Position numbers and translations under genes: made by a program. A stretch of 64,000 bases of DNA. Source: Myxococcota bacterium (GTDB lineage: Bacteria; Myxococcota_A; UBA9160; UBA4427). The notes below the pieces were generated by a model. It searched no databases. It saw nothing but the letters and a program-made list of their open reading frames with translations, and was not told the DNA's origin. The stretch is from positions 1,952,001 through 2,016,000 of the forward strand of contig OZ252299.1 of assembly GCA_965250285.1 (NCBI GenBank). The letters are read 5' to 3'. Shown here one piece after another: positions 1 to 64,000 of this stretch (its first letter is position 1; each line of letters begins with the position of its first letter).

Positions 1-771
1 CAGCAGCAGGTCGCGCCGCGCCTCGCGCGCATCGTGACGGTGAGCCAGGCCTCGGCGGTCGAGATCGAGCGCTACTTCGGCATCCCGCAGAAAGACGTGC
101 CGGTGGTCTACAACGGCACCGACACCGATCTCTTCAAGCCCGTGCCCGGCGTCGAGAAGGAGACCGACATGCTCTTCGTCGGTCGCACCGAAGATCGCAA
201 GAAGGGCATCGGCACCATGCTCGAGGCGCTCTCGATGCTGCCCGAGCACGTCACGCTCAAGATCGTCGACGGCCGGATCCCGACCGATGGCCTGGTGCCG
301 CGTCTGATCTCGAAGTACGGCCTGCACGGCCGCGTGAAGATCGTCGATCGCATGCTCACGGTGCCCGAGCTCGTCGAGCAGTACTCGACGGCGAAGGTGG
401 CGATCGTGCCCTCGTTCTTCGAGGGCTTCGGGTTCCCAGCGAGCGAGGCGATGGCCTGCGGCCTCGCCGTGATCGCGAACGCGGCCGGCGCGCTACCCGA
501 GGTCGTCGGCACCGACGGACACGCCGGTCGACTCGTGCCGCAGCGCGATTCGCATGCCATGGCCGAGGCCATGCGCGATGTGCTTTCGAGCCCCGAAAAG
601 ACGGCCGCGATGGGCCGCGCCGCGCGAGAACGCGTGCAGCGCATCTTCCAGTGGAGCGAGGCCGCCGCAGGGCTGGTCGATGTCTTCGAAGAGACGATCC
701 GGGCGCGCCAGGGCGCGTCGCGCATCGGAGGGAGCGCCGGTGCTGCTCACGGTCGACCTCGAGCGGCTTGA
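1..771 (+). CDS. Glycosyltransferase family 4 protein (5'-truncated by window edge)
   Basis: Frame open from base 1; GT4 motif PSFFEGFGFPASEAMACG and VVYNGTD. Confidence 0.9.
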   Translation, partial: QQQVAPRLARIVTVSQASAVEIERYFGIPQKDVPVVYNGTDTDLFKPVPGVEKETDMLFVGRTEDRKKGIGTMLEALSMLPEHVTLKIVDGRIPTDGLVPRLISKYGLHGRVKIVDRMLTVPELVEQYSTAKVAIVPSFFEGFGFPASEAMACGLAVIANAAGALPEVVGTDGHAGRLVPQRDSHAMAEAMRDVLSSPEKTAAMGRAARERVQRIFQWSEAAAGLVDVFEETIRARQGASRIGGSAGAAHGRPRAA

Positions 772-1513
772 CGTCCGCCCCGGCCAGCTGGTGCTCGATG
801 CCGGCTGCGGGGAGGGTCGCCACTGCTTCGGCATGCTGTCTCGCGGCGCGCGGGTGATCGGGCTCGATCTCGACTTCCCCTCGCTGCGCGATGCGAGCAA
901 GCGCCTGCGCAAGGAGGCGGCCAGCGCCGACTCGATCGGCGAGATGATCCAGGGCGACGCGTTTCGCCTGCCCTACCGCGACGGCACCTTCGACCGTGTG
1001 ATCTGCAGTGAGGTCATGGAGCACGTCCACGACTTCCGCGGCGCGGCGCGAGAGCTCGCGCGCGTGACCAAGCCCGGCGGCAAGGTCGCCGTGACGATCC
1101 CCACGACGACGAGCGAGCAGATCTACCTCCGTCTCGGCGACGAGTACTTCGAGAGCCCCGGCGGCCACATCCGCATCTTCTCGCCGCGGCAGCTGGCCGA
1201 AGGCCTGGCGTCGGTCGGGCTCGGCACCGTGGGCGTCGGCTTCGCCCACGGCTTTCACACCCCGTACTGGATCCTGCGCTCGGTCATGCACCTGCCCGAC
1301 GCCGACGAGAGTCGGCTCGTCCAGCTCTACCGGAAGTTCCTGATCCACATCACGGGCTCGAAGCTGATGGATCGCGTCGAGAAGCACGTGCTCAACTACG
1401 TGTGCCCGAAGAGCCTGATCCTGTACGCCGAGAAGCCCCTCGAGCCCGCTTTGGCCCCCGCGTCGCGCGGCACACGCGCGGCCCCCGAGCTCGCGGTGCC
1501 CGCCCCGGCGTAG
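740..1513 (+). CDS. Class I SAM-dependent methyltransferase
   Basis: GTG at 740 after GGAGGGAG; VLDAGCGEGRH, FDRVICSEVMEH, RVTKPGG motifs. Confidence 0.88.
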   Translation: MLLTVDLERLDVRPGQLVLDAGCGEGRHCFGMLSRGARVIGLDLDFPSLRDASKRLRKEAASADSIGEMIQGDAFRLPYRDGTFDRVICSEVMEHVHDFRGAARELARVTKPGGKVAVTIPTTTSEQIYLRLGDEYFESPGGHIRIFSPRQLAEGLASVGLGTVGVGFAHGFHTPYWILRSVMHLPDADESRLVQLYRKFLIHITGSKLMDRVEKHVLNYVCPKSLILYAEKPLEPALAPASRGTRAAPELAVPAPA

Positions 1514-1522
1514 GCGCGCAAC

Positions 1523-2809
1523 GTGTCGCGACCGCTGCGCGTCTGTTTCGTTGCCTACCGCGGCAACATGAACTGCGGTGGACAGGGGGTCTACCTCTGG
1601 TTCCTGGCCCGCGAGCTCGCGCGCATGGGCATCGAGGTCGACACCGTCGTCGGCCCGCCCTACCCCGACCCCATGCCCTTCTCGGGCAGCGTCGAGCGCC
1701 TGCCGAACCGCGAGTTCTGGGGCAAGTGGTTCGGCCGCGACTACCAGGGGATGATCCCCGAACGCCGACTCGACATCTTCCACCCGCTGAATTTCTATGA
1801 GCTCGCCTCGAGCTGGATGGGGTTCCTGCCCGAGCCCTTCGCGTTCAGCGTGCGCGCGCTGCGTCACCTGTCTGCACGCCTGCGCGCGGGCGAGCGCTTC
1901 GACATCGTGCACGACGTGCAGTGCCTCGGCTGGGGTCTGCTCGGCCTGCGGGCGCTGGGGCTGCCCGTGGTGACGACGGTGCATCACCCACTGACGGTCG
2001 ATCGCCGGGCCTCGTTCATTCGCGACGAGAACTTTCGCGAGGCCATCGGCTCGATGCAGTTCTACCCGATCGGGATGCAGTCGACCGTGGCCCGGCACAT
2101 CGATCGCGTGCTGACGAGCAGCGAAGAGAGCGCGCGAACCATCGTGCGCGACTTCGGCGTGCGCCCCGACCGCCTGCGCAACGTCCGCAACGGGCTCGAT
2201 ACCGATCTCTTCAGCCCCGACGCACGTGTCGAGCGCGACGAGAACGAGCTGCTCTGCGTCGGCCGCGCCTCCGACCCGAACAAGGGCATCCGCACGCTGA
2301 TCGCGGCGCTCGCGCGTGTGCCCGGCGAGCTGCACCTGACGCTGGTCGACAACGACCATCCCGGGAACGAGGTCTTCAAGTGGGCGCGCGAGGCCGGCGT
2401 CGAGAAGCGCCTCACCGTGACCGGCCGCGTGCCCCAGGACGAGCTCGTGCGGCTGTACCGACGTGCGGGTCTCGTCGTCGTGCCGTCGCGCTACGAAGGC
2501 TTCGGCCTCCCGGCCGTCGAGGCGATGGCGTGCGAGACGCCGGTCGTCGCATGTCATGCCGGCGCCCTGCCCGAGGTGATGGAGCTGTGCGGCGGAGGCG
2601 AGGTCGTGGCGCGCGACGATCCAGACGCGATCGCCGCCGGCATCGTGCGGCTGCACGATGCGAAGTCGACGCGCCGTGCGCTCGCGCGCGAAGCGCGCCG
2701 ACGCGTGGTCGAGCATCTGTCGTGGAAGACGGTGGCTCGGGCGACGGCGGAGGTCTACGCGGAGGTGCTCGACGAGCGGCGCAGCCGCGCCACGCTCCCG
2801 TCGAGCTGA
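1523..2809 (+). CDS. Glycosyltransferase family 4 protein
   Basis: N-terminal CGGQGVY; C-terminal PSRYEGFGLPAVEAMAC. Confidence 0.9.
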   Translation: MSRPLRVCFVAYRGNMNCGGQGVYLWFLARELARMGIEVDTVVGPPYPDPMPFSGSVERLPNREFWGKWFGRDYQGMIPERRLDIFHPLNFYELASSWMGFLPEPFAFSVRALRHLSARLRAGERFDIVHDVQCLGWGLLGLRALGLPVVTTVHHPLTVDRRASFIRDENFREAIGSMQFYPIGMQSTVARHIDRVLTSSEESARTIVRDFGVRPDRLRNVRNGLDTDLFSPDARVERDENELLCVGRASDPNKGIRTLIAALARVPGELHLTLVDNDHPGNEVFKWAREAGVEKRLTVTGRVPQDELVRLYRRAGLVVVPSRYEGFGLPAVEAMACETPVVACHAGALPEVMELCGGGEVVARDDPDAIAAGIVRLHDAKSTRRALAREARRRVVEHLSWKTVARATAEVYAEVLDERRSRATLPSS

Positions 2810-2830
2810 GTCGGCCGGCGGCTGGTGCGG

Positions 2831-3625
2831 TCAGGCGTCGCTGCGAGCGACGCGCCGCGGGCGGCCCGCGACGACGATGACGTCGGCGAGCGTGGGCCAG
2901 GCCTGCCCCACCCGGTGCATGATCTGGATCGACGCGTCGGCCACCGATCGCGGCAACGCGTGCATGAGCTGCGACCAGCCCGGCATCCCCCAGCCCATCG
3001 ACAGCCCTTCGACGCTCAGGATCTCGAGCTCGGCCTCGCACTGCGCGCGAATCAGATCGACCTCGTACCGCGTGAAGTGGTCGGACGGCGCGTCGTAGCC
3101 ACGCCGATCTCGCAGCGGCCCGACCCCCAGCACGTCCTGCCGAAAGTCGTCGATCGCTCGGCCTGCACGGCACGCGAGCGAGTCGAAGTTCGCGATTGCG
3201 ATCACGACGCGCCCGTCGGGTCGCGTGACGCGCGCCATCTCGGCAATCGCACGTTCGGGACAGTCGAAGTGGTCGAGGGCCCCCTTGCAGAACGCCGCGT
3301 CGAAGCTGTCGTCGGCGAAGGGCAGCGAGTCGGACCAGCCCTGCACCCAGTCGGGCATCTCCAGGTCGTTGTTCGCGGCGTAGAGCTTCGCCATCCCGGT
3401 CATGCGCGACGACGGTTCGGCGCCGAAGGCCACGACGCCGCGCTCGGCCAACGCCATGGCGTCCTGCCCGACGCCGCTGGCCACGTCGAGGATCTTGCGC
3501 CCGGGCTGCGGATCGGTGCGCTCCAGGGTGATCTCGGTCATGCGATCGAACAGAAATTCGCTGTCCGGGGTCATTCCCGTCGGGATGACGTCGCTCATGT
3601 CTCGGTCGAGGTCGACTACGCGCAT
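2831..3625 (-). CDS. Class I SAM-dependent methyltransferase
   Basis: 3' part of ORF 2831..4975 from ATG 3625 (MRVVDLDRD); ILDVASGVG, LPFADDSFDA, RVTRPDG. Confidence 0.85.
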   Translation of the reverse strand: MRVVDLDRDMSDVIPTGMTPDSEFLFDRMTEITLERTDPQPGRKILDVASGVGQDAMALAERGVVAFGAEPSSRMTGMAKLYAANNDLEMPDWVQGWSDSLPFADDSFDAAFCKGALDHFDCPERAIAEMARVTRPDGRVVIAIANFDSLACRAGRAIDDFRQDVLGVGPLRDRRGYDAPSDHFTRYEVDLIRAQCEAELEILSVEGLSMGWGMPGWSQLMHALPRSVADASIQIMHRVGQAWPTLADVIVVAGRPRRVARSDA

Positions 3626-3727
3626 GGCGGCGGACGGTAGCCAGGGGCCGCCCCGCCTGCACGCGAGGGGGCCGGCGCCGCGAGGTGCGGGCCCGGGATG
3701 GACCGAGCAGGTATGATCCTCGAACCG

Positions 3728-4984
3728 ATGACGACCGAAACCGGACAGGAGCCGCTCTCGCTCTCCCGTTCTCTGGTCGAGGCCGGCCAGGCCGCCGGCG
3801 AGCGACTCTACTCGTTTCGTGTCTACTACGTCGCGATCTTCGTCTTCCTGCTGCTCTACCTGTTCACGGTGCGCCTGGCCGAGAACGCCCTGGACGCCCA
3901 CTTCCAGGCCGTCGCCGACAGCGCGGTCATCGTGACCGACCTCGACCGCCCGATCTCGGAGCAGATCGACGAGGCTCTGGTGGCGAACATCGACGGAACG
4001 CGCTGGGTGCGCTGGGGCGGTGCCGAGGTCACCACCCTCGTCCTCGCGAGCGACGGCGTGACCTGGCTCTACGTGAACGGCCGCGACATTCCGCAGCCCG
4101 AGGGCCTCGAGCCGACCGACGTCCTGCGCCAGGCGATCGAGCTTCTGCCGGCCCAGGCCGACGTCTCGGCCTCGTTGCCGCACAACGCGCTGCTCGCGAA
4201 TGCGATCCTCATCGTGTACGCGGCCATCCTGCTCCAGTTCCTCTACTTCTACACCCGCGCGACCCAGCGGCGCGATGGCGCGCGCCTCGACGCGGCGCTC
4301 GCGTCCCGCGACGAGACGGCGATCCGCGCAGAGCAGATCTCGGTCGAGCTCGAGACCGTGCGCTCGCGCCTGCAGCAGGTCGAGCCCGCCGAGCGCGAGC
4401 ACGGCGAAGAGATCCGCTCGCTCCAGAAGGAACGCCTCACGCTGCAGTCGCAGCTGCAGCGACTCGCGACGCGCGAAGAGGAGCTGCGCGGCAAGGCCGA
4501 CCAGGCCGTCGAGCTGTCGCAGGAGGTGCGCGCCCTCGAGGACCTGCTCGAAGAGGCCGGCTCCGACCTCGCGAGCAAGGACGACGAGATCCGGGATCTC
4601 GAGCGAAACCTGAAGAAGGTCTCGAGGGGCAGTGGCTCGAGCAAGCGCGGCACCGATGCGATGGGTCGACGGCTGCGCACGCTCTACAAGGGGCTCGAGA
4701 TCGATGACCGCGCTGTCGAGGACATGGTCGGGCTGGGCGACGAGACCATGCGGCTCAAGGCCGAAGAGAAGCTCAAGCGCCTCGAGTCGGAGGCGGACAA
4801 CGTGTCGGTACGTCGCAAGGTCGGCGGACTGCCCGATCAGCTCTCGATCTTCGAGCTGGGCTTCGCCGGCAAGGGCCGCATCTACTACTGCCGCGGCCAG
4901 CAGCAGCGCTTCCGCATCCTGTGCATCGGCGCGAAGAACTCGCAAGACGCCGATCTGGACTATCTGCGACGCCACATGAGCTGA
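3728..4984 (+). CDS. Two-TM membrane protein with coiled coil and C-terminal RelE/ParE-like domain (start could also be 3698 or 3713)
   Basis: Hydrophobic segments VYYVAIFVFLLLYLFTV and LLANAILIVYAAILLQFLYFY; long E/Q/L/R-rich helical region; C-terminal IFELGFAGKGRIYY...ILCIGAKNSQDADL. Confidence 0.75.
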   Translation: MTTETGQEPLSLSRSLVEAGQAAGERLYSFRVYYVAIFVFLLLYLFTVRLAENALDAHFQAVADSAVIVTDLDRPISEQIDEALVANIDGTRWVRWGGAEVTTLVLASDGVTWLYVNGRDIPQPEGLEPTDVLRQAIELLPAQADVSASLPHNALLANAILIVYAAILLQFLYFYTRATQRRDGARLDAALASRDETAIRAEQISVELETVRSRLQQVEPAEREHGEEIRSLQKERLTLQSQLQRLATREEELRGKADQAVELSQEVRALEDLLEEAGSDLASKDDEIRDLERNLKKVSRGSGSSKRGTDAMGRRLRTLYKGLEIDDRAVEDMVGLGDETMRLKAEEKLKRLESEADNVSVRRKVGGLPDQLSIFELGFAGKGRIYYCRGQQQRFRILCIGAKNSQDADLDYLRRHMS

Positions 4985-5074
4985 ATCCGGCGCGGCCTGC
5001 TCGACTCAACTCGACGTGAAGCGCGCACCGCGGCCACGCATCGAAGCGCGCCGCTCGGTGGCCAGCCGCCCGGA

Positions 5075-5446
5075 TCAACCGAGGCGGTCATGAAGCAGTC
5101 GCTTCAGCTCGTCTTCGTCCCAGGGCTTCGGCAGGATCGCCAGGATCCCGGCGGCCTCGGCCCGCCCGGCCGGCACCTCTTCGGGCCAACCGGTCAGCAG
5201 CGCACGACCGACGTCGGGCCAACGCCGCGCGACCTCTTCGAGCAGCTCGAGCCCGGTTGTCCCCGGCATCTTCTGATCGGAGAGGACGAAGTCGACGCGC
5301 CGGGCTTCGAGCAGCGCCCTCGCGGCATCGGCGCCCTCGGCGAGCAGCAGCTCGAAGCCTTCACGACGCAGCGAGCGGCGCAGTGCGCTCAGGATCCGCG
5401 ACTCGTCATCCACGAGCAGCAGCGTCGGCGCCGCACCGCTAGCCAC
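5075..5446 (-). CDS. Single-domain response regulator
   Basis: LLVDDE, VLSDQKMPGTTGLELL, LLTG and KPW receiver motifs. Confidence 0.9.
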   Translation of the reverse strand: MASGAAPTLLLVDDESRILSALRRSLRREGFELLLAEGADAARALLEARRVDFVLSDQKMPGTTGLELLEEVARRWPDVGRALLTGWPEEVPAGRAEAAGILAILPKPWDEDELKRLLHDRLG

Positions 5447-5523
5447 GCGCTCGGTTCCGACCCGCCGCCTGGCCTCGCATCGTCACCTGCGAATCCATGC
5501 GGCGCGGCCCCTGGAGCGAGCGA

Positions 5524-7167
5524 TCACGCCACCGCGTCCTGATCGGGGGGCTCGAACGGCAAGGCAATCTCGAACGTCGTGCCTTCGCCGACCGTGCTCT
5601 CGACCCGCATGGTGCCCCCGTGACGCTCGACGATCGCGTACGAGAGCGAGAGACCGAGCCCCGTCCCCTCGCCCGGCTCCTTCGTGGTGAAGAAGGGATC
5701 GAAGATGCGATCGACGTGGGTCGGCTCGATGCCGACGCCCGTATCCGAGATCCGCACGAGCACACCCTCGTCGTGCGCCCGCGTCTCGATGCGGATCAGC
5801 CCCGGCTGGCTCGTGTCAAGCCGGGCCTCGATCGCCTGGTAGGCGTTCACGAGCAGGTTCATGAAGACCTGCTTGAGCTGCATGGGGTAACAGAGCAGCG
5901 GCGGCAGCGCGCCGTAGTCTTTCTCGAGCAGCGCAGAGTGACGCATCATCGTCCACACGATGTGGGCCGTGCTGTCGACGCATGCGTTGAGATCGGCGCC
6001 GTCGAGCTCACCCGTGTCCTGATGCGAGAAGTCGCGCAGATCCTGCACGATGTGACGAATGCGTTCGGCCCCTTCCTGGCTCTCGCGGACCGCCTGGCCG
6101 AGGTCGTCGCGCAGAAAGTCGAGATCGATCTCCTGTTTCACGACCTCGAGTGCCGCCGATGCGTCCTTGGCGGCGCCTTCGTCCCCCGCGTCGACCGCGG
6201 CCTTCAGTCGATCGATCGCGGGCCAGAGTCGGTCGAGATCGCCCAGGTACTCGGCCAGCTGAACCAGGTTCGCGTGGATGAAGCCCGTCGGGTTGTTGAT
6301 CTCGTGCGCAACACCGGCCGCGAGCTGGCCGATCGAAGCCATCTTCTCGGACTGCAACACCTGGCGCTGCAGCTGCTTCAGCTCGGACAGGTCTTCGACG
6401 ATCAGCACGGCGCCGCGCGGCCCGATCGCCTCGGCCTGCATCGGCGCGCAAGACAGCCCGACCGGCCGCCGGGCCCCGCCGGGCAGCAGCAGCAGCGACT
6501 CGCGCCCGGGCGCGCCTTCGAGACCATCGATCACCTGCTGGACCCAATCGAGGGCGGCGGCGTCGCCCAGCAGCGACGCCAGTGCGCGCCCTTCGACGCC
6601 GCCCCGCTCGACCTCGAGAATGTGCTCGGCGGCCGGGTTGGCGTACCGCACGATCGCATCGCCATCGAGGACGAGGAGCCCACTGCCCATGTATTCGACG
6701 ACGCTCGAGCTGAAACGTTCGAGCGCGGCGATGCGTTGGCGCGCCCGGCGGCGCTCGCGCTCGGGACGGTGCCGCTGGATCTGTTCGAGGACGACGACCG
6801 CGAGGCCGCCTTCGGAGTCATCTACGTCGGCGCGCACGCAATCGGCGGCGCCGGCTCGAAACGCCTGCACCGCGAGCTCGCCTTCGCCCTCGTAGAGGAC
6901 GACCGTCGGCGGCCCAGCCGAGCCCACGCCGTCGATCACGGTCTTCCAATCCGCGATGTCGACGCAGTCGAGCAGGATCAAATCGGTCGCGGCTTGCCGG
7001 GCGGCCTCGACGCAGGCCTCGGCCGTCGTGACCGCGACGAGCTCGAGCTCGGCACCGATGCGCGTCAATGCATCGCGCGGATCGGAATCAAGGCGCGCGC
7101 GCGGGTCCTCGGCGCCGCGGGGGCGCTCGAAGAGCACGATGCGCACGGTCGTCGACGGAGCGTCCAT
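5524..7167 (-). CDS. Sensor histidine kinase (receiver-like, PAS, HisKA, HATPase)
   Basis: H-box AHEINNP, N-box [34 protein letters not shown] upstream. Confidence 0.92.
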
Positions 7168-7224
7168 ACGGAGGACTCCTGGCGAACCGGGTGGGCAGGC
7201 TCTCTGTCGGGGGGAGTCGGGAAG

Positions 7225-7596
7225 CTACCCCAGGGTCTTCGGCGCCCCAACCCCGCGCGGCTCCGCCGCGTCGTCGAACGCGTGGGCCTGATCGGCCGCG
7301 TCGTCCCCCGATGCGGACACGGCGGCCGGGCTGCGCAGCTCGGCGACGTTGATGCCGTGCTTGCCCGCCTTGCGGTAGAAGGTGCTGCGCCCGATCCCGA
7401 GCAGTCTCGCGGCCTCGGAGGCATCCCCCCACGTCTCGATCAGGGCGCGCTCCAGCGCGGCCTTCTCGTACGCATCGAGCGAGAGCGGAAGGTTCCGCTG
7501 GAGCCACTCCGGCGCCGCCAGCGCCGAAGCCGGGGCATCGGGTGCCGGTGTGGCTGCGGGGCTCGGGCCCGAGCTGGATGCGTCGCGTTCCGCCAT
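7225..7596 (-). CDS. Stand-alone Fis-type HTH protein
   Basis: LDAYEKAALERAL...GDASEAARLLGIGRSTFYRKAGKHGI matches the Fis/HTH_8 pattern; ATG at 7596. Confidence 0.75.
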   Translation of the reverse strand: MAERDASSSGPSPAATPAPDAPASALAAPEWLQRNLPLSLDAYEKAALERALIETWGDASEAARLLGIGRSTFYRKAGKHGINVAELRSPAAVSASGDDAADQAHAFDDAAEPRGVGAPKTLG

Positions 7597-7603
7597 GCCA
7601 GCG

Positions 7604-7631
7604 GCATCGGCAGATGTTCGGAACGCCTTGA
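7604..7631 (-). promoter_or_regulatory. Putative sigma-28-type promoter TCAA-N16-GCCGATGC
   Basis: Minus strand reads TCAA ggcgttccgaacatct GCCGATGC, ending 7 nt before the ATG at 7596. Confidence 0.6.
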
Positions 7632-7727
7632 GCGGGCGATGCCTTCGCCCGCGCCGCACTCGCGCTTGCTCCGTCTTCCACACGCCTCTATGTTCGTAAG
7701 GCCCCCTCCGCCACGCGGAGAAGTCCC

Positions 7728-9119
<1,392 letters not shown>

Positions 9120-9151
9120 GCGCCGCCTCTCGGCGTCGCCGGAGTTCGCGA

Positions 9152-9628
9152 TTGTCGATTCAGGATCTCGGCAGCGTCGGTGAACTCGTCGCAGCGATCG
9201 CCACGATCGTGACGCTGGGTTATCTCGCGCTCCAGCTGCGCCAGAACACGCTCGCCGTCCGGGCCGGCAGCTCGATGTCGAACATGACCGAGAACAACGC
9301 GGTCACGGCGCTGATCGCCCAGGATCCCGACACCTGCGAGCTCTACTTCGCAGGCCTCGAAGGCACCCGCGATCTCGCGGACGAAGAGCGACGCCGCTTC
9401 GAGATGCTGGTCGCGATGTGGATGATGGTGCTGCAGCAGACGCGCGTCCTCGAGGCCGACGGCTTCTACGACCCCGACCTGGCCGAGGGGCGCCGGGCTC
9501 AGCTCGCCTGGATCACGCAGCAGCCCGGGTTTCGAACGTATTGGGACCGCTGGGGGCCGATGAACCCACCCGGCTTCAGAGGCGAGGTCGAAGCGTTGAT
9601 GGCGACCGCTTCGCGGCCGACCGACTGA
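9152..9628 (+). CDS. Hypothetical protein with N-terminal TM helix
   Basis: TTG at 9152 after GGAG; IQDLGSVGELVAAIATIVTLGYLALQLRQNT; coding-like codon usage. Confidence 0.7.
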   Translation: MSIQDLGSVGELVAAIATIVTLGYLALQLRQNTLAVRAGSSMSNMTENNAVTALIAQDPDTCELYFAGLEGTRDLADEERRRFEMLVAMWMMVLQQTRVLEADGFYDPDLAEGRRAQLAWITQQPGFRTYWDRWGPMNPPGFRGEVEALMATASRPTD

Positions 9629-9641
9629 CGGCGCCCCTTTC

Positions 9642-9679
9642 GCGCACCCCGACTTGTGATGTCGGGCGCTTCATTTTTT
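9642..9679 (+). terminator. Putative intrinsic terminator
   Basis: CCCGAC/GTCGGG stem (9648-9666) followed by cgcttcATTTTTT, just after the stop at 9628. Confidence 0.55.
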
Positions 9680-10005
9680 GCGACGACCTTCCGTTAAGCA
9701 GGTGGCCCGAGCGCGCTGAGACCGGCGCACGCGAGTCCGTCTCTCGCGCACGCCCAGTCGCGCGCGACCGAGCGACGATTTCGTAACACCGGCCGCAAAT
9801 TGGCGTCGGTTCGCTGACGATTCTCGTCCCCTCGCCCGAGTTGCCGCCAACCCGCGCGGCACCCCACAACCGCGCTCCGCAATTTTCGTCCGGCGCGTGG
9901 AACCGCGGTTTCCCTTTTGAAATCGCGAGGGTGGCTCCTTCTCGTCGGCGGTACGGCCGCACCTCCGACGCGATTCGCGCGCAGGCGAGAGCGCGCGCGC
10001 CCGGG

Positions 10006-10022
10006 TTGGCACGGACCCTGCT
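10006..10022 (+). promoter_or_regulatory. Sigma-54 (-24/-12) promoter of the fliA-like gene
   Basis: TTGGCACGGACCCTGCT fits TGGCAC-N5-YTGCW, about 100 nt upstream of the ATG. Confidence 0.75.
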
Positions 10023-10124
10023 CTACCCAGCTGCGAGCGCGCCCGAGTCGGTCAGGGGGGATCGAGGAACGGCGCCCACAGAGGTCGTGAGCGGATGCGG
10101 AACGACGAGGAGAAAGAGGGGACG

Positions 10125-10889
10125 ATGGAAGCTCTGATGCAGGAAGCGCGCGAGGCACACGGTGAGATCCCGGCCGATCTGAAGGAACAGATCGTCCTCG
10201 AGCACAGCCCGCTGATTCGATACATCGTGAACCGGATCGCGGTTCGCCTGCCCTCTCACATCGACCTCGACGACCTGTACAACACCGGCGTGATCGGCCT
10301 GATGGACGCCATCGACAAGTTCGACAACGAGAAGAACTGCAAGTTCAAGACCTACGCGGAGTTCCGGATCAAGGGCGCGATCCTCGACCAGCTCCGCTCG
10401 CTCGACTGGGTGCCCCGCTCGGTGCGCCAGAAGAGCCGCAAGCTCGAGCGGGCCTACGGAGAGGTGGAGCAGCGCCTCGGTCGAAGCGCCACCGAAGAAG
10501 AGGTGGCCGACAGCCTCGGCCTCGAGATCGACAAGTTCCACGTCCTGCTCAACCAGGTGCGCGGCATCTCGCTGGTCAACCTCGAAGAGATTCGAGGCAA
10601 CGGCCAGGACGGCGACCGCACCGGCACCTTCGCCGACATCATCGAGGACGTGAACGCGGAGAACCCCTTCGCGTCGCTCAAGCTCCTCGAAACGAAGCAC
10701 GTCATCAGCGACACCATCGCGACGCTCCCCGAGAAGGAGCGCCTGGTGATCTCGCTCTACTACTACGAAGATCTCAACATGAAGGAGATCGGGAACATCC
10801 TCGGCATCACCGAGAGCCGCGTGTGTCAGATCCACACCAAGTCGGTGATGCGCCTTCGCTCGAAGCTGAAGGGGATGGTCGACCGCTGA
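10125..10889 (+). CDS. fliA: FliA/WhiG-family RNA polymerase sigma factor (sigma-28)
   Basis: GVIGLMDAIDKFD, KFKTYAEFRIKGAILDQLRSLDWVPRSVR, LYYYEDLNMKEIG, ITESRVCQIH; GAGGGG RBS. Confidence 0.93.
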   Translation: MEALMQEAREAHGEIPADLKEQIVLEHSPLIRYIVNRIAVRLPSHIDLDDLYNTGVIGLMDAIDKFDNEKNCKFKTYAEFRIKGAILDQLRSLDWVPRSVRQKSRKLERAYGEVEQRLGRSATEEEVADSLGLEIDKFHVLLNQVRGISLVNLEEIRGNGQDGDRTGTFADIIEDVNAENPFASLKLLETKHVISDTIATLPEKERLVISLYYYEDLNMKEIGNILGITESRVCQIHTKSVMRLRSKLKGMVDR

Positions 10890-10913
10890 TCGCGAACACG
10901 ACCGTGTTCGTTC

Positions 10914-10957
10914 GAGGCCCTCGCACCTCCTGGTCGGTGCGGGGGCTTCGCGTCTTC
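10914..10957 (+). terminator. Hairpin/terminator between convergent fliA and PP2C genes
   Basis: GAGGCCCTCGCACC pairs with GGTGCGGGGGCTTC, followed by gcgtcttct. Confidence 0.55.
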
Positions 10958-10998
10958 TGGGCTCGAAAACCGGGTGAAACGTCGCGGGCGGGCCGGAT

Positions 10999-11727
10999 TC
11001 AGCCCTTTTCGTAGCGAACGACCATGGTCGTCACGTTGTCGAAGCCGCCGCGATCGTTGGCCGCGGCGACGAGCTGCTCGCACGCCTGCTGCGGATCCTC
11101 TTCATCGAGCAGGAGGCCGGCGATCTCGGGATCCTCGAGATGGGTGGTCAAGCCGTCAGAGCACATCACGAAGGCGTCCCCTGGCTCGGGCGTCAGCTCG
11201 GCGAGGTCGGGCATCACGGTCGAGCGCACACCCAGGGCGCGCGTCAGCACGTGGCGATGCGGATGCTCGCGCGCCGCTTCTTCGCTGATCTGCTGCCGAC
11301 GCAGCATCTCACCGACGACCGAGTGATCCTGGGTGAGGCAGCGAATGCGGCCGCCACGAACCAGGTAGGCACGGCTGTCGCCGACGTGACCCAGGGCCAC
11401 GCGCTCCTCCGTGACGAGCAGCGACACCATGGTCGTGCCCATCCCCTCGAGCGAGGCGTCGCGGTTCGCGGCGGTGAAGATCTCGCGGTTCGAGCAGGCG
11501 AAGGCCTGTCGCAGCTTCTCGGCCAGCGGGACGGTTGCGCCCTGGAGCGTATCGACGGCGCGAATCGCAGCCTCGGCGGCCATCTCGCTGGCCACCTGCC
11601 CCGCGCGGTGCCCGCCCATTCCGTCCGCGACCAGATACAGGCCCAGCTGGGGCGCCATCGCGTAGCGATCCTCGTTGGCCTGACGGCGGCGGCCCACGTC
11701 GGTGCTCGCTGCGGCGCGGAGAATCAA
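10999..11727 (-). CDS. PP2C-type Ser/Thr phosphatase (Stp1 family)
   Basis: TDVGRRRQANED, VADGMGGH, HVGDSRAY, CSDGL, GGFDNVT. Confidence 0.93.
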   Translation of the reverse strand: MILRAAASTDVGRRRQANEDRYAMAPQLGLYLVADGMGGHRAGQVASEMAAEAAIRAVDTLQGATVPLAEKLRQAFACSNREIFTAANRDASLEGMGTTMVSLLVTEERVALGHVGDSRAYLVRGGRIRCLTQDHSVVGEMLRRQQISEEAAREHPHRHVLTRALGVRSTVMPDLAELTPEPGDAFVMCSDGLTTHLEDPEIAGLLLDEEDPQQACEQLVAAANDRGGFDNVTTMVVRYEKG

Positions 11728-11791
11728 GGCGAGGGGTCCCTTTCAGCACGCGACGGACGCGTGCGACCGACCGCAGCGCGGCCTCCCTACC

Positions 11792-11819
11792 CCATCGGTG
11801 CATGAGCCCCACAGCTTGA
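11792..11819 (-). promoter_or_regulatory. Putative sigma-28-type promoter TCAA-N16-ACCGATGG (PP2C)
   Basis: Minus strand TCAA gctgtggggctcatgc ACCGATGG. Confidence 0.5.
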
Positions 11820-11865
11820 CCCCGTCGTGGCGACCGGTCGGCCCCGATGCAGCGCGAAAAACCAT

Positions 11866-11893
11866 TCAATCTCGGCAACTCCGGGGCCGATGA
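11866..11893 (+). promoter_or_regulatory. Putative sigma-28-type promoter TCAA-N16-GCCGATGA (romR-like)
   Basis: TCAA tctcggcaactccggg GCCGATGA, 70 nt upstream of ATG 11963. Confidence 0.6.
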
Positions 11894-11962
11894 TACGCAC
11901 CAGAGGTACGCTTGTGCGGGTGCGGGGGTTCGCGCCCGCCGCGCGCCATCCGGGGGGATCCA

Positions 11963-13813
11963 ATGCCGAAGACGCTCTTGCTCGCCGACGACAGCGTCGT
12001 CATCCAGAAGCTCGTCGGGCTCAGCTTCGCCAACGAGGACGTCGAGCTGACGACCACGGACAATGGCGACGACGCCATCACCAAGGCCCGCGAGCTGAAG
12101 CCCGACCTCGTCCTTGCCGACGTCGTGATGCCCGGCAAGAACGGCTACGAGGTGTGCGAGACGATCAAGGCCGATCCCCAGCTCGCGCACGTCCCCGTGC
12201 TGCTGCTGACCGGCACCTTCGAAGCGTTCGACGAGAATCGCGCGCGGAGCGCCGGCAGCGACGGCCACATCACGAAGCCGTTCGAGGCCCAGGCGCTCGT
12301 CGACCGCGTGAACGAGCTGCTGGCCCAGGCCCCGGCGGCCCCGCAGCTCGCAACGACCACCCCGACGCTCGACGGCCCGGCCGTGACGCGCATCGCCGAC
12401 ATGCCGCCGGCCGAGAACGACGATTCGTTCGACTTCTTCGAGGATGCTTCCGATCCGCTCGCCCAGGTCGACGCCTCGGGCGAGGTGGCCTCGCCCCCGC
12501 CGCTTCCGGCATCGCCCTCGCCGCTCGAGCCGGCCGCACCCGTCGCGACGCCGGCAGCCGACGCCGGGGCGCCGTCCGCTGCGGCCAGCGTTCTGCCGCC
12601 GCTCTCGGGGGCCGACGACGCCGCGTTGATGCCCGATTCTCCGGCCGCCGCCACACCGCCGATCGACGATCTGGCCTTCGACGCGGATGACCTGACGCCG
12701 CCCGATCCCGCTGCGACGACGGTGCACCTGACCGACGAGGCCGAGCCGGCGTCGGCCGCCGGTGCCGCGCCGACGCGCGACGACGACCTGCTGCTCGGCG
12801 ACGAGGCGGCGACCTGGAACGACGATCTCGAGATCGGCCCGGAGCCGATCCGATCGCCGGCCGGCGACGCCACGCAGCTCTCCGACGATCTGTTCCCCGA
12901 TCCGCCGGCAGCGGCGGCGGCCCCCGTCGATCTCGACGCGGCGATCGCTGAGGACACCGGCGCGAGCGCGCCGGCCTCGGCGCTGGTCAGTGATGGCGAC
13001 CGGTCGAGCGACGCAATCGCATTCGGCGAAGCGTCCGCGCCCGCAGCGCCCGATCCGATGAAGACCATGCTGGCCGACGATCTGTTCAGCGATGCCGAGC
13101 CCGCCGCGCCCGAGACGCCCGCGGCAACGCCCGCCGACCTCGACCTCGACCCGACCTCGGCCCCGGCCGAGAACGTCGCGAGCGACTTCGAGGTGTCGTC
13201 CTCGGACCTCGAGACCAGCATCCCCGCCATGCCGCCGCTCGAGACCGACGCGACCGCCGACGAGCCGTTCTCGCCGCCGACACCGCCCACCCGCACTGAG
13301 CCGAGTGCTTCTGCGCCGCCCGAGCCGGTCACCTCGCCGAAGCCCGAACCGATCGAGATCGAGACGAGCACCGACACGACCGACGATTTCCAGATCTCCG
13401 ACGGTCTGCTCGCAGGCGCTCCGCCGGCGCACGAGCCGACCGACTCGAGCTCGGCGCTCGACGCCGCGCCGGAGGCGCTTGGCACCCCGCAGCAGGCGCT
13501 CGACGCCACGCCGCAGGCGATTGACACCCCGCCGGAGGCGCTTGACGCGACGCCGCAGGCGCTCGACGCCACGCCGCAGGCGCTCACTCCGGCTCCGCCC
13601 GACCTCGGCCCCGATCTGACGCCGATCATGCGCGAGCGTGTGCACGAGACGCTCGAGCGCGTGGCTTGGGAGGCCTTTGCCGACCTCTCCGACACGATCG
13701 TCAAGCAGGTCGTCGAGAAGGTCGAGCAGGTCGCGTGGGAGGTGATCCCGCAGATGGCCGAAGCAGCGATCAAGGAAGAGATCCGCCGCATGAAGGGCGA
13801 GAACGACGAGTAG
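11963..13813 (+). CDS. romR: RomR-like response regulator (receiver, Pro/Asp/Ala-rich disordered linker, conserved C-terminal helix)
   Basis: LLLADDSVVIQKLVGLSFANED receiver; long low-complexity linker; C-terminus VEQVAWEVIPQMAEAAIKEEIRRM resembles the RomR C-terminal motif (AWEVVPxLAE). Confidence 0.75.
   Translation: MPKTLLLADDSVVIQKLVGLSFANEDVELTTTDNGDDAITKARELKPDLVLADVVMPGKNGYEVCETIKADPQLAHVPVLLLTGTFEAFDENRARSAGSDGHITKPFEAQALVDRVNELLAQAPAAPQLATTTPTLDGPAVTRIADMPPAENDDSFDFFEDASDPLAQVDASGEVASPPPLPASPSPLEPAAPVATPAADAGAPSAAASVLPPLSGADDAALMPDSPAAATPPIDDLAFDADDLTPPDPAATTVHLTDEAEPASAAGAAPTRDDDLLLGDEAATWNDDLEIGPEPIRSPAGDATQLSDDLFPDPPAAAAAPVDLDAAIAEDTGASAPASALVSDGDRSSDAIAFGEASAPAAPDPMKTMLADDLFSDAEPAAPETPAATPADLDLDPTSAPAENVASDFEVSSSDLETSIPAMPPLETDATADEPFSPPTPPTRTEPSASAPPEPVTSPKPEPIEIETSTDTTDDFQISDGLLAGAPPAHEPTDSSSALDAAPEALGTPQQALDATPQAIDTPPEALDATPQALDATPQALTPAPPDLGPDLTPIMRERVHETLERVAWEAFADLSDTIVKQVVEKVEQVAWEVIPQMAEAAIKEEIRRMKGENDE
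13454..13585 (+). repeat. 21-bp coding tandem repeat (ALDATPQ-like, 6 copies)
   Basis: ALDAAPE ALGTPQQ ALDATPQ AIDTPPE ALDATPQ ALDATPQ AL. Confidence 0.85.
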
Positions 13814-13915
13814 CGCCCCAGGGCCGCCGCGCCGCGCCGCCCGGACGCCGGTGCGTCGGCCTGCGCTTCGGTGCGCCGTGGTAGACTCCGCGCCTTTCCC
13901 GAGCGGAGTCGCCCC

Positions 13916-14806
13916 ATGGCCCGAGACGGCCAAGCCGGAATCGAAATCAGCACGCCCCCCGACCCGTCGGGCTTCGACGCGCTCGTCGACCGGGCGATCG
14001 CCGAGGATCTGGGTCCGGGCGACCTGACGAGCGAGCTGACGATCCCCGCCGATGCACGTTGTCAGGCGCGCATCGAGGCGCGGGCGCCGATCGTGACGTG
14101 CGGACTGTTCCTCGCGCGCGCCGTCTTCGACCGTGTCTCGCCCGAGGTCGAGTTCAAGGCGCGCGCACGCGAAGGCGAAGCCGCCGCCCCGGGTCGACGG
14201 CTCGCCGACCTCGAGGGACCGGCGCGCGCGATCCTCGCCGCCGAGCGCACTGCACTCAACTTTCTCGGTCGACTCTCGGGCGTGGCGACGCTGACGCGCC
14301 GCTACGTCGATGCGGTCGACGGCACCGGCACCGACATCGTCGACACGCGCAAGACGATCCCGGGCTGGCGCGTGCTCGACAAGTTCGCCGTGCTGTGTGG
14401 CGGGGGCGTCAACCATCGGCAGGCCCTCTTCGACGGGATCCTGCTCAAGGACAATCACATCGCGGCGGCGGGCGGGGTCGGGTCGGCCGTACGGGCAGCG
14501 ATCGAAGGCGCGCCCACCGACATCCGCGTTCAGGTCGAGGTGGAGAGCCTCGATCAAGCCCTGGAGGCCTGCGAGGCCGGCGCCGACTTCCTGCTGCTCG
14601 ACAACTGCAGCCCGGCTGAGATCGTGGCGATGCGCGAGGCCCTCGCGGGCCGTGCCCTGCTCGAAGCCAGCGGCGGCATCAACCTCGAGAACGTGCGGGC
14701 GTATGCGAAGACCGGCGTCGACCGCATCTCGATCGGCGCCCTCACCCACTCGGCCCCCTGTGCCGACGTCGCGCTCGAGATCGATGCCGTGATCGAGGCG
14801 CCGTGA
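13916..14806 (+). CDS. nadC: Nicotinate-nucleotide diphosphorylase (carboxylating)
   Basis: EDLGPGDLTS, AERTALNFL, DTRKTIPG, LLKDNH, LLDN, EASGGI. Confidence 0.95.
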   Translation: MARDGQAGIEISTPPDPSGFDALVDRAIAEDLGPGDLTSELTIPADARCQARIEARAPIVTCGLFLARAVFDRVSPEVEFKARAREGEAAAPGRRLADLEGPARAILAAERTALNFLGRLSGVATLTRRYVDAVDGTGTDIVDTRKTIPGWRVLDKFAVLCGGGVNHRQALFDGILLKDNHIAAAGGVGSAVRAAIEGAPTDIRVQVEVESLDQALEACEAGADFLLLDNCSPAEIVAMREALAGRALLEASGGINLENVRAYAKTGVDRISIGALTHSAPCADVALEIDAVIEAP

Positions 14807-15819
14807 GCGAAGGCGCAAGGCAGGTATTGGCGGCGCTGCGGTCGGCGGCCGGCGAAGCGCGCTCGGGCGAAGCGCTGTCGAGCGAGCTCGGCGTGTCACG
14901 AGCCCAGATCTGGAAGCACGTGAGCGCGCTGCGCCGACGCGGCTATGAGATCGGGGGCGAGCCCGGGGGCGGCTATCGCCTCGAATCGGTCCCCGATCGG
15001 CTGTATCCAGAAGAGCTCGGGGTCGGGCGTACAGGCCGCTGGCTCGGGGCCGACATCGAGCATCTCGACGAGACCGACTCGACGAACCGCGTGGCGATGG
15101 AGCGCGGGCGCGCCGGCGCGGCCCACGGCTTCGCAGTGGTCGCCGAAGGCCAGACGGCGGGCCGGGGCCGGCTCGGCCGCAGCTTCTATTCGCCGCCGAA
15201 CCTGAACCTCTACACGTCGGTCGTGCTGCGCCCCGACCTGCTCGTGCCGGACGCGTCGAGCCTGATCCTGGTCGCCGGCGTCGCGGTCGCCGACGCCATC
15301 GCCCAGACGATCGGCGACGACGACGCCGTCTCGATCAAATGGCCCAACGACGTTCAGCTCGAGGGTCTCAAGACATCCGGCATCCTGCTCGAGCTCGCTG
15401 CCGAAGAGACTCGGGTGGACTTCGTGGTCATGGGCATCGGCGTCAACCTGAACGTCGAACGCGACGTGTTTCCGGACGAGTTCCGGCACCTCGCCACGAG
15501 CCTGCGCTCGCACACCGGCGACACCGTCGACCGGGCGGCCTTCACCCGCCGTCTCTTCGACACGCTCGAGGATGCGCTCGAGACCCACGAACAGGGCGGC
15601 TTCGACGCCCTGCGCCCCCGCTTCGACCGCCGATTTCGCATGCCCGGCCAGCGCGTCGAGGTGCGGGGGGTCGGCACCCGCGACGGCGAGGTGACGGCCG
15701 GCGTCGTGCGCGGCCTCGCCGACGACGGCGCGCTCGAGCTCGAAGACGAAGCCGGCCGGCTCACGCGCGTGCTCGCGGGCGACGTGACGGTGGTGAAACC
15801 CGACGAGGCCGAGGCGTGA
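14803..15819 (+). CDS. birA: Bifunctional biotin ligase/repressor
   Basis: N-terminal HTH SGEALSSELGVSRAQIWKH; DSTN, QTAGRGRLGR, IKWPND. Confidence 0.95.
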   Translation: MSEGARQVLAALRSAAGEARSGEALSSELGVSRAQIWKHVSALRRRGYEIGGEPGGGYRLESVPDRLYPEELGVGRTGRWLGADIEHLDETDSTNRVAMERGRAGAAHGFAVVAEGQTAGRGRLGRSFYSPPNLNLYTSVVLRPDLLVPDASSLILVAGVAVADAIAQTIGDDDAVSIKWPNDVQLEGLKTSGILLELAAEETRVDFVVMGIGVNLNVERDVFPDEFRHLATSLRSHTGDTVDRAAFTRRLFDTLEDALETHEQGGFDALRPRFDRRFRMPGQRVEVRGVGTRDGEVTAGVVRGLADDGALELEDEAGRLTRVLAGDVTVVKPDEAEA

Positions 15820-16064
15820 GGGGCGCCCGCCGCGAAGCGCGCGAAAGCGGGCGGCCCCGATGACGCGCCCGCCTCACGTCTCGCGCAGGCGCGGTACGCT
15901 CCCGATGGGCGGTCGAGCACGCGAGCGAACCGGCGCCGCGCAGCGACCCCGCCCAGGCATCGCCCGACACCGAGACCGGCCTCGCGCGGCCGCGCAGCCC
16001 ACGGCGGCGCGGGCGTCGCCGCCGGCCTTCGCCTGATCTCCGTCCCGCCCGAAAGGCCCTTCGC

Positions 16065-16853
16065 GTGAGCGACCCGACGCTGCTCGTTATCGATATCGGC
16101 AACACCAACGTGACGCTCGGCGTCTTCGACTACGAGGGAGAGGAGGTCGACCTCTCGCATCACTGGCGCGTCTCGACCCACCGCGAGCAGACGTCCGACG
16201 AGCTGTCGATCACGCTTCACGCCCTGTTCGACCACGAGGATCGGTCGGTCGCGGACGTGACCGACATCATCGTGTCGAGCGTGGTCCCGCCCGTCGTGCC
16301 GGTCTGGGAGCGCGTCTGCACCAAGCTCTTCGGCAAGCCGCCGCAGGTCGTCGGCCCGGGGATGCGCACCGGGATGCCCGTCCGGTACGAGAACCCCCAC
16401 GAGGTCGGCGCAGACCGCATCGTGAACTCGGTGGCGGCCTTCGAGCTCTACGGCGGTCCGATCATCGCCGTCGACTTCGGCACGGCCACGACGTTCGATT
16501 GTGTCTCAGAGAAGGGTGAGTACCTGGGCGGGGTGATCTGCCCGGGGATCCACATCTCGATGGAGGCCCTCTTCGAGCGCGCTTCGAAGCTGCACCGGGT
16601 CGAGATCGCCCGTCCCAAGAGCGTGATCGGCAAGACGACGACGGGCGCGCTGCAGAGCGGACTGCTCTACGGCTACGCCGGGCTCGTCGACGCGATGGTC
16701 GAGCGGATCCGCCCCGAGATCGGCGGCGACGCCAAGGTGATCGCCACCGGCGGGCTGGCCCGCCGCATCGCGAACGAGACCTCTTCGATCGAGAACGTGG
16801 CGCCGTTCCTGACGCTCGAGGGGCTGCGGATCCTCTTCGAGAAGAACCGCTAG
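16065..16853 (+). CDS. coaX: Type III pantothenate kinase
   Basis: IDIGNTN, SSVVP, VGADRI, VDFGTATT, ATGG. Confidence 0.95.
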   Translation: MSDPTLLVIDIGNTNVTLGVFDYEGEEVDLSHHWRVSTHREQTSDELSITLHALFDHEDRSVADVTDIIVSSVVPPVVPVWERVCTKLFGKPPQVVGPGMRTGMPVRYENPHEVGADRIVNSVAAFELYGGPIIAVDFGTATTFDCVSEKGEYLGGVICPGIHISMEALFERASKLHRVEIARPKSVIGKTTTGALQSGLLYGYAGLVDAMVERIRPEIGGDAKVIATGGLARRIANETSSIENVAPFLTLEGLRILFEKNR

Positions 16854-16958
16854 CCGCCGCGCGGTCGGCGGGCGCCCCACGGCCTCTCCCCGCGCACAGA
16901 GCCGCTCAGGGCCGCTCAGGGCCACCTCGTGCCGCTTCGCGAGCGCGCAACTTCCGTC

Positions 16959-16986
16959 TCAATCTCATGCCCGTTTCGGCCGATGT
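16959..16986 (+). promoter_or_regulatory. Putative sigma-28-type promoter TCAA-N16-GCCGATGT
   Basis: TCAA tctcatgcccgtttcg GCCGATGT; shares TCAATCTC with the romR-like promoter. Confidence 0.6.
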
Positions 16987-17047
16987 GCCAATCGGAGGCG
17001 TGCCCTTCGCGCCTCACCGCACCCATCCGCCAGGAGCGCAGCCCGAC

Positions 17048-18115
17048 GTGTCCGAAGAGGCCCCCAAGACTCGCGTCAAGCTCACCCTCTCGCCCCAGGC
17101 TGAGAAGTACGCCCGACGCGACGCCCCGATCGAGGCCCGGCGGATGGCTGCACGCGGTGCCCTGCCCCTCGAGCCGATCGATCTGGCCACCGTGCTCTTC
17201 GCTCTCTCCCACGACGCCGACGCCGAGGTCAAGTCGACGGCGCGTGCGAGCCTCGACAACCTACCCGAGCACGTCCTCGAGCCCGTGCTCGTCGGTCCGT
17301 CGCATCCCCTGCTGCTCTCGTACCTCGCGCGCGTCCACCGCGAGAACGAGGGGCACTGCGAGAAGCTCGCGCTCAATGCGGCGACCGACGATGCGACGAT
17401 CGCGTTCCTCGCCAGCCTGCCGCTGCGCCGGGTGGTCGACGTCGTGAGCAACAACCAGCAGCGGATGCTGCGCTGCGAAGAGATCGTCGATGCCCTCGGC
17501 GCCAATCCGCTCACGGGTCGCGCCGTCATCGAGCGCATCCTCACGTTCCTCGGGCTCGATCACGAGGACGAAGACGAGGCGAGCGAGGAAGTACTGAGCG
17601 CAGAGGCGGCCGAGCAGGCCGTCCTCGCGTTCCTCGGCGACGAGAACCCCGAGATTGCGAAGCTCCTCGCCAGCGAAGACGAGCTCGACGACGAAGCGCT
17701 CGAGGGCAACCTGTTCGCTGCGGTCCAGAAGATGAGCGTGATGCAGAAGATCAAGCTCGCACGCGTGGGCGGCAAGGAGGCGCGCTCGCTGCTCATCAAG
17801 GATCGGAACAAGATCGTCGCGACGTCGGTGCTCGGCAGCCCGAAGATCACCGAGACCGAGATCGTCGCCATCGCCAACTCGCGCGGCGTGAGCGACGAGA
17901 TCCTGCGGCTGATCAGCTTCAATCGCGATTGGACCAAGAGCTATCAGATCAAGCTGGCCCTGGTGATGAACCCCAAGACCCCGACGCCCCAGGCCGTCAA
18001 GTTCATCAACTACCTCCAGGACAAAGAGCTGCGTTCGCTGATGAAGAGCAAGGACGTCTCGACGCAGATCTCCACCCACGCCCGGCGAATCCTGCAGAAA
18101 AAGGGCAAGATCTAG
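17048..18115 (+). CDS. Hypothetical alpha-helical repeat (HEAT/LRV-like) protein
   Basis: GTG at 17048 after AGGAG; KIKLARVGGKEARSLLIKDRNK and ALVMNPKTP helical repeats. Confidence 0.75.
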   Translation: MSEEAPKTRVKLTLSPQAEKYARRDAPIEARRMAARGALPLEPIDLATVLFALSHDADAEVKSTARASLDNLPEHVLEPVLVGPSHPLLLSYLARVHRENEGHCEKLALNAATDDATIAFLASLPLRRVVDVVSNNQQRMLRCEEIVDALGANPLTGRAVIERILTFLGLDHEDEDEASEEVLSAEAAEQAVLAFLGDENPEIAKLLASEDELDDEALEGNLFAAVQKMSVMQKIKLARVGGKEARSLLIKDRNKIVATSVLGSPKITETEIVAIANSRGVSDEILRLISFNRDWTKSYQIKLALVMNPKTPTPQAVKFINYLQDKELRSLMKSKDVSTQISTHARRILQKKGKI

Positions 18116-18199
18116 CGGACGCTGGCTCGGGGGGTGCCGCGCACGACGTGCCGCACCCCGCCCGGGTCGACTGCAGATCGACGCAGGGGGGAAATCGGG

Positions 18200-19408
18200 A
18201 TGGCAGGCACAGCGGACGCAGGCGAGGTCAACGCGCGCATCGTCTACTGGGGCGTCGAAGGCGGCGGCAAGACCGCCTGCATCGAGACGATTCACGCCAA
18301 GCTGCGCCCGGACCATCGTGGCGAGCTGAAACGCGTGCCGACTCGACTCGACCCCACCGTCGTCTACGACGAGCTGCCCATTGCCCTTGGCAACGTCCAG
18401 GGCGCGCGCACGCAGCTGCAGATCGTCGCCGTCCCCGGTGGTCCCGAGCACGCAGCGACACGCAAGCAGCTCCTCGATCGCGTCGATGGCGTCGTGATCG
18501 TGATCGATGCCGATCCCGCACGTGCCGAAGAGAACGCCTCGTCGGTGGACGAGCTGCGCGACAGCCTTGGCGCGTACGGTCGCTCGCTCGCAGAGATCCC
18601 GTTCGTCGTGCAGTACAACAAGAGCGACCTCGGCGACCCCTACGAGACCGAAGCGCTCCACAAGCGGCTCGGCTTCGGTTCGGCGCCCGTATTCGAGACC
18701 ACGGCGCATCAGGGCCAGGGCGTGCTCCAGGTCTTGTCCACGATCTCGAAGAGCGTGGTCCGCGCGCTTCGCGAAGGGCGAACCGCCGAGGCTGCGACGC
18801 CTGCGGCCCCGCCCCCGCCGCCGGCCACGCCCACGACCACGCCCACGCCCACGCCCACGGCCAAGCCGGTGACCCCGCCGACACCCAGCCCCACGCCCAG
18901 CCCCAAGGCGACGCCGACCCCGGTCGCTGCCGCCGCTGACGACTCGTTGATGGATCCGGGCACACCGCTCGCGATGGACGGCACGGCCGAGCCCGCGACG
19001 CTCGAGCCGATCGCCGAGACGGTGGTCGACCTCGACCTGCCGGGGAGCGCGGAAGTGCTGCTCGAGGCCGAGCCGGTGGGCGCGCCGCCGGCAAGCGATC
19101 CACGCAGCGTCATGGAGGCCGCGATCCTGAGCGAAGGCGCCGGTGTCGCCGAGGCCGACGCCGCCGACGCGGCCGCGAGTGCGACCGAGAACGCATTCGA
19201 TCGCCCCTGGTCCGAGCTCGCCTCGGAGAAGCCGGCACCGGGCGCGCGCTTCGGCGCCGACCTCCGCGTCGTATCCGTCGGCGTGGCCGAGCGGGCCGGA
19301 GACCGCGGCGTCAAGGTGCCGCTCGTACTCGGAAACGACGACGGGGAGACCCTCACGGTGGCGCTCACCGTGCAGCTCGATCCCCTGCTCGAGGACGAGA
19401 CCACATGA
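18200..19408 (+). CDS. MglA-like small GTPase with degenerate catalytic residues and a long C-terminal extension
   Basis: EVNARIVYWGVEGGGKT, VPGG, RKQLLDRVDGVVIVID and QYNKSDL are colinear with MglA; Pro/Thr linker and C-terminal domain. Confidence 0.8.
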   Translation: MAGTADAGEVNARIVYWGVEGGGKTACIETIHAKLRPDHRGELKRVPTRLDPTVVYDELPIALGNVQGARTQLQIVAVPGGPEHAATRKQLLDRVDGVVIVIDADPARAEENASSVDELRDSLGAYGRSLAEIPFVVQYNKSDLGDPYETEALHKRLGFGSAPVFETTAHQGQGVLQVLSTISKSVVRALREGRTAEAATPAAPPPPPATPTTTPTPTPTAKPVTPPTPSPTPSPKATPTPVAAAADDSLMDPGTPLAMDGTAEPATLEPIAETVVDLDLPGSAEVLLEAEPVGAPPASDPRSVMEAAILSEGAGVAEADAADAAASATENAFDRPWSELASEKPAPGARFGADLRVVSVGVAERAGDRGVKVPLVLGNDDGETLTVALTVQLDPLLEDETT

Positions 19409-21669
19409 CTCGCCGGCGCGTCGGACTTCACGGCGTCGGCCCCCAGTCGGCGCGCCTGCTGCAGCAGCTCTTCGAGAACCCCGACCTCGAGTGGGTCCGG
19501 CTGTACGACGAGGATCACGACCGGGCCACCGAGGCGCTCGCGGGTGTCGACGTCGCCCTGCTCGAGCGCTGCCGCCCGCTGATCTGCTCACGCTGGGACG
19601 AGTTCGCCGCCGACCCGCCCCTCGATGTCGTCATCGACGAGGGGCATCTGCCGGCGCTGCGCGAGCGCCTCTCGGGCTCGGGCGCGGAGGGTCCCCAGAT
19701 CCTCTCGCCCCAGACGGCGCGCCTGCTCTGGTCGCATGGCCCGCAGCCCGGCGACCGCAAGACCGAGCTGCTCGATGTGCTCGGCGAGATCGTGCGGAGC
19801 GTCGATCTCACCGTCGACGGCAAGGAGCTCTTCGCGCGGATGCTCGAGATCGCGGTGGCCGTGACCGGCGCATCGGGTGGTTCGCTGATGCTGCTGGGCC
19901 CCGAGCGCGACGAACTCTTCATTCAGGTCGCCTTCGGCGTCGAGCCCGAGCTGTGGTCGAAGATCCGCGTGCCGCTGGGCGACGGCATCGCCGGCCAGGT
20001 CGCCGCCGAGGCTCGGCCGATGATCGTCGCGGGCCGCGCCGACGCCGAGCGCTACCGCATCGTGCGGGAGCGTGTCGACGTCGCATCGGCGCTCTGCGTC
20101 CCGCTGGTCCACGACGGCCGCGTCCTCGGCGTGCTCAACCTGCATCATCACACGCGCGCCGATGTGTTCGACGAGCACGACCTCGCGTTCATGGAGGAGC
20201 TGGCCGCGCTCGACGCGGCGATCATCCAGCGCGTGCAGGCCCACGCCGAGCTACGCGCTCAGGCCGCCCGCTACGCCGCGACGCGCGAGGTGCACGCGCT
20301 GCTCGCCGGCCCCGATCCCCTGCCCGAGCGGCTCGCTGCGATCTGCCGCGTCGTGGCCCGCCGACTCGGCGACGGCATCGCCACCCTGTATCTGCCCGAC
20401 GACGCGTCGGACGACGGCCCCTTTGCGCTTGCAGCGAGCTCGCTGCCTGGCGGTCACGCCGGCGCGCGCACGGCCGTCGAGCGGGGCCACGGCCTCGACG
20501 GCGAAGCCGCGCGCACGGGCGAAGCCATTCTGCTGCGCAACGAAGACGGTCGCCTGCGCTACGCCGCCCTGCCCCTGCCGCACGAAGGCCGCACCGAGGG
20601 CGTCCTCGCCGTTCAGGTCGGACACCTGACGGGCGACCCCGACGAGCTCGAGGCGAACCTGCTCGAAGTCGCCGCCGTCATCGCGGACGGCGTCGCTCGG
20701 ACACGCCGCGAGGCCCGCGCTACGGCCCACGCCCTGCGCGTCAGCGCCGCGCACGAGGCGGGGACGCGGCTGCTCGATCACACCGAGCGCGAGACCATCG
20801 CGCACGCGGCGAGCGCCTCGCTGTCGATGCTGCTGGGCGCCGAGCACGTGGTCGTGCGTCTCGAGGATCCGGCGAGCCGACGCTTCCGCATCGACGCCTA
20901 CGTCGGCAGCGCCGACGAAGACGCCCAGTACGCACTGTTCGCCCTCGACAAGGCCGCGACCATCGAGACGATCCGGCGCCGGACGATGCAGCTCGTGCGT
21001 GACCTGCCCGGTCACCCGAAGCTCGGCGCATGGGCGGGTCCGGTCGCTTCGATGATGTCTTCGCCCCTCAAGATCTCGGGGCGCATCGTGGGCACGATCG
21101 CGATCTACGAGAAGCTCGCGGCCGAATCCTTCTTCTCGGGCCGGTTCAACGAGGACGACCTCCAGGTGTTCTCCCACTTCATCGGCAACCTCGAGCGCGC
21201 GCTCGGTCAGGTCTGGCAGCCGACCGACGCGGCCGACGATGCGCTGATCAGATGGCGTGAACGCATCGCCCAGGAGCTGGCCCGTGCATCGAGTCGGCCG
21301 GGCGCGTTGGCGCTGGCGATCTGCTCGATCGACGATCCGCAGCCGCTCCGCGATGCCGGCCCGGAGCATATCGACGAAGCCATGAGGCGGATCGAGTCCG
21401 CACTCGAGCTCGAGCTGCGCAGCTTCGATGCGATGGTCCGGCTCGACGACCACCGCTTCGGCCTGCTGCTCCCCGAGCCGCATCCCGACGCCGGGGCCCA
21501 CGTGCGCAGGTTGGCACACGCCGCGAGCGAGCGCGTGATGCAGCAGGACACACCGGCCGACGCCGCGCGCATCGTTCTCGCGTTCGGCTTCACCGAGAAC
21601 GGACCGAACGAGATGGACGGCGTCGCGCTCGAAGAACGCGCGAGCGAACGCCGCATCGTCATGGTCTAG
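19405..21669 (+). CDS. Multi-GAF protein with N-terminal Rossmann-like segment and degenerate GGDEF-like C-terminus
   Basis: GDGIAGQVA and SALCVPLVHDGRVLGVLNL (GAF); RSFDAMVRLDDHRFGLLLP where RxGGDEF is expected; ATGA overlap with upstream gene. Confidence 0.75.
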   Translation: MTRRRVGLHGVGPQSARLLQQLFENPDLEWVRLYDEDHDRATEALAGVDVALLERCRPLICSRWDEFAADPPLDVVIDEGHLPALRERLSGSGAEGPQILSPQTARLLWSHGPQPGDRKTELLDVLGEIVRSVDLTVDGKELFARMLEIAVAVTGASGGSLMLLGPERDELFIQVAFGVEPELWSKIRVPLGDGIAGQVAAEARPMIVAGRADAERYRIVRERVDVASALCVPLVHDGRVLGVLNLHHHTRADVFDEHDLAFMEELAALDAAIIQRVQAHAELRAQAARYAATREVHALLAGPDPLPERLAAICRVVARRLGDGIATLYLPDDASDDGPFALAASSLPGGHAGARTAVERGHGLDGEAARTGEAILLRNEDGRLRYAALPLPHEGRTEGVLAVQVGHLTGDPDELEANLLEVAAVIADGVARTRREARATAHALRVSAAHEAGTRLLDHTERETIAHAASASLSMLLGAEHVVVRLEDPASRRFRIDAYVGSADEDAQYALFALDKAATIETIRRRTMQLVRDLPGHPKLGAWAGPVASMMSSPLKISGRIVGTIAIYEKLAAESFFSGRFNEDDLQVFSHFIGNLERALGQVWQPTDAADDALIRWRERIAQELARASSRPGALALAICSIDDPQPLRDAGPEHIDEAMRRIESALELELRSFDAMVRLDDHRFGLLLPEPHPDAGAHVRRLAHAASERVMQQDTPADAARIVLAFGFTENGPNEMDGVALEERASERRIVMV

Positions 21670-21697
21670 ACGAGCGCCCGGGCCCGGCCGTGCCGCC

Positions 21698-22807
21698 TCA
21701 GCCGAGCAGCGTCTCGGCGGGCACGTACTCGAGACCGAACGCGTCGGCCACGCCCTCACAGTGGATGCGGCCGTCCCACACATTGAGCCCCCGGGCCAGT
21801 GCCGCGTCGTCGCGAAGCGCCGACTCGAGGCCCTCGCCCGCCAGCGCGTGCACATAGGGCAGCGTCGTGTTGGTCAGCGCGAAGGTCGACGTGCGCGGTA
21901 CGGCACCCGGCATGTTCGCCACGCCATAGTGCACGACGTCATGCACGCGGTAGGTCGGATTCGAATGCGTCGTGGGGTGGATCGTCTCGATGCAGCCGCC
22001 TTGATCGACCGCGACGTCGACGACGACCGAGCCCGGCTCCATCGCCTCGATCATGCGTTCGTCGACCAGGGTCGGCGCGCGACGGCCATGGGTGTAGACC
22101 GCGCCGATCACCAGGTCGCTCGTCTTCACCGAACGTTCGATGTTGGTCGGATTCGAGTAGAGGGTGTTCAGCTCACCGCGAAACAGATCGTAGACGTACG
22201 TCAGGCGCTTGAGATCGACGTCGAACACGTCGACTTCGGCACCGAGGGCGTGCGCGACGCGCAATGCGTTGATGCCCACGATGCCGGCGCCGAGCACCGT
22301 CACGCGCCCGCGCGGCACTCCGGGCACGCCGCCGAGCAGCAGTCCCTTGCCGCCTTGATCGGCGCGCAGCAGGTTGGCGCCAATCTGTCCCGCGAGTCGA
22401 CCCGCGACCTCGCTCATCGGTGCCAGGATCGGAAACGCGCCGTCTGGCTGTTGGACCGTCTCGTACGCGATCGCCGCCACGCCGCTCGCCTGGAGCGAGA
22501 CGGTCAGCTCACGGTTGGCGGCGAGATGCAGGTACGTGAAGAGCACCTGCCCGCGCTGCAGGCGCTCGACCTCGTCGAGATTCGGATCCTTCACCTTGAC
22601 GACGAGGGGGGCCTGCCAGGCTGCGTCCGGATCGACGATCTGCGCGCCCGCATCGTGGTACGCCGCGTCGTCGAACCCGCTGCCGAGCCCGGCGCCGGTC
22701 TCGATCACCACCTCGTGGCCCCCGGCCACGAGGCTGCGCACGCCGTCGGGGACGACCCCGACCCGCGCCTCGCGATCGCGTGTCTCCTTCGGCACACCGA
22801 TTTGCAT
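21698..22807 (-). CDS. ald: Alanine dehydrogenase
   Basis: [43 protein letters not shown]. Confidence 0.96.
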
Positions 22808-22868
22808 CGCGGCCTCTCTCGAGCGAAAGGACCGGGCGGGCGCTCGATGCGCGCCCGCCCGGTCCGGC

Positions 22869-24134
22869 TCAGCTCTTGTACGCCTCGATCAGGATGTCCG
22901 AGGTCTCGGGGCGCATGATGCGCTCGTCGGGGCGATCGCCGCCCTTGAGCTGCTCACGCACCTTCGTGCCGCTGATCGAGAACGGCTTCTCGTCGGGGTG
23001 GCGCTCGGTGAGATCGACGCGACCGAGCGACTCGTAGTAGGCCGCAAAGCCGACCTTGCAGGGCTGGATGTGCAGCTCGCCCGCGAGGTTGTCGAAGATC
23101 TCGTGCGCATCGAAGTCGCCCCAGATGGCCTCGCCGTCTTCGAACGGGGCGTCGGCGTGCTTGCGGCCGATCACGATGTCACTGAACCCGTAGTTCTGAC
23201 GATAGATGCCGTGCATCACCGCCTCCTTGGGGCCGCCGTAGAACATCTTGATGTCGAGACCGATCAGCTCGAAGATTTCGCTGATGTCGTAGCCGGCCTT
23301 GTCCCAGATCGCCTCGTCCTTGTCACCCTGGCCGAGCAGCGCCTTCTCTTTCAACGCGTGGTAGCAGGCCATGCGAGTCGTCGCGGGAACGTCGTCCCCC
23401 TTGAGCTCACCGACGAGCGGGTTCAGCACCGCGCCCGTGAAGTGCCCCGCCGCCGTCAGCGACTCGACGCCGTACACGAGCGCATACTCGTGGGCGCGGT
23501 GCAGCGGGTTGCGCGTCTGGAACGCGAGCGCGCGCTCCCACTTCCGATCACGAATCAGGGCGCGCACCATGCGCGGCGAGAGCATGTACTCGCCGTACTC
23601 GGGGTTCACCGGCTGCGGCAGCGCGCGCAGGTAGCCACCGATCAGCTGGCTGCGCGGATCGTTCTCGACCATGCGGCCGCCCGGGTGATCCATGCGATCG
23701 GTGCCGTAGACGCTCTTCACGTACTTGGCCTTGTCCCACGGGTAGACCTCGACGTCGGAGACGATGGCGATGATGTCACCGGCCTCGTTGACGATCGCCG
23801 CCGAGCTCCCGGCGGGCAGCTGTGCGGCCTCTTCGTCCGTGACCGGCAGGGCCAGCGGGATGGTCCATGCGTAGAGCTTGCCTTCGAACTCGATCGCGCC
23901 GTCGTCGAGGCTGCGGTTCCAGGCGTTCGCGTACATCGGGCCTTCGAGGGGCGACAGCGCCCCGTCGGCGATGCGGTAGACGGTCGACAGGTCGGCGGCG
24001 GTGACCGCCACGCGAGGCAGCTGCTCGGCCTCGGCGAGGAAGGCCGCCCGCTCGCTCAGCGGGACGACCCGGTCGACGGGCTCGGCGAGACCGCCGTGAA
24101 CGGGAACCAGATCGGATGCCACTTTCGTACTCAT
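22869..24134 (-). CDS. sat: Sulfate adenylyltransferase (ATP sulfurylase)
   Basis: [39 protein letters not shown]. Confidence 0.93.
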
Positions 24135-24277
24135 CTTGACTTCTCTCTACCTCGCTCGTCCGAGGCACTGTCGAGGCGCGGTCGCTGCCTCGGTGGTTGA
24201 ATCGTCGTCGCGAGGGCCAATCCCTCGCCAGGTCGCCGCCCGGCCATCGCGGGCGGCTCGAAATCGGTCTCGGCCGG

Positions 24278-25348
24278 TCACCAGACCGGCCAGGCGGCGC
24301 CCCCTTCCCCGAGCAGGATCCGATCGCCACTGCCATCGATCCTGCGGATGTAGAGTCGTTCGATGCCGTCGTCGCCGGGCGAGATGTAGACCACGTGGCG
24401 CCCGTCGGGGGAGACCGCGGGGTTTCGCTCGTCGCGAATCGAGCTGCCGAGCCGGGCCCGACCGCCCCCCTCGATCCGCATGCGCATGAGCCGCCAGCCT
24501 TCCGGGGTCTCCGTCGTGAAGACGAGCCCCGAGCCGTCGGGCAGAAAGGCGGGCTCTCGCCCCCGTGCGAGCACCACCGGCTCGGGGCCGAGCCGCGGCG
24601 GCTGCGAGACGATGGTCGACAGGTCGCGCTGCTGGCCCGTGCGGGGCGGCCGATTGACCGCCCGGACGTAGACCACCTGCTTGCCGTCGGGCGCGAAGCG
24701 TGGCCCCGACGGGTAGGCGGCGTCGACCACCGGTTCGGGGTGCGCCCCATGGTCGTCGGTCACCACCATGCCCGCAGACGTGCGGCCCGCGCGCTGCTCG
24801 ACGAACGTGATCACCATCGCGCCCGCATGGTCGTAGTCGGCCTCGAGGTGCATGCGGGGACCGCGCGTGACCGCCCTCAGCTCGGCCTCGTCGAGATCGT
24901 ATTCGTAGATCTGGAACCCGCGCTCGAGGTGACCACTGGTGAAGAGCAGCCGGCGGCGATCGGGCGACCAGGCGAGCGGGCGCGCGTTCACGGGCGCGCC
25001 CTCGAAGCGGGTCAGCTCACCGGTGCGCGGGTTCAGCAACGTCACGCGCCCGGGAAACCGACCGAGCCCTTCGGCCGACGCCGGGTCGCGGCCGAAGAGC
25101 GATGCCAGCCCTTCGGCCGTCGCCACGCCGATGCGACTTGGTGAGGCCGAGCTGCGTCCGGATCGCGACTCTTCGATCAGCTCCTGGCGACGCCGCGCGT
25201 CCTCGGGACTCCAGTGCACGAAGGCAATCGGCGAGTCGCTGACCTCGTCGAGCGAGAGCCCGCCCATCGAGCTCGCGCAGCCGATCCCGGTCAGGACGCC
25301 GCTCGCGAGCGCGAGCGCGCCGATGCTGCGAACCCAGCGGCGGATCAT
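24278..25348 (-). CDS. TolB-like beta-propeller (PD40 repeats), probable lipoprotein
   Basis: Signal peptide ending LTGIGC; AWSPDRR, PRFAPDGK, PAFLPDGS, PAVSPDGR repeats. Confidence 0.8.
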   Translation of the reverse strand: MIRRWVRSIGALALASGVLTGIGCASSMGGLSLDEVSDSPIAFVHWSPEDARRRQELIEESRSGRSSASPSRIGVATAEGLASLFGRDPASAEGLGRFPGRVTLLNPRTGELTRFEGAPVNARPLAWSPDRRRLLFTSGHLERGFQIYEYDLDEAELRAVTRGPRMHLEADYDHAGAMVITFVEQRAGRTSAGMVVTDDHGAHPEPVVDAAYPSGPRFAPDGKQVVYVRAVNRPPRTGQQRDLSTIVSQPPRLGPEPVVLARGREPAFLPDGSGLVFTTETPEGWRLMRMRIEGGGRARLGSSIRDERNPAVSPDGRHVVYISPGDDGIERLYIRRIDGSGDRILLGEGGAAWPVW

Positions 25349-25857
25349 TCGTCGGCGACCTCGATCACGCGCCCGCCGTTGCGATCGAACTCGCCGCGCT
25401 TCGGATCGAACAAGAAGAGACCGGCGCCCTCGACGGCCTCACCGAGCACCGACACGACGATCTGCGCGACGCCCGGGAACGGGAAGAGCGGGTGCTCGGC
25501 GAACGCCACATCGTCGTCGCTCAGATAGACGTCGCTGCCCACGTGCGAGTGATACGCGGTCGTCACGCCGCGGCCGTTCTCTTCGGCACTGCGCGCGACC
25601 TCGATCACCTCGGCCTCGTTCATGTAGAAGGCCTGGTGGTTGTCGCGCGGAAAGGCGACCGGATCCTGGGCATGCATCTTCGTCATCGTGTTCGTGATGC
25701 GGTGCACCGTGGTGAACGGATTCGCCTCGGTCCCCGTAATCAATCCACAGCACTCTTCGGGCGCGGCATCGCGCGCGTGGGCGTACAGCTCCATCATGAT
25801 CCGCCCCGGGATGATCGCGGGGGCCAGGCTGGGGTTCAGCTCGATGCTGCGGCCCAT
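25345..25857 (-). CDS. JAB/MPN (M67) metallopeptidase, Mec/CysO-peptidase-like
   Basis: PEECCGL and JAMM motif YHSH...YLSDDD; start may extend to 26022. Confidence 0.88.
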   Translation of the reverse strand: MGRSIELNPSLAPAIIPGRIMMELYAHARDAAPEECCGLITGTEANPFTTVHRITNTMTKMHAQDPVAFPRDNHQAFYMNEAEVIEVARSAEENGRGVTTAYHSHVGSDVYLSDDDVAFAEHPLFPFPGVAQIVVSVLGEAVEGAGLFLFDPKRGEFDRNGGRVIEVADE

Positions 25858-26031
25858 GGTCCATCGCTCACGATTCGAGGTCGGGCGGAAGCCGCCCCCG
25901 GCGCTCGGCTGCGGCAGCCGCTGCCGATCGACAGGTGCGCGATCGCGTGCGGCCCGCTCCGGTGCGGTGGCAGTCTCGACGCCGCCATTCCGAAGCCCAC
26001 CCTGCATGCCCTCCGGGGGCACTGCCGACGG

Positions 26032-26060
26032 AGTCTACGAGAGAACCGAAACGATGGCGA
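26032..26060 (-). promoter_or_regulatory. Putative sigma-70 promoter for the JAB-TolB-sat unit
   Basis: Minus strand TCGCCA-N17-TAGACT. Confidence 0.45.
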
Positions 26061-26091
26061 GCCCCGGATGGCTGCACCCGAGCGCTGTCCT

Positions 26092-26148
26092 GCGCCGAGC
26101 GCACCATGCGGCGCCGAGCGCACCATGCGGCGCCGAGCGCACCATGCG
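26092..26148. repeat. Perfect 19-bp tandem repeat, 3 copies
   Basis: GCGCCGAGCGCACCATGCG three times with no spacers, intergenic. Confidence 0.95.
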
Positions 26149-26220
26149 GCGGCGTGCGCGCCCCGCGGCGGCGCCTGCGCCGACTCAGGTCTCGTCCCAT
26201 GCGGCGCCGCGAACGCCGGC

Positions 26221-26730
26221 TCAGATCTCGTAGCTGTACGCGTCGTGGCTCGCCCGGGGCACCGCCTCGCGCGCAGCGACACGGCACAGCTCGGCGACGG
26301 TCACGTCTTCGAGGCAATCGGCGAAGCGGCGACCGAGCACCGGCCAGATGAAGTCGGGCCGGTGGGCCGCAGCCTGATCGGTGGCCGGGTCGACATCGAC
26401 CCGCGCCGCTTCGTCGGCCGCGGCGTCGTCTACGACGCGGCCCGCTTCGTTGGGCGCTGCGCCCGTCACGAGCGGGCCCTCGACGGCCTCGACGATCTCG
26501 AGCAGCGTAATCTCGGCAGGATCGCGAGCGAGGACGTAGCCACCGCCCGGTCCTCGCTTGCCCTTCACGATGCGCGCGCGCCGCAGCCGCTGGAAGATCT
26601 GCTCGAGATAGCGCGTCGGAATGCCCTGGCGTTCGCCGATCACGCGCACCTGCACGGGCTTCTCGAAGCCGTTGTACGCGACGTCGAAGACGCCGCTCAC
26701 CGCGTAGTAGACCTGCAGAGAAAAGCGCAT
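26221..26730 (-). CDS. Rrf2-family transcriptional regulator (CymR-like)
   Basis: IGERQGIPTRYLEQIFQRL, GKRGPGGGYVLARDPAEITLLEIVEAVEG; lacks the IscR three-Cys motif. Confidence 0.9.
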   Translation of the reverse strand: MRFSLQVYYAVSGVFDVAYNGFEKPVQVRVIGERQGIPTRYLEQIFQRLRRARIVKGKRGPGGGYVLARDPAEITLLEIVEAVEGPLVTGAAPNEAGRVVDDAAADEAARVDVDPATDQAAAHRPDFIWPVLGRRFADCLEDVTVAELCRVAAREAVPRASHDAYSYEI

Positions 26731-26820
26731 ACTCGGGTCGAGAATGCCCGAAGCCCGCAGCGGCAGCAATGGAGCCAGCCACCCGGCGCGCGAAGCCGCG
26801 TCCGAGAGGATTCAGCGGTC

Positions 26821-27258
26821 ATGCCCGAAGCCCCGACCCGACCCGACGCGACGGCCGGCAGCGAGCCGAGTTCGCTCGACGGGCTGCACCGCCAGATCCA
26901 CCGCACGTTCCTGGGCGCGATCGCAGTGTCGGCCGTCGCGGCCGCCGTTTCGGGCTTCGCCGACACCGAACCGGCACTGTCACAGTCGACGACCTTCGCC
27001 GCCATCGCGCTCGGCCTCGGCTGCGTCATCCTGCGTCGGCTCTCGACGTCGCCGATGATCGGGGCCCGCGCCGAGCTGCGGCTCGATGTCGCAGGGCTGG
27101 CCTGCGGCGCCGGGCTCGCCCTGCTCGGGGCGTTCATCGCCTGGGATCAGGAGGCTGCGCGCACGGGTCTCGCCTACTGCGGCGGCGCATTCATCCTGTC
27201 GGCCCGCCCGCCGATCCCGTCCCATCGCCGCGTGCGCAGGCGCCGCCTCGACGAGTGA
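26821..27258 (+). CDS. Small four-TM hypothetical membrane protein
   Basis: ATG 26821 after GAGGA; four hydrophobic segments; fills the intergenic gap. Confidence 0.6.
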   Translation: MPEAPTRPDATAGSEPSSLDGLHRQIHRTFLGAIAVSAVAAAVSGFADTEPALSQSTTFAAIALGLGCVILRRLSTSPMIGARAELRLDVAGLACGAGLALLGAFIAWDQEAARTGLAYCGGAFILSARPPIPSHRRVRRRRLDE

Positions 27259-27347
27259 GGCGACCCGGCCGGCGCGCCGCAAACGCAACCGGCTCCGGCT
27301 CACTCCCCATTGGACCATCGCGAGCCGGACCCGTAGATTCCCGCCCC

Positions 27348-29405
27348 GTGTTGATCCAGACCGACCAGCTGGCACGCCGCATCGGCGGACGCGTGCTCTT
27401 CGAAGGGCTCACGGTCGTCGTGCGCCCCGGCGACCGCATCGGCCTCGTCGGACCGAATGGCGCCGGCAAGTCGACCCTGCTGCGGATCCTCGCCGGCGAC
27501 GACACCGCCGACGCTGGGCGCTGCGACCGCAGCCGGGGCGTACGCGTCGGCCTGCTCAAGCAAGAGATCGACCCGACCTCGAATGCGTCGGTCTTCGAGG
27601 AGGCAGCTTCGGCGCTCGCGCACTTCGATGCCCTCGAGGCCGAGATGCGAGCGCTCGAGGCGCGCATGGCCGAGAGCGAAGGGCACGTGCCCGCCGACGT
27701 CGCTGACCGCTACGACCGCATCAGCACCGAGTACAGCCAGGGCGGCGGGTTCGAGCGCGATGCCGAGGTGGCGCGCGTGCTCGCGGGTCTCGGCTTCGCA
27801 CAGACCGACTTCGACGCGCCGCTCTCGTCGTTCAGCGGCGGCTGGCTGATGCGGGTCGAGCTGGCCAAGCTCTTCCTGTCGCGGCCCGACGTGTTGCTGC
27901 TCGATGAGCCCACGAACCACCTCGACCTGCCCGCCATCGAGTGGTTCGAAGAGGCCATCACCGACCTGCCGGGCGCGATCATCGTGGTGTCGCACGACCG
28001 CTCCTTCCTTCGGCGCCACGCCAATCGCATCATCGATTTCGATGGCCTCGGGAACGCCGAGGTCGACGAGGCCGGCTTCGAGCGGCACCTACAGCTGCGC
28101 GCCGAGCGGCTCGAGCAGCTGCGCGCTCGCAAGGCGAACCAGGATCGCGAGATCGCGCAGATGGAGCGCTTCGTCGAGCGCTTTCGCGCGAAGTCGACCA
28201 AGGCCAAACAGGCGCAGAGCCGCATCAAGGCCCTCGAACGCATCGAACGCATCGAAGTCCCCGAGCAGAACGAGCGCGTGATGCGCATGCGCATCCCCGA
28301 ACCGCCGCGCAGCGGCCAGCAGGTGATGGAGCTCGACGGGGTCTCGAAGGCCTACGACGACAATGTCGTCTACACCGATCTGTCGCTCACCGTGCAGCGC
28401 GGCGAGCGGCTCGCGCTGGTCGGCCCGAACGGCGCCGGCAAGTCGACGCTGCTGCGGATGATCGCCGGCGCACTCGAGCCCGACGCCGGCGAGCGGTTGC
28501 CCGGACACAACGTCGAGGTCGGTTTCTTTGCCCAGCACCAGCTCGAGAGCCTCGACCAGAAGTCGTCGATCCTCGACGAGGTGAGCCGCAGCGCGACGAT
28601 CGACGACGGTCCGCGTCTGCGCAGTCACCTCGGCGCATTTCTTTTCACCGGCGACGACGTCGACAAGAAGGTCGCCGTCCTCTCGGGCGGCGAGAAGGCG
28701 CGGGTCGCGCTCGCGAAGATGCTGCTGCGCCCGGCCAATCTGCTCGTGCTCGACGAGCCGACGAACCACCTCGACCTGCGCTCACGCGAGGTGCTCGAGC
28801 AGGCGCTGGCGAGCTACGCCGGCACGCTCGTGCTCGTGTCCCACGACCGCGACTTCATCAACACGCTCGCGACGCGCGTGCTCGAGGTGCTGCCCGGCCA
28901 CGTCGAGTCGCACCTCGGCAACTACGACGAGTACCTCGCGCGCAAGGCCGCCCGAGAGGCCGCGCAGACGGCACCCCGGCCGACCCCGGCCACGAAGGGC
29001 GCCGCGACGACCCCGGCCAAGGCCGGGCTGGGTGCAGCGGCTGATGCCGGCACGACCCCGAGCGCGAAGCGCCCCCCTTCGTCGCAGCCGCCGGCCTCGA
29101 CTCAGTCCAAGCAGACCCAGCCGAAGCCGACCAAGGAAGAGCGTCAGCGCGCGCGCGAGCGATCGAAGGCTCGAGACCGGGTGAAGCGCCGGATCGAGAA
29201 GCTCGAAGCCGAGATCCAGACGGCCGAGGAGGCGCTCGAAGCGGTCGGCTACCGACTCGCCGATCCCGAGGTCTACGCGAATGCCGAGCGGCTGCTCGAG
29301 GTGCAGGCCGAGCAGCAGGCCGCGCAGGCCGACGTGGACGCGCGCTACCGCGACTGGGAGCGACTCAACGACGAGCTCGCCGCCCTCGACGACGCGCCGG
29401 ACTGA
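27348..29405 (+). CDS. ABC-F family ATP-binding protein
   Basis: Two NBDs (GPNGAGKST twice, FSGGW/LSGGE, LDEPTNHLD twice), no TM, C-terminal coiled coil. Confidence 0.93.
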   Translation: MLIQTDQLARRIGGRVLFEGLTVVVRPGDRIGLVGPNGAGKSTLLRILAGDDTADAGRCDRSRGVRVGLLKQEIDPTSNASVFEEAASALAHFDALEAEMRALEARMAESEGHVPADVADRYDRISTEYSQGGGFERDAEVARVLAGLGFAQTDFDAPLSSFSGGWLMRVELAKLFLSRPDVLLLDEPTNHLDLPAIEWFEEAITDLPGAIIVVSHDRSFLRRHANRIIDFDGLGNAEVDEAGFERHLQLRAERLEQLRARKANQDREIAQMERFVERFRAKSTKAKQAQSRIKALERIERIEVPEQNERVMRMRIPEPPRSGQQVMELDGVSKAYDDNVVYTDLSLTVQRGERLALVGPNGAGKSTLLRMIAGALEPDAGERLPGHNVEVGFFAQHQLESLDQKSSILDEVSRSATIDDGPRLRSHLGAFLFTGDDVDKKVAVLSGGEKARVALAKMLLRPANLLVLDEPTNHLDLRSREVLEQALASYAGTLVLVSHDRDFINTLATRVLEVLPGHVESHLGNYDEYLARKAAREAAQTAPRPTPATKGAATTPAKAGLGAAADAGTTPSAKRPPSSQPPASTQSKQTQPKPTKEERQRARERSKARDRVKRRIEKLEAEIQTAEEALEAVGYRLADPEVYANAERLLEVQAEQQAAQADVDARYRDWERLNDELAALDDAPD

Positions 29406-31641
29406 GGGCGGCGGCCCGATCCCGCTCGAGCTCGCCCGTCAGCGCAAAATTCACCCAGCCTCTCAGCTGATCCACCGAAACCACCCGAACTTCAATACGT
29501 TTCCCGAGCCCGAGACTCGGCCCGCCCTGGCGGTCGACCCAGCGGTGCGTCGCCGCGTCGAAGTCACTTCCGAGGGGCAACGCGCGGGCCGGGATCAGCC
29601 CTTCGACGAAGGGGTGATCGAGGGTGACGTAGACCCCCTGCTCGCCTGCGCCCGTCACGATGCCTTCGAAATCCTCGCCGAGATGCCGGGCCATGAGCGC
29701 GGCCTTCTTGAGGTCGAGCATGTCACGCTCAGCCGCCACGGCGCGCCGCTCGAGGGCCGAGAGCCGCGTGGCGAGGTGCGCGAGCACGCCTTCGGGCCCC
29801 GGCGCACGCCGCGCGAGCTTCGCCTTCAGCGCGCGATGCACGACGAGATCCGCATAGCGCCGAATCGGGGATGTGAAGTGCAGGTAGTCATCGAACGCGA
29901 GCGCGAAGTGCCCGAGCGGCGTCTCGGCGTAGCGGGCCTGCTTCATCGCGCGCAGCGTCAGCATGTGTACGAGGCGCTCTTCACGGTGCCCGCGCGCCTC
30001 GTCGAGCACGGCCTGCAGTGCGCGGGTGTCGAGCTGCGCCGGGACGGCGTCGAGGAGTCCGACGCGCAGGAAGAGCGCCGCCAGGTCGTCGATGTCCTCG
30101 TCGGCCGGCGGCTCGTGCACACGGTGGATCGTGGCGCGCCCCGCGCCCGTGAGCATCTGGGCGACCGCGCGGTTCGCCGCCAGCATCGCGTCTTCGATCC
30201 CGCGGTGGGCGTCGGTGCGTTCGAAGCGACGGATGTCGCGCACGCGACCGCGGTCGTCGAGATCGACGACCGGCTCGGGCAGCTCGAAGTCGAGGCTCCC
30301 CTCGGCCTGACGCCGCTGTCGAAGCCGCTTCGCGACGGCGCCGAGCCGCTCGACCCCGGCGACGATCTCGGCCTCGAGACCCTCGGGCGGTCGCCCCTCG
30401 AGCACGGCCCAGGCGTCTTCGTACGCGAGTTTCGCATGACTGCGGATCACGGCCTCGAAGAACTCGGGCCGCTTCACACGGCCCGCCCCATCGACCTGCA
30501 GCTTGACGACCATCGCCAGGCGGTCGACGCCGGGCCGAAGCGAGCAGAGGTCGCTCGAGAGCCGCTCGGGCAGCATCGGGATCGCGCGATCGGGGAAGTA
30601 CACACTGTTGCCGCGCCGCTCGGCCTCCCGGTCGAGCGCGGTCCCGGGTCGCACGTAGTGGGCGACGTCCGCGATCGCGACCCACAGGGTGTCGTCGCCA
30701 CGTCGCGCGCCCGGCTCGACGAACACCGCGTCATCGTGATCGCGCGCCGTCGCCGGATCGATCGTGACGAAGGCGCGGTCGCGTAGATCGAGTCGCCCGT
30801 CGAGGGCCCGCTTCGACAGATCGTCGGGCAAGCCGTCGAGCTCGGTCTCGACCCGCTCGGGAAACGCGATCGGCAGCCGACGGTGCCAGGCCACCGCGCG
30901 AAAGTCTGCCTCGGGTTCGCCGGGGTGCCCGAAACGGTCGACGACGCGACCGCTGGGCCAGCTCCGACCCGCGTGGCCGCGACCGCGCCGCGAAGGCGAA
31001 GAAGCCGGCTCGATCTCCACCGCCACGACCTCACCCGGGCGTGCGCCGGCCAGCTGCTTCTCGGGCACGCGCACCCGCCAGCGCGCGTCGTCCCGGTACG
31101 GCGTCACCTCGGCCGCGCCGTGCCCTCGCTCGAGGATGCCGACCATGCGATCGCGCCGGCCGCCGACGACCTGCACGATCTCGGCGCGACCGGCGTCGAC
31201 GTCGCCGATCGGCTGCAGCACCACGCGGTCGCCGACCCCGGCCTCACCGGCGCGGGGCACCCGCCACGTCCGACCGTTTCCCTCGCTCACCGTGGCGCCG
31301 TCGTCTCGGCCGCGCTCACCGTGCAGGCGCACGACCTGGCCCTCGATGCGGCCGTCGCGACGCGGCCGGGCGTATCGTCCCTGGCCCGCTTCGACGATGC
31401 GGCCCGACCGCACCAGCTCATCGAGCTGGCGCGTGAGCCGACGCTGGGCGCCGCCGTGCAGACCGAGCTGGCGCGCGAGGGTGCGAACGTGCACCGGACG
31501 ACCGCGCGCGCTGGCCTCGAGCAGATCGACGATGCGCGTCGCGAGGGCAGCACCCTTGGCCGGCTTGCCCGCCGAGCGGCGACGCCCCCCGCCGCGCTTG
31601 CGCGCCCCTCCGCCCTGCTTGCCTCTCGCCCTGCGCGCCAT
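29365..31641 (-). CDS. rnr: Ribonuclease R (VacB/RNB family)
   Basis: TIDPATARDHDDA, VAIADVAHYV, HFTSPIRRYADL, C-terminal S1 domain. Confidence 0.9.
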   Translation of the reverse strand: MARRARGKQGGGARKRGGGRRRSAGKPAKGAALATRIVDLLEASARGRPVHVRTLARQLGLHGGAQRRLTRQLDELVRSGRIVEAGQGRYARPRRDGRIEGQVVRLHGERGRDDGATVSEGNGRTWRVPRAGEAGVGDRVVLQPIGDVDAGRAEIVQVVGGRRDRMVGILERGHGAAEVTPYRDDARWRVRVPEKQLAGARPGEVVAVEIEPASSPSRRGRGHAGRSWPSGRVVDRFGHPGEPEADFRAVAWHRRLPIAFPERVETELDGLPDDLSKRALDGRLDLRDRAFVTIDPATARDHDDAVFVEPGARRGDDTLWVAIADVAHYVRPGTALDREAERRGNSVYFPDRAIPMLPERLSSDLCSLRPGVDRLAMVVKLQVDGAGRVKRPEFFEAVIRSHAKLAYEDAWAVLEGRPPEGLEAEIVAGVERLGAVAKRLRQRRQAEGSLDFELPEPVVDLDDRGRVRDIRRFERTDAHRGIEDAMLAANRAVAQMLTGAGRATIHRVHEPPADEDIDDLAALFLRVGLLDAVPAQLDTRALQAVLDEARGHREERLVHMLTLRAMKQARYAETPLGHFALAFDDYLHFTSPIRRYADLVVHRALKAKLARRAPGPEGVLAHLATRLSALERRAVAAERDMLDLKKAALMARHLGEDFEGIVTGAGEQGVYVTLDHPFVEGLIPARALPLGSDFDAATHRWVDRQGGPSLGLGKRIEVRVVSVDQLRGWVNFALTGELERDRAAALSPARRRGRRARR

Positions 31642-31744
31642 CGCGCGGAGCTTCGCAGACGTTCGCCTCGACGGCGACGCGTGTCGGCCAACCGACGGCG
31701 CGACCTCGGCCGAGTCGCAACCTCAGGCGGCGACCGACGACGCG

Positions 31745-31773
31745 TTGACGGGGCTGCCACGTCGCCGTAAGTT
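31745..31773 (+). promoter_or_regulatory. Sigma-70 promoter of tRNA-Leu
   Basis: TTGACG-N17-TAAGTT followed by a GC-rich discriminator. Confidence 0.7.
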
Positions 31774-31786
31774 CCCGGCCCGCCGT

Positions 31787-31873
31787 GCCCGGGTGGCGGA
31801 ATTGGTAGACGCGCTAGATTCAGGTTCTAGTGTTCGCAAGGACGTGCTGGTTCGACTCCAGTCCCGGGCACCA
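31787..31873 (+). tRNA. tRNA-Leu (CAG)
   Basis: GCCCGGG acceptor, GGCGGAATTGGTAGAC D-arm, ctaga-TTCAGGT-tctag anticodon arm, long variable arm, GTTCGACTC, CCA end. Confidence 0.97.
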
Positions 31874-31909
31874 TCCCCTCTCCAGTCCTGATCTGCAGAC
31901 CACGCCCCC

Positions 31910-33364
31910 TCATGGGCCGAGCGGCGCCACCTCGTACGCATCCGCGTCGGGCTCGGCGAGCGTCGCCGTGAACGCCGACATCGTATCGGGCCACTGCGTC
32001 ACGATGCGACCGCTCGGCGCGCGATAGTAGTCGCCGCAGCCCTGCCCCCACGGCTCGACCTTCGCGATCTCGCGCTGGAGCGCCTCGTTGTAGGCGGCCA
32101 TCGCTTCGGGTCGAACGTCGATCCAGGCGAGCGCTTCCCGATCGAGGCGCTCGATGGCGCGCAGCGCGTAGTCGGCCTCCTGCTCGATCGAGTGGATCAG
32201 CGAGTCGGCGTTGGTGTTCGGACCGTAGAGCATGAAGAGGTTCGGAAAGCCCGCCGTCGTGACGCCCTTGTAGGCGATCGCACCATCCGACCACGCGTCG
32301 GCGAGCGCCAGCCCCCCTCGCCCGCGCACGTCGATCGAGCTGAGGTAGTCGGTCGTGCGAAATCCCGTGGCGTAGACGATCGTGTCGGCCGGCCGCTCTG
32401 CGCCGTCGATCGTCCGCACACCCGTCGCCGTGACACGCTCGATGGGATCGGTCACCAGTGCCAGGTTCGGGCGATTGAAGGCCGGGTAATAGTCGTTCGA
32501 GAACAGCGGCCGCTTGCAGCCCCAGGGATAGTCGGGCGTGAGCTTCGCGCGCAGCTCGGGGTCATCGACGAGCGCAATGTTGCCGAGGCAGTCAGCCGTG
32601 ATGTCGGGGGAGACTTCGCCGAAGCGCAGCGCCCCGTGCGCGTCGATGCCGTCGTAGATCGCCTGGCGAAACGCGGCCGCGATGTTCGGATCCGCTCGCA
32701 GCTGCGCGCGTTGCTCGTCGGTGTACGGGTCGTCTTCTTTCGGCGCGATCCAGTTGGCCGTGCGCTGATAGAGGTCGACCTGGGCTGCAACGTCGACGAT
32801 CTTCGGAACGAACTGCACGGCGCTCGCCGCGCTGCCGATGACTGCGACGCGCTCGCCGGCCAGATCGTGATCATGCTGCCAGCGGGCCGAGTGAAAGTGC
32901 GTGCCCTCGAATGCGTCCATCCCCTCGATGTCGGGCCAACTCGGGTTCGCGAACATGCCGAGGCCGCTGACGAGCACCTCGGCCTCGACGTGATCGCCGC
33001 TCGCGAGCTCGATCGCCCAGCGCGCGTCGGCATCGCTCCACCGAGCCGATCGCACGTCGGACCCGAACCGGATGTGCGGGGTCAGATCGTACTTGTCGAC
33101 GCACGACTCGAGGTACTCGAGGATCTCGGGCTGGGTGGCATAGGGCTTCGACCACTCGGGCTTGATCTCGAACGAGTAGCAGTAGAGGAACGACGGGATG
33201 TCGCACTCGCAGCCCGGGTAGGTGTTGTCGTGCCAGGTGCCTCCCACCCCGGCGTTGCGTTCGAGCAGGACGAAGTCGTCGCGCCCCGATTGCTTGAGCC
33301 GGATCCCCATACAGATCCCGGCGACCCCTGCGCCGAGAATCGCGACCCTTCGCTGAACACGCAT
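31910..33364 (-). CDS. Flavin-containing monooxygenase (BVMO/CzcO family)
   Basis: GAGVAG, GGTWHDNTYPGCECD, FHSARW, ATGF, GFPNLFMLYGPN. Confidence 0.92.
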   Translation of the reverse strand: MRVQRRVAILGAGVAGICMGIRLKQSGRDDFVLLERNAGVGGTWHDNTYPGCECDIPSFLYCYSFEIKPEWSKPYATQPEILEYLESCVDKYDLTPHIRFGSDVRSARWSDADARWAIELASGDHVEAEVLVSGLGMFANPSWPDIEGMDAFEGTHFHSARWQHDHDLAGERVAVIGSAASAVQFVPKIVDVAAQVDLYQRTANWIAPKEDDPYTDEQRAQLRADPNIAAAFRQAIYDGIDAHGALRFGEVSPDITADCLGNIALVDDPELRAKLTPDYPWGCKRPLFSNDYYPAFNRPNLALVTDPIERVTATGVRTIDGAERPADTIVYATGFRTTDYLSSIDVRGRGGLALADAWSDGAIAYKGVTTAGFPNLFMLYGPNTNADSLIHSIEQEADYALRAIERLDREALAWIDVRPEAMAAYNEALQREIAKVEPWGQGCGDYYRAPSGRIVTQWPDTMSAFTATLAEPDADAYEVAPLGP

Positions 33365-33381
33365 GGCGCCCCCTTCGGCCG

Positions 33382-34992
33382 TCACCGCTGCACCTCGAAA
33401 CCCGCGGCCTGGCGATCCCAGGTCGCGGCGGTCACGCCGGCATCGCGCAGGGCGAACTTCTGCACCTTGTTCGTGGGCGTGTACGGCAACGCATCGACCC
33501 ACTCGACGTAGCGCGGGACGAAGTAGTACGGCGCGTTCTCGTTGATGAACGTACACAGCGTCTCGGACGAGAGATCGGCGCCGGGCTCCCGTACGACGTT
33601 GAGCTTGAGTTCGTGCTCGCTCTCGACCTCGCGGCTCTGCACTCCGAAGGCGGCGACGTCCGCGACGCCCGGGCAGCGTCGCACGACGCTCTCGACCTCG
33701 AGCGTCGAGATGTTGCGTCCCGCGAAGCGCACCACGTCTTTCTTGCGATCGACGTAGAAGTACGCGCCCGTCTCGGGATCTTGACGCGCGAGGTCGCCGG
33801 TCAGGAAGTAGCCATCGCGATACGCCGCGTCGGTGGCACCGGGGTCGTCGAAGTAGCCATTGAACAGCACGTGCGGATCGAGCGCCTTGATGCAGATCTC
33901 GCCGGGCTCGCCGGGCGCGACTTCGCGCCCGGCGTCGTCGCACAGCCGAACGTCGGTGTCGTCGGCCGGGAACCCGAGCGCATAGGTCGGTACGTCGTCT
34001 CGGTCTTCGGCCTGCGTCATCACCAGCTGGATCTCGCTCTGCCCCAGGCCCGACCGGATCAGCTTCACCCCGAAGCGCGCCTCGAACGCCTTCCAGAGCT
34101 GCGGCGGCATCGGTACGACCTGCAGCGCGCGCAGCGTGTGATCGGCATCGTCATCGCGCTCGGGCGCATTCCAGAGAAAGACGCCCATCGCGCCCAGCAG
34201 GAAGGTCTGCGTGACGCCGAGCTCACGCACGCGGTCCCAGAACTGCGAGACCGAGAAGCGCGACTCGATCACGACCGTGATGCCCTCGATGAAAGCCCGC
34301 AACACGCACGTCACCCAAGCGCCCGAGTGGTAGAGCGGCAGCGTGCAGTACACGACGTCCCCGTCGCGGCTCGCATACGGCGGCGAGGCCCCTTTCGTGA
34401 TGGGCCGGATCCAGCTCTTGTAGCTCTGCATGACGCCCTTGCTGCGACCGGTCGTGCCCGAAGTCCAGAGCACGGCGCACGTATCCCCCATGGCGAGCTC
34501 TGCGTAGTCGCTCACGAGCGGGTCGGCTTCGAGCAGCTCGTCGTACGAGCGGGTGTTCTCCGGGAGGCTCCCCTCGGTCAGCACGACGACCTCGGTCTGG
34601 GGCAGCGCCGCCCGCTCGGCGAGCACGCGATCGCAGTAGTCGCCATCGGTCACGAGCAGCGCGTAGCGCGACCGCTGCAGCGTCTCGACGAGCCACGCGC
34701 CCTTGTAGTCGGTGCAGATCGGGATCCAGACCGCGCCGAGCTTGTTGATCGCGAACGTCAGCAGAACCAGCTCGGGCCGGTTGCCCATCAAGATCGCGAC
34801 GCGGTCGCCGCGCCCGATGCCGAGCTTCGCGAGGCCGCCCGCGAGTCGGTCGGTCATCGCGTCGGCCTCGGCATAGGTGATGCGCACCCCATCGCCGAGC
34901 AGGAAGACGGTGTCGCCGCAGGCGTTCGCCTGGGCGCGCATCATCTTGCCGAAAACGCAATCGGCCGGATCGGTCAGGTCGAGCCTGTGCAT
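33382..34992 (-). CDS. AMP-binding acyl-CoA ligase (CaiC-like)
   Basis: WTSGTTGRSKG, FLTGDL, DRKKD, LPYTPTNKVQK. Confidence 0.9.
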   Translation of the reverse strand: MHRLDLTDPADCVFGKMMRAQANACGDTVFLLGDGVRITYAEADAMTDRLAGGLAKLGIGRGDRVAILMGNRPELVLLTFAINKLGAVWIPICTDYKGAWLVETLQRSRYALLVTDGDYCDRVLAERAALPQTEVVVLTEGSLPENTRSYDELLEADPLVSDYAELAMGDTCAVLWTSGTTGRSKGVMQSYKSWIRPITKGASPPYASRDGDVVYCTLPLYHSGAWVTCVLRAFIEGITVVIESRFSVSQFWDRVRELGVTQTFLLGAMGVFLWNAPERDDDADHTLRALQVVPMPPQLWKAFEARFGVKLIRSGLGQSEIQLVMTQAEDRDDVPTYALGFPADDTDVRLCDDAGREVAPGEPGEICIKALDPHVLFNGYFDDPGATDAAYRDGYFLTGDLARQDPETGAYFYVDRKKDVVRFAGRNISTLEVESVVRRCPGVADVAAFGVQSREVESEHELKLNVVREPGADLSSETLCTFINENAPYYFVPRYVEWVDALPYTPTNKVQKFALRDAGVTAATWDRQAAGFEVQR

Positions 34993-35169
34993 GGCGCCCC
35001 CTCGTCGTTCGTTCGGGGTGCGGAGATTAGCCGCGCCCGCTGCACACGCGCGCCGCGCGGTGCCTTCCGAAGGAAGCCGCCGGCGCTACTCGCGCGCCGC
35101 CCCATGCGCCATCATCGAAGTGAGCCGCGTTGGGCGCGGCCCGCGTAGACGAGGCCCGACCGCCCGACG

Positions 35170-36117
35170 ATGCCCAGCCAATCGACCGATCCGCGCACGC
35201 CCTTCGGGCACCGCACCGTCACCGAGGCCGACGTCGCCCGCTTCGGCGAGCTCACCGCCGACTACGCGCGCATCCACCTCGACCACGCGCTCGGTCGCAC
35301 CCTGCCCGGCGGTCGGGGCTTTGCCCATGGCCTGCTGGGCGCAGCGTGGGCGCTGGGCGCACTCACGCGGTGGGCGCCCGATCGCGTGGGTCGGGGCGAC
35401 CCCGCCGCGCAGGTGAGTGCGTTCGAGGTGCGCTTCGCTGCGCCGATCTTCTTCGGCGACACGCTCTCATTCGAGTGGGACGAGGCCGATGGCCAGACCA
35501 GCTTCGAAGCACGCGCTGACGATGGCCGGGTCACGACGCGGGGGCGGCTCGAGCTCGAGCGGGGCGAGGGCGTCGGCGACGCTGCGCCCGCGCCGGCGGC
35601 CCCGATCCCGACCGAACCACCGCCGGCGTCGGGCTGGACCGCGGAAGACGTGCTGGCCCACGGCCCGCGCGGAACCGAACGCATCCGCACCTTGACCGAG
35701 GCCGACGTGCTCGAGTACGTGCGCTTCACAGGCGAGCTGAACCCGCTCTATCTCGACGCGCCCTTTGCCGAAGCGAGCTTGCGCAAGGGGCGCATCGCGC
35801 CCCCGATGCTCTGCTTCTGCCTGGCGTTCTCGACGTGGCTCGACGGTCTGATGGGGCTGCCCCTGGCCGGCGACGAGCGCAGCGCCGGACACCTGGGGGA
35901 CCGCTGGCGGGTCGTCGCGCCGGCGCGCGTGGGGGACACCTTGTCGGTGCGATTCGCACCGAGCCGACTGCGGCGCACCCGCAGCCGACCGGATCAGGGC
36001 GTCCTGACCTTCGGCCTCGAGCTGCTGGCCGAGGGCGAAAGGCGGCTCCAGACCGCCGAAGTCGACATCATGCTGCCGATGCGCCCGATCGAGCCCGAAA
36101 ACGCCTCGCCGGCTTGA
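35170..36117 (+). CDS. Tandem MaoC/hotdog-fold dehydratase-like protein
   Basis: Two repeats RTVTEADV..F..LTADYARIH and RTLTEADV..TGELNPLY; PIFFGDTL and PARVGDTL. Confidence 0.82.
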   Translation: MPSQSTDPRTPFGHRTVTEADVARFGELTADYARIHLDHALGRTLPGGRGFAHGLLGAAWALGALTRWAPDRVGRGDPAAQVSAFEVRFAAPIFFGDTLSFEWDEADGQTSFEARADDGRVTTRGRLELERGEGVGDAAPAPAAPIPTEPPPASGWTAEDVLAHGPRGTERIRTLTEADVLEYVRFTGELNPLYLDAPFAEASLRKGRIAPPMLCFCLAFSTWLDGLMGLPLAGDERSAGHLGDRWRVVAPARVGDTLSVRFAPSRLRRTRSRPDQGVLTFGLELLAEGERRLQTAEVDIMLPMRPIEPENASPA

Positions 36118-36217
36118 CCGACCCTCGGCCGCGCATAGCTTCCCGCGCCGGACCGCGGAATGCCCCGCAGGCCCCCGGGGCACGCGACGCACGCCCCGAT
36201 GGAGACGCGAGCCCATC

Positions 36218-38647
36218 ATGACCGAAGACGGGTCCCGAGACCCCGACGCCGAGACCCCCTCGGCTGCCCCGCAGACTGGCGCGCCCACCACCGAGATCGA
36301 AGACGCGAGCGGTGAACGCTTCGTCGTCCCGGCCAGCGTTCCCCTGCTGCCGGTGCGCGACATGGTCGTCTACCCCGGCGTGACCGTGCCGCTCACGATC
36401 GGTCGACCCAAGTCGCTGTCGGCCCTCGAGGCCGCCGGGCATCAGGGCTTCATGCTGATCGCGACCCAGAAGGAGGCCGCCACTGAGGACCCGAACCTCG
36501 GCGACCTCTACGAGACCGGCACCCTCGTCCGCGTGCTGCGCGTCGTCGATGCGCGCGAGAACAGCAAGCAGGCCCTCGTGGTCGGCATCGGTCGCGCGCG
36601 CATCGACGCCCTCGAGGCCACCGAGCCCCACCTGACCGCCCGACTCGACTACCTGCCCGACCTGGCGAGCCTGCAGGCCGACGAAGGGCCGTGGAACCGC
36701 GCGATCGAGCTCGCCCAGCAGGTGATCGATCTGCGTGAGGACTATCCCAACGAATGGAAGGCGTTCATCGCGAACGTGCCGACCCCCGGCATGCTCGCCG
36801 ACATGCTGACTTCGAACCTCGCGCTCTCGCTCGAAGACAACATCGAGATCCTGCGCGAGACCGATCCGATGCAGCGGCTCGAGATCGTCGCGCGCCACCT
36901 CGAGCGCGAGGTGACGATCGCCGAGACCCAGCGCGCCCTGCGCAGCGAGACTGACGAAGGCGTCGACCAGAAGCGCCGAGAGCGCATGCTGCGCCGCCGC
37001 ATGCGCGCCATCGAGGCCGAGATCGGCGAGGGCGATGCGGGCTTCCGCGAGGTGGACGAGCTGCGCGACAAGCTCGAGACCGCCGAGCTCCCGGACGAGG
37101 CCTACGAGCAGGCGGAGCGCGAGCTCAAGCGCCTTTCGGCGCTGCCCCAGCACGCCCCCGACCGTCACCTGATCCGCACCTATCTCGAGTGGATGCTCGA
37201 GCTGCCGTGGAGCGTCGAGACCGACGACCAGCTCGATCTGCATCGTGCGCGCGAGGTCCTCGACGCCGACCATCACGGGCTCGACAAGGTGAAGGAGCGC
37301 ATCCTCGAGTTCCTCGCCGTGCGCAAGCTCGCGCCCGAATCGAAGGCGCCGATCCTGTGCTTCGTGGGTCCGCCCGGTGTCGGCAAGACGTCACTCGGCA
37401 AGTCGATCGCGACCTCGATGGGCCGAAAGTTCACGCGCGCATCGCTGGGCGGTGTGCGCGACGAGGCCGAGATTCGCGGCCATCGCCGCACCTACGTCGG
37501 CGCGATGCCGGGTCGCATCATCCAGGGGCTCAAGCGCGCGGGCTCGCGCAACCCGATCTTCCTGCTCGACGAGATCGACAAGCTCGGCAGCGACTTCCGC
37601 GGCGACCCCTCGAGCGCGCTGCTCGAAGTGCTCGACCCGGAGCAGAACAAGACGTTCAGCGATCACTACATCGAATCGCCGTTCGACCTCTCGCGCGTGC
37701 TCTTCATCGCGACGGCGAACACGCTGTCGACGATCCCGGCCGCCCTGCTCGACCGCATGGAGGTGATCGAGCTGTCGGGCTACACCGAGGCCGAGAAGCT
37801 CGTGATCGCCGAGAAGTATCTCGTACCCCGCCAGCTCGAGGCCCACGGCCTCGAGGCATCGCAGATCCACCTGGGCGACGAGGCGGTGCAGAAGGTCGTG
37901 GCCGAGTACACGCGCGAGGCCGGGGTGCGCAACCTCGAGCGCTTCGTCGCGACGTTGATGCGAAAGAGCGCCCGCAAGGTCGCCGAGAACGGCCCCGAGA
38001 CGGTGGTCGAGGTCGACGGCGACTTCGTCGGCGAGGCGCTCGGCGCCCCGCCCCACCTGCCCGAGACCGCCGAGCGGACGTCGATGCCTGGCGTCGCCGT
38101 CGGCCTCGCCGTCACGGCGCACGGCGGCGACATCCTCTTCATCGAGGCGACGAACAGCCCCGGCGGCAAGGGTTTGCGCCTGCGGCTCACGGGCCAGCTC
38201 GGCGACGTGATGCGCGAATCGGCCGAGGCGGCGCTCTCGTGGGTGCGCGCACACGCGGCGCAGCTCGGGCTCTCGGAAGAGGCGCTCGCTCCCGGCGAGA
38301 TCCACCTCCACGTGCCGGCCGGCGCGGTGCCGAAAGACGGCCCCTCGGCGGGTGTGGCCCTCGTCACGGCGCTGGTCTCGGTGCTCTCGAATCGCAAGGC
38401 CGAGGGCAAGGTGGCGATGACGGGTGAGATCTCGCTCCGCGGCCGGGTGCTTCCGGTGGGGGGGATCAAGGGCAAGCTCTTTGCCGCTTCACGCGCCGGC
38501 ATCGAGCGCGTCGTGATCCCGCGCCGCAACGAGAAGGATCTCGTCGAGGTCCCCGACGAGGTGAAGGCCGGTCTCGACATCCGCCTGGTCGACACCATCG
38601 ACGAGGCGCTCGCACTGACGATCCCCGAGCCGGCCGAGGCGCACTGA
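36218..38647 (+). CDS. lon: Lon protease (endopeptidase La), paralog 1
   Basis: GPPGVGKTS, RGHRRTYVGAMPG, KDGPSAG (catalytic Ser), GGIKGK (Lys). Confidence 0.96.
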   Translation: MTEDGSRDPDAETPSAAPQTGAPTTEIEDASGERFVVPASVPLLPVRDMVVYPGVTVPLTIGRPKSLSALEAAGHQGFMLIATQKEAATEDPNLGDLYETGTLVRVLRVVDARENSKQALVVGIGRARIDALEATEPHLTARLDYLPDLASLQADEGPWNRAIELAQQVIDLREDYPNEWKAFIANVPTPGMLADMLTSNLALSLEDNIEILRETDPMQRLEIVARHLEREVTIAETQRALRSETDEGVDQKRRERMLRRRMRAIEAEIGEGDAGFREVDELRDKLETAELPDEAYEQAERELKRLSALPQHAPDRHLIRTYLEWMLELPWSVETDDQLDLHRAREVLDADHHGLDKVKERILEFLAVRKLAPESKAPILCFVGPPGVGKTSLGKSIATSMGRKFTRASLGGVRDEAEIRGHRRTYVGAMPGRIIQGLKRAGSRNPIFLLDEIDKLGSDFRGDPSSALLEVLDPEQNKTFSDHYIESPFDLSRVLFIATANTLSTIPAALLDRMEVIELSGYTEAEKLVIAEKYLVPRQLEAHGLEASQIHLGDEAVQKVVAEYTREAGVRNLERFVATLMRKSARKVAENGPETVVEVDGDFVGEALGAPPHLPETAERTSMPGVAVGLAVTAHGGDILFIEATNSPGGKGLRLRLTGQLGDVMRESAEAALSWVRAHAAQLGLSEEALAPGEIHLHVPAGAVPKDGPSAGVALVTALVSVLSNRKAEGKVAMTGEISLRGRVLPVGGIKGKLFAASRAGIERVVIPRRNEKDLVEVPDEVKAGLDIRLVDTIDEALALTIPEPAEAH

Positions 38648-38694
38648 CAGGGTCGAGGCCGTCGTCCGTGCGGCCGGGCCGCTAGACTCACCGC

Positions 38695-39822
38695 GTGCGC
38701 GTGGCCCTCGTTCACGACTGGCTGACCGGCGTTCGCGGGGGCGAACGCGTGCTCGACGTGATCGCGCGGGCCTGGCCCGACGCCGAGATCCACACCCTGT
38801 TCCATGTCGAGGGGTCGGCGACCCCTGCCCTCGAAGAGCGTCGCATCCACACGAGCCCACTCGATCGGCTGCCCGGCCGCGCGCGCTACTACCGTGCGCT
38901 GCTGCCGCTCTACCCGTGGGCCGTGCGGCAGCTCGACGTCGGCGATGTCGACCTGGTCGTCTCGACGAGCCACGCCGTCGCCAAGGCCGTGCGCGTACCC
39001 AACGGTGCCCAGCACCTCAGCTACTGCTTCACGCCCATGCGCTACGTGTGGGATCAGATCGACGCCTACCTCGGTCGCGGAGCGCGGCGCCGCCTCTCGA
39101 TGCCGCTGGTGCGGCGGCTGCGCGCCTTCGACGTGGCGACGAGCGGGCCCCACCAGGTCGACCGATTCCTCGCGATCTCGAGCACCGTCGCGCGGCGGAT
39201 CCAGCAGACCTACGGGCGTGAGGCGCCCGTCATCGCGCCCCCCGTCGACCTCGAACAGTTCACGCCGAGCGGCGAGCCCCCGAGCGACGCGTATCTGCTG
39301 GTGAGCGGCTTCGTGCCCTACAAGGCCGATGCGCTCGCGCTCCGCGCGTTCGCCCGCTGCGGCCGCCCCCTGATCGTCGCAGGTGATGGGCCGCTGCGCG
39401 CGCGCTTGGAGAGCGACGCGCCCCCCAACGTGCGCTTCGTCGGACGCGTGAGCGATGCGGCCCTCGCCGGGCTCTACGCCGAATGTCGGGCGCTCGTGCA
39501 CCCCCAGCTCGAAGACTTCGGGCTCATCGCCGTCGAGGCCCAGGCCTGCGGCCGACCGGTCATCGCCTTCGGTCGCGGGGGCGTTCGCGACACCGTGCGG
39601 CCCCTCGGCGACGCGACGCCGAGCGGCGTCTTCTTCGACGAGCAGACGCCCGAAGCCCTGATCGATGCCCTCGATCGCTTCGAAGCCCATGCTTCGGCGT
39701 TCGAGCCCGAAGCCATTCGTCGCCACGCCGAGCGCTTCGGTCACAAACGTTTCCTCGAGGCACTGATGCACGAGGTCGATGACCTCGTCGCGCGCCGCGA
39801 CCGAGAAGGCACGGCGCGATGA
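38695..39822 (+). CDS. Glycosyltransferase family 4
   Basis: ALVHDWLTGVRGGERVL, FTPMRYVWD, EDFGLIAVEAQACG. Confidence 0.92.
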   Translation: MRVALVHDWLTGVRGGERVLDVIARAWPDAEIHTLFHVEGSATPALEERRIHTSPLDRLPGRARYYRALLPLYPWAVRQLDVGDVDLVVSTSHAVAKAVRVPNGAQHLSYCFTPMRYVWDQIDAYLGRGARRRLSMPLVRRLRAFDVATSGPHQVDRFLAISSTVARRIQQTYGREAPVIAPPVDLEQFTPSGEPPSDAYLLVSGFVPYKADALALRAFARCGRPLIVAGDGPLRARLESDAPPNVRFVGRVSDAALAGLYAECRALVHPQLEDFGLIAVEAQACGRPVIAFGRGGVRDTVRPLGDATPSGVFFDEQTPEALIDALDRFEAHASAFEPEAIRRHAERFGHKRFLEALMHEVDDLVARRDREGTAR

Positions 39823-40979
39823 CGACCCGACGCGACCGCATCGAGATGGCCGATCTCGCGCGGCTCCACGCGCCGCTGCGCGACGACCTGCTCGCCGAAG
39901 CCGCCCGCGTCGTCGACGGCGGGCAGTACGTGCTCGGAGACCCCGTCGACCGGTTCGAACGTGACTTCGCTCGGACGCTCGGCACCGTGCACGCCGTCGG
40001 ATGCAACTCGGGCACCGATGCGCTCGTGCTCGCGCTGGCCGCGCTCGGCCTCGGCTCGGGCGACCGGGTGGTGTGCCCGGCCTTCTCGTTCTTTGCGACG
40101 GCAAGCGCGATCGCGCGGGTCGGCGCGACGCCGGTCTTGGCCGACGTCGACCCGCTCGACGCCAACCTCGACCCGTCGAGCGCCGCAGCGGCGGCCGCCG
40201 CGGTCGGCGGGGTCAGCGCCTTCGTGATCGCCGACCTGTACGGCCGCTGCGCCGAAGTCAGCAAAGTGCGCGCCCTCGCCGCGCGCGGCGGGGCCCGGGT
40301 GATCGAGGACGCTGCCCAGGCCATCGGCGCACTCGACGCCGACGGCCGCACAGCGGGCAGCCGCGCCGACGTCGGCTGCTTCAGTCTCTACCCCACGAAG
40401 AACCTGGGCGCGCTCGGCGATGGCGGCGTCGTGGTGACCGATGATGCGGAATGCGCCGGCGCCATGCGCCGCCTCCGCAGCCACGGCGTCGACGCCACGG
40501 GGCGTCACGCCGACATCGGCCTGAACAGTCGGCTCGATACGCTGCAGGCCGCCTGGCTGGGCGTGAAGCTCGCGTGGCTCGACAAGTGGAACGAGGCGCG
40601 ACGCAGCCACGCAGCCGGCTACCGGGATCGCTTCGAATCCGCGCTCGGCGACCCCGAACGCGTCGGCCTGAGGCTGCCCCGGCCCGACCGGGGGGACGAG
40701 CGCTCGGTGGCCCATCAGTACGTCGTGCGCGTGCCGGCCGAGCGGCGCGCAGCCCTGCGCCGCTACCTCGACGAGCGGGGCATCGCCAGCGCGATCTACT
40801 ACGACACGCCGCTCCACCGCGAGCCGGCGCTCGCCCGCATCGCCGAAACGCCCGTGCCCCTCATCGAGTCGGAGCACGCCGCGGCGACGGGTCTCGCGCT
40901 TCCGGTGCACCCGATGCTCAGCCCGGACGATCTCGACCGCGTGACGACGGCCGTCAGTGCCTTCCTGAAGGGCGCCTGA
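39819..40979 (+). CDS. DegT/DnrJ/EryC1/StrS sugar aminotransferase
   Basis: NSGTDAL, IEDAAQAIG, FSLYPTKNLGALGDGG, NSRLDTLQAA. Confidence 0.93.
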   Translation: MTTRRDRIEMADLARLHAPLRDDLLAEAARVVDGGQYVLGDPVDRFERDFARTLGTVHAVGCNSGTDALVLALAALGLGSGDRVVCPAFSFFATASAIARVGATPVLADVDPLDANLDPSSAAAAAAAVGGVSAFVIADLYGRCAEVSKVRALAARGGARVIEDAAQAIGALDADGRTAGSRADVGCFSLYPTKNLGALGDGGVVVTDDAECAGAMRRLRSHGVDATGRHADIGLNSRLDTLQAAWLGVKLAWLDKWNEARRSHAAGYRDRFESALGDPERVGLRLPRPDRGDERSVAHQYVVRVPAERRAALRRYLDERGIASAIYYDTPLHREPALARIAETPVPLIESEHAAATGLALPVHPMLSPDDLDRVTTAVSAFLKGA

Positions 40980-40987
40980 GGCAAGCG

Positions 40988-41749
40988 TCAGACCCGCGCG
41001 AGACCGGCCCGGACGATCTCGCGCGCGTATCGCAGCGTCGTGCGGGCGAGCGGGGTCTTGCTCCGCCCCGCCCGGCGCGGCGGATAGACGACCGGCAGCT
41101 CGACGATCTCGAAGCCGTGGGCGCCGAGCGCGGACACGAGTCGCAGATAGTAGTCGCCGTACCCGCGAAAGATCGCGTCGAGGGGCAGCTCCTCGAGCCG
41201 CGCGCGGTGCGCAACGAAGAAGCCGGCGAACAGATCGGTGGCCTCGACGCGCAACATCCGCCGGGCCAGCGCACTCATCGCGCGGCTGCCGAGCTGGCGG
41301 CCCGCGCTGTACATCCCGCCGCCGGCCAGAAAACGCGATCCGCTCACGATGGCGCGCTCGCCGGGCAGATCGCGCGCACGGGCGATCAGCCGGGGCAGAT
41401 CGTCGGGATCGTGGTTGAAGTCGGCGTCCATCACGACGACCCAGTCACCCCGCGCCGCGCGGATCCCGTCGAGGATCGACGCGGCAAGCCCCCGCTGGCC
41501 GCGTCGCTCGAGCACGCGAACGGAGGGATCCGCGGCGTACGTCGCCCGGACGAGGTCGGCGGTGCCGTCCGGGCTCGCGTCGTCGGCAACGACGATGTCG
41601 CTGGCACAACCCGCGCGTTCGAGCGCGTGCCCGACGGCTGCGATGAGCGCGCAGATCGAGCCCGACTCCTGGTAGGTCGGGAGCACGACGCTGACGCGCG
41701 ACACGGGCATGGGCGGCGCCGTGCGAACGATCGCCTGCTCATCCGACAC
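40988..41749 (-). CDS. Glycosyltransferase family 2 (polyprenol-phosphate mannosyltransferase-like); start may be 41710
   Basis: VVLPTYQE, DDASPDGT, MDADFNH, GSRF. Confidence 0.88.
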   Translation of the reverse strand: MSDEQAIVRTAPPMPVSRVSVVLPTYQESGSICALIAAVGHALERAGCASDIVVADDASPDGTADLVRATYAADPSVRVLERRGQRGLAASILDGIRAARGDWVVVMDADFNHDPDDLPRLIARARDLPGERAIVSGSRFLAGGGMYSAGRQLGSRAMSALARRMLRVEATDLFAGFFVAHRARLEELPLDAIFRGYGDYYLRLVSALGAHGFEIVELPVVYPPRRAGRSKTPLARTTLRYAREIVRAGLARV

Positions 41750-42836
41750 GGCGCGTGACCCGTCGATCGTGGGGCTCGCCGAGCGCCCAGCGGATCGTCT
41801 CGGCCACCCGATCGACGTCGTCGTCGCCCATGCGGGCGTGGGTGGGCAGCAGCGCCACGCGGTCGGCGAGCCCTGCGGCGACGGGCCAGTGGCCGGCGCT
41901 GGCGAAGGCAGGCTGCCGAGGCAGGATCGGCCAGATCGCGCGCGCATCGATCTCCGCCGCACGACAGGCGGCGAGCACCTCGTCGCGACGATCCACCCCG
42001 ATCGCATGCACCCACGTCGACGGGCTCACTGAATCGCCGGCCGGTCGATGCTCGACAGGCGCGTCGCGCAACACGGCCTCGTAGCGCCGCTGCACGCGTC
42101 GCCGGGCTTCCGTGAGCTCCGACCAGCGCTCGAGCTGAGCGCAGCCGATGGCCGCGGCGACGTTCGTCATGCGATAGTTGTGCCCGGGCTCGACGTGTCG
42201 ATAGGGCCGCGCGCGATGCATGCCGTGGCCGTTCGACACGCGCAGCCGCCGCGCGAGCGCCGCGTCGTCGGTCGCCACGCAGCCCCCCTCCCCGGTCGAG
42301 ATCGCCTTGCTCGCGTGAAAGCTGAACACCGAGGCGACCCCGAACGAGCCCACCGGCTGCCCGCGCAGCGCGGCACCGTGGGCCTGCGCAGCGTCCTCGA
42401 GGATCGGCACCCCGAGCGCGCCGAGCGCCTCGAAGTCGCACGGGTGACCGAGCAGATCGACTGCGATGATGAGCCGCGTGCGCGGCCCGATCGCATCCTC
42501 GGCGGCGCGCGGGTCGAGCGTCCACGTGTCGCTCGAGACATCGACGAAACGCGGTACGGCCCCGACGCTGATCACCGCATTCGCGGGCGCCGCGAACGTG
42601 AGCGCAGGCACGATCACCTCGTCGCCGGGTCCGACCTCGAGCGCGCGAAGCACCAGCTCGAGGGCCGCGCTGCCCGAACTGGTCGAGACCACATGCGCGC
42701 GGTCGATGCGCTGCGCGACTGCCGACTCGAATCGCTCGACGAATGGACCGACCGACGAGATCCAGCCCGACTCGAGCGCCTCGCGCACGTAGGCCTGCTC
42801 GAGCGGACCGAGGTCGACCGATGACAGCGGCTGCAT
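41739..42836 (-). CDS. DegT-family aminotransferase (perosamine synthase-like); start may be 42845
   Basis: SGWISSVGPFVERFE, EDAAQAHG, FSFHASKAISTGEGG, NYRMTN. Confidence 0.9.
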   Translation of the reverse strand: MQPLSSVDLGPLEQAYVREALESGWISSVGPFVERFESAVAQRIDRAHVVSTSSGSAALELVLRALEVGPGDEVIVPALTFAAPANAVISVGAVPRFVDVSSDTWTLDPRAAEDAIGPRTRLIIAVDLLGHPCDFEALGALGVPILEDAAQAHGAALRGQPVGSFGVASVFSFHASKAISTGEGGCVATDDAALARRLRVSNGHGMHRARPYRHVEPGHNYRMTNVAAAIGCAQLERWSELTEARRRVQRRYEAVLRDAPVEHRPAGDSVSPSTWVHAIGVDRRDEVLAACRAAEIDARAIWPILPRQPAFASAGHWPVAAGLADRVALLPTHARMGDDDVDRVAETIRWALGEPHDRRVTRRVG

Positions 42837-42925
42837 GGCCTGCATCGTACTACGGCGCGCGCTCCGCGAGACGGTCGATCGATCGGGTGTCGCGCTTCGC
42901 GCTCGGTTCCGCCGAGGCCCGCGCG

Positions 42926-43924
42926 CTACGACGCGCTGACTTCCCGCACGCCTGCTGCCACCAATCGGCGCTTGCGCCACGCGTCGGGCAGCGCCGCGGC
43001 GGCCTGGGCGTAGGCCGGCAGGATCGCCGGGTCGCGCAGCACCGCAAACCCGAGGCGCAGCCCCTCCCAGGCGAGGAGCGCCGGGAGCCGGCGCAGCAGG
43101 CCCACCCCCGTCTCGTTCTTCACGAGCTGCAGGTAGTGGTTCTTGAACGAGTGGCGGCGGATCCAGACCGGCGTCGCGAAGCGCGCCTCCTTGCGCCAGC
43201 CGCGCTCGTGCACTGCGACCGCAGCGGGCACGTACCGCACGCGCAGACCGAACCGCGCGGCCCGCCAGCAGAGGTCGGTGTCTTCGTGATACATGAAGAA
43301 GCGCTCGTCGAACACTTCGCCGTCGAGCGAAAGCCGCCCGAGGGCCGACGTTCGCAGGGCCATGGCTGCGCCGCTCACACCGAAGACATCCTCTTCGGTG
43401 TCGAAGCGGCCGTCGTCGGGCGTCTCGCTGCCCCGATCCCGCGGACGCGCGTGCGCGGGCAAGCGAATGCCCGCGCTGTCGACGAGCGTCCGACCCGGCC
43501 GCACGAGCTTGCCCCCCGCGATCGCGACTCCGGGCTGGGCGTCGAACACGCGGGCGAGCTGCTCGAGGTGATCGGCGTCGAGCACGATGTCGGCGTTCAG
43601 AATCAGTTGCAGTGCCGCCGGGTCGCTCCGCGCGCGGTCGGCGGCGAGCAGGACGTTGGCGGCGGCCGCGAAGCCGATGTTGGAACCGCACAGCCACTCG
43701 ACATCGGGATGGGCGCGCGCGAGCTCGGCTCGCCGCGCAGCTTCGTCGCGCTCCACGTCGGCGGGTTCGTCGGTCGACCCGGACTTCGGCTCGATCACGT
43801 CGTAGACGCGCACGTGCCGCGGACGCCGGGTCTGCTGCGCGAGTGAATCGAGACAGCGCGCGAGGTCGTCGAGCGCGCGGTAGTGCACGATGCCCACCGA
43901 GAACGGGGCGACCGACGCGGTCAC
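42926..43924 (-). CDS. Glycosyltransferase family 2
   Basis: NIGFAAAAN, LNAD, FDERFFMYHEDTDLCWR. Confidence 0.9.
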   Translation of the reverse strand: MTASVAPFSVGIVHYRALDDLARCLDSLAQQTRRPRHVRVYDVIEPKSGSTDEPADVERDEAARRAELARAHPDVEWLCGSNIGFAAAANVLLAADRARSDPAALQLILNADIVLDADHLEQLARVFDAQPGVAIAGGKLVRPGRTLVDSAGIRLPAHARPRDRGSETPDDGRFDTEEDVFGVSGAAMALRTSALGRLSLDGEVFDERFFMYHEDTDLCWRAARFGLRVRYVPAAVAVHERGWRKEARFATPVWIRRHSFKNHYLQLVKNETGVGLLRRLPALLAWEGLRLGFAVLRDPAILPAYAQAAAALPDAWRKRRLVAAGVREVSAS

Positions 43925-43937
43925 GGGCCCCCCGGCG

Positions 43938-45326
43938 TCAGTACGCGTTCTCGCCGGTCACGACGCCGCGCCAGAAGGTCATCACGAGGATGCGCAGGTC
44001 GAGCCCGAACGACCAGTTCTGGATGTAGTAGATGTCGTGATCGACGCGGTCGTGGAGCGAGGTGTCGCCGCGCAGACCGTGCACCTGGGCCCAACCCGTG
44101 ACGCCCGCCTTCACTTTGTGGCGCAGCATGTAGCCGGGGATCTCGCGCTTGAAGGTCTCGATGTACACGGGTCTCTCGGGGCGCGGCCCCACCAGACTCA
44201 TGTCGCCCCGCAGCACGTTCCAGAGCTGCGGGAGCTCGTCGAGGCTGAAGCGCCGCAGCCAGCGCCCGACCGGCGTCACCCGTGGATCGCCCTTCACCGT
44301 CCAGCCCGGCTTCCCTTGAGAGTCGGCGCCATCGAACATCGAGCGGAACTTGACGATGTCGAACTCACGGCCGTCGAGCCCCATGCGACGCTGGCGGTAG
44401 AAGACGGGCCCCTTCGATGTCGTGACGACGAGCACCGCGATCAGCGCCATCAGCGGCGCCATCACGCTCATGATGGCCAGGCTCGCGGCGACGTCGAACG
44501 CGCGCTTCTGCACCGAGGCCCAACCGACCAGCGGCGTGTCGCGCAGACCGATGATGGGCAGGCCCTCGAGGCTCTCGACCGACGCACGCAGGGTCATGAT
44601 GTGCATGAGGTCGGGCGCGAGCTTCACGCTCGCCGTCGTGTCGTCGAGGTCGAGCAGGATGTCGTCGAGGCAGTCGGTGTGCTCGCGAGGCAGCGCGACG
44701 ATGACCTGATCGATGCGGCGGGCGTCCATGATGCGGCGCAGCTCGTCGTACTCGCCCAGCCGCGGCACGCCCGCGACCCCACCGCCGTCGCCCACCACGC
44801 CGACGACACGCAGGCCCGCGGTCGGGCGATCGTGGATGCGCTGCACGACCTCGCTGGCCAGCTCGCCGGTGCCGACGACGAGGACGAAGCGCAGGTTGTA
44901 GCCCCGCCGGCGCATCTGACGCAGGGTGAGCCGCAGGGCGATGCGCACGCCGATGATCCCGGTCGGCGCGAGCGCGCTGAAGATCATGATCGTGCCGCGC
45001 GAGTAGTAGTAGCTGCGTGCGAAGAAGCCGATCGTGACGAGCACGAGCAGCGCGATCGCCGCCACGCGCAGCACGTCGACGGCCTCGTGGGCGATCGATT
45101 CGAGACGCTTGGCTTCGTAGAGGCCATGTCGGCGCAGCAGCCACCACCACAGCGGGCAGATGACGATCAGGGCTTCGAGGTAGCGCTCGGGCTCGGGGAT
45201 ACCGAGGGGCGCGGGGAGCCCGGCGTGGAAGCGGAGAAAGAAGGCCCCCACCCAGGCGAGCGCCACCAGGGCGACGTCGACCGCCATGATCGTCGAGCGC
45301 AAGACTTCGCTGTATCGGTAGAGCAA
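43938..45326 (-). CDS. Undecaprenyl-phosphate glucose phosphotransferase (WcaJ-like priming transferase)
   Basis: TTG start after GGGGGA; N-terminal TMs; [37 protein letters not shown]. Confidence 0.93.
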
Positions 45327-45369
45327 CCGATCCCCCCAGCGACCGGCCAGCCGAATCGACCCGCCCGGG

Positions 45370-46605
45370 TCAGCCGAGCAGCTCCCTCGCATCCTCGTCG
45401 ACGGCGTGCCGCAGCTCGTCGAGGAAGTCGGGCAACGCCGAGACGACCCGGCTCCAGTTCGGAATCTGAGGCGCGCCCATCGGGTCGCGCACGAACTCGA
45501 GGCCGGCCGCCCGGAGCGCGCTCGAGAAGGTCTCGACCGCCACCTCCTCGGCGTGACGGTCGAAGAGCAGCCCGTTCAGCTTGGCATCATCACTGTAGCG
45601 CGCGATGGCGTCCTGAGCGGTGCGGACGTAGGCCGCGATCATCGTGTTCAGGAAGCCCGCGTCGAACTCGACGCCGTAGGAGGCGAGGTTTCGGATCAGG
45701 GTGGCGGCGATGTCGACCACCATGCGGTGCAGGCCGCGCTGGGCGTCGGATTCGCTCAGATCCTGGTGCTTGTGGTCGTAGTTCTCGACCAGCTCGACCT
45801 GGCAGACCCGCTTGAGCGAGCTGTTGCGGAACACCTCGGCCAGCACACCCACCTCGAGGCCCCAGTCGGCCGGAATGCGGTTGGCCCGCACGAGATCGGT
45901 CGTGAGCGAGCACTCCCCCGCGAGCGGATACCGGAACGAATCGAGGAACTCGAGGAAGGGCACGGGCCCGAGCACCGTCTTCATCGACCGCAGCAGGGGC
46001 GTCATGAAGAGGCGCGTCACGCGACCGTGCATGCGGTCGGTCACCCGGCTGTAATAGCCCTTGGCGAACTCGTAGTTCATGTTCGGGTTCGCGGTCGGGT
46101 AGCAGAGCCGGGCCAGCAGCTCGCGGCTGTAGTCGACGATGTCGCAGTCGTGCACCGCCACCACGCGGGCGCGCTGGGCCGCCAGCACGTAGCCGTAGGC
46201 GATCCAGGTGGCTCGTCCCTTGCCCTCGTCGCCCGCGTCGAGGCCCTCGTCGCGCAGCCGGGCGAACATGGCCTGCACCCGGGGCCCCTGATTCCAGACG
46301 ACCGTGGGCCGGTCGCGCTCGCCGCACCGGACGACGTTGAAGAGGTCGGCCATCTCGGTGTACTGGGCGGCATCGGCCGGCCCCGAGAGACTGACGACCA
46401 CCTGACCCAGGTAGGGCACCCGGGCGAGCTCTTCGACGATGCCCTTCAGCGCGGGGCCGTGGATCTCGGAGAAAAGCGAAGGAAGTACGAGCGCAATCGG
46501 CCGTTCCTTCGAGTAGGACACGAGCTGCGTCTCGAGTCGGTCGAGGTCGACGCGCCCGAGGCGGTGCAGCGACGTGATGACCCCGGTCTGATGGAAGTCG
46601 GCCAT
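45370..46605 (-). CDS. gpgS: Glucosyl-3-phosphoglycerate synthase-like glycosyltransferase
   Basis: MADFHQTGVITSLH, GKGRATW, HDCDI, GRVTRL, FRYPLAGE, DWGLEVG, YDHKHQ. Confidence 0.7.
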   Translation of the reverse strand: MADFHQTGVITSLHRLGRVDLDRLETQLVSYSKERPIALVLPSLFSEIHGPALKGIVEELARVPYLGQVVVSLSGPADAAQYTEMADLFNVVRCGERDRPTVVWNQGPRVQAMFARLRDEGLDAGDEGKGRATWIAYGYVLAAQRARVVAVHDCDIVDYSRELLARLCYPTANPNMNYEFAKGYYSRVTDRMHGRVTRLFMTPLLRSMKTVLGPVPFLEFLDSFRYPLAGECSLTTDLVRANRIPADWGLEVGVLAEVFRNSSLKRVCQVELVENYDHKHQDLSESDAQRGLHRMVVDIAATLIRNLASYGVEFDAGFLNTMIAAYVRTAQDAIARYSDDAKLNGLLFDRHAEEVAVETFSSALRAAGLEFVRDPMGAPQIPNWSRVVSALPDFLDELRHAVDEDARELLG

Positions 46606-46700
46606 GGGCGGCGAGGGTCGCACCCGTGCCCGGGGGGTGCAACCACCTCGCATTGCGGCGCATTCATGGCGTGGGTGCGGCGGCGCGAGACGCGCCCGCC

Positions 46701-47039
46701 TCAGGCCTCGATGCCGACGACCTCGTCGAGCAGCAGCTGGGCCTCGGGATCGATCTCATGAAATGCGAGGCCGACCTCGGTCGTGATCGGGTCGGTGTCC
46801 GTCGCCCAGACGACCTTGCCCGTCGCGACCACGGTGTGATCGCCGACGTTGAACGTGACCCGGAGCACGTCGCCCATGTTGATCTCGCAGCCCATCACCT
46901 CGAACGAGATGCCACCGGTCGAAAGGTTCTTGCTCACGGCGAGCTTGTCGCTCGCGTCGAGCTCGGCGAACGAGATCACCTGATCCGTCGGAATGCGGGC
47001 GTACTTGCGTCGTTCGTGGGGCAGCGTGCCGGTGGCCAT
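46701..47039 (-). CDS. PilZ domain protein
   Basis: RRKYARI (RxxxR) and NLSTGG (NxSxGG) c-di-GMP-binding motifs. Confidence 0.88.
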   Translation of the reverse strand: MATGTLPHERRKYARIPTDQVISFAELDASDKLAVSKNLSTGGISFEVMGCEINMGDVLRVTFNVGDHTVVATGKVVWATDTDPITTEVGLAFHEIDPEAQLLLDEVVGIEA

Positions 47040-47098
47040 CGTCGGAGCGTCCCTTGGCAGAGGCTCCCTCGAAGAGCGAGGGAGCGGCCGTGGGGGAC

Positions 47099-47126
47099 TC
47101 TTCGGATCGCCCGAACCGGGCCTTGA
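47099..47126 (-). promoter_or_regulatory. Putative sigma-28-type promoter TCAA-N16-TCCGAAGA (PilZ)
   Basis: Minus strand TCAA ggcccggttcgggcga TCCGAAGA, 60 nt before the ATG. Confidence 0.45.
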
Positions 47127-47188
47127 GGTGCACGCCCGCGGCAGCGCGCGAGAAGCGCGGCGGCACCGGCCCTGTCTCGCGCTTGCAC

Positions 47189-48274
47189 TCAGCCGAAGAG
47201 GTCGAGCTGGCGGTCACGCCCGCCGGCCGGCACGAGGCCGGCGACGGTGATCCGCACGCCCCGAGCCGGGGATCCGCCCAGCTCGAAGCGCTCCAGCAGC
47301 ACGCGAGCCTCGGCTGCGATCTCCTGGGCCGCCTGGAGCCCGCCGGCCGGGGTCGCGCTGCGCGTACGCTCCCGGCCGTCGCCGAGCCGCAGGCGCAGCG
47401 CGATCCGGCCCGCGCGCAGATCGTGCCGCGCGAGCCCCGAAGCGAGCGCCCGGGCCAGCTCGACGAGCGCGCGGTCGAGCTCTGGACCGACCTGAGCCGG
47501 CTGTTCCAGCGCCGTCTCACGGCTCAGGCTGCCCGGATGCCTCGAGCTGCGAACACCGCCGTCGGGATCCTTGCCGCTCGCGCGCTCGAGGATCTCGAGC
47601 CCGTGGTTGCCGAGCGCCTCCTCGACCGTCTCGACGGGCAGCGCGCGCAGCGCACCGATCGTGTCTGCGCCGAGCGAGGCGAGGGTCGAAGCGGTCCGCG
47701 ATCCGACGCCGGGGAGACGATCGACCGGCAGCGGATCGAGGAACGCCGCGACCTCGCCCGCGGCCACGATGTGGACCGCCGCTGCGCCCTCGCCCACGCC
47801 GGCCCGCTCGGCTGCGAGCCGCGCCACGCCCTTGGTCGGGCCCCCGCCCACGCAGAGCGGCAGCCCGGTCTCGGCCTCGACGCGTTCGACGAGCGCGTGG
47901 GCCAGGCCCCGGGCCTCACGGCCCACCTCACTCAGATCGAGGAACGCCGCACCCAGCCCATCCGCCTCGAGCCCCTCGACGTCTTGCCGAAGGGCCTCGC
48001 GCAGCGCGCTCGAGACGGCGCGGTAATGCGCCATATCGGTGGCGATGCGGCGCGCCTCGGGGCAGCGCTCGAGCGCTTCGAGCATCGGCATGCCTTCGCG
48101 CACACCGAGGGCGACCGCTTCGGGGCTCGCCGACTGCACGCGCCCGCGCTTGCGCGGGTCGCCGCCGACCAGGATCGGCCGGTCGTCCGAACCCGCGAGT
48201 CGCCGACGCTCGACCGCCGCGTAGAAGCCGGGCACGCACGCGTACAGGATCGCGGCCTCGTCCGCGTCGCTCAC
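47189..48274 (-). CDS. DinB/Pol IV-like Y-family protein lacking catalytic carboxylates
   Basis: FYAAVE, GGDPRKRGRVQSASPEA..GVREGMP, LPGVG, C-terminal QLDLF clamp motif; GTG start overlaps the upstream stop. Confidence 0.82.
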   Translation of the reverse strand: MSDADEAAILYACVPGFYAAVERRRLAGSDDRPILVGGDPRKRGRVQSASPEAVALGVREGMPMLEALERCPEARRIATDMAHYRAVSSALREALRQDVEGLEADGLGAAFLDLSEVGREARGLAHALVERVEAETGLPLCVGGGPTKGVARLAAERAGVGEGAAAVHIVAAGEVAAFLDPLPVDRLPGVGSRTASTLASLGADTIGALRALPVETVEEALGNHGLEILERASGKDPDGGVRSSRHPGSLSRETALEQPAQVGPELDRALVELARALASGLARHDLRAGRIALRLRLGDGRERTRSATPAGGLQAAQEIAAEARVLLERFELGGSPARGVRITVAGLVPAGGRDRQLDLFG

Positions 48275-50838
48275 GAGGGCGGATCCAGGATCAACCGTTC
48301 GCTCGAGGCCTCTTCGATCATGAGTCGACTGGTGAGCAGCACGCTCGGCCGTCCAGCCTTCCAACGCTCGATGCCGTCACTCGCGTTGGGATGGCGCGCG
48401 TGCTCGGACTGACCCGGCAGCAGGCTCGAGAGCAGCCGATCGGGGGCCGCGAGGTCGATGGCGATCATGTAGGTCGACGCCTCGACCGTCTCGAAGTTCG
48501 AGAGCAGGCGCGGCCGCGTCACGCGCGGCGTCGTGCCGTCGCCCCCGACCGAGACCTCGGCCGGCAGGCCCGGAATGCGGGCCCGCTCGTCGAAGCTCGC
48601 GAACGGGCGCAGGTGAAGGTGGTGGAGCCCGCCCCAGGACCAGTCGATGCGGCTCGGACCGAGGCGATAGCCGAGGCTCACCCAGGTCGCGCGCAGCGAC
48701 CGCCGCACGGCGCGCGTGATGCGCTCGACGTCGGTCCATCCGCCATCCATGCGCAGGCGATCCGCGGTGGTCACGATGCTCGTCACGATCGCGTGCGGGC
48801 GCGCGCCGGGCAGTGCCAGATAGCGATGCAGCAGATCGGGTCCGAGTGGGGCTTCGAAGAGCTCGACGATCAGATGGTCGAGCAGCATGTGCCACGCGGC
48901 GGCCCCGCGGCTCCCCGCATCGAGCCGCCCGTCCCAGCCCTCGAGGAGATCGAGGATCTCGGTGGCCTCGGCCGAGAGCGGCGGCCCCTCGCGTGCGAGT
49001 CGCCCGACCGAGACGATGAGCGGATGCCGCGGACCGATCCCCACCGAGGTCTGGACGGCGGCGGCGGCGCGCAGATCGACCTTCTCCCCCGTCGCTTCGC
49101 TGCGTGCGAGCAGTCCGCGCAGGGCGTCGCGCAGCACCTTCGCCTGTGCGTCGGCGCGCCACAGCCACTCGATGCGCCCACCCGCGAGATCGTCGTCGAG
49201 CGGGTTGTCGGCCGCGATGACCCAGTCGGCGCCCCTGCCCTCCTCGCTGCCGAGGCGCTGGGCCGGAAGCGCCAGGAAGTCGATCGGGACGCGCCAGTCG
49301 TAGACGGTCGTGCGGCCGGGCACGGGGACGAAGCCGCTCGGCAAGGGCCGGTACGGCAACCAACCCGCGAGCTGCATGCCGCCCTTGCCATCGACGTCCG
49401 CATGCACCACCGCAACGACCGGCTCGTGATGCGTCTCGAGCGCCTCGGTGATCTCGCCTGAGCTGCGCGCGCGCAGCATTGCGAGCAGCGACGTCATGCC
49501 GTCGCCGTCGCGCATGCCCGTCCACGCGAGCGCGAGGGCGTCGCGCTCGCGCCGCGCGCCGGCGGTCGCGCCCAGCGGCGTGAGCAGCTCGTTCACGATC
49601 GGCCCGTGCCGGGTCGACCGAACGGTGATCACCTCTTCGCGCGATCCGCCGTCGGGCGTCGCGACGACGATCGTCTCTTCGCGCTCGTCGAAGGGCACCC
49701 AGCGCCGGCCGTTCTGGTAGAGCCCCTTCTCGAGTCGCACCGACTCGCGGTAGAGATCGACGGTGACCGCGCGGCCGGGTGTGATCGCCCAGGCGACGTG
49801 CAGGCCGCGGCCCGCCCACACGATCGGCACGCCCGGCACCATGACGCCCGCGACCTCGAGCGAGCCCCCGCGCATGTGCAGCTCGTGCACCAGCGCCGGC
49901 AGGGTCGGCGGGAGCTGCAGATCGGCGACGAGAATGGGCGCGCCACTGCGCGTGCGGCGGCCCGACAAGACCCAGGCCGTCCCCCCGCCGACGGTCACGT
50001 TGCGGGCGAGGTCGATGCCCGTGGCGCGACCGGCGTCGGCCACCATCGGGCCCGCCTCGCCGCGGGCGCGCTCGAGGTCGGCCGGATTGGTCGGCGGCAC
50101 CTCGACGCCCTGCACCCCGAGCCCGGTCGGCTTGAACGGACGCGCGAGCACCCCCCCGAGCGACTGGATCAGGTCGTCCAGCACGAGGTTCGTCTCGAGC
50201 TGATTGCCCATGCCCCAGGCAATCAGCTTGAAGATCGCGAGCGAGTCGACCTCGCTCCAGGGTTCGAAGGTCTCGCGCGTCGTGTCGATGCCGTGGGGCG
50301 GCGTCGTCAGCTCGGCCCGGATCCGTGCCAGCCGCCCGTTCACGCCCTGCGCGTATCGGCGCAGCACCTCGCGCGTGTCTGGATCGAGATCGGCGAGCTG
50401 GCGCGCCGCGAGGCCGGCGAAGTCGATGGTGCGCGCGAGGCGATCTGCCCCGACGCCGGCTTCGCCGACGAGCTCGGCGGTCTGACCCCGGGCGAGCCGA
50501 CGCAGCCACAGCATCTGCTCCAGCCGATCCTGGGCATGGACGAAGCCGACGGCGATCCAGGCGTCCTCTTCGCGCAGCGCCTCGATGTGCGGAATGCCCC
50601 GGTCGTCGCGCAGCACCTCGACCGGCGCCTCGAGCCCGGGCAGCCCGAGCCGCCCGGTCGTCTGGGCGAACGCAGAGCGGGCCGCGCGCAGCTGATCGGC
50701 GCGCTGCAGTGCGACGGCGCCCGCCGCGACCAGAGCGACGATGCCGACGAGCACGACGGCGCCGACGCGCGCGAGCGCGCGATTGCGCAGCTCGGCGCGA
50801 CCCTCGTCGCTTCGATTCTCAGGTTGATCTCGACGCAC
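48271..50838 (-). CDS. Penicillin acylase-family (Ntn hydrolase) protein with N-terminal TM and degenerate active site
   Basis: RDDRGIPHI, GFVHAQDRLEQM, STRHGPIV, PGQSE; GGGTAW in place of GSNNW; start approximate. Confidence 0.85.
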   Translation of the reverse strand: MRRDQPENRSDEGRAELRNRALARVGAVVLVGIVALVAAGAVALQRADQLRAARSAFAQTTGRLGLPGLEAPVEVLRDDRGIPHIEALREEDAWIAVGFVHAQDRLEQMLWLRRLARGQTAELVGEAGVGADRLARTIDFAGLAARQLADLDPDTREVLRRYAQGVNGRLARIRAELTTPPHGIDTTRETFEPWSEVDSLAIFKLIAWGMGNQLETNLVLDDLIQSLGGVLARPFKPTGLGVQGVEVPPTNPADLERARGEAGPMVADAGRATGIDLARNVTVGGGTAWVLSGRRTRSGAPILVADLQLPPTLPALVHELHMRGGSLEVAGVMVPGVPIVWAGRGLHVAWAITPGRAVTVDLYRESVRLEKGLYQNGRRWVPFDEREETIVVATPDGGSREEVITVRSTRHGPIVNELLTPLGATAGARRERDALALAWTGMRDGDGMTSLLAMLRARSSGEITEALETHHEPVVAVVHADVDGKGGMQLAGWLPYRPLPSGFVPVPGRTTVYDWRVPIDFLALPAQRLGSEEGRGADWVIAADNPLDDDLAGGRIEWLWRADAQAKVLRDALRGLLARSEATGEKVDLRAAAAVQTSVGIGPRHPLIVSVGRLAREGPPLSAEATEILDLLEGWDGRLDAGSRGAAAWHMLLDHLIVELFEAPLGPDLLHRYLALPGARPHAIVTSIVTTADRLRMDGGWTDVERITRAVRRSLRATWVSLGYRLGPSRIDWSWGGLHHLHLRPFASFDERARIPGLPAEVSVGGDGTTPRVTRPRLLSNFETVEASTYMIAIDLAAPDRLLSSLLPGQSEHARHPNASDGIERWKAGRPSVLLTSRLMIEEASSERLILDPPS

Positions 50839-51000
50839 GGACCCCCCAGGGCCGAAATCGGGCCACTCAGTGTAGCGGCGCAATGGGCTCGGCCATTGAG
50901 GGCGTCGTGCCGCACCGGTACCCTGCCGCGCCCACGGCCCGCCCCTCGCGGGATCCCGCCTGGACGAAGCCGGTCGAGACCGGCCGAGGAGCTCGATCAC

Positions 51001-52194
51001 GTGCCGGTCCGATCGCTGAACGACCTGCTCGAGGCCGGCCCCGGGGTGACCGGGCGCCGCGTCTTCGTTCGGGCCGACCTGAACGTGCCGCTGAAGGCCG
51101 GGGGGATCACCGACGACACCCGCATCCGCGCGTCGCTCGGCACCCTGCAGCGCCTCGTCGATGCCGGTGCGCGCGTGATCGTCGCTTCACACCTCGGTCG
51201 GCCGAAGGGCCAGCCCAACCCCGCCCTCTCGCTCGCGCCGGTGGCCACGCGGCTCGGCGAGCTCCTCGGTCGCTCGGTGGCGTTCGCCCCCGACTGCGTC
51301 GGCCCCGAGGCCGAGAAGGCTGCGGCCGGGCTCGGCAACGGCGACGTGCTGCTGCTCGAGAACCTCCGCTTCCACAAGGGCGAGACCGACAACGACGAGG
51401 CCTTCGCCGCCGGCCTCGCGAAGCTGGCCGACGTGTACGTGAACGACGCGTTCGGCACGGCCCACCGTGCACACGCATCAACCGCGGGCATCGTCGCGCA
51501 CGTCGACGACGCCGCAGCCGGAGACCTGCTGGCCCGCGAGCTCGAGCGCCTCTCGGTCGTGCTCGAGCCCGAACGCCCCCTGCTCTGCCTGCTCGGTGGC
51601 GCCAAGGTGAGCGACAAGCTCGGCGTGCTCGAGGCGCTCGCGCCCCACGCCGACGCGCTCGCCGTCGGGGGCGCCATGGCGTACACGTTCCTCGCGGCCA
51701 GGGGCGAGCCCGTCGGCCAGTCGCTGGTCGAGCCCGATCGCATCGACGACGCGAAGCGCGTGATGGCGGCCGCCGAGGCGAGCGGCCGCGCGCTGCTGCT
51801 GCCCAGCGATCACGTCGTGGCCGCCGCATTCGATGCGCCGGAGACCGCCGAGACGGTGACGACGATCCCCGACGACAAGATGGGCCTCGACATCGGCCCG
51901 GCGACGGCCGCGCGCTATGCCGAAGCCGCAGCCGGCGCGCGCACGATCTTGTGGAACGGCCCGATGGGCGTGTTCGAAGAGCCTGCCTTTGCGGGCGGTA
52001 CGCGCACGGTCGCCCAGGGCGTCGCCGACAGCACCGCGACGAGCGTCGTCGGCGGCGGCGATTCGCTGGCGGCGATCAACCAGCTCGGCCTCGGCGACCG
52101 CATCGGCCACATGTCGACCGGCGGCGGCGCCTCCCTCGAGTTCGTGCAGGGCCTGACGCTGCCGGGCGTCGCCGCCCTCGAACGGAAGGCCTAG
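51001..52194 (+). CDS. pgk: Phosphoglycerate kinase
   Basis: RADLNVP, SHLGRP, LENLRF, NDAFGTAHRAH, GGAKVSDK, STGGGASLE. Confidence 0.97.
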   Translation: MPVRSLNDLLEAGPGVTGRRVFVRADLNVPLKAGGITDDTRIRASLGTLQRLVDAGARVIVASHLGRPKGQPNPALSLAPVATRLGELLGRSVAFAPDCVGPEAEKAAAGLGNGDVLLLENLRFHKGETDNDEAFAAGLAKLADVYVNDAFGTAHRAHASTAGIVAHVDDAAAGDLLARELERLSVVLEPERPLLCLLGGAKVSDKLGVLEALAPHADALAVGGAMAYTFLAARGEPVGQSLVEPDRIDDAKRVMAAAEASGRALLLPSDHVVAAAFDAPETAETVTTIPDDKMGLDIGPATAARYAEAAAGARTILWNGPMGVFEEPAFAGGTRTVAQGVADSTATSVVGGGDSLAAINQLGLGDRIGHMSTGGGASLEFVQGLTLPGVAALERKA

Positions 52195-52196
52195 CG

Positions 52197-52964
52197 ATGC
52201 GACGACCGTTCATCGCAGCGAACTGGAAGATGCACATGACGCTCGCCGAGGCCCTCGCCTTCGCCGAGCGGTTCAGCGCCCTGGTCGACGCCGAGATCGC
52301 GACCGACGTGGCGATCGCACCGCCGGCCGGGCTCATTGCCCCGCTCGCCCAGGCCCTCAAGGATCGGTCCGACATCGCGCTGGCTGCCCAGAACGTCCAC
52401 TGGGAACCGAGCGGCGCCTTCACGGGCGAGATGGCCCCCGAGCTGGCGGCCGACCTCGGCTGCCGCTGGGCCATCGTCGGCCACAGCGAGCGCCGCACCC
52501 TGTTCGGCGAGACCGACGCGCAGGTCGCTAGCAAGGTGCAGGCCGCGCGGCGCGCCGGGCTTGGCGTGATCCTCTGCGTCGGCGAGTCGCTCGAAGAGCG
52601 CGAGGCGGGCGAGACGACGCAGGTCGTCGCCCGCCAGATCGAGGCCGCCACCACCGGCCTCGACGCTGACGCGGCGGCCTCGTTGGTGATAGCCTACGAG
52701 CCCGTCTGGGCGATCGGAACCGGTCGCACCGCCACCCCCGACACGGCGCAAGAGGTTCACGCGTTCATCCGCGAGCGGATGGCCGACCGCCTCGGTCCCG
52801 TCGGTCGCGAGGTGCGAATCCAGTACGGGGGTTCGGTCAAGCCCGGCAATGCCGCGAGCCTGCTCGCCGAGCCCGACATCGACGGAGCCCTGGTCGGCGG
52901 CGCGAGCCTCGACGCCCAGGACTTCGCCAAGATCGTTCATGCCGGAGGAGAGACCGCCCGATGA
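52197..52964 (+). CDS. tpiA: Triosephosphate isomerase
   Basis: ANWKM, GHSERR, AYEPVWAIGTG, YGGSV, LVGGASL. Confidence 0.97.
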   Translation: MRRPFIAANWKMHMTLAEALAFAERFSALVDAEIATDVAIAPPAGLIAPLAQALKDRSDIALAAQNVHWEPSGAFTGEMAPELAADLGCRWAIVGHSERRTLFGETDAQVASKVQAARRAGLGVILCVGESLEEREAGETTQVVARQIEAATTGLDADAAASLVIAYEPVWAIGTGRTATPDTAQEVHAFIRERMADRLGPVGREVRIQYGGSVKPGNAASLLAEPDIDGALVGGASLDAQDFAKIVHAGGETAR

Positions 52965-52990
52965 GGCGCTCTTCTCTCTAGGAGTCCCAC

Positions 52991-53416
52991 GTGACCACGT
53001 TCCTCTACGTCCTTCACTTCATGGTCTGCTTCGTGCTGATCACCGTCGTGCTGCTGCAACGCGGCAAGGGCAGTGACCTCGGTGCGGCGCTCGGGGGCGG
53101 CGGCAGCAACACCGTCTTCGGCGCCCGCGGTGCGGCGAACTTCCTCACCCGCGTGACCACGGCCGCGGCGATCATCTTCATGGGCACGAGCCTGTCGCTG
53201 GCCTACTTCGCGACGGAGGACGCCGACGTGCGGCTGTTCGATGCGAGTGAGGTCGCCGAAGAGACCGCCGAAACGACTGCGGCCGCCGAAGCCGTGGCCG
53301 ACGAGGCCGCCGAAGCCGACTCGACCGGGCAGCTCGAAGAGATCGATCCCGCGGCGAACACGCTGCAGGAGATCCCGCCGCCCGAGCCCGCCGCGTCGGA
53401 AGAAGCCGAGCAGTAG
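52991..53416 (+). CDS. secG: Preprotein translocase subunit SecG
   Basis: VLLQRGKGSDLGAALGGG..TVFG..G..NFLTRVT; follows tpiA. Confidence 0.93.
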   Translation: MTTFLYVLHFMVCFVLITVVLLQRGKGSDLGAALGGGGSNTVFGARGAANFLTRVTTAAAIIFMGTSLSLAYFATEDADVRLFDASEVAEETAETTAAAEAVADEAAEADSTGQLEEIDPAANTLQEIPPPEPAASEEAEQ

Positions 53417-53599
53417 GCAAGAAACGCAGCCGCTGGATTTCGTGGCGAGGCCGGGCGGCTCGTGTAGAATCCGGCGCCCCGGACACCTCGGTGCCCTGGG
53501 AACCCTCTGCTCCCAGCGAGGTCGAGCCCGACTCGGCTTGGCTGGAACGCACCTCGGGCATCAGTCCGGGTGACGAGAGCGACAGCGCAGACACCGCGT

Positions 53600-53686
53600 G
53601 CGGCGGTGGCGGAATTGGTAGACGCGCCAGCTTGAGGGGCTGGTGGGGGCAACCCCGTGGAGGTTCAAATCCTCTCCGCCGCACCA
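53600..53686 (+). tRNA. tRNA-Leu (GAG)
   Basis: GCGGCGG acceptor, ccagc-TTGAGGG-gctgg anticodon arm, long variable arm, GTTCAAATC, CCA; typical position after secG. Confidence 0.97.
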
Positions 53687-53731
53687 GTCGGCGCGCTGTC
53701 GCCCCGCTCACGTTCGTGAGACGGCTTTCGA

Positions 53732-53759
53732 TCAAGTCCAGCTTCAGTTCGTCCGATCC
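53732..53759 (+). promoter_or_regulatory. Putative sigma-28-type promoter TCAA-N16-TCCGATCC
   Basis: TCAA gtccagcttcagttcg TCCGATCC, 88 nt before ATG 53847. Confidence 0.45.
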
Positions 53760-53846
53760 AGTGGAACGCCGCGTGGCGTTCCGGGACGGAGCGCTGCCGG
53801 CCTCGCCGCCAGCCCGTCTTCGACCCGGCGGCCACCGGAGGATCGG

Positions 53847-54761
53847 ATGAGACTCTCGACGACGCTTCGCACGCGCACCGCCCGGGCGCTCGCCCTCGCT
53901 GCGCTCATGACGCTCGTGGCTCCGACCGTGCTCGCCAAGGAGAACGGTTACATCGAAGAGGAGCCCATTGGCTTCGACTGGCAGTTCGGCCCTGCCGTGG
54001 CGCAGCTGGGAGACGGTCTTGCCGAGATCCAGATCCCCGACGGTTACATGGCGCTCGGTCGCTCGGAGACCCAGCGGCTGATGGAGTACCTCGAGAACCC
54101 GGTGAACGGCACCGAGGTCGGCACCATCGCGCCGGCCGACGAGGACACCAACTGGTTCATCGTGTTCGAGTGGGACGACATCGGTTACGTCGAGGACGAC
54201 GACCACGAAGCCATCGACGCCGATGCGCTGCTCAGCTCGATTCGCGAGGGCACCGACGCGGCCAACGAAGAGCGCGCGAAGCGCGGCTGGGCCACGATGG
54301 AGATCGTCGGCTGGCAGGAAGAACCGCACTACGACGACGAATCACAGAACCTGACGTGGGCCGTGCTCGGCCGCTCGGGCGGCCACGACAACGTGAACCG
54401 CATCATGAAGCTCCTCGGTCGCCGCGGCGTCATGACGGCGACGCTGGTGTCGGATACGCGCATCCTGCCCGTCGCTTCGGTCGAGACCGATCAGCTGCTG
54501 GCGAACTTCCGCTTCAAGCAGGGCCACACCTATGCGGAGTACATCCCCGGCACCGACAAGCTCGCCGAGATCGGCCTGGCTGCCCTCATCGTGGGCGGCG
54601 CCGGCGCCGCGCTGGTGCAGACCGGTCTGCTCGCGCGCTTCTGGAAGGTGATCCTCGCCGGCCTCGCGGCCGTCGGCGGCGGCATCGCCAAGCTCTTCGG
54701 CGGCGGCAAGAGCGAGACCTACGCCGGCGAGAGCGGAGAGCATCCCGGCAAGATCGGGTAG
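53847..54761 (+). CDS. DUF2167-family membrane-anchored protein
   Basis: ATG after GGAGGA; signal peptide; GYVED, GWQEEPHYD, LLGRRGV, DKLAEIGLAALI, C-terminal TM. Confidence 0.8.
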   Translation: MRLSTTLRTRTARALALAALMTLVAPTVLAKENGYIEEEPIGFDWQFGPAVAQLGDGLAEIQIPDGYMALGRSETQRLMEYLENPVNGTEVGTIAPADEDTNWFIVFEWDDIGYVEDDDHEAIDADALLSSIREGTDAANEERAKRGWATMEIVGWQEEPHYDDESQNLTWAVLGRSGGHDNVNRIMKLLGRRGVMTATLVSDTRILPVASVETDQLLANFRFKQGHTYAEYIPGTDKLAEIGLAALIVGGAGAALVQTGLLARFWKVILAGLAAVGGGIAKLFGGGKSETYAGESGEHPGKIG

Positions 54762-54782
54762 CCCGACGCCGGGCCCCACCCC

Positions 54783-55853
54783 ATGGAGCTCTGGCTCACC
54801 TTCATTGCACTCTACGCCTGGCAGTGCCTGGTGTGGCTGCGCGTGCCGTCGGCGGTGTTCGGGCCGCGCTGGCTGGGCGCCGACGATCTGCAGCGCACCG
54901 GGGTTCAGGCGCTCTCGCCCTGGCCTTCGACCCTCGGCGCCATTGCCTCGCCGATCCCCTTCGCGCTCGTCTCGAACGACTGTGACGCCGACGCGATCGT
55001 GCTGCGCCGCAGCGACGACATCGAGACCGCCCCACCGCTCGCGCTCGACGGGCTCGAGCTCGAGCGCCGCGGCGCCAAGGTCGTCGCCCACGGTCGCGCG
55101 ATCCTCGTCGCGCCGTCGAAGACCGCGGCGCGCCATTGGTGCACAGCGATCGCGGCCGTCGCGAACGCTGCGCCCGCAGAACGCACGGCGGTCTATGCCC
55201 GAGAGATCGGCCACTCACTCGACGCCGACGCCCTTCGTGATCGGCTGACCGCCGCGCGGCGCGCGACGCGCTGGCTCGGCCTCGTCTGCGACGTCGATCT
55301 GCTCTTTCTGCTGGCGGGGGTGCCCGCGCTCGGGCTGCTCTTCGGCAGCGAATATGCGCTCGCGATCTCGCTCCCGGCGCTGGCGGGCCTGCACGTGTTG
55401 GGCGTCGTGCTCGCCTTCTTCGTCCACCGCCGGCTGTTTCCCGATCGGCGCGGCGAACGCGCCGAAGAGCTGTTCATGGCCGCGCTCTACCCCCCCGCAC
55501 TGCTGCGCCGGCCCGCCGCGTGGGTCGACGCTGCAGTGACCGGCTTCCACCCGCTGGCCTGGGCCCGGGTCGCGTTGCCCGAAAACGAAGCGAAGCGGGT
55601 GTGGATGCGCGAGCGCGCGCGACTCGAAGGCGAAGCCGCGCGTCGCAGCGATGAGAGCCCCGCGCTCTGCGCCGAGCGCGAGGCCATCGAGGCGCGTTGG
55701 CCGAGCACATGGAGCCAGCCGCAGACCCGCGCGCGGGTCGATCCGCTCGCCGAGAGCTACTGCCCGGTCTGCTGGGACGACTTCAGAAGCGGCTTCGACC
55801 ACTGCCGCAGCTGCAACGCCGAAACGATCCCCTACGAGAAGGCCGCCAGCTGA
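54783..55853 (+). CDS. Hypothetical membrane protein with C-terminal zinc ribbon
   Basis: Hydrophobic segments; terminal YCPVC-x10-CRSC. Confidence 0.7.
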   Translation: MELWLTFIALYAWQCLVWLRVPSAVFGPRWLGADDLQRTGVQALSPWPSTLGAIASPIPFALVSNDCDADAIVLRRSDDIETAPPLALDGLELERRGAKVVAHGRAILVAPSKTAARHWCTAIAAVANAAPAERTAVYAREIGHSLDADALRDRLTAARRATRWLGLVCDVDLLFLLAGVPALGLLFGSEYALAISLPALAGLHVLGVVLAFFVHRRLFPDRRGERAEELFMAALYPPALLRRPAAWVDAAVTGFHPLAWARVALPENEAKRVWMRERARLEGEAARRSDESPALCAEREAIEARWPSTWSQPQTRARVDPLAESYCPVCWDDFRSGFDHCRSCNAETIPYEKAAS

Positions 55854-55870
55854 GCCCAGATCGGGCTCAG
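55850..55870. terminator. Hairpin containing both convergent stop codons
   Basis: CTGAGCCC-agatc-GGGCTCAG perfect inverted repeat. Confidence 0.45.
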
Positions 55871-56745
55871 GGCTCGAGCGGCGGCCAGCGGCCGGCGAGC
55901 GGTCGTGCGTCGCCGAGTTCGGTCTCGACTCGGAACGTCTCGTCGGCCGGTCCGGCGTCGAGCGCATGGCGCAATAGAAACACGCCGGTTGCCGGGTCGA
56001 AGAGCCCCACACGATCGGCCCCGATGCCCCGCCAGTCGCCCACCACCGGCTGCAGCCCACGTCCAGGGGGGCCGAACACGAACGCCACCTCGGCGACGCC
56101 CGTGTCGAACCGATTCGTCAAGTGGAACACGCCGCCGCGCGGATCGTAGAGCCCGATGCCATCGCGACCGTCGCCGTCCCAGTCGCCGGCGATCGCGATC
56201 CAATCGGAGCGCGGCGGCCCGAACATGAAGGTGTGATCGGGCGGGCTGGTGATGCGCGCGTCGGTCAGATGAAAAGATGCATCGGTGCGCACGAACACCC
56301 CGAACGTGTCCACACCGTCGCCGTTCCAGTCGCCGACGATCGGTTCGGGCGCCCAGAGCGGATCACCGAAGGCCACGCGTCGATCCTCGGGGCCGGGCCC
56401 GAGCTCGTTGCGCAGCAAGAACACCGACTGATCGGCGCGGTAGACGCCCAGGGTGTCGAACCCGTCGCCGTTCCAGTCGCCGGCAATCGCACGCTCGCCG
56501 GGGCCGCGGCCGAAGACGAAGCGTGCCCCGGGCGGGCCCGCGCGGCGCAGCCGCCAGATCTCGAAATGCGCCGCGGTGCCATGCAGTGCGAGGCCGACCA
56601 CGGGGCGCACGACCGGAGGCGCCGAGACGGCCGGCGCCGAATCGCGCGGCGCGGCATCGGTGTCGCGGCAGCCGGCGAGCCCCGCGATGCAACCGACCGC
56701 GAAGAGCCCAGCGAGCACGCACCTTTCGAAGAGAGCCCCCCGCAC
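55867..56745 (-). CDS. Probable lipoprotein with GDWNGDG (FG-GAP/VCBS-like) repeats; start approximate
   Basis: Lipobox LAGC; four repeats of (A/V)GDW(N/D/R)G(D/I)GxDxxG. Confidence 0.75.
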   Translation of the reverse strand: MRGALFERCVLAGLFAVGCIAGLAGCRDTDAAPRDSAPAVSAPPVVRPVVGLALHGTAAHFEIWRLRRAGPPGARFVFGRGPGERAIAGDWNGDGFDTLGVYRADQSVFLLRNELGPGPEDRRVAFGDPLWAPEPIVGDWNGDGVDTFGVFVRTDASFHLTDARITSPPDHTFMFGPPRSDWIAIAGDWDGDGRDGIGLYDPRGGVFHLTNRFDTGVAEVAFVFGPPGRGLQPVVGDWRGIGADRVGLFDPATGVFLLRHALDAGPADETFRVETELGDARPLAGRWPPLEP

Positions 56746-56753
56746 GATCGGCC

Positions 56754-57530
56754 TCAGACGATCGTCCAGCCGCCGTCGACGGCGAGCACCTGACCGGTCA
56801 CGAAGCTCGACGCATCGCTCGCGAGGTAGAGCAGCGCGCCATCGAGCTCGCCGGCGTGCCCCGACCGGCCCATCGGCGTCCGCCCGGCCATCCACTTCTC
56901 GGAACGCTCGTCGCCGAACATGTCCCCCGTCATCTCGCTCTCGAACCAGCCCGGCGCGATCGCGTTGACCCGCACACCGCGGCGCGCCCACTGGGCCGCG
57001 AGCTCACGGGTCAGATTGATGACGGCGCCCTTCGACGCGGCGTACGAAGCCTGGGGAATCTGCCCCGAGCCGACGAGCCCCAGGATGCTCGCGACGTTGA
57101 CGATGCTGCCCGACTGTTGCCCGAGCATCACGCGACCGAAACGCTGCGCGCAGAAGAAGACGCCGTCGAGGTTCGTCGAGACGACGCGGCGCCAGATGTC
57201 GGTCGTCTCGTCTTCGGCGGCGACCACCTCGGTGATGCCGGCATTGTTGACCAGCACGTCGACCCGGCCATGCGCCCCGACGACGGCGTCGACGAGGGCA
57301 TCGACGTCGGACTCGACCGCCACATCGCACGCGACGGGGACGACCTCGGCCCCGGCCTGCACGAGCTCGTCGGCAAGCGATTCGAGCCGATCGACCCGAC
57401 GGGCCGTGATGACGACGCGCGCGCCGACGCCGGCGAGCGCCCGCGCCAGCTGGGCGCCCAGTCCGGCCGAGGCACCGGTCACGACCGCAACACGACCCTC
57501 GAGATCGAACAGCGCGTTCGCGTCACGCAA
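56754..57530 (-). CDS. Short-chain dehydrogenase/reductase
   Basis: TTG start after GAGAGG; TGASAGLG, NNAG, YAASK, NAIAPG, VDGG. Confidence 0.93.
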   Translation of the reverse strand: MRDANALFDLEGRVAVVTGASAGLGAQLARALAGVGARVVITARRVDRLESLADELVQAGAEVVPVACDVAVESDVDALVDAVVGAHGRVDVLVNNAGITEVVAAEDETTDIWRRVVSTNLDGVFFCAQRFGRVMLGQQSGSIVNVASILGLVGSGQIPQASYAASKGAVINLTRELAAQWARRGVRVNAIAPGWFESEMTGDMFGDERSEKWMAGRTPMGRSGHAGELDGALLYLASDASSFVTGQVLAVDGGWTIV

Positions 57531-57562
57531 GATCGACCGACCTCTCGCATGCCGTCTCGAGG

Positions 57563-58204
57563 CTAGGCACCGGCCACCGCCGCTTCGTCGAGCCGCTCGA
57601 GGCTCTTCACGATCCAGCGCTCGTACAGTGCCTTCGGGTGCGCGCCGACGATGATGGCCGGGTTGCCGTCGAGCCGTACGGCCGGCACACCCGTCGCACC
57701 CACTTCGAGGGCTTCGTTGTGCTCGGCGAGCACGCGGGGCAGGAACTCGTCGGTCTGGGCGCGCGCGAACGCGTCGGCCGGCAACCCCAGCTCCTGCCAC
57801 AGCGCTTCGAGCACCCAGGGGCGGCTGATGTCCTGGTTCTCGGCGAAGTAGGCGCGCAGCAGTCGATCGTGCACCGCTTCGAACGCCTCGGGCGACACCG
57901 TCGCGGCCGCCTTCGCAACGAGATGCGGCGGGATGCTGTGGGTCGGCGGGCCCTCGTCGCTCTGCCAGACCTGGAAGGTGCCGGCGTCTTCGTCGGCCGC
58001 GGGCCGCATCCAGCTCTCGGTATAGCGCCGGAACTTCTCGAGGTTGCGACTCTCCTTATAGTGGGGTCGCAGCAGGTAGCTCCGGTACTCGTACTGAACG
58101 TCGTCGCGGTAGCGCTCGGCGAGCGCCTTCAGACGCACATCGACGTTGTAGCACCACGGGCAGAGATAGTCGGAATAGACGATGAAGCGGAGTCTCGGTG
58201 CCAT
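57563..58204 (-). CDS. DsbA-family (FrnE-like) oxidoreductase
   Basis: YSDYLCPWCY, GATGVP, GAHP. Confidence 0.88.
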   Translation of the reverse strand: MAPRLRFIVYSDYLCPWCYNVDVRLKALAERYRDDVQYEYRSYLLRPHYKESRNLEKFRRYTESWMRPAADEDAGTFQVWQSDEGPPTHSIPPHLVAKAAATVSPEAFEAVHDRLLRAYFAENQDISRPWVLEALWQELGLPADAFARAQTDEFLPRVLAEHNEALEVGATGVPAVRLDGNPAIIVGAHPKALYERWIVKSLERLDEAAVAGA

Positions 58205-58246
58205 GGTGCCTCTCCCTCGGCCAGCCGTTCTCTGCGCGGGCGCGCG

Positions 58247-58726
58247 CTACTTCTCGAACCGCCCGTACGACCCGCGATAGAAGAGCAGCGGCTCGCCTTC
58301 GCGTGCCTGGCTCGCGACGATCTCGCCGACGTAGATGACGTGGTCACCCGCGTCGTGCGTTGCGATCAGCCGGCAGTCGAGATGGACGAGCGAGCCCGGC
58401 ACGAGCGGCGCGCCGGTCTCGAGCTCGAAGGTCTCGAGCCCGTCGAAGCGCTCATGCTCGAGCTTCTTCGACGCGAAGCGGTTCGATAGATCCTGCTGCT
58501 GGGTCGTCAAGACATTCACGCCGAAGCACTTGCCCTCGGCGATCAGGTCGGTCGTGATCGAGCCCTTGGCGGCGCACACCGAGGCGAGCGGCGGGGTGAG
58601 GCTCACCCCGCTGAAGTCGCTGACCGTCATCCCGTGAATGCGATCGCCGGCCCGGGACGTGACGATGGTGACGCCGCTCGCCCAGTGGCTGAGCGCTTCC
58701 TTGAATTCGTCGACTGAGATCGCCAC
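58247..58726 (-). CDS. Flavin reductase family protein
   Basis: WASGVTIVT, GMTVS, VSLTPPL, AGDHVIYVG. Confidence 0.92.
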   Translation of the reverse strand: MAISVDEFKEALSHWASGVTIVTSRAGDRIHGMTVSDFSGVSLTPPLASVCAAKGSITTDLIAEGKCFGVNVLTTQQQDLSNRFASKKLEHERFDGLETFELETGAPLVPGSLVHLDCRLIATHDAGDHVIYVGEIVASQAREGEPLLFYRGSYGRFEK

Positions 58727-58837
58727 GCAATTCCTTCTTCTGCTCGTTCGGCTGCGTTCGTGCCGCGCCATACGGGGCCGAAGAGCCTAACAGGGATTCG
58801 AAGGGGTGCATCGAAGCCGTCGATGGCGACGCGGCGC

Positions 58838-60169
58838 TCAATGGGCGTGTCGACCGATCCAGACCAGGGTGAGATCCATGACGTTCGTTCCCGTCGGCCC
58901 GGTGCGCAGCAGGTCGTCACTCGCTTCGAGCGCGGGGAGCGCATCGTGTCGCGCGAGCGCAGAGGCCGGATCGATCCCGCTTGCGCGCATGCGTGCAGCC
59001 GACTCGACGTCGACGAGGCCGCCTGCGGCGTCGGTCGGACCGTCGGTGCCGTCGCTGCCCGCTGCGAGCACGGCGATCTCGGTCGCCTGCTCGCCTTCCA
59101 GATCGAGCGCCGCGGCGAGGGCGAGCTCCTGGTTGCGGCCGCCCTGCCCCGGCTGGTCGCCGAGCCGAACGGTGGTCTCGCCCCCGACGACGAGCGCGAT
59201 CGGCTCGCGCATCGAGCCTGATGCGGCCAGCGCGCGAGAGAGACACGCGATCTGGCGGCCGCGCGCGTGCGCCTCCCCGGTCAGTCGGTCACCCAACACG
59301 TGCACCCGAGCGCCGGCCCGGTCGAGTCGCGCGGCCGCCGCATCGAGCGCGTCTCGATTGCGCGCGACGAGACGCGGATGAACTCGCGCGAAGAGCGGAT
59401 CGTCCTCGGCCGGCGCATCGCGGCGCGCCCCGGTCGCGCCGCCTTCGAGCAGGCCTCGGACCGATGCGGGCAGCGCACCGAGCACACCCCTTCGCTCCAC
59501 GATGCGCAGCGCGTCACCGAAGTCGCTGGGGTCGGGCGTACAGGGGCCGCTGGCGATCGAGGCGACGTCGTCCCCCACGACGTCGGAGACGATCCAGACG
59601 TCGATGCGCCGGGCCGGGCTCGCGGCCGCGAGACGACCGGCGGCAACCGCGGCCAGGCGCTTGCGTACGACGTTCATCTCTTCGATCGGCGCCCCACTCG
59701 CGAGGAGCGCCTCGCTCGTGCGCGCGAGGTCGTCGAGCGCGAGCCCGTCGACCGGCGTCGCGACCAGCGCGGAGGTCCCGCCCGAGAGCAGCACGAGCAG
59801 GCGCGCCTGCGCCGGCACTTCGGCCGCGAAGCCGAGCACGCGACGGCCGGCTTCGGCGCAGCGCGCGTCGGGGATCGGGTGCGCGGTCTCGACGACCGGC
59901 CAGGCGTCGAAGCCCGCCGCGTGCCCCTCTTTCGTCACGACGAGGCCGCGTGCCGCGCGGCGACCGAGGCGCGCGTGTGCAGCGCGGGCCATCGGGGCCG
60001 CGGCCTTGCCGAGCGCGAGCACGTGGACGCTGCCGGGCGTGTCGTCGACGAAGGCCGCGTCGCCTTCGGCGGTCTCGAATGCGCGGGTGACCGACCGCTC
60101 GCCATCGACGCGGTCGAGCGCGTCGACGAGGGCGGCGCGCAAGGCGGCGCGCCCGGGCGTGTCGGTCAC
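58838..60169 (-). CDS. Glycerate 2-kinase (TtuD/MOFRL family)
   Basis: GKAA, HPIPD, LSGGTSAL, SDVVGD, IASGP, GGETTV, GGRNQE, GPTGTNVMD. Confidence 0.92.
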   Translation of the reverse strand: MTDTPGRAALRAALVDALDRVDGERSVTRAFETAEGDAAFVDDTPGSVHVLALGKAAAPMARAAHARLGRRAARGLVVTKEGHAAGFDAWPVVETAHPIPDARCAEAGRRVLGFAAEVPAQARLLVLLSGGTSALVATPVDGLALDDLARTSEALLASGAPIEEMNVVRKRLAAVAAGRLAAASPARRIDVWIVSDVVGDDVASIASGPCTPDPSDFGDALRIVERRGVLGALPASVRGLLEGGATGARRDAPAEDDPLFARVHPRLVARNRDALDAAAARLDRAGARVHVLGDRLTGEAHARGRQIACLSRALAASGSMREPIALVVGGETTVRLGDQPGQGGRNQELALAAALDLEGEQATEIAVLAAGSDGTDGPTDAAGGLVDVESAARMRASGIDPASALARHDALPALEASDDLLRTGPTGTNVMDLTLVWIGRHAH

Positions 60170-60188
60170 ACGCGACCTCGCGTTCGCA

Positions 60189-61109
60189 TCAGGGCGTCGC
60201 GTTGGAGGAGGAGGCGGCGTCCGTCGCGGCCACGTCTTCGAGCGCCGGCTCGTCGAGGGGCAGCAGCCGGATCTCGATCCGCCGATTCATCGCGCGCCCC
60301 TCGGCCGAATCGTTGGCCGCGAGCGGCCTGTACTCGGCGAACGACGCGACGATCAGCCGATCGCCCGAGACGCCCTCCTCCTGCAGCAGGCGTGCGACGC
60401 GCGCGGCCCGGGCGGCACCGAGCTCCCAGTTCGTCGGGAATCGCTTCGACAGCGTGCCGCGAATCGGGACGTTGTCGGTGTGCCCCTGGACCTCGACGTG
60501 ATGGTCGAGCTCGGCCAGCTGCGCCGCGACCTTGCCGAGCACGTCGCGGCCGATGCCGTCGAGCTGCGCCGAGCCCGGGGCGAAGAGCACGTCGTCGGCC
60601 ACGTTCACGCGCAGCCCCTCTTTCAGCTGCTCGATCTGGATCTGCCCGGCGGCCAGCTCGGCTTCGAGATCCGAGACGAGATTGGTGTAGGTCGAGTTCA
60701 GCTTCTCGACCTCGGCCGAGGTCTTCGCCAGCTCGGCCTGCGACTTCTCGAGCTCGGTCGAGGTCGTGGCGAGCTGCACCGACAGCTCACGCTCGGTTTC
60801 GCTGAGCGACGCGACGCGCGACTCGAGATCCTGTCTCGAGATCCGCTCGTCCTCGAAATCCTCGAGGAGCGTCTCGAGCTCCTGGGCGAGGCTCTCGTTG
60901 CTGATGCGCGCGTTCTCGAGCTGCTGCTCGAGCGCCATGCGCTGCTGATCGAGCTGGTCGCGTTCGGCGACGACCTCGCCGTGCTTGCCGGAGCTGACGC
61001 AAGCCGTGGTCGCGGCGATCGCGAGCGACCCGACGATCGTGAAGGCGAGCGTGCGCCGGCGGTCAGACCGCGGCGACGTCGGTCGAGAGGGTGTGTTCGA
61101 GCGCTTCAT
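60189..61109 (-). CDS. OmpA/MotB-family coiled-coil lipoprotein
   Basis: TTACVS lipobox-like segment; coiled coil; LFAPGSA, GHTD, NWELGAARA, NRRIEI. Confidence 0.88.
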   Translation of the reverse strand: MKRSNTPSRPTSPRSDRRRTLAFTIVGSLAIAATTACVSSGKHGEVVAERDQLDQQRMALEQQLENARISNESLAQELETLLEDFEDERISRQDLESRVASLSETERELSVQLATTSTELEKSQAELAKTSAEVEKLNSTYTNLVSDLEAELAAGQIQIEQLKEGLRVNVADDVLFAPGSAQLDGIGRDVLGKVAAQLAELDHHVEVQGHTDNVPIRGTLSKRFPTNWELGAARAARVARLLQEEGVSGDRLIVASFAEYRPLAANDSAEGRAMNRRIEIRLLPLDEPALEDVAATDAASSSNATP

Positions 61110-63549
61110 CGATGGTCCCCACGTAGTGAAGGTGGAGACCCCTTAGCAGCTCGGCATCGATCTCGTCCACGTCTCGCTGGTTCTTCTCGGGCAGCACGAC
61201 GTGTTCGACCCCGGCTCGCTTGGCGGCCAACACCTTCTCCTTGATCCCGCCGACCGGGAGCACCTTGCCCCGCAGCGTGATCTCGCCGGTCATGGCCACC
61301 CGCGGCGTGGGGAGACGCCCGGTGAGCAGCGAAGCGAGCGAGGTGACCATGGCCACACCCGCCGACGGCCCGTCTTTCGGGACGGCGCCGGACGGCACGT
61401 GGACGTGGAGGTCGGCCTTCTCGAACGCGTCCTCTGCGATCCCGAGCTCGCCGGCGTGGCTTCTCAGCCACGTTCGTGCGGCCTCGACCGATTCCCGCAT
61501 GACATCGCCCAGCGAGCCCGTGAGCTTGAGCCCCCCTTCGCCCGCCATCTGGGTCGACTCGATGAAGAGGATGTCGCCGCCCACGGGCGTCCAGGCGAGC
61601 CCCACGGCCACGCCCGGCTGACGATCCTCCTCGACGATGTCGGGCTCGCTCTTGATCGGGCCCAGAAGGTCGATCAGGTCGTCGGGCTTCACGTGGAAGG
61701 GGCCCTTGTCTTCGTCCTCGGCCACCCGGCGGGCGATCTTGCGGCACAGCCCGCCGATCTCGCGCTCGAGGTTGCGCACGCCCGCTTCTCGGGTGTAGCG
61801 CTCGATCACGGCCTGGAGCGTCTCATCGGGGATCTCGAGCTCGACCTGCTCGATGCCGTTCTGCTCGACCTGACGCGGCAGCAGGAACCTTCGGGCGATC
61901 TCGATCTTCTCCTCGAGCGTGTAGCCCGGCAGCTCGATCACCTCCATGCGGTCGCGCAGCGCCGCCGGCACCGGGTCGATCAGGTTCGCCGTCGCGATGA
62001 ACAGCACCTGCGAGAGATCGATCGGCACCTCGAGGTAGTGATCGCTGAACTCGACGTTCTGCTCAGGATCAAGCACCTCGAGCAGCGCCGACGCCGGATC
62101 GCCCCGGCCATCGCTGCCGACCTTGTCGATCTCATCGAGCACGACCACCGGGTTGCGGGTGCCCACCTTGCGCAGGCTCTGCACGATGCGGCCGGGGAGC
62201 GCCCCGACATAGGTGCGCCGATGCCCGCGAATCTCGGCCTCATCGCGCACACCGCCGAGGCTGATGCGCGAGAAGGCTCGATCGAGGGCCCGGGCGATCG
62301 AGCGGCCGAGCGACGTCTTGCCGGTGCCCGGCGGGCCCACGAAGCAGAGGATCGGGCCCTTCAGGTCGCGCTTCAGCGACAGCACCGCGATGTACTCGAC
62401 GATGCGATCCTTGATCTTCTCGAGCCCGTAGTGGTCTTCGTCGAGGATGCGCCGGGCCTCGGCCACGTCGAGGCGATCTTCCGACATCGTCGACCACGGC
62501 AGCTCGGTCATCCACTCGAGGTACGTGCGGATCACGCTGTGTTCGGCGGCCGCGCTCGGGGTCTGCGCGAGGCGCTCGACCTCGCGCATCGCCTGCTTGT
62601 GCGCTTCTTCGGGCAGGCCTGCGGCGTCGATCTTCTCGCGAAAGAGATCGGCGCCCTCTTCACCCTCCTCGCTCTCGCCGAGCTCGCGGCGGATCGCCTC
62701 GAGCTGTTGACGCAGCATGTACTCGCGCTGCGTCTTGCCCATCTCGGTCTGGACCTTCTCCTTGATCTCGGTCTCGATCTCGAGCGCCTCGCTCTCCTTC
62801 TGGAGCTGCGCGAGAACGAAGCGCAGGCGATCGGGGACGTCGCGCTCTTCGAGCACGTGCTGCTTGCCGATCACTTCGAAGTCGAGGTTCGAGCCGACCA
62901 GGTCGGCGAGCTTCGAGGGCTCGTCGAGATTGGCGACGAGCACCTGCAGCTCGTCGCTGAGCCGGGGGCTCTCGCCGACGAGCTGGGAAAATTGCTGGGC
63001 GACGCTGCGGCTGAGCGCCTCGACCTCGACGCTCTCGAGGTCGCCCGTATCGGGTCGAACCGAGACCTGACCGGCGAGATAGGGGTCGGTCTGGTCGAAC
63101 GCGTCGATGTTCACCCGCGCGACGCCCTGCACGAGCAGGCGATACGAGTCATCGGGGAACTTCAGCATCTTCACGACGCGCAACACCGTACCCACCCGAT
63201 GCACATCGTCGGGGCCCGGCGGGCCCTCGACCGGTCGACGCACGGCCGTGCAGACGAGCATGCGGTCGGACCGCATCAGCACGTCGTCGATCAGCCGCTG
63301 CGAGGCCGGCGTGTTCACCAGCAGCGGCGAGAGCAGGTACGGAAAGAGCACGGTGTTCTTGAGGGGCAGGATCGGCAGCGTGTCGGGGATCTCGACGGCC
63401 TCGTCGTCTCCCTCGTCCTCGACGCCCGAGAGCACGCGCACCGCGGTGCCGCCCTGCGCGCGGCTGGGCTCGATCGAGCTCTCGTCGCCGTCGGTCGATC
63501 CCTCGGGCTCGTCTCGCTCGTCCCGCGGGTCTTCGACATCCTCGCTCAT
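61063..63549 (-). CDS. lon: Lon protease, paralog 2
   Basis: LPLKNTVLFP, GPPGTGKTS, RGHRRTYVGALPG, KDGPSAG, GGIKEK. Confidence 0.96.
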   Translation of the reverse strand: MSEDVEDPRDERDEPEGSTDGDESSIEPSRAQGGTAVRVLSGVEDEGDDEAVEIPDTLPILPLKNTVLFPYLLSPLLVNTPASQRLIDDVLMRSDRMLVCTAVRRPVEGPPGPDDVHRVGTVLRVVKMLKFPDDSYRLLVQGVARVNIDAFDQTDPYLAGQVSVRPDTGDLESVEVEALSRSVAQQFSQLVGESPRLSDELQVLVANLDEPSKLADLVGSNLDFEVIGKQHVLEERDVPDRLRFVLAQLQKESEALEIETEIKEKVQTEMGKTQREYMLRQQLEAIRRELGESEEGEEGADLFREKIDAAGLPEEAHKQAMREVERLAQTPSAAAEHSVIRTYLEWMTELPWSTMSEDRLDVAEARRILDEDHYGLEKIKDRIVEYIAVLSLKRDLKGPILCFVGPPGTGKTSLGRSIARALDRAFSRISLGGVRDEAEIRGHRRTYVGALPGRIVQSLRKVGTRNPVVVLDEIDKVGSDGRGDPASALLEVLDPEQNVEFSDHYLEVPIDLSQVLFIATANLIDPVPAALRDRMEVIELPGYTLEEKIEIARRFLLPRQVEQNGIEQVELEIPDETLQAVIERYTREAGVRNLEREIGGLCRKIARRVAEDEDKGPFHVKPDDLIDLLGPIKSEPDIVEEDRQPGVAVGLAWTPVGGDILFIESTQMAGEGGLKLTGSLGDVMRESVEAARTWLRSHAGELGIAEDAFEKADLHVHVPSGAVPKDGPSAGVAMVTSLASLLTGRLPTPRVAMTGEITLRGKVLPVGGIKEKVLAAKRAGVEHVVLPEKNQRDVDEIDAELLRGLHLHYVGTIDEALEHTLSTDVAAV

Positions 63550-63652
63550 GCGCACTCCACGCGGATCGAATCGCGGCTCGCGCCGATGCTCCACCGGCAC
63601 TTCGATGCATTCACCACTCGGGTCGTTCACTCGTTCTCCGTGCGACACGACG

Positions 63653-64000
63653 TCACTCGACGTCGATCTGCCGGCGGGCCGGCAGGTGCTTGGGCAGATG
63701 AATGGTGAGGAAGCCGTCCTCGAGATGGGCGCCGACCTTTTCGCGGTCGAACGGGACGCTGATCCGCACCTCGCGCTCGAAGGGTCCGAACGCGATCTCC
63801 ATGCGATGCAGCCGCCGCGCGCTGGGGGCCGACGGAACCCGCCGGACCCCACTCACGCGCAGCAGCTCGCCGTCGACCTGAACTTTCAGGTCTTCGCCTC
63901 GCACGCCGGCGATCTCCACGCGCACGACGATGGCGTCGTCGGTCTCGAAGACGTCCATCGCCGGCTGCCAGCGATCACCGCGGAGGCGGTCGGAGAACTC
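63653..64000 (-). CDS. Hsp20/alpha-crystallin protein (5'-truncated by window edge)
   Basis: WQPAMDVFET, RMEIAFGPFER, DGFLTIHLPK; upstream of lon. Confidence 0.9.
   Translation of the reverse strand, partial: EFSDRLRGDRWQPAMDVFETDDAIVVRVEIAGVRGEDLKVQVDGELLRVSGVRRVPSAPSARRLHRMEIAFGPFEREVRISVPFDREKVGAHLEDGFLTIHLPKHLPARRQIDVE

Follow-up and report, generated by a model that had tools for sequence, protein, structure and literature searches.

A predicted two-pass membrane protein family of Myxococcota and Desulfobacterota that ends in a RelE/ParE-fold domain and has no adjacent antitoxin

Proteins of the RelE fold are known as poisons held in check by antitoxins or as defence effectors. Membrane-anchored ribonucleases are known as well: in eukaryotes, IRE1 links a sensor in the lumen to an RNase in the cytosol, and bacterial RNase Y joins an anchor and a coiled coil to a nuclease domain. 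The folds of IRE1 (KEN) and RNase Y (KH-HD) are unrelated to RelE, and their analogy to the protein described here is one of layout only. Toxins of the HigB/Tad (Gp49) type are soluble proteins of 100–125 residues that have a downstream HTH antitoxin, are sporadic in distribution, and are often mobile. ToxM of the ToxM-ToxR system is a predicted transmembrane RelE/ParE toxin with an N-terminal toxin domain, one transmembrane region, and a co-transcribed RHH/HTH antitoxin, toxR lying upstream; the account given of ToxM describes no stalk (Gerdes 2025, PMC11980606). Cami1 is a type III CRISPR effector (CARF-RelE; structures 8phb and 8phj) in which a sensor-fused RelE domain is able to cleave mRNA at the A site; it is soluble, binds cyclic tetra-adenylate via its CARF domain, and sits in CRISPR loci (PMC11229360).

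Within the window (the whole stretch of 64,000 nucleotides of Myxococcota DNA that was analysed), the gene for the protein P0001 and its two neighbours are laid out as follows.

2831..3625, minus strand: divergent gene for a class I SAM methyltransferase (PF08241), not an antitoxin
3728..4984, plus strand: gene for the TM-periplasmic-TM-stalk-RelE protein P0001 (ORF translation, 418 residues from ATG 3728)
3821..3877, plus strand: predicted TM helix 1, residues 32–50 (hydropathy; helix in the model)
3884..4183, plus strand: predicted periplasmic alpha/beta domain, residues 53–152 (model; no family match)
4187..4243, plus strand: predicted TM helix 2, residues 154–172, followed by basic residues (hydropathy)
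4256..4621, plus strand: predicted cytoplasmic helical stalk, residues 177–298 (model; heptad pattern significant in 221–298)
4622..4684, plus strand: flexible linker rich in S, G, R, and K, then a conserved helix, residues 306–319 (pLDDT below 50 at 286–305; conservation)
4688..4981, plus strand: RelE/ParE-fold domain of HigB/Gp49 type, residues 321–418 (profile, model, and structure matches)
5075..5446, minus strand: convergent gene for a stand-alone receiver (REC; PF00072)

The C-terminal domain of P0001 resembles the HigB/Tad toxins in its fold and in a K...E.x...R...K-N-x-Q constellation of residues. Unlike these toxins, the members of the P0001 family are membrane proteins of 380–430 residues that lack an adjacent antitoxin and are inherited in a tree-like manner. 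Similar to ToxM, P0001 combines a cytoplasmic RelE/ParE-fold domain with a membrane segment and a periplasmic part, in both cases by prediction; P0001 is nevertheless not a ToxM protein, as its RelE domain is C-terminal, it has two membrane helices, and no toxR accompanies it. Six motifs of the family were absent from the portions of the PMC11980606 supplementary tables that were searched. That survey, by its own description, excluded multidomain families in which no antitoxin could be identified, so proteins of the present family may have come up in it without being reported. Cami1, at approximately 380 residues, shares with the P0001 layout a C-terminal RelE domain and a fused sensor in place of an antitoxin (PMC11229360). 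In contrast to Cami1, P0001 has the layout of a membrane receptor and housekeeping or exopolysaccharide neighbours; no CARF match was found in P0001 with Pfam, and no cas genes occur among the recurring neighbours. A description of this architecture was not found in the literature searched, which lay mostly outside the subscription journals. The receptor layout of P0001 is a predicted one, and among sensor-fused RelE proteins the family is distinct as a vertically kept two-pass membrane receptor.

Because a HigB-type pocket is carried on a two-pass receptor without an antitoxin, a tethered RNase that is weak or gated would be the simplest reading of P0001. Stated more fully, P0001 may be a domesticated, membrane-tethered RNase of the HigB/Tad type that has low activity and is controlled by its own receptor part, a tentative reading to which a probability of roughly 45% is assigned. 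The basis for this reading is the architecture, the fold match, the conservation of residues, tree-like inheritance, the lack of an adjacent HTH antitoxin, and, in Desulfobacterota, linkage to prsT and PEP-CTERM/exopolysaccharide genes.

Residues of P0001 are numbered from ATG 3728. Further in-frame ATGs are present at 3698 and 3713, and 3713 is the likelier start, given the length of 423 residues in two of the three closest relatives. The gene has a GC3 of 0.91 and codon use typical of the genome. Using a simple hydropathy window method rather than a trained predictor, two membrane helices separated by a loop of approximately 105–117 residues are found in 117 of 120 full-length homologs of the near subfamily (that of P0001) and in 62 of 63 of a second, far subfamily. 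The mean count of K and R in these homologs is 2.3–2.7 just after TM2 vs 0.2–1.15 just before it, and this bias predicts that the stalk and the C-terminal domain are cytoplasmic, as the initial annotation of this DNA had supposed. That annotation, made from the sequence alone, read the protein as TM1, an outside region of about 100 residues, TM2, a coiled coil, and a RelE-like end, and this order is borne out by hydropathy, by heptad periodicity, and by the Foldseek and VIA searches described below. The heptad periodicity of residues 221–298 was reached by 0 of 1000 shuffles, while that of residues 177–219 is not significant (reached by 233 of 1000). The predicted helix running from TM2 to residue 291 comprises approximately 116 residues and would extend approximately 17 nm at 0.15 nm per residue. 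A ribosome bound to the translocon has its decoding site at about this distance from the membrane, a correspondence that is suggestive only. The stalk of the far subfamily is approximately 18 residues shorter. In one far member, P0220, the stalk appears partly deleted along with TM2, which may be an assembly artefact.

The periplasmic domain gave no Pfam or ESM Atlas match, an ESM Atlas search with the N-terminal part as a whole gave no usable match, and a structure search with the whole model returned only generic helical matches in this region. The domain may have a reduced Cache/PDC-like look. The periplasmic domains of the two subfamilies are homologous (hhalign probability 97%). Pfam returned only coiled-coil noise on P0001, and PF28487 was reported on 3 of 120 homologs. 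The proposal that P0001 is a one-component system gated by oligomerisation, in the manner of IRE1, is drawn by analogy from this layout; a homodimer prediction for P0001 scored 0.16 against a mark of 0.42 and has no bearing on the proposal either way.

The fold of the C-terminal domain has been probed with structure searches. The domain model (pLDDT 88.4, pTM 0.82) gave three Foldseek matches with E below 0.001, all of them to RelE, the best being E. coli RelE (E 5.4e-4). With the same model, the top 24 rows of a VIA search all come from the RelE/ParE superfamily, led by Streptococcus pneumoniae HigB (6af3; Z 9.7, rmsd 2.9, 93 residues aligned) and including Mycobacterium tuberculosis RelE1 (Z 9.4), PrpT (Z 9.1), M. 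tuberculosis HigB1 (7nbu; Z 8.9), YoeB (Z 8.9), and Cami1 (Z 8.1), whose match spans only residues 263–364; the first unrelated row has a Z of 5.5. The full-length model gave the same structural families. As modelled, the C-terminal domain of P0001 therefore belongs to the RelE/ParE (BECR-fold) superfamily, the fold that the initial annotation had expected a structure search to return.

Membership in a named family within this superfamily is less clear-cut in profile searches. TIGR02683 matches the last 108 residues of P0001 with E 7.7e-4 and 19.8 bits, where the NCBIfam cut-off is 62.85, and it matches 28 of 30 family members weakly (best E 5.7e-5, below the cut-off). Gp49 (PF05973) matches 11 of the 30 members (best E 0.0019). 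None of these members reaches the curated cut-offs of Gp49/HigB (PF05973, TIGR02683). Aligning the domain profile of the family to Gp49 with hhalign gave a probability of 52%. In the ESM Atlas, the best scores for the C-terminal domain (0.81) fall in unnamed clusters and the nearest named clusters are ParE-like (0.75), where the lead level is 0.9; a PDB sequence search with the domain profile gave no real match.

ParE structures score Z 8.0–9.1 in the VIA search, close to the RNases, and since rows within 1 Z are tied, the fold cannot separate RNases from ParE. A ParE-like action, in which the domain binds DNA gyrase or another protein instead of RNA, is nonetheless the least probable of the readings considered and would be surprising: ParE toxins are described as lacking the RNase catalytic residues (PMC11980606), whereas the P0001 family keeps the HigB-type set.

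This set was examined in 158 domains sharing less than 80% identity, out of 297 complete domains. P0001 carries R362, R363, K364, E376, G378, R384, Y386, K403, N404, and Q406. Across the 158 domains, K/R362 and R384 are present in all, R363, K364, Y386, G401, and K403 in 157, E376 and Q406 in 156, and N404 in 139. The core beta2 Glu, beta3 Arg, and general-acid Lys of Gp49/HigB are kept as E376, R384, and K403, which align with the invariant E, R, and K of 23 Gp49-family toxins. The initial annotation had remarked that the arginine of the ELR motif reads as glycine and that the second arginine is retained, and the profile alignment agrees, placing G378 and R384 at these positions. Position 378 is occupied by G in 58 domains, V in 29, I in 17, L in 15, E in 14, R in 2, and K in none; the ELR arginine (R68 in HigB1, K54 in RelE) is consequently found in 2 of 158 family domains vs 21 of 23 control Gp49 toxins. 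The toxin Tad of pAMI2, which is said to be toxic, has Val at this position, as do many Desulfobacterales members. The RelE/ParE gene of pAMI2 precedes an HTH gene and for this reason is taken to be that of Tad, and the RNase activity of Tad is presented as a proposal only (PMC2701414, PMC3832669). From strand register, it is possible that K/R362 or R363 compensates for the lost arginine.

The RelE domain is also the slowest-evolving part of the protein in both subfamilies. Its identity is 0.73 vs 0.49–0.58 elsewhere in the near subfamily and 0.51 vs 0.25–0.28 in the far subfamily, and it has the lowest pN in 5 of 5 pairs. The mean net charge of the domain (+2.9/+3.5) equals that of the Gp49 set (+3) and speaks for the RNase reading, but the domain of P0001 itself has a net charge of 0, which speaks against it. 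Additionally, R315 and Y320, located in and just after the conserved helix 306–319 that precedes the RelE core, are invariant in the family.

In HigB1 of M. tuberculosis, the residues K58, E66, R68, N73, R77, K95, Q98, and K99 surround the mRNA, and N96 sits on 16S rRNA (PMC9098466). In our own reading of the HigB1 sequence, backed by the profile alignment, K58, E66, R77, K95, N96, and Q98 correspond to K364, E376, R384, K403, N404, and Q406, while R68 is lost (G378), the loop bearing N73 is shorter, and K99 falls on position 407, which varies (K in 30 of 158). Substitution of K58, R68, R77, K95, or K99 with alanine inhibited the toxicity of HigB1, R68A and K99A abolishing it, and N73A strongly lowers it (PMC9098466). 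The loss of R68, the variability of K99, and the short N73 loop thus count against activity in the P0001 family. For E. coli RelE, K54A causes no significant drop in cleavage, while R61A and R81A lower it (PMC2807027). Since RelE K54A still cleaves and Tad has Val at the equivalent position, the lost ELR arginine is not decisive.

Mapping of the family onto RelE is tentative, because hhalign against the single E. coli RelE or YoeB sequence gives a probability of approximately 2% or less. In this low-probability alignment, K364-V365 matches K43-L44 of RelE, which contacts the decoding-centre adenines, and the RelE residues K13, K17, K28, and K29 on helices 1 and 2, which contact rRNA (PMC2807027), fall on E331, G335, E347, and the variable position 348. 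Residue 347 is Glu in 150 of 158 domains, and both E346 and E347 are nearly invariant acids; R328 and K344 are conserved basic residues of the family domain. In this register, the acidic or variable residues at the rRNA-contact positions would argue against canonical A-site binding. RelE Y87 has no clear aromatic counterpart in the family (D409/L410). One RelE, moreover, is described as cleaving 16S rRNA in place of mRNA (PMC12620021).

These losses bring in a second reading, in which a membrane scaffold ends in a RelE domain that has no catalytic activity and acts as an adaptor binding RNA, ribosomes, or proteins. Such an adaptor might, for instance, keep ribosomes or mRNAs beside the machinery for exopolysaccharide export. 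The family-wide loss at the R68/K54 position, the variable K99 position, and the shortened beta2-beta3 loop are consistent with such an adaptor, as are the acids E346/E347 where RelE has rRNA-binding lysines, the long vertical retention without an antitoxin, and the family-specific invariant residues R315, Y320, and E346, which suggest a new surface. Moreover, M. tuberculosis HigB2 and HigB3, which lack the pocket residues, are reported as non-toxic (PMC9098466). Against an adaptor, the general-acid Lys, the transition-state Arg, and the beta2 Glu are nearly invariant across subfamilies that share only 21–29% identity, and Tad tolerates the same Val. As a binding role could also conserve catalytic residues, their conservation only lowers the odds of an adaptor, and an inactive adaptor, though doubtful, is nearly as plausible as the tethered RNase. 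The initial annotation had offered a domesticated inactive RelE as one option. Domestication is upheld by the single copy, the conserved synteny, the tree-like inheritance, and the lack of an adjacent antitoxin, whereas inactivity is weakened, because the 158 domains show almost no variation at the remaining catalytic-site positions and Tad is likewise without the ELR arginine.

In the tethered-RNase reading, the periplasmic domain and the stalk would take over the control that an antitoxin otherwise exerts. Co-oriented ORFs of 45–160 residues within 200 bp of the gene were collected at 28 near loci (53 ORFs), 80 far loci (124 ORFs), and 23 control Gp49-toxin loci (48 ORFs); the contigs have room upstream at 98 and downstream at 100 of the 108 family loci. 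No HTH, RHH, or antitoxin Pfam family is found among the 177 flanking ORFs of the family loci, while an HTH gene adjoins 17 of the 23 controls, in line with the earlier remark that no small antitoxin ORF lies beside the gene. Nor did Pfam reveal an antitoxin domain fused within P0001. The locus is consequently not a type II toxin-antitoxin module as defined by an adjacent or fused antitoxin. P0001 could still be an ordinary type II toxin that has an RNA antitoxin, an antitoxin encoded in trans, or one from a family outside Pfam, and PMC2701414 treats solo toxins of the in-trans kind; the search just described covers only ORFs of the stated size, orientation, and distance. This explanation is very unlikely, as neighbourhood clustering shows no conserved small co-oriented ORF, and the Gp49 toxins of the same phylum are sporadic (26 of 101 genomes) and divergent (mean column identity 34%), whereas the family has a mean column identity of 76%.

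The P0001 family is unnamed, conserved, mostly single-copy, and inherited in a tree-like manner. One sequence search returned 913 proteins among 7998 scored candidates, from Myxococcota where named. The gene is present in 36 of 41 related genomes, nearly always in one copy, and no paralog of P0001 was found in its own genome. Among 201 genomes sampled across the phylum, strong matches occur in 27 of 33 from the source order and in none of five from a sister family in the same class; four weak partial matches elsewhere in the sample (E approximately 1e-4) were treated as noise. The domain profile matched 231 of 1.84 billion representatives, and the best 150 of these 231 include the far subfamily, whose members have the same layout in approximately 382 residues at 21–29% identity to the near subfamily, and two intermediates at 29–34% identity; no free-standing toxin ancestor was seen among these 150. 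Of 308 pattern matches in a genome scan, 298 are relatives, and the 80 best of these come mostly from Desulfobacterales. The gene occurs in 67 of 151 genomes of the class Desulfobacteria, a few copies being split or partial, and in 15 of 351 genomes across the phylum Desulfobacterota; Desulfonema magnum, which is among the best 80, and a Desulfosudis oleivorans genome are named cultured carriers. In a quick IQ-TREE tree of 70 rows, the two subfamilies are separated and the genomes of the Myxococcota order are joined by genus and family. Fourteen short proteins inspected as stand-alone forms proved to be family fragments or chimeras, the best 120 of 164 short matches lie mostly on short contigs, and P0267 and P0271 are spurious repeat proteins that were dropped. 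No proteomic evidence for the family was found in the literature searched.

Gene order around P0001 is fixed in the Myxococcota order. The initial annotation had described the neighbours as divergent or convergent, which fits the methyltransferase and receiver genes, each separated from the P0001 gene by approximately 90–100 bp. The methyltransferase is found in 18 of 19 loci of the order, the listed match being divergent in 17, and the convergent receiver is kept in 26 of 27. In most of 20 loci, the order runs anmK, a small membrane gene, GT4, methyltransferase, GT4, divergent methyltransferase, the P0001 gene, convergent receiver, PAS histidine kinase, sigma-54 regulators, and a sigma factor gene that, by eye, we take to be fliA-like.

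This setting bears on the idea that P0001 is an anti-phage effector that perceives infection or envelope damage through its membrane part and then releases the RelE domain to arrest translation, the mode of action of Cami1 and the one proposed for ToxM. Known sensor-fused RelE domains are described as defence effectors (PMC11229360, PMC11980606), and the distribution in Desulfobacteria is patchy, but the gene holds a fixed chromosomal position across the order and its tree follows genera and families. Moreover, the genes that recur nearby are those for glycosyltransferases, two-component proteins, PrsT, and exopolysaccharide synthesis rather than defence genes, PADLOC, run on seven family proteins, gave weak matches limited to the coiled coil, and no match was found to the P0001 domain in 50,697 phage records or to one far member in 72,556 plasmids. 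An anti-phage role is thus improbable.

The Desulfobacterota members are associated with the PEP-CTERM/exopolysaccharide system. In Desulfobacterales, a TPR protein of 760 residues that scores above the PrsT cut-off (TIGR02917) is encoded beside the family gene. In 58 of 70 loci with room, prsT lies directly upstream on the same strand, often 11–60 bp away, and in 26 of 58 loci with room a gene for the PEP-CTERM ATPase, Wzz, Wzc, Wza, or an outer-membrane protein lies downstream. Twenty further loci were picked by hand; 19 matched, and in 17 of these prsT or the ATPase gene adjoins, three of the 17 being on a basal branch. Carriers and non-carriers among Desulfobacteria were compared using the first 20 of each as listed, with the centre genome excluded from the carriers and with kin that are not independent; PrsT is present in 17 of 20 carriers vs 2 of 20 non-carriers and exosortase in 13 of 20 vs 4 of 20. 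Within the PrsK/PrsR/PrsT system, the family gene of Desulfobacterota thus usually follows prsT and often adjoins the ATPase and chain-length genes. The role of PrsT in the PEP-CTERM/XrtA system is a predicted one, and the description of that system does not name the family gene (Haft 2006, PMC1569441).

The gene shows no linkage to prsT or exosortase in the Myxococcota order. In the source genome, the PEP-CTERM/XrtA system is unlinked to the P0001 gene: a PrsT-like gene, Wzz, and the ATPase gene are located near 6.01–6.02 Mb, approximately 4 Mb away. An exosortase gene 66 kb upstream is separated by unrelated genes and was discounted, and an exosortase without the family gene is found in 4 of 5 sister-family genomes. 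Owing to this distance and to the sister-family exosortases, the envelope link is shown for one subfamily only. Six Desulfobacteria genomes (G447, G578, G595, G596, G598, G611) have prsT and the family gene with no exosortase match, so the prsT pairing may outlast exosortase, although incomplete assemblies could also explain this.

The tethered-RNase reading suggests the following mechanism. First, the periplasmic domain would sense an envelope partner or state, the partner in Desulfobacterota perhaps being the TPR lipoprotein PrsT. Next, TM2 and the continuous stalk would pass the signal inward. The tethered domain would then engage RNA with residues K364, E376, R384, K403, N404, and Q406 and cut mRNA, most likely on ribosomes near the membrane, while the tether and the loss of several rRNA-binding basic residues would limit its basal toxicity. 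Synthesis of envelope proteins would thereby be subject to post-transcriptional control or quality control. A bolder and more speculative version, which we regard as rather unlikely, is that two deep lineages of the former Deltaproteobacteria made a HigB/Tad-type toxin into a housekeeping receptor, the periplasmic domain (with PrsT in Desulfobacterota) reading the envelope and the stalk bringing a live nuclease to the decoding site of membrane-bound ribosomes as an IRE1-like route to mRNA cleavage. A vertically inherited, single-copy receptor ending in a RelE fold would show that a toxin domain can be domesticated into regulation, and the family would add a candidate partner for PrsT. If active, it would offer a direct route from the periplasm to translation; if inactive, it would still be a new large family in which a pseudo-nuclease is kept under strong selection.

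Several further features of the neighbourhoods were observed. The cluster of GT4, methyltransferase, GT4, and divergent methyltransferase genes with anmK (1–3625 and upstream) is kept across the Myxococcota order, and its conserved small membrane gene encodes 88 residues with no Pfam family. On the other side of P0001, the ORF at 7225–7860 (minus strand) encodes only a Fis-type HTH; several relatives have a sigma-54-type regulator of 450–490 residues at that position, so this ORF may be a truncated or misassembled gene. Upstream in four genomes is an ORF of 90–110 residues (L034:7607-7921, L036:7682-8002, L038:5591-5920, L032:5439-5708), presumably PilZ-like from its appearance; Pfam gave no match on the one of the four searched. 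A type IV pilus cluster is located approximately 26–48 kb upstream of the P0001 gene (G000:C1:1907204-1929983) and, with names assigned by eye, presumably includes a TPR protein of 1139 residues and an ExeA-like ATPase. In the far subfamily, a stand-alone receiver gene whose products are 67–85% identical lies downstream in either orientation at 13 of 72 loci (L041-L052, L056, L062); the downstream receivers of the two subfamilies were not treated as orthologs. Finally, rpsF follows the family gene on the same strand in seven Desulfobacterales loci (L077, L080, L082, L100, L106, L107, L109), confirmed with Pfam in two of them, and is followed by genes that, by eye, we take to resemble rpsR, rplI, dnaB, and hflX.

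Follow-up and report, generated by a model that had tools for sequence, protein, structure and literature searches.

A long MglA paralogue without the MglA catalytic pair, encoded beside a probable rasA gene, is a predicted pseudo-GTPase

Can a protein of the MglA family that lacks the residues with which MglA hydrolyzes GTP still be a GTPase switch, and if it cannot, what might its G domain be for? This question is raised by an open reading frame in the window, by which we mean the whole 64,000-nucleotide stretch of a Myxococcota genome (contig OZ252299.1) that was analyzed. A sequence-only reading of this DNA had proposed that the encoded protein is a GTP-binding, non-hydrolyzing pseudo-GTPase scaffold. 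The genes and protein segments on which the argument depends are the following, with positions counted within the window.

11957 to 13813, + strand: RomR-like receiver protein, encoded on one flank of the locus throughout the class
13916 to 16853, + strand: nadC-birA-coaX block, which anchors the locus (gene neighborhood)
16967 to 18115, + strand: helical-repeat (alpha-solenoid) protein, the most constant neighbor and by synteny the likely orthologue of M. xanthus RasA
18200 to 19408, + strand: long MglA paralogue of 402 amino acids, a predicted pseudo-GTPase (homology and structure matches)
18218 to 18781, + strand: its MglA-type G domain, residues 7-194 (PDB MglA, E 1.7e-33; Z 25.6)
18251 to 18277, + strand: P-loop GVEGGGKTA, with E20 at the MglA G21 position and the Lys and Thr kept
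18350 to 18358, + strand: switch I DPT, with Pro52 in place of the intrinsic Arg finger R53 and the Thr kept
18431 to 18442, + strand: G3 motif VPGG, with Gly81 for the catalytic Q82; Ala77 stands for T78
18617 to 18628, + strand: G4 motif NKSD, intact in this copy by alignment to MglA
18791 to 19099, + strand: linker, rich in Pro, Thr and Ala and then acidic, predicted to be disordered (low pLDDT) and variable in length
19100 to 19396, + strand: two helices, then a small beta domain at the C terminus (residues ~350-395), the hallmark of the long-MglA subfamily
19405 to 21669, + strand: triple-GAF protein with a degenerate GGDEF domain and an RxxD I-site (RSFD, 21418-21429), a likely c-di-GMP receptor

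The order of the locus is romR-like, nadC, birA, coaX, helical gene, GTPase, triple-GAF gene. M. xanthus MglA (PDB 5ymx) aligns to residues 7-194 of the window GTPase without a gap (E 1.7e-33), and this alignment pairs the MglA motifs GPGLCGKTT, DRT, VPGQ and NKRD with GVEGGGKTA, DPT, VPGG and NKSD, respectively. All four of the features picked out by the sequence-only reading, namely G21 replaced by Glu (E20), R53 by Pro (P52), Q82 by Gly (G81) and an intact NKSD, are present in it. T54 is retained as T53, F56, F59 and T78 are also substituted, and the G3 motif reads AVPGG, compared with TVPGQ in Group 1 MglA. An AlphaFold model of the protein has a pLDDT above 90 in the G domain. Structural comparison places MglA first by two methods: the best Foldseek match is MglA bound to GTPgammaS (6h17, rmsd 1.9), and VIA-align, applied to residues 6-194, ranks 5ymx at the top (Z 25.6, rmsd 2.1, 190 residues aligned), with the next family at Z 17.8. 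The Pro/Thr linker and the roughly 200 extra residues described earlier are likewise there: an extension of ~208 amino acids follows the G domain and consists of the linker (27 Pro, 17 Thr and 19 Ala in residues 198-300), an acidic stretch, the two helices and the beta domain. The beta domain (~350-395) is conserved and has a pLDDT of 90-96 in the model; it has no sequence match in the PDB (best E 3.9), and the ESM Atlas gave no usable match. Besides the window GTPase, the genome holds two further genes of the MglA family, namely a canonical mglA beside mglB and a SofG-like orphan in which DRT and TVPGQ are intact. The orphan is labeled SofG-like by its motifs rather than by comparison with a named sequence; in a quick tree of 126 rows it lies on another branch than the window GTPase.

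Pro52 is present in 119 of the 120 top homologues of the window GTPase, the remaining one having a gap, and Gln82 is present in none of them, indicating that the substitutions arise neither from chance nor from sequencing error. The class to which the genome belongs provided 66 distinct loci, 44 from the window's order (the window included) and 22 from a sister order. Arg53 occurs in one of these orthologues and Gln82 in two, never both together (0/66), and Pro occupies the R53 position in 42 of the 44 from the window's order. The 30 closest canonical MglA proteins, by comparison, all have both residues. When 151 genomes of the class were searched with the GTPase, 146 gave some match and 131 (a hand count) scored above the band of canonical MglA (E <= 1.3e-40); a few genomes or genera were without a match. 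The orthologue matches are open frames without stops that encode proteins of 260-402 amino acids, and for the G domain 11 of 12 hand-chosen close pairs give a dN/dS of 0.07-0.25, the twelfth being saturated. Surface motifs are invariant across the 120 homologues, and a patch with the pattern K-L-[RK]-x-x-[HF]-R-G is common to the long forms, unlike canonical MglA. Mean identity is 0.55-0.57 among the orthologues versus 0.91 among the 30 canonical proteins. Random decay, which was to have counted against the earlier proposal, is rejected on the open frames, the conserved substitutions and the dN/dS values. Compensating Arg or Gln residues, which would also have spoken against it, are not conserved among the orthologues; the sole candidate for a replacement finger, Arg49, was rejected, being replaced in 9 of 44 proteins of the window's order and 13 of 22 of the sister order. 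We conclude that the loss of the MglA catalytic pair is old, lineage-wide and under purifying selection. One genome of the class has two degenerate paralogue copies (G086:C185 and G086:C405), possibly a binning effect, the contamination of that genome being 4%.

In T. thermophilus MglA, the Q82A substitution abolishes and the R53A substitution reduces both intrinsic and MglB-stimulated hydrolysis, and MglB itself supplies no catalytic residue but binds to an interface on MglA made of Leu55, Phe56, Phe57 and Phe59 (PMC3199381). Given that Arg53 and Gln82 are both absent, the window GTPase is predicted not to hydrolyze GTP, and we regard this loss, taken alone, as very probable on the strength of the sequences and the published mutants. 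The non-hydrolyzing part of the sequence-only reading thus stands in that the absence of the catalytic pair is a conserved feature, and the loss of the reaction itself is deduced from sequence and from those mutants. Since two of the three Phe residues of the MglB interface (F56 and F59) are replaced, MglB is also predicted not to dock well. The replacement of G21 by Glu, which had been counted as evidence, carries little weight, given that this position is variable (Glu in 20 of 44 orthologues from the window's order) and that the active GTPase Arf5 has Asp there.

The window copy may bind nucleotide, as GKT, Thr53 and NKSD are kept. GK[ST] is found in 28 of 44 orthologues in the window's order and in 13 of 22 in the sister order, and NKxD in 41 of 44 and 1 of 22, respectively. 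The P-loop Lys is lost in 16 of 66 (7/44 and 9/22), where Thr, Val, Met or Leu replaces it; the Mg-binding Thr26 position is Arg in 7 of the 44, and the switch-I loop of the sister order carries deletions. GK[ST], Thr54 and NKxD are jointly present in 23 of 44 orthologues of the window's order, in 0 of 22 of the sister order and in 0 of 20 copies from the class of Geobacter, described below. Because the binding motifs are lost in many orthologues, a GTP-locked state would not be the state of the family: the function its members share cannot, as judged from these motifs, need a GTP cycle, and the description of the protein as GTP-binding and GTP-locked, while possible for the window copy, is too specific for its relatives. 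The family apparently contains intact, binding-only and non-binding members.

The intact members were found in a profile search, which recovered many long MglA proteins that have GKTT, DRT, TVPGQ and NKRD and whose C-terminal domain is that of the window GTPase (best profile E 2.6e-11). An intact long MglA gene lies directly after the helical gene in 6 of 80 loci examined, and Arg53 and Gln82 are both present in all six proteins; the patterns used to find these controls demand an intact P-loop and switch I, so that the controls prove existence and not frequency. Their loci have coaX and a fusA-like gene in three cases, the GAF gene in two and a neighboring mglB in none. The sequence-only reading had noted correctly that no mglB adjoins the window GTPase, which is flanked by the helical gene and the GAF gene, with mglBA elsewhere in the genome. 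As evidence for lost catalysis this absence fails, since the six intact syntenic orthologues have no neighboring mglB either; the same comparison suggests that orphan status is older than the loss of catalysis. The ancestor of the window gene, as domain content and gene order further indicate, was a long MglA that carried the small beta domain at its C terminus and was encoded behind coaX, a fusA-like gene in some loci, and the helical gene.

The long forms make up one clade apart from canonical MglA, with an SH-aLRT of 99 in a quick tree of 37 long and 7 canonical rows; these 44 rows were drawn from the 126, the catalytic columns were dropped, and the long-branch sequence L110 and the SofG-like rows were left out. 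An AU test of one loss against two finds a single clade of degenerate forms compatible with the data (p-AU 0.63). L110, which belongs to the same phylum as the window but to a different class, is itself a syntenic and degenerate long MglA. Several other members were seen in passing. Two that have this C-terminal domain and lie on another branch of intact long MglA are encoded behind a TPR-like gene and not the helical gene (L123:4893-7290 and L125:4947-7077). Long intact MglA genes from Ignavibacteria (L170) and Zixiibacteriota (L200) have mglB downstream rather than upstream. Four further degenerate long MglA proteins are 411-569 amino acids long (P0164, P0167, P0170 and P0195); three have DPT and branch next to the window's class, and P0195 lies apart.

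A second large group of degenerate members comes from the class of Geobacter argillaceus, where 20 third paralogues occupy the same block and the helical gene was detected beside 19 of them. These copies have Thr54 in 0 of 20, Arg53 in 3, Gln82 in 2 and both catalytic residues in none; NKxD is present in 9, the beta2 residues F56 and F57 are kept in all 20, and a GAF gene was found beside 0 of the 20. The 291-residue long MglA of G. sulfurreducens is a member of the subfamily (36% identity; C-terminal domain profile E 1.9e-5) in which Arg53 is retained, Thr54 is replaced by Leu and TVPGQ reads TVQGE. We take this protein (cluster P0290) to be the Geobacter orphan entered in two published catalogues, equating them by species, length and locus tag. 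That orphan, 'MglA2', is given with its length and orphan status as NP_952979.1 in Table 2 of PMC3000849 and as GSU1930 in the supplement of PMC4316618. It shares with the window GTPase the subfamily, the C-terminal domain, the gene order (as seen in G. argillaceus, L216) and the absence of Gln82, and differs from it in its other lesions, in retaining the beta2 Phe residues and in its locus, which has a SPOR gene before the helical gene, mgtC after and no GAF gene. A gene for a SPOR-domain membrane protein precedes the helical gene at L216:7013-8134 and also in two intact loci (L126:47-775 and L142:4152-4958); the window has none. No main-text paper naming the tag GSU1930 was found, and a long MglA with dead catalysis is nowhere described in the literature searched, which stopped short of supplement file 1 of PMC4316618 and of preprint supplements. 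Thus, the Geobacter gene is already catalogued and its catalytic loss is apparently undescribed.

What, then, might a G domain of this kind act upon? The helical gene is directly upstream of the GTPase gene in all 66 loci of the class, in 19 of 20 Geobacter-class loci and in all six intact loci, and in 59 of the 62 class loci measured its stop lies no more than 10 nt from the GTPase start, mostly with a one-base overlap. The window is an exception to this tight coupling, with a gap of 84 nt. The model of the helical protein is an alpha-solenoid with only generic ARM/HEAT matches (TM <=0.25); DUF2336 is not among the best 25 of the 28 Pfam families listed for it. Its gene was matched in 174 of 201 genomes of the phylum. 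A Myxococcaceae genome has the homologue (E 1.4e-101) behind coaX, facing a frzS-like receiver/coiled-coil gene, and Anaeromyxobacter has the same arrangement with one TPR-like gene between coaX and the homologue. In M. xanthus, rasA is MXAN_4150 and frzS is MXAN_4149 (bioRxiv 10.64898/2026.08.28.747804). Given this synteny of coaX, the helical gene and a frzS-like gene, the helical gene is probably rasA. Mutants of rasA resemble those of EPS regulators and have motility and EPS phenotypes, and the role of the gene is described as unclear (bioRxiv 10.64898/2026.08.28.747804). A canonical mglB-mglA pair stands directly upstream of the helical gene in one genome (L231:2189-2779, G249), and in two others (G185 and G205) a canonical mglA lies ~4-5 kb from it, a hint that the helical protein may have to do with GTPases of the MglA family at large.

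The start of the GAF gene overlaps the GTPase stop (ATGA), and this gene lies downstream of the GTPase in 55 of 66 class loci and two of the six intact ones; it is absent from the other 11 class loci, of which two are at contig ends. RxxD is present in 34 of 36 GAF proteins and GG[DE]EF in 0 of 36. An RxxD that is kept where GG[DE]EF is not is the pattern of a c-di-GMP receptor, which, on these motifs, the GAF protein is likely to be. The N-terminal 110 residues of the protein (19405-19740) form a conserved domain that has no Pfam match, begins by eye like a beta-alpha Rossmann fold and is also found in the intact locus L127. Elsewhere in the locus, the long linker of the RomR-like protein, made of Pro, Ala and Asp, ends in short ALDATPQA-like repeats (12900-13620). 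Many relatives (L037:11332-13398 is one) carry an EF-G-like gene, a fusA paralogue, in the interval from coaX to the helical gene, as do Geobacter-class loci and three of the intact ones; it is absent from this interval in the window (16853-16967) and in some close relatives. That interval of the window, the site of the fusA-like gene in relatives, holds a short direct repeat, GCCGCTCAGG twice (16915-16940).

Taken together, we favor, with a probability of about 0.6, the reading that the GTPase is a hydrolysis-dead, fixed-state adaptor that partners the RasA-like protein and, in the class, the c-di-GMP receptor. An MglA-derived G domain without Arg53 and Gln82 would not hydrolyze GTP; nucleotide may still be bound by the window copy and would be dispensable for the function of the family; and MglB would no longer dock, the beta2 residues Phe56 and Phe59 being replaced. 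Gene context points to the RasA-like helical protein as the likeliest physical partner and to the GAF protein as a lineage-specific c-di-GMP input to the adaptor. The genetics of rasA, together with the Bdellovibrio hub discussed below, would suggest a role in the control of pili, exopolysaccharide or polarity, while canonical mglBA would keep doing the switching. Several observations weigh against this adaptor. The claim of partners derives from gene order in a block that holds housekeeping genes, so that the synteny is perhaps partly inertia; the helical gene usually has no GTPase behind it (among 20 loci from outside the class, most of them listed, an MglA-like gene follows it in one, L110); the GAF gene is missing beside the 20 Geobacter-class copies and in 11 of 66 class loci; and the window copy retains GKT, the Thr and NKxD.

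That last observation would suit a permanently GTP-bound, 'always on' mimic of MglA that recruits or sequesters MglA effectors or regulators, as would the joint retention of the three motifs in 23 of 44 orthologues of the window's order, the GTPgammaS-bound form of the top Foldseek match and the F56 and F57, residues that bind MglB, which all 20 Geobacter-class copies keep. The Bdellovibrio MglA, which has a natural S21 and no MglB, has been interpreted in this way (PMC3983030). However, the GTP affinity of MglA is ~100-fold lower than its affinity for GDP (PMC3199381). Furthermore, the GDP-state structures of MglA fit the model nearly equally well (rmsd 2.0-2.2), F56 and F59 are mostly replaced within the window's order, and the binding motifs are lost piecemeal across the family. 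We therefore consider such a mimic unlikely.

DPT without the Gln resembles Rap-type GTPases, and a Pro before the switch-I Thr is the normal state in Ras and Rap. A real switch of the Rap kind, in which either a GAP such as the helical protein contributes the missing catalytic residue in trans or the nearby Arg49 takes the place of the finger, would fit this resemblance, and the helical protein does have invariant Arg and Glu and near-invariant Asn residues. Arg49 is present in 96 of 120 homologues, and Arf5, with its Asp at the G21 position, is active. The title of a paper cited in PMC4316618 also speaks of Rap-RapGAP hydrolysis that proceeds without Gln and Arg. Against this stand the replacement of Arg49 in the orthologues noted above and the consideration that a conserved catalytic cycle would not be expected to survive loss of the P-loop Lys in 16 of 66, Arg for Thr26 in 7 of 44 or loss of NKxD in 21 of 22 sister-order proteins, which makes this reading decidedly doubtful.

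The EF-G-like gene, which separates coaX from the helical gene in many class loci (one of them translated), in the Geobacter class and in three intact loci, raises the prospect of a module in translation or cofactor housekeeping rather than surface motility. This seems improbable, given that the gene is absent at this point in the window and in several relatives that keep the GTPase and that motility and EPS phenotypes are known for the likely RasA orthologue (bioRxiv 10.64898/2026.08.28.747804). Finally, the heterogeneous motif losses, the divergence faster than that of canonical MglA and the few genomes or genera without a match could be those of a decaying G-domain remnant in which only the C-terminal beta domain, or nothing, matters, but stop-free frames, low G-domain dN/dS, invariant surface motifs and retention of the gene in two distant groups make this very improbable.

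Returning to the adaptor, we would venture, as a tentative proposal that may well be wrong, that a Ras-like switch turned into a nucleotide-independent scaffold, possibly twice (once in the window's class and once in that of Geobacter, where the lesions differ), with the active form persisting elsewhere, and that this scaffold links RasA to a c-di-GMP input beside MglA/MglB. If true, bacteria would hold a natural series from an active GTPase through a binding-only form to an empty pseudo-GTPase. The Arg finger has been held to be universal in Group 1, and one whole long subfamily has nevertheless lost it in two large groups, under selection. The family offers a bacterial pseudo-GTPase for which active orthologues serve as built-in controls, a route to testing through G. 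sulfurreducens, a cultured model organism that has a member, and a candidate partner for RasA, the role of which is called unclear in bioRxiv 10.64898/2026.08.28.747804.

Among known systems, Group 1 MglA of M. xanthus and Thermus thermophilus (5ymx, 6h17, 3t12) has the same fold, GxxxxGKT, switch-I Thr, VPG turn and NKxD as the window GTPase, with ~36-37% identity in the G domain, whereas the window protein is without Arg53, Gln82 and Thr78, has Phe56 and Phe59 replaced, carries a 208-residue extension, is not coupled to mglB and belongs to a separate clade. The Arg finger next to the G2 Thr is said to be conserved in all members of Group 1, which are defined as single-domain proteins of <=240 amino acids typically coupled to mglB, and sequences longer than 240 amino acids were left out of that motif analysis (Wuichet & Sogaard-Andersen 2014). 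MglA Groups 2-5 have Thr for the Arg and a GTPGQ G3 motif; the window GTPase instead has Pro and AVPGG. SofG of M. xanthus is likewise an orphan MglA homologue with a C-terminal extension, but it keeps the Arg finger and is active.

The Bdellovibrio hub of MglA(S21), the TPR protein Bd2492, RomR and CdgA resembles the present locus in that its MglA is presumed to hydrolyze poorly and has no MglB, its partner is a helical-repeat protein and its receptor, CdgA, has a degenerate GGDEF domain (PMC3983030). The Bdellovibrio protein, however, is a canonical MglA with one substitution in a genome from which mglB is gone (PMC3983030), whereas the window encodes a paralogue without the whole catalytic set, in a genome that keeps mglBA, and its putative partners are unrelated to those of Bdellovibrio and encoded side by side. 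Eukaryotic pseudoGTPases, such as the AAGAB psGD, similarly use the GTPase fold as a protein-binding surface after loss of the G motifs, and class i of these comprises proteins with neither binding nor hydrolysis (PMC12490416). The window protein likewise has a GTPase fold without the catalytic motifs; it comes from an unrelated lineage, and its family, unlike those, spans intact to apparently non-binding members. MglA and the pseudo-GTPase are thus both known kinds, and what is apparently new is this family as a pseudo-enzyme.
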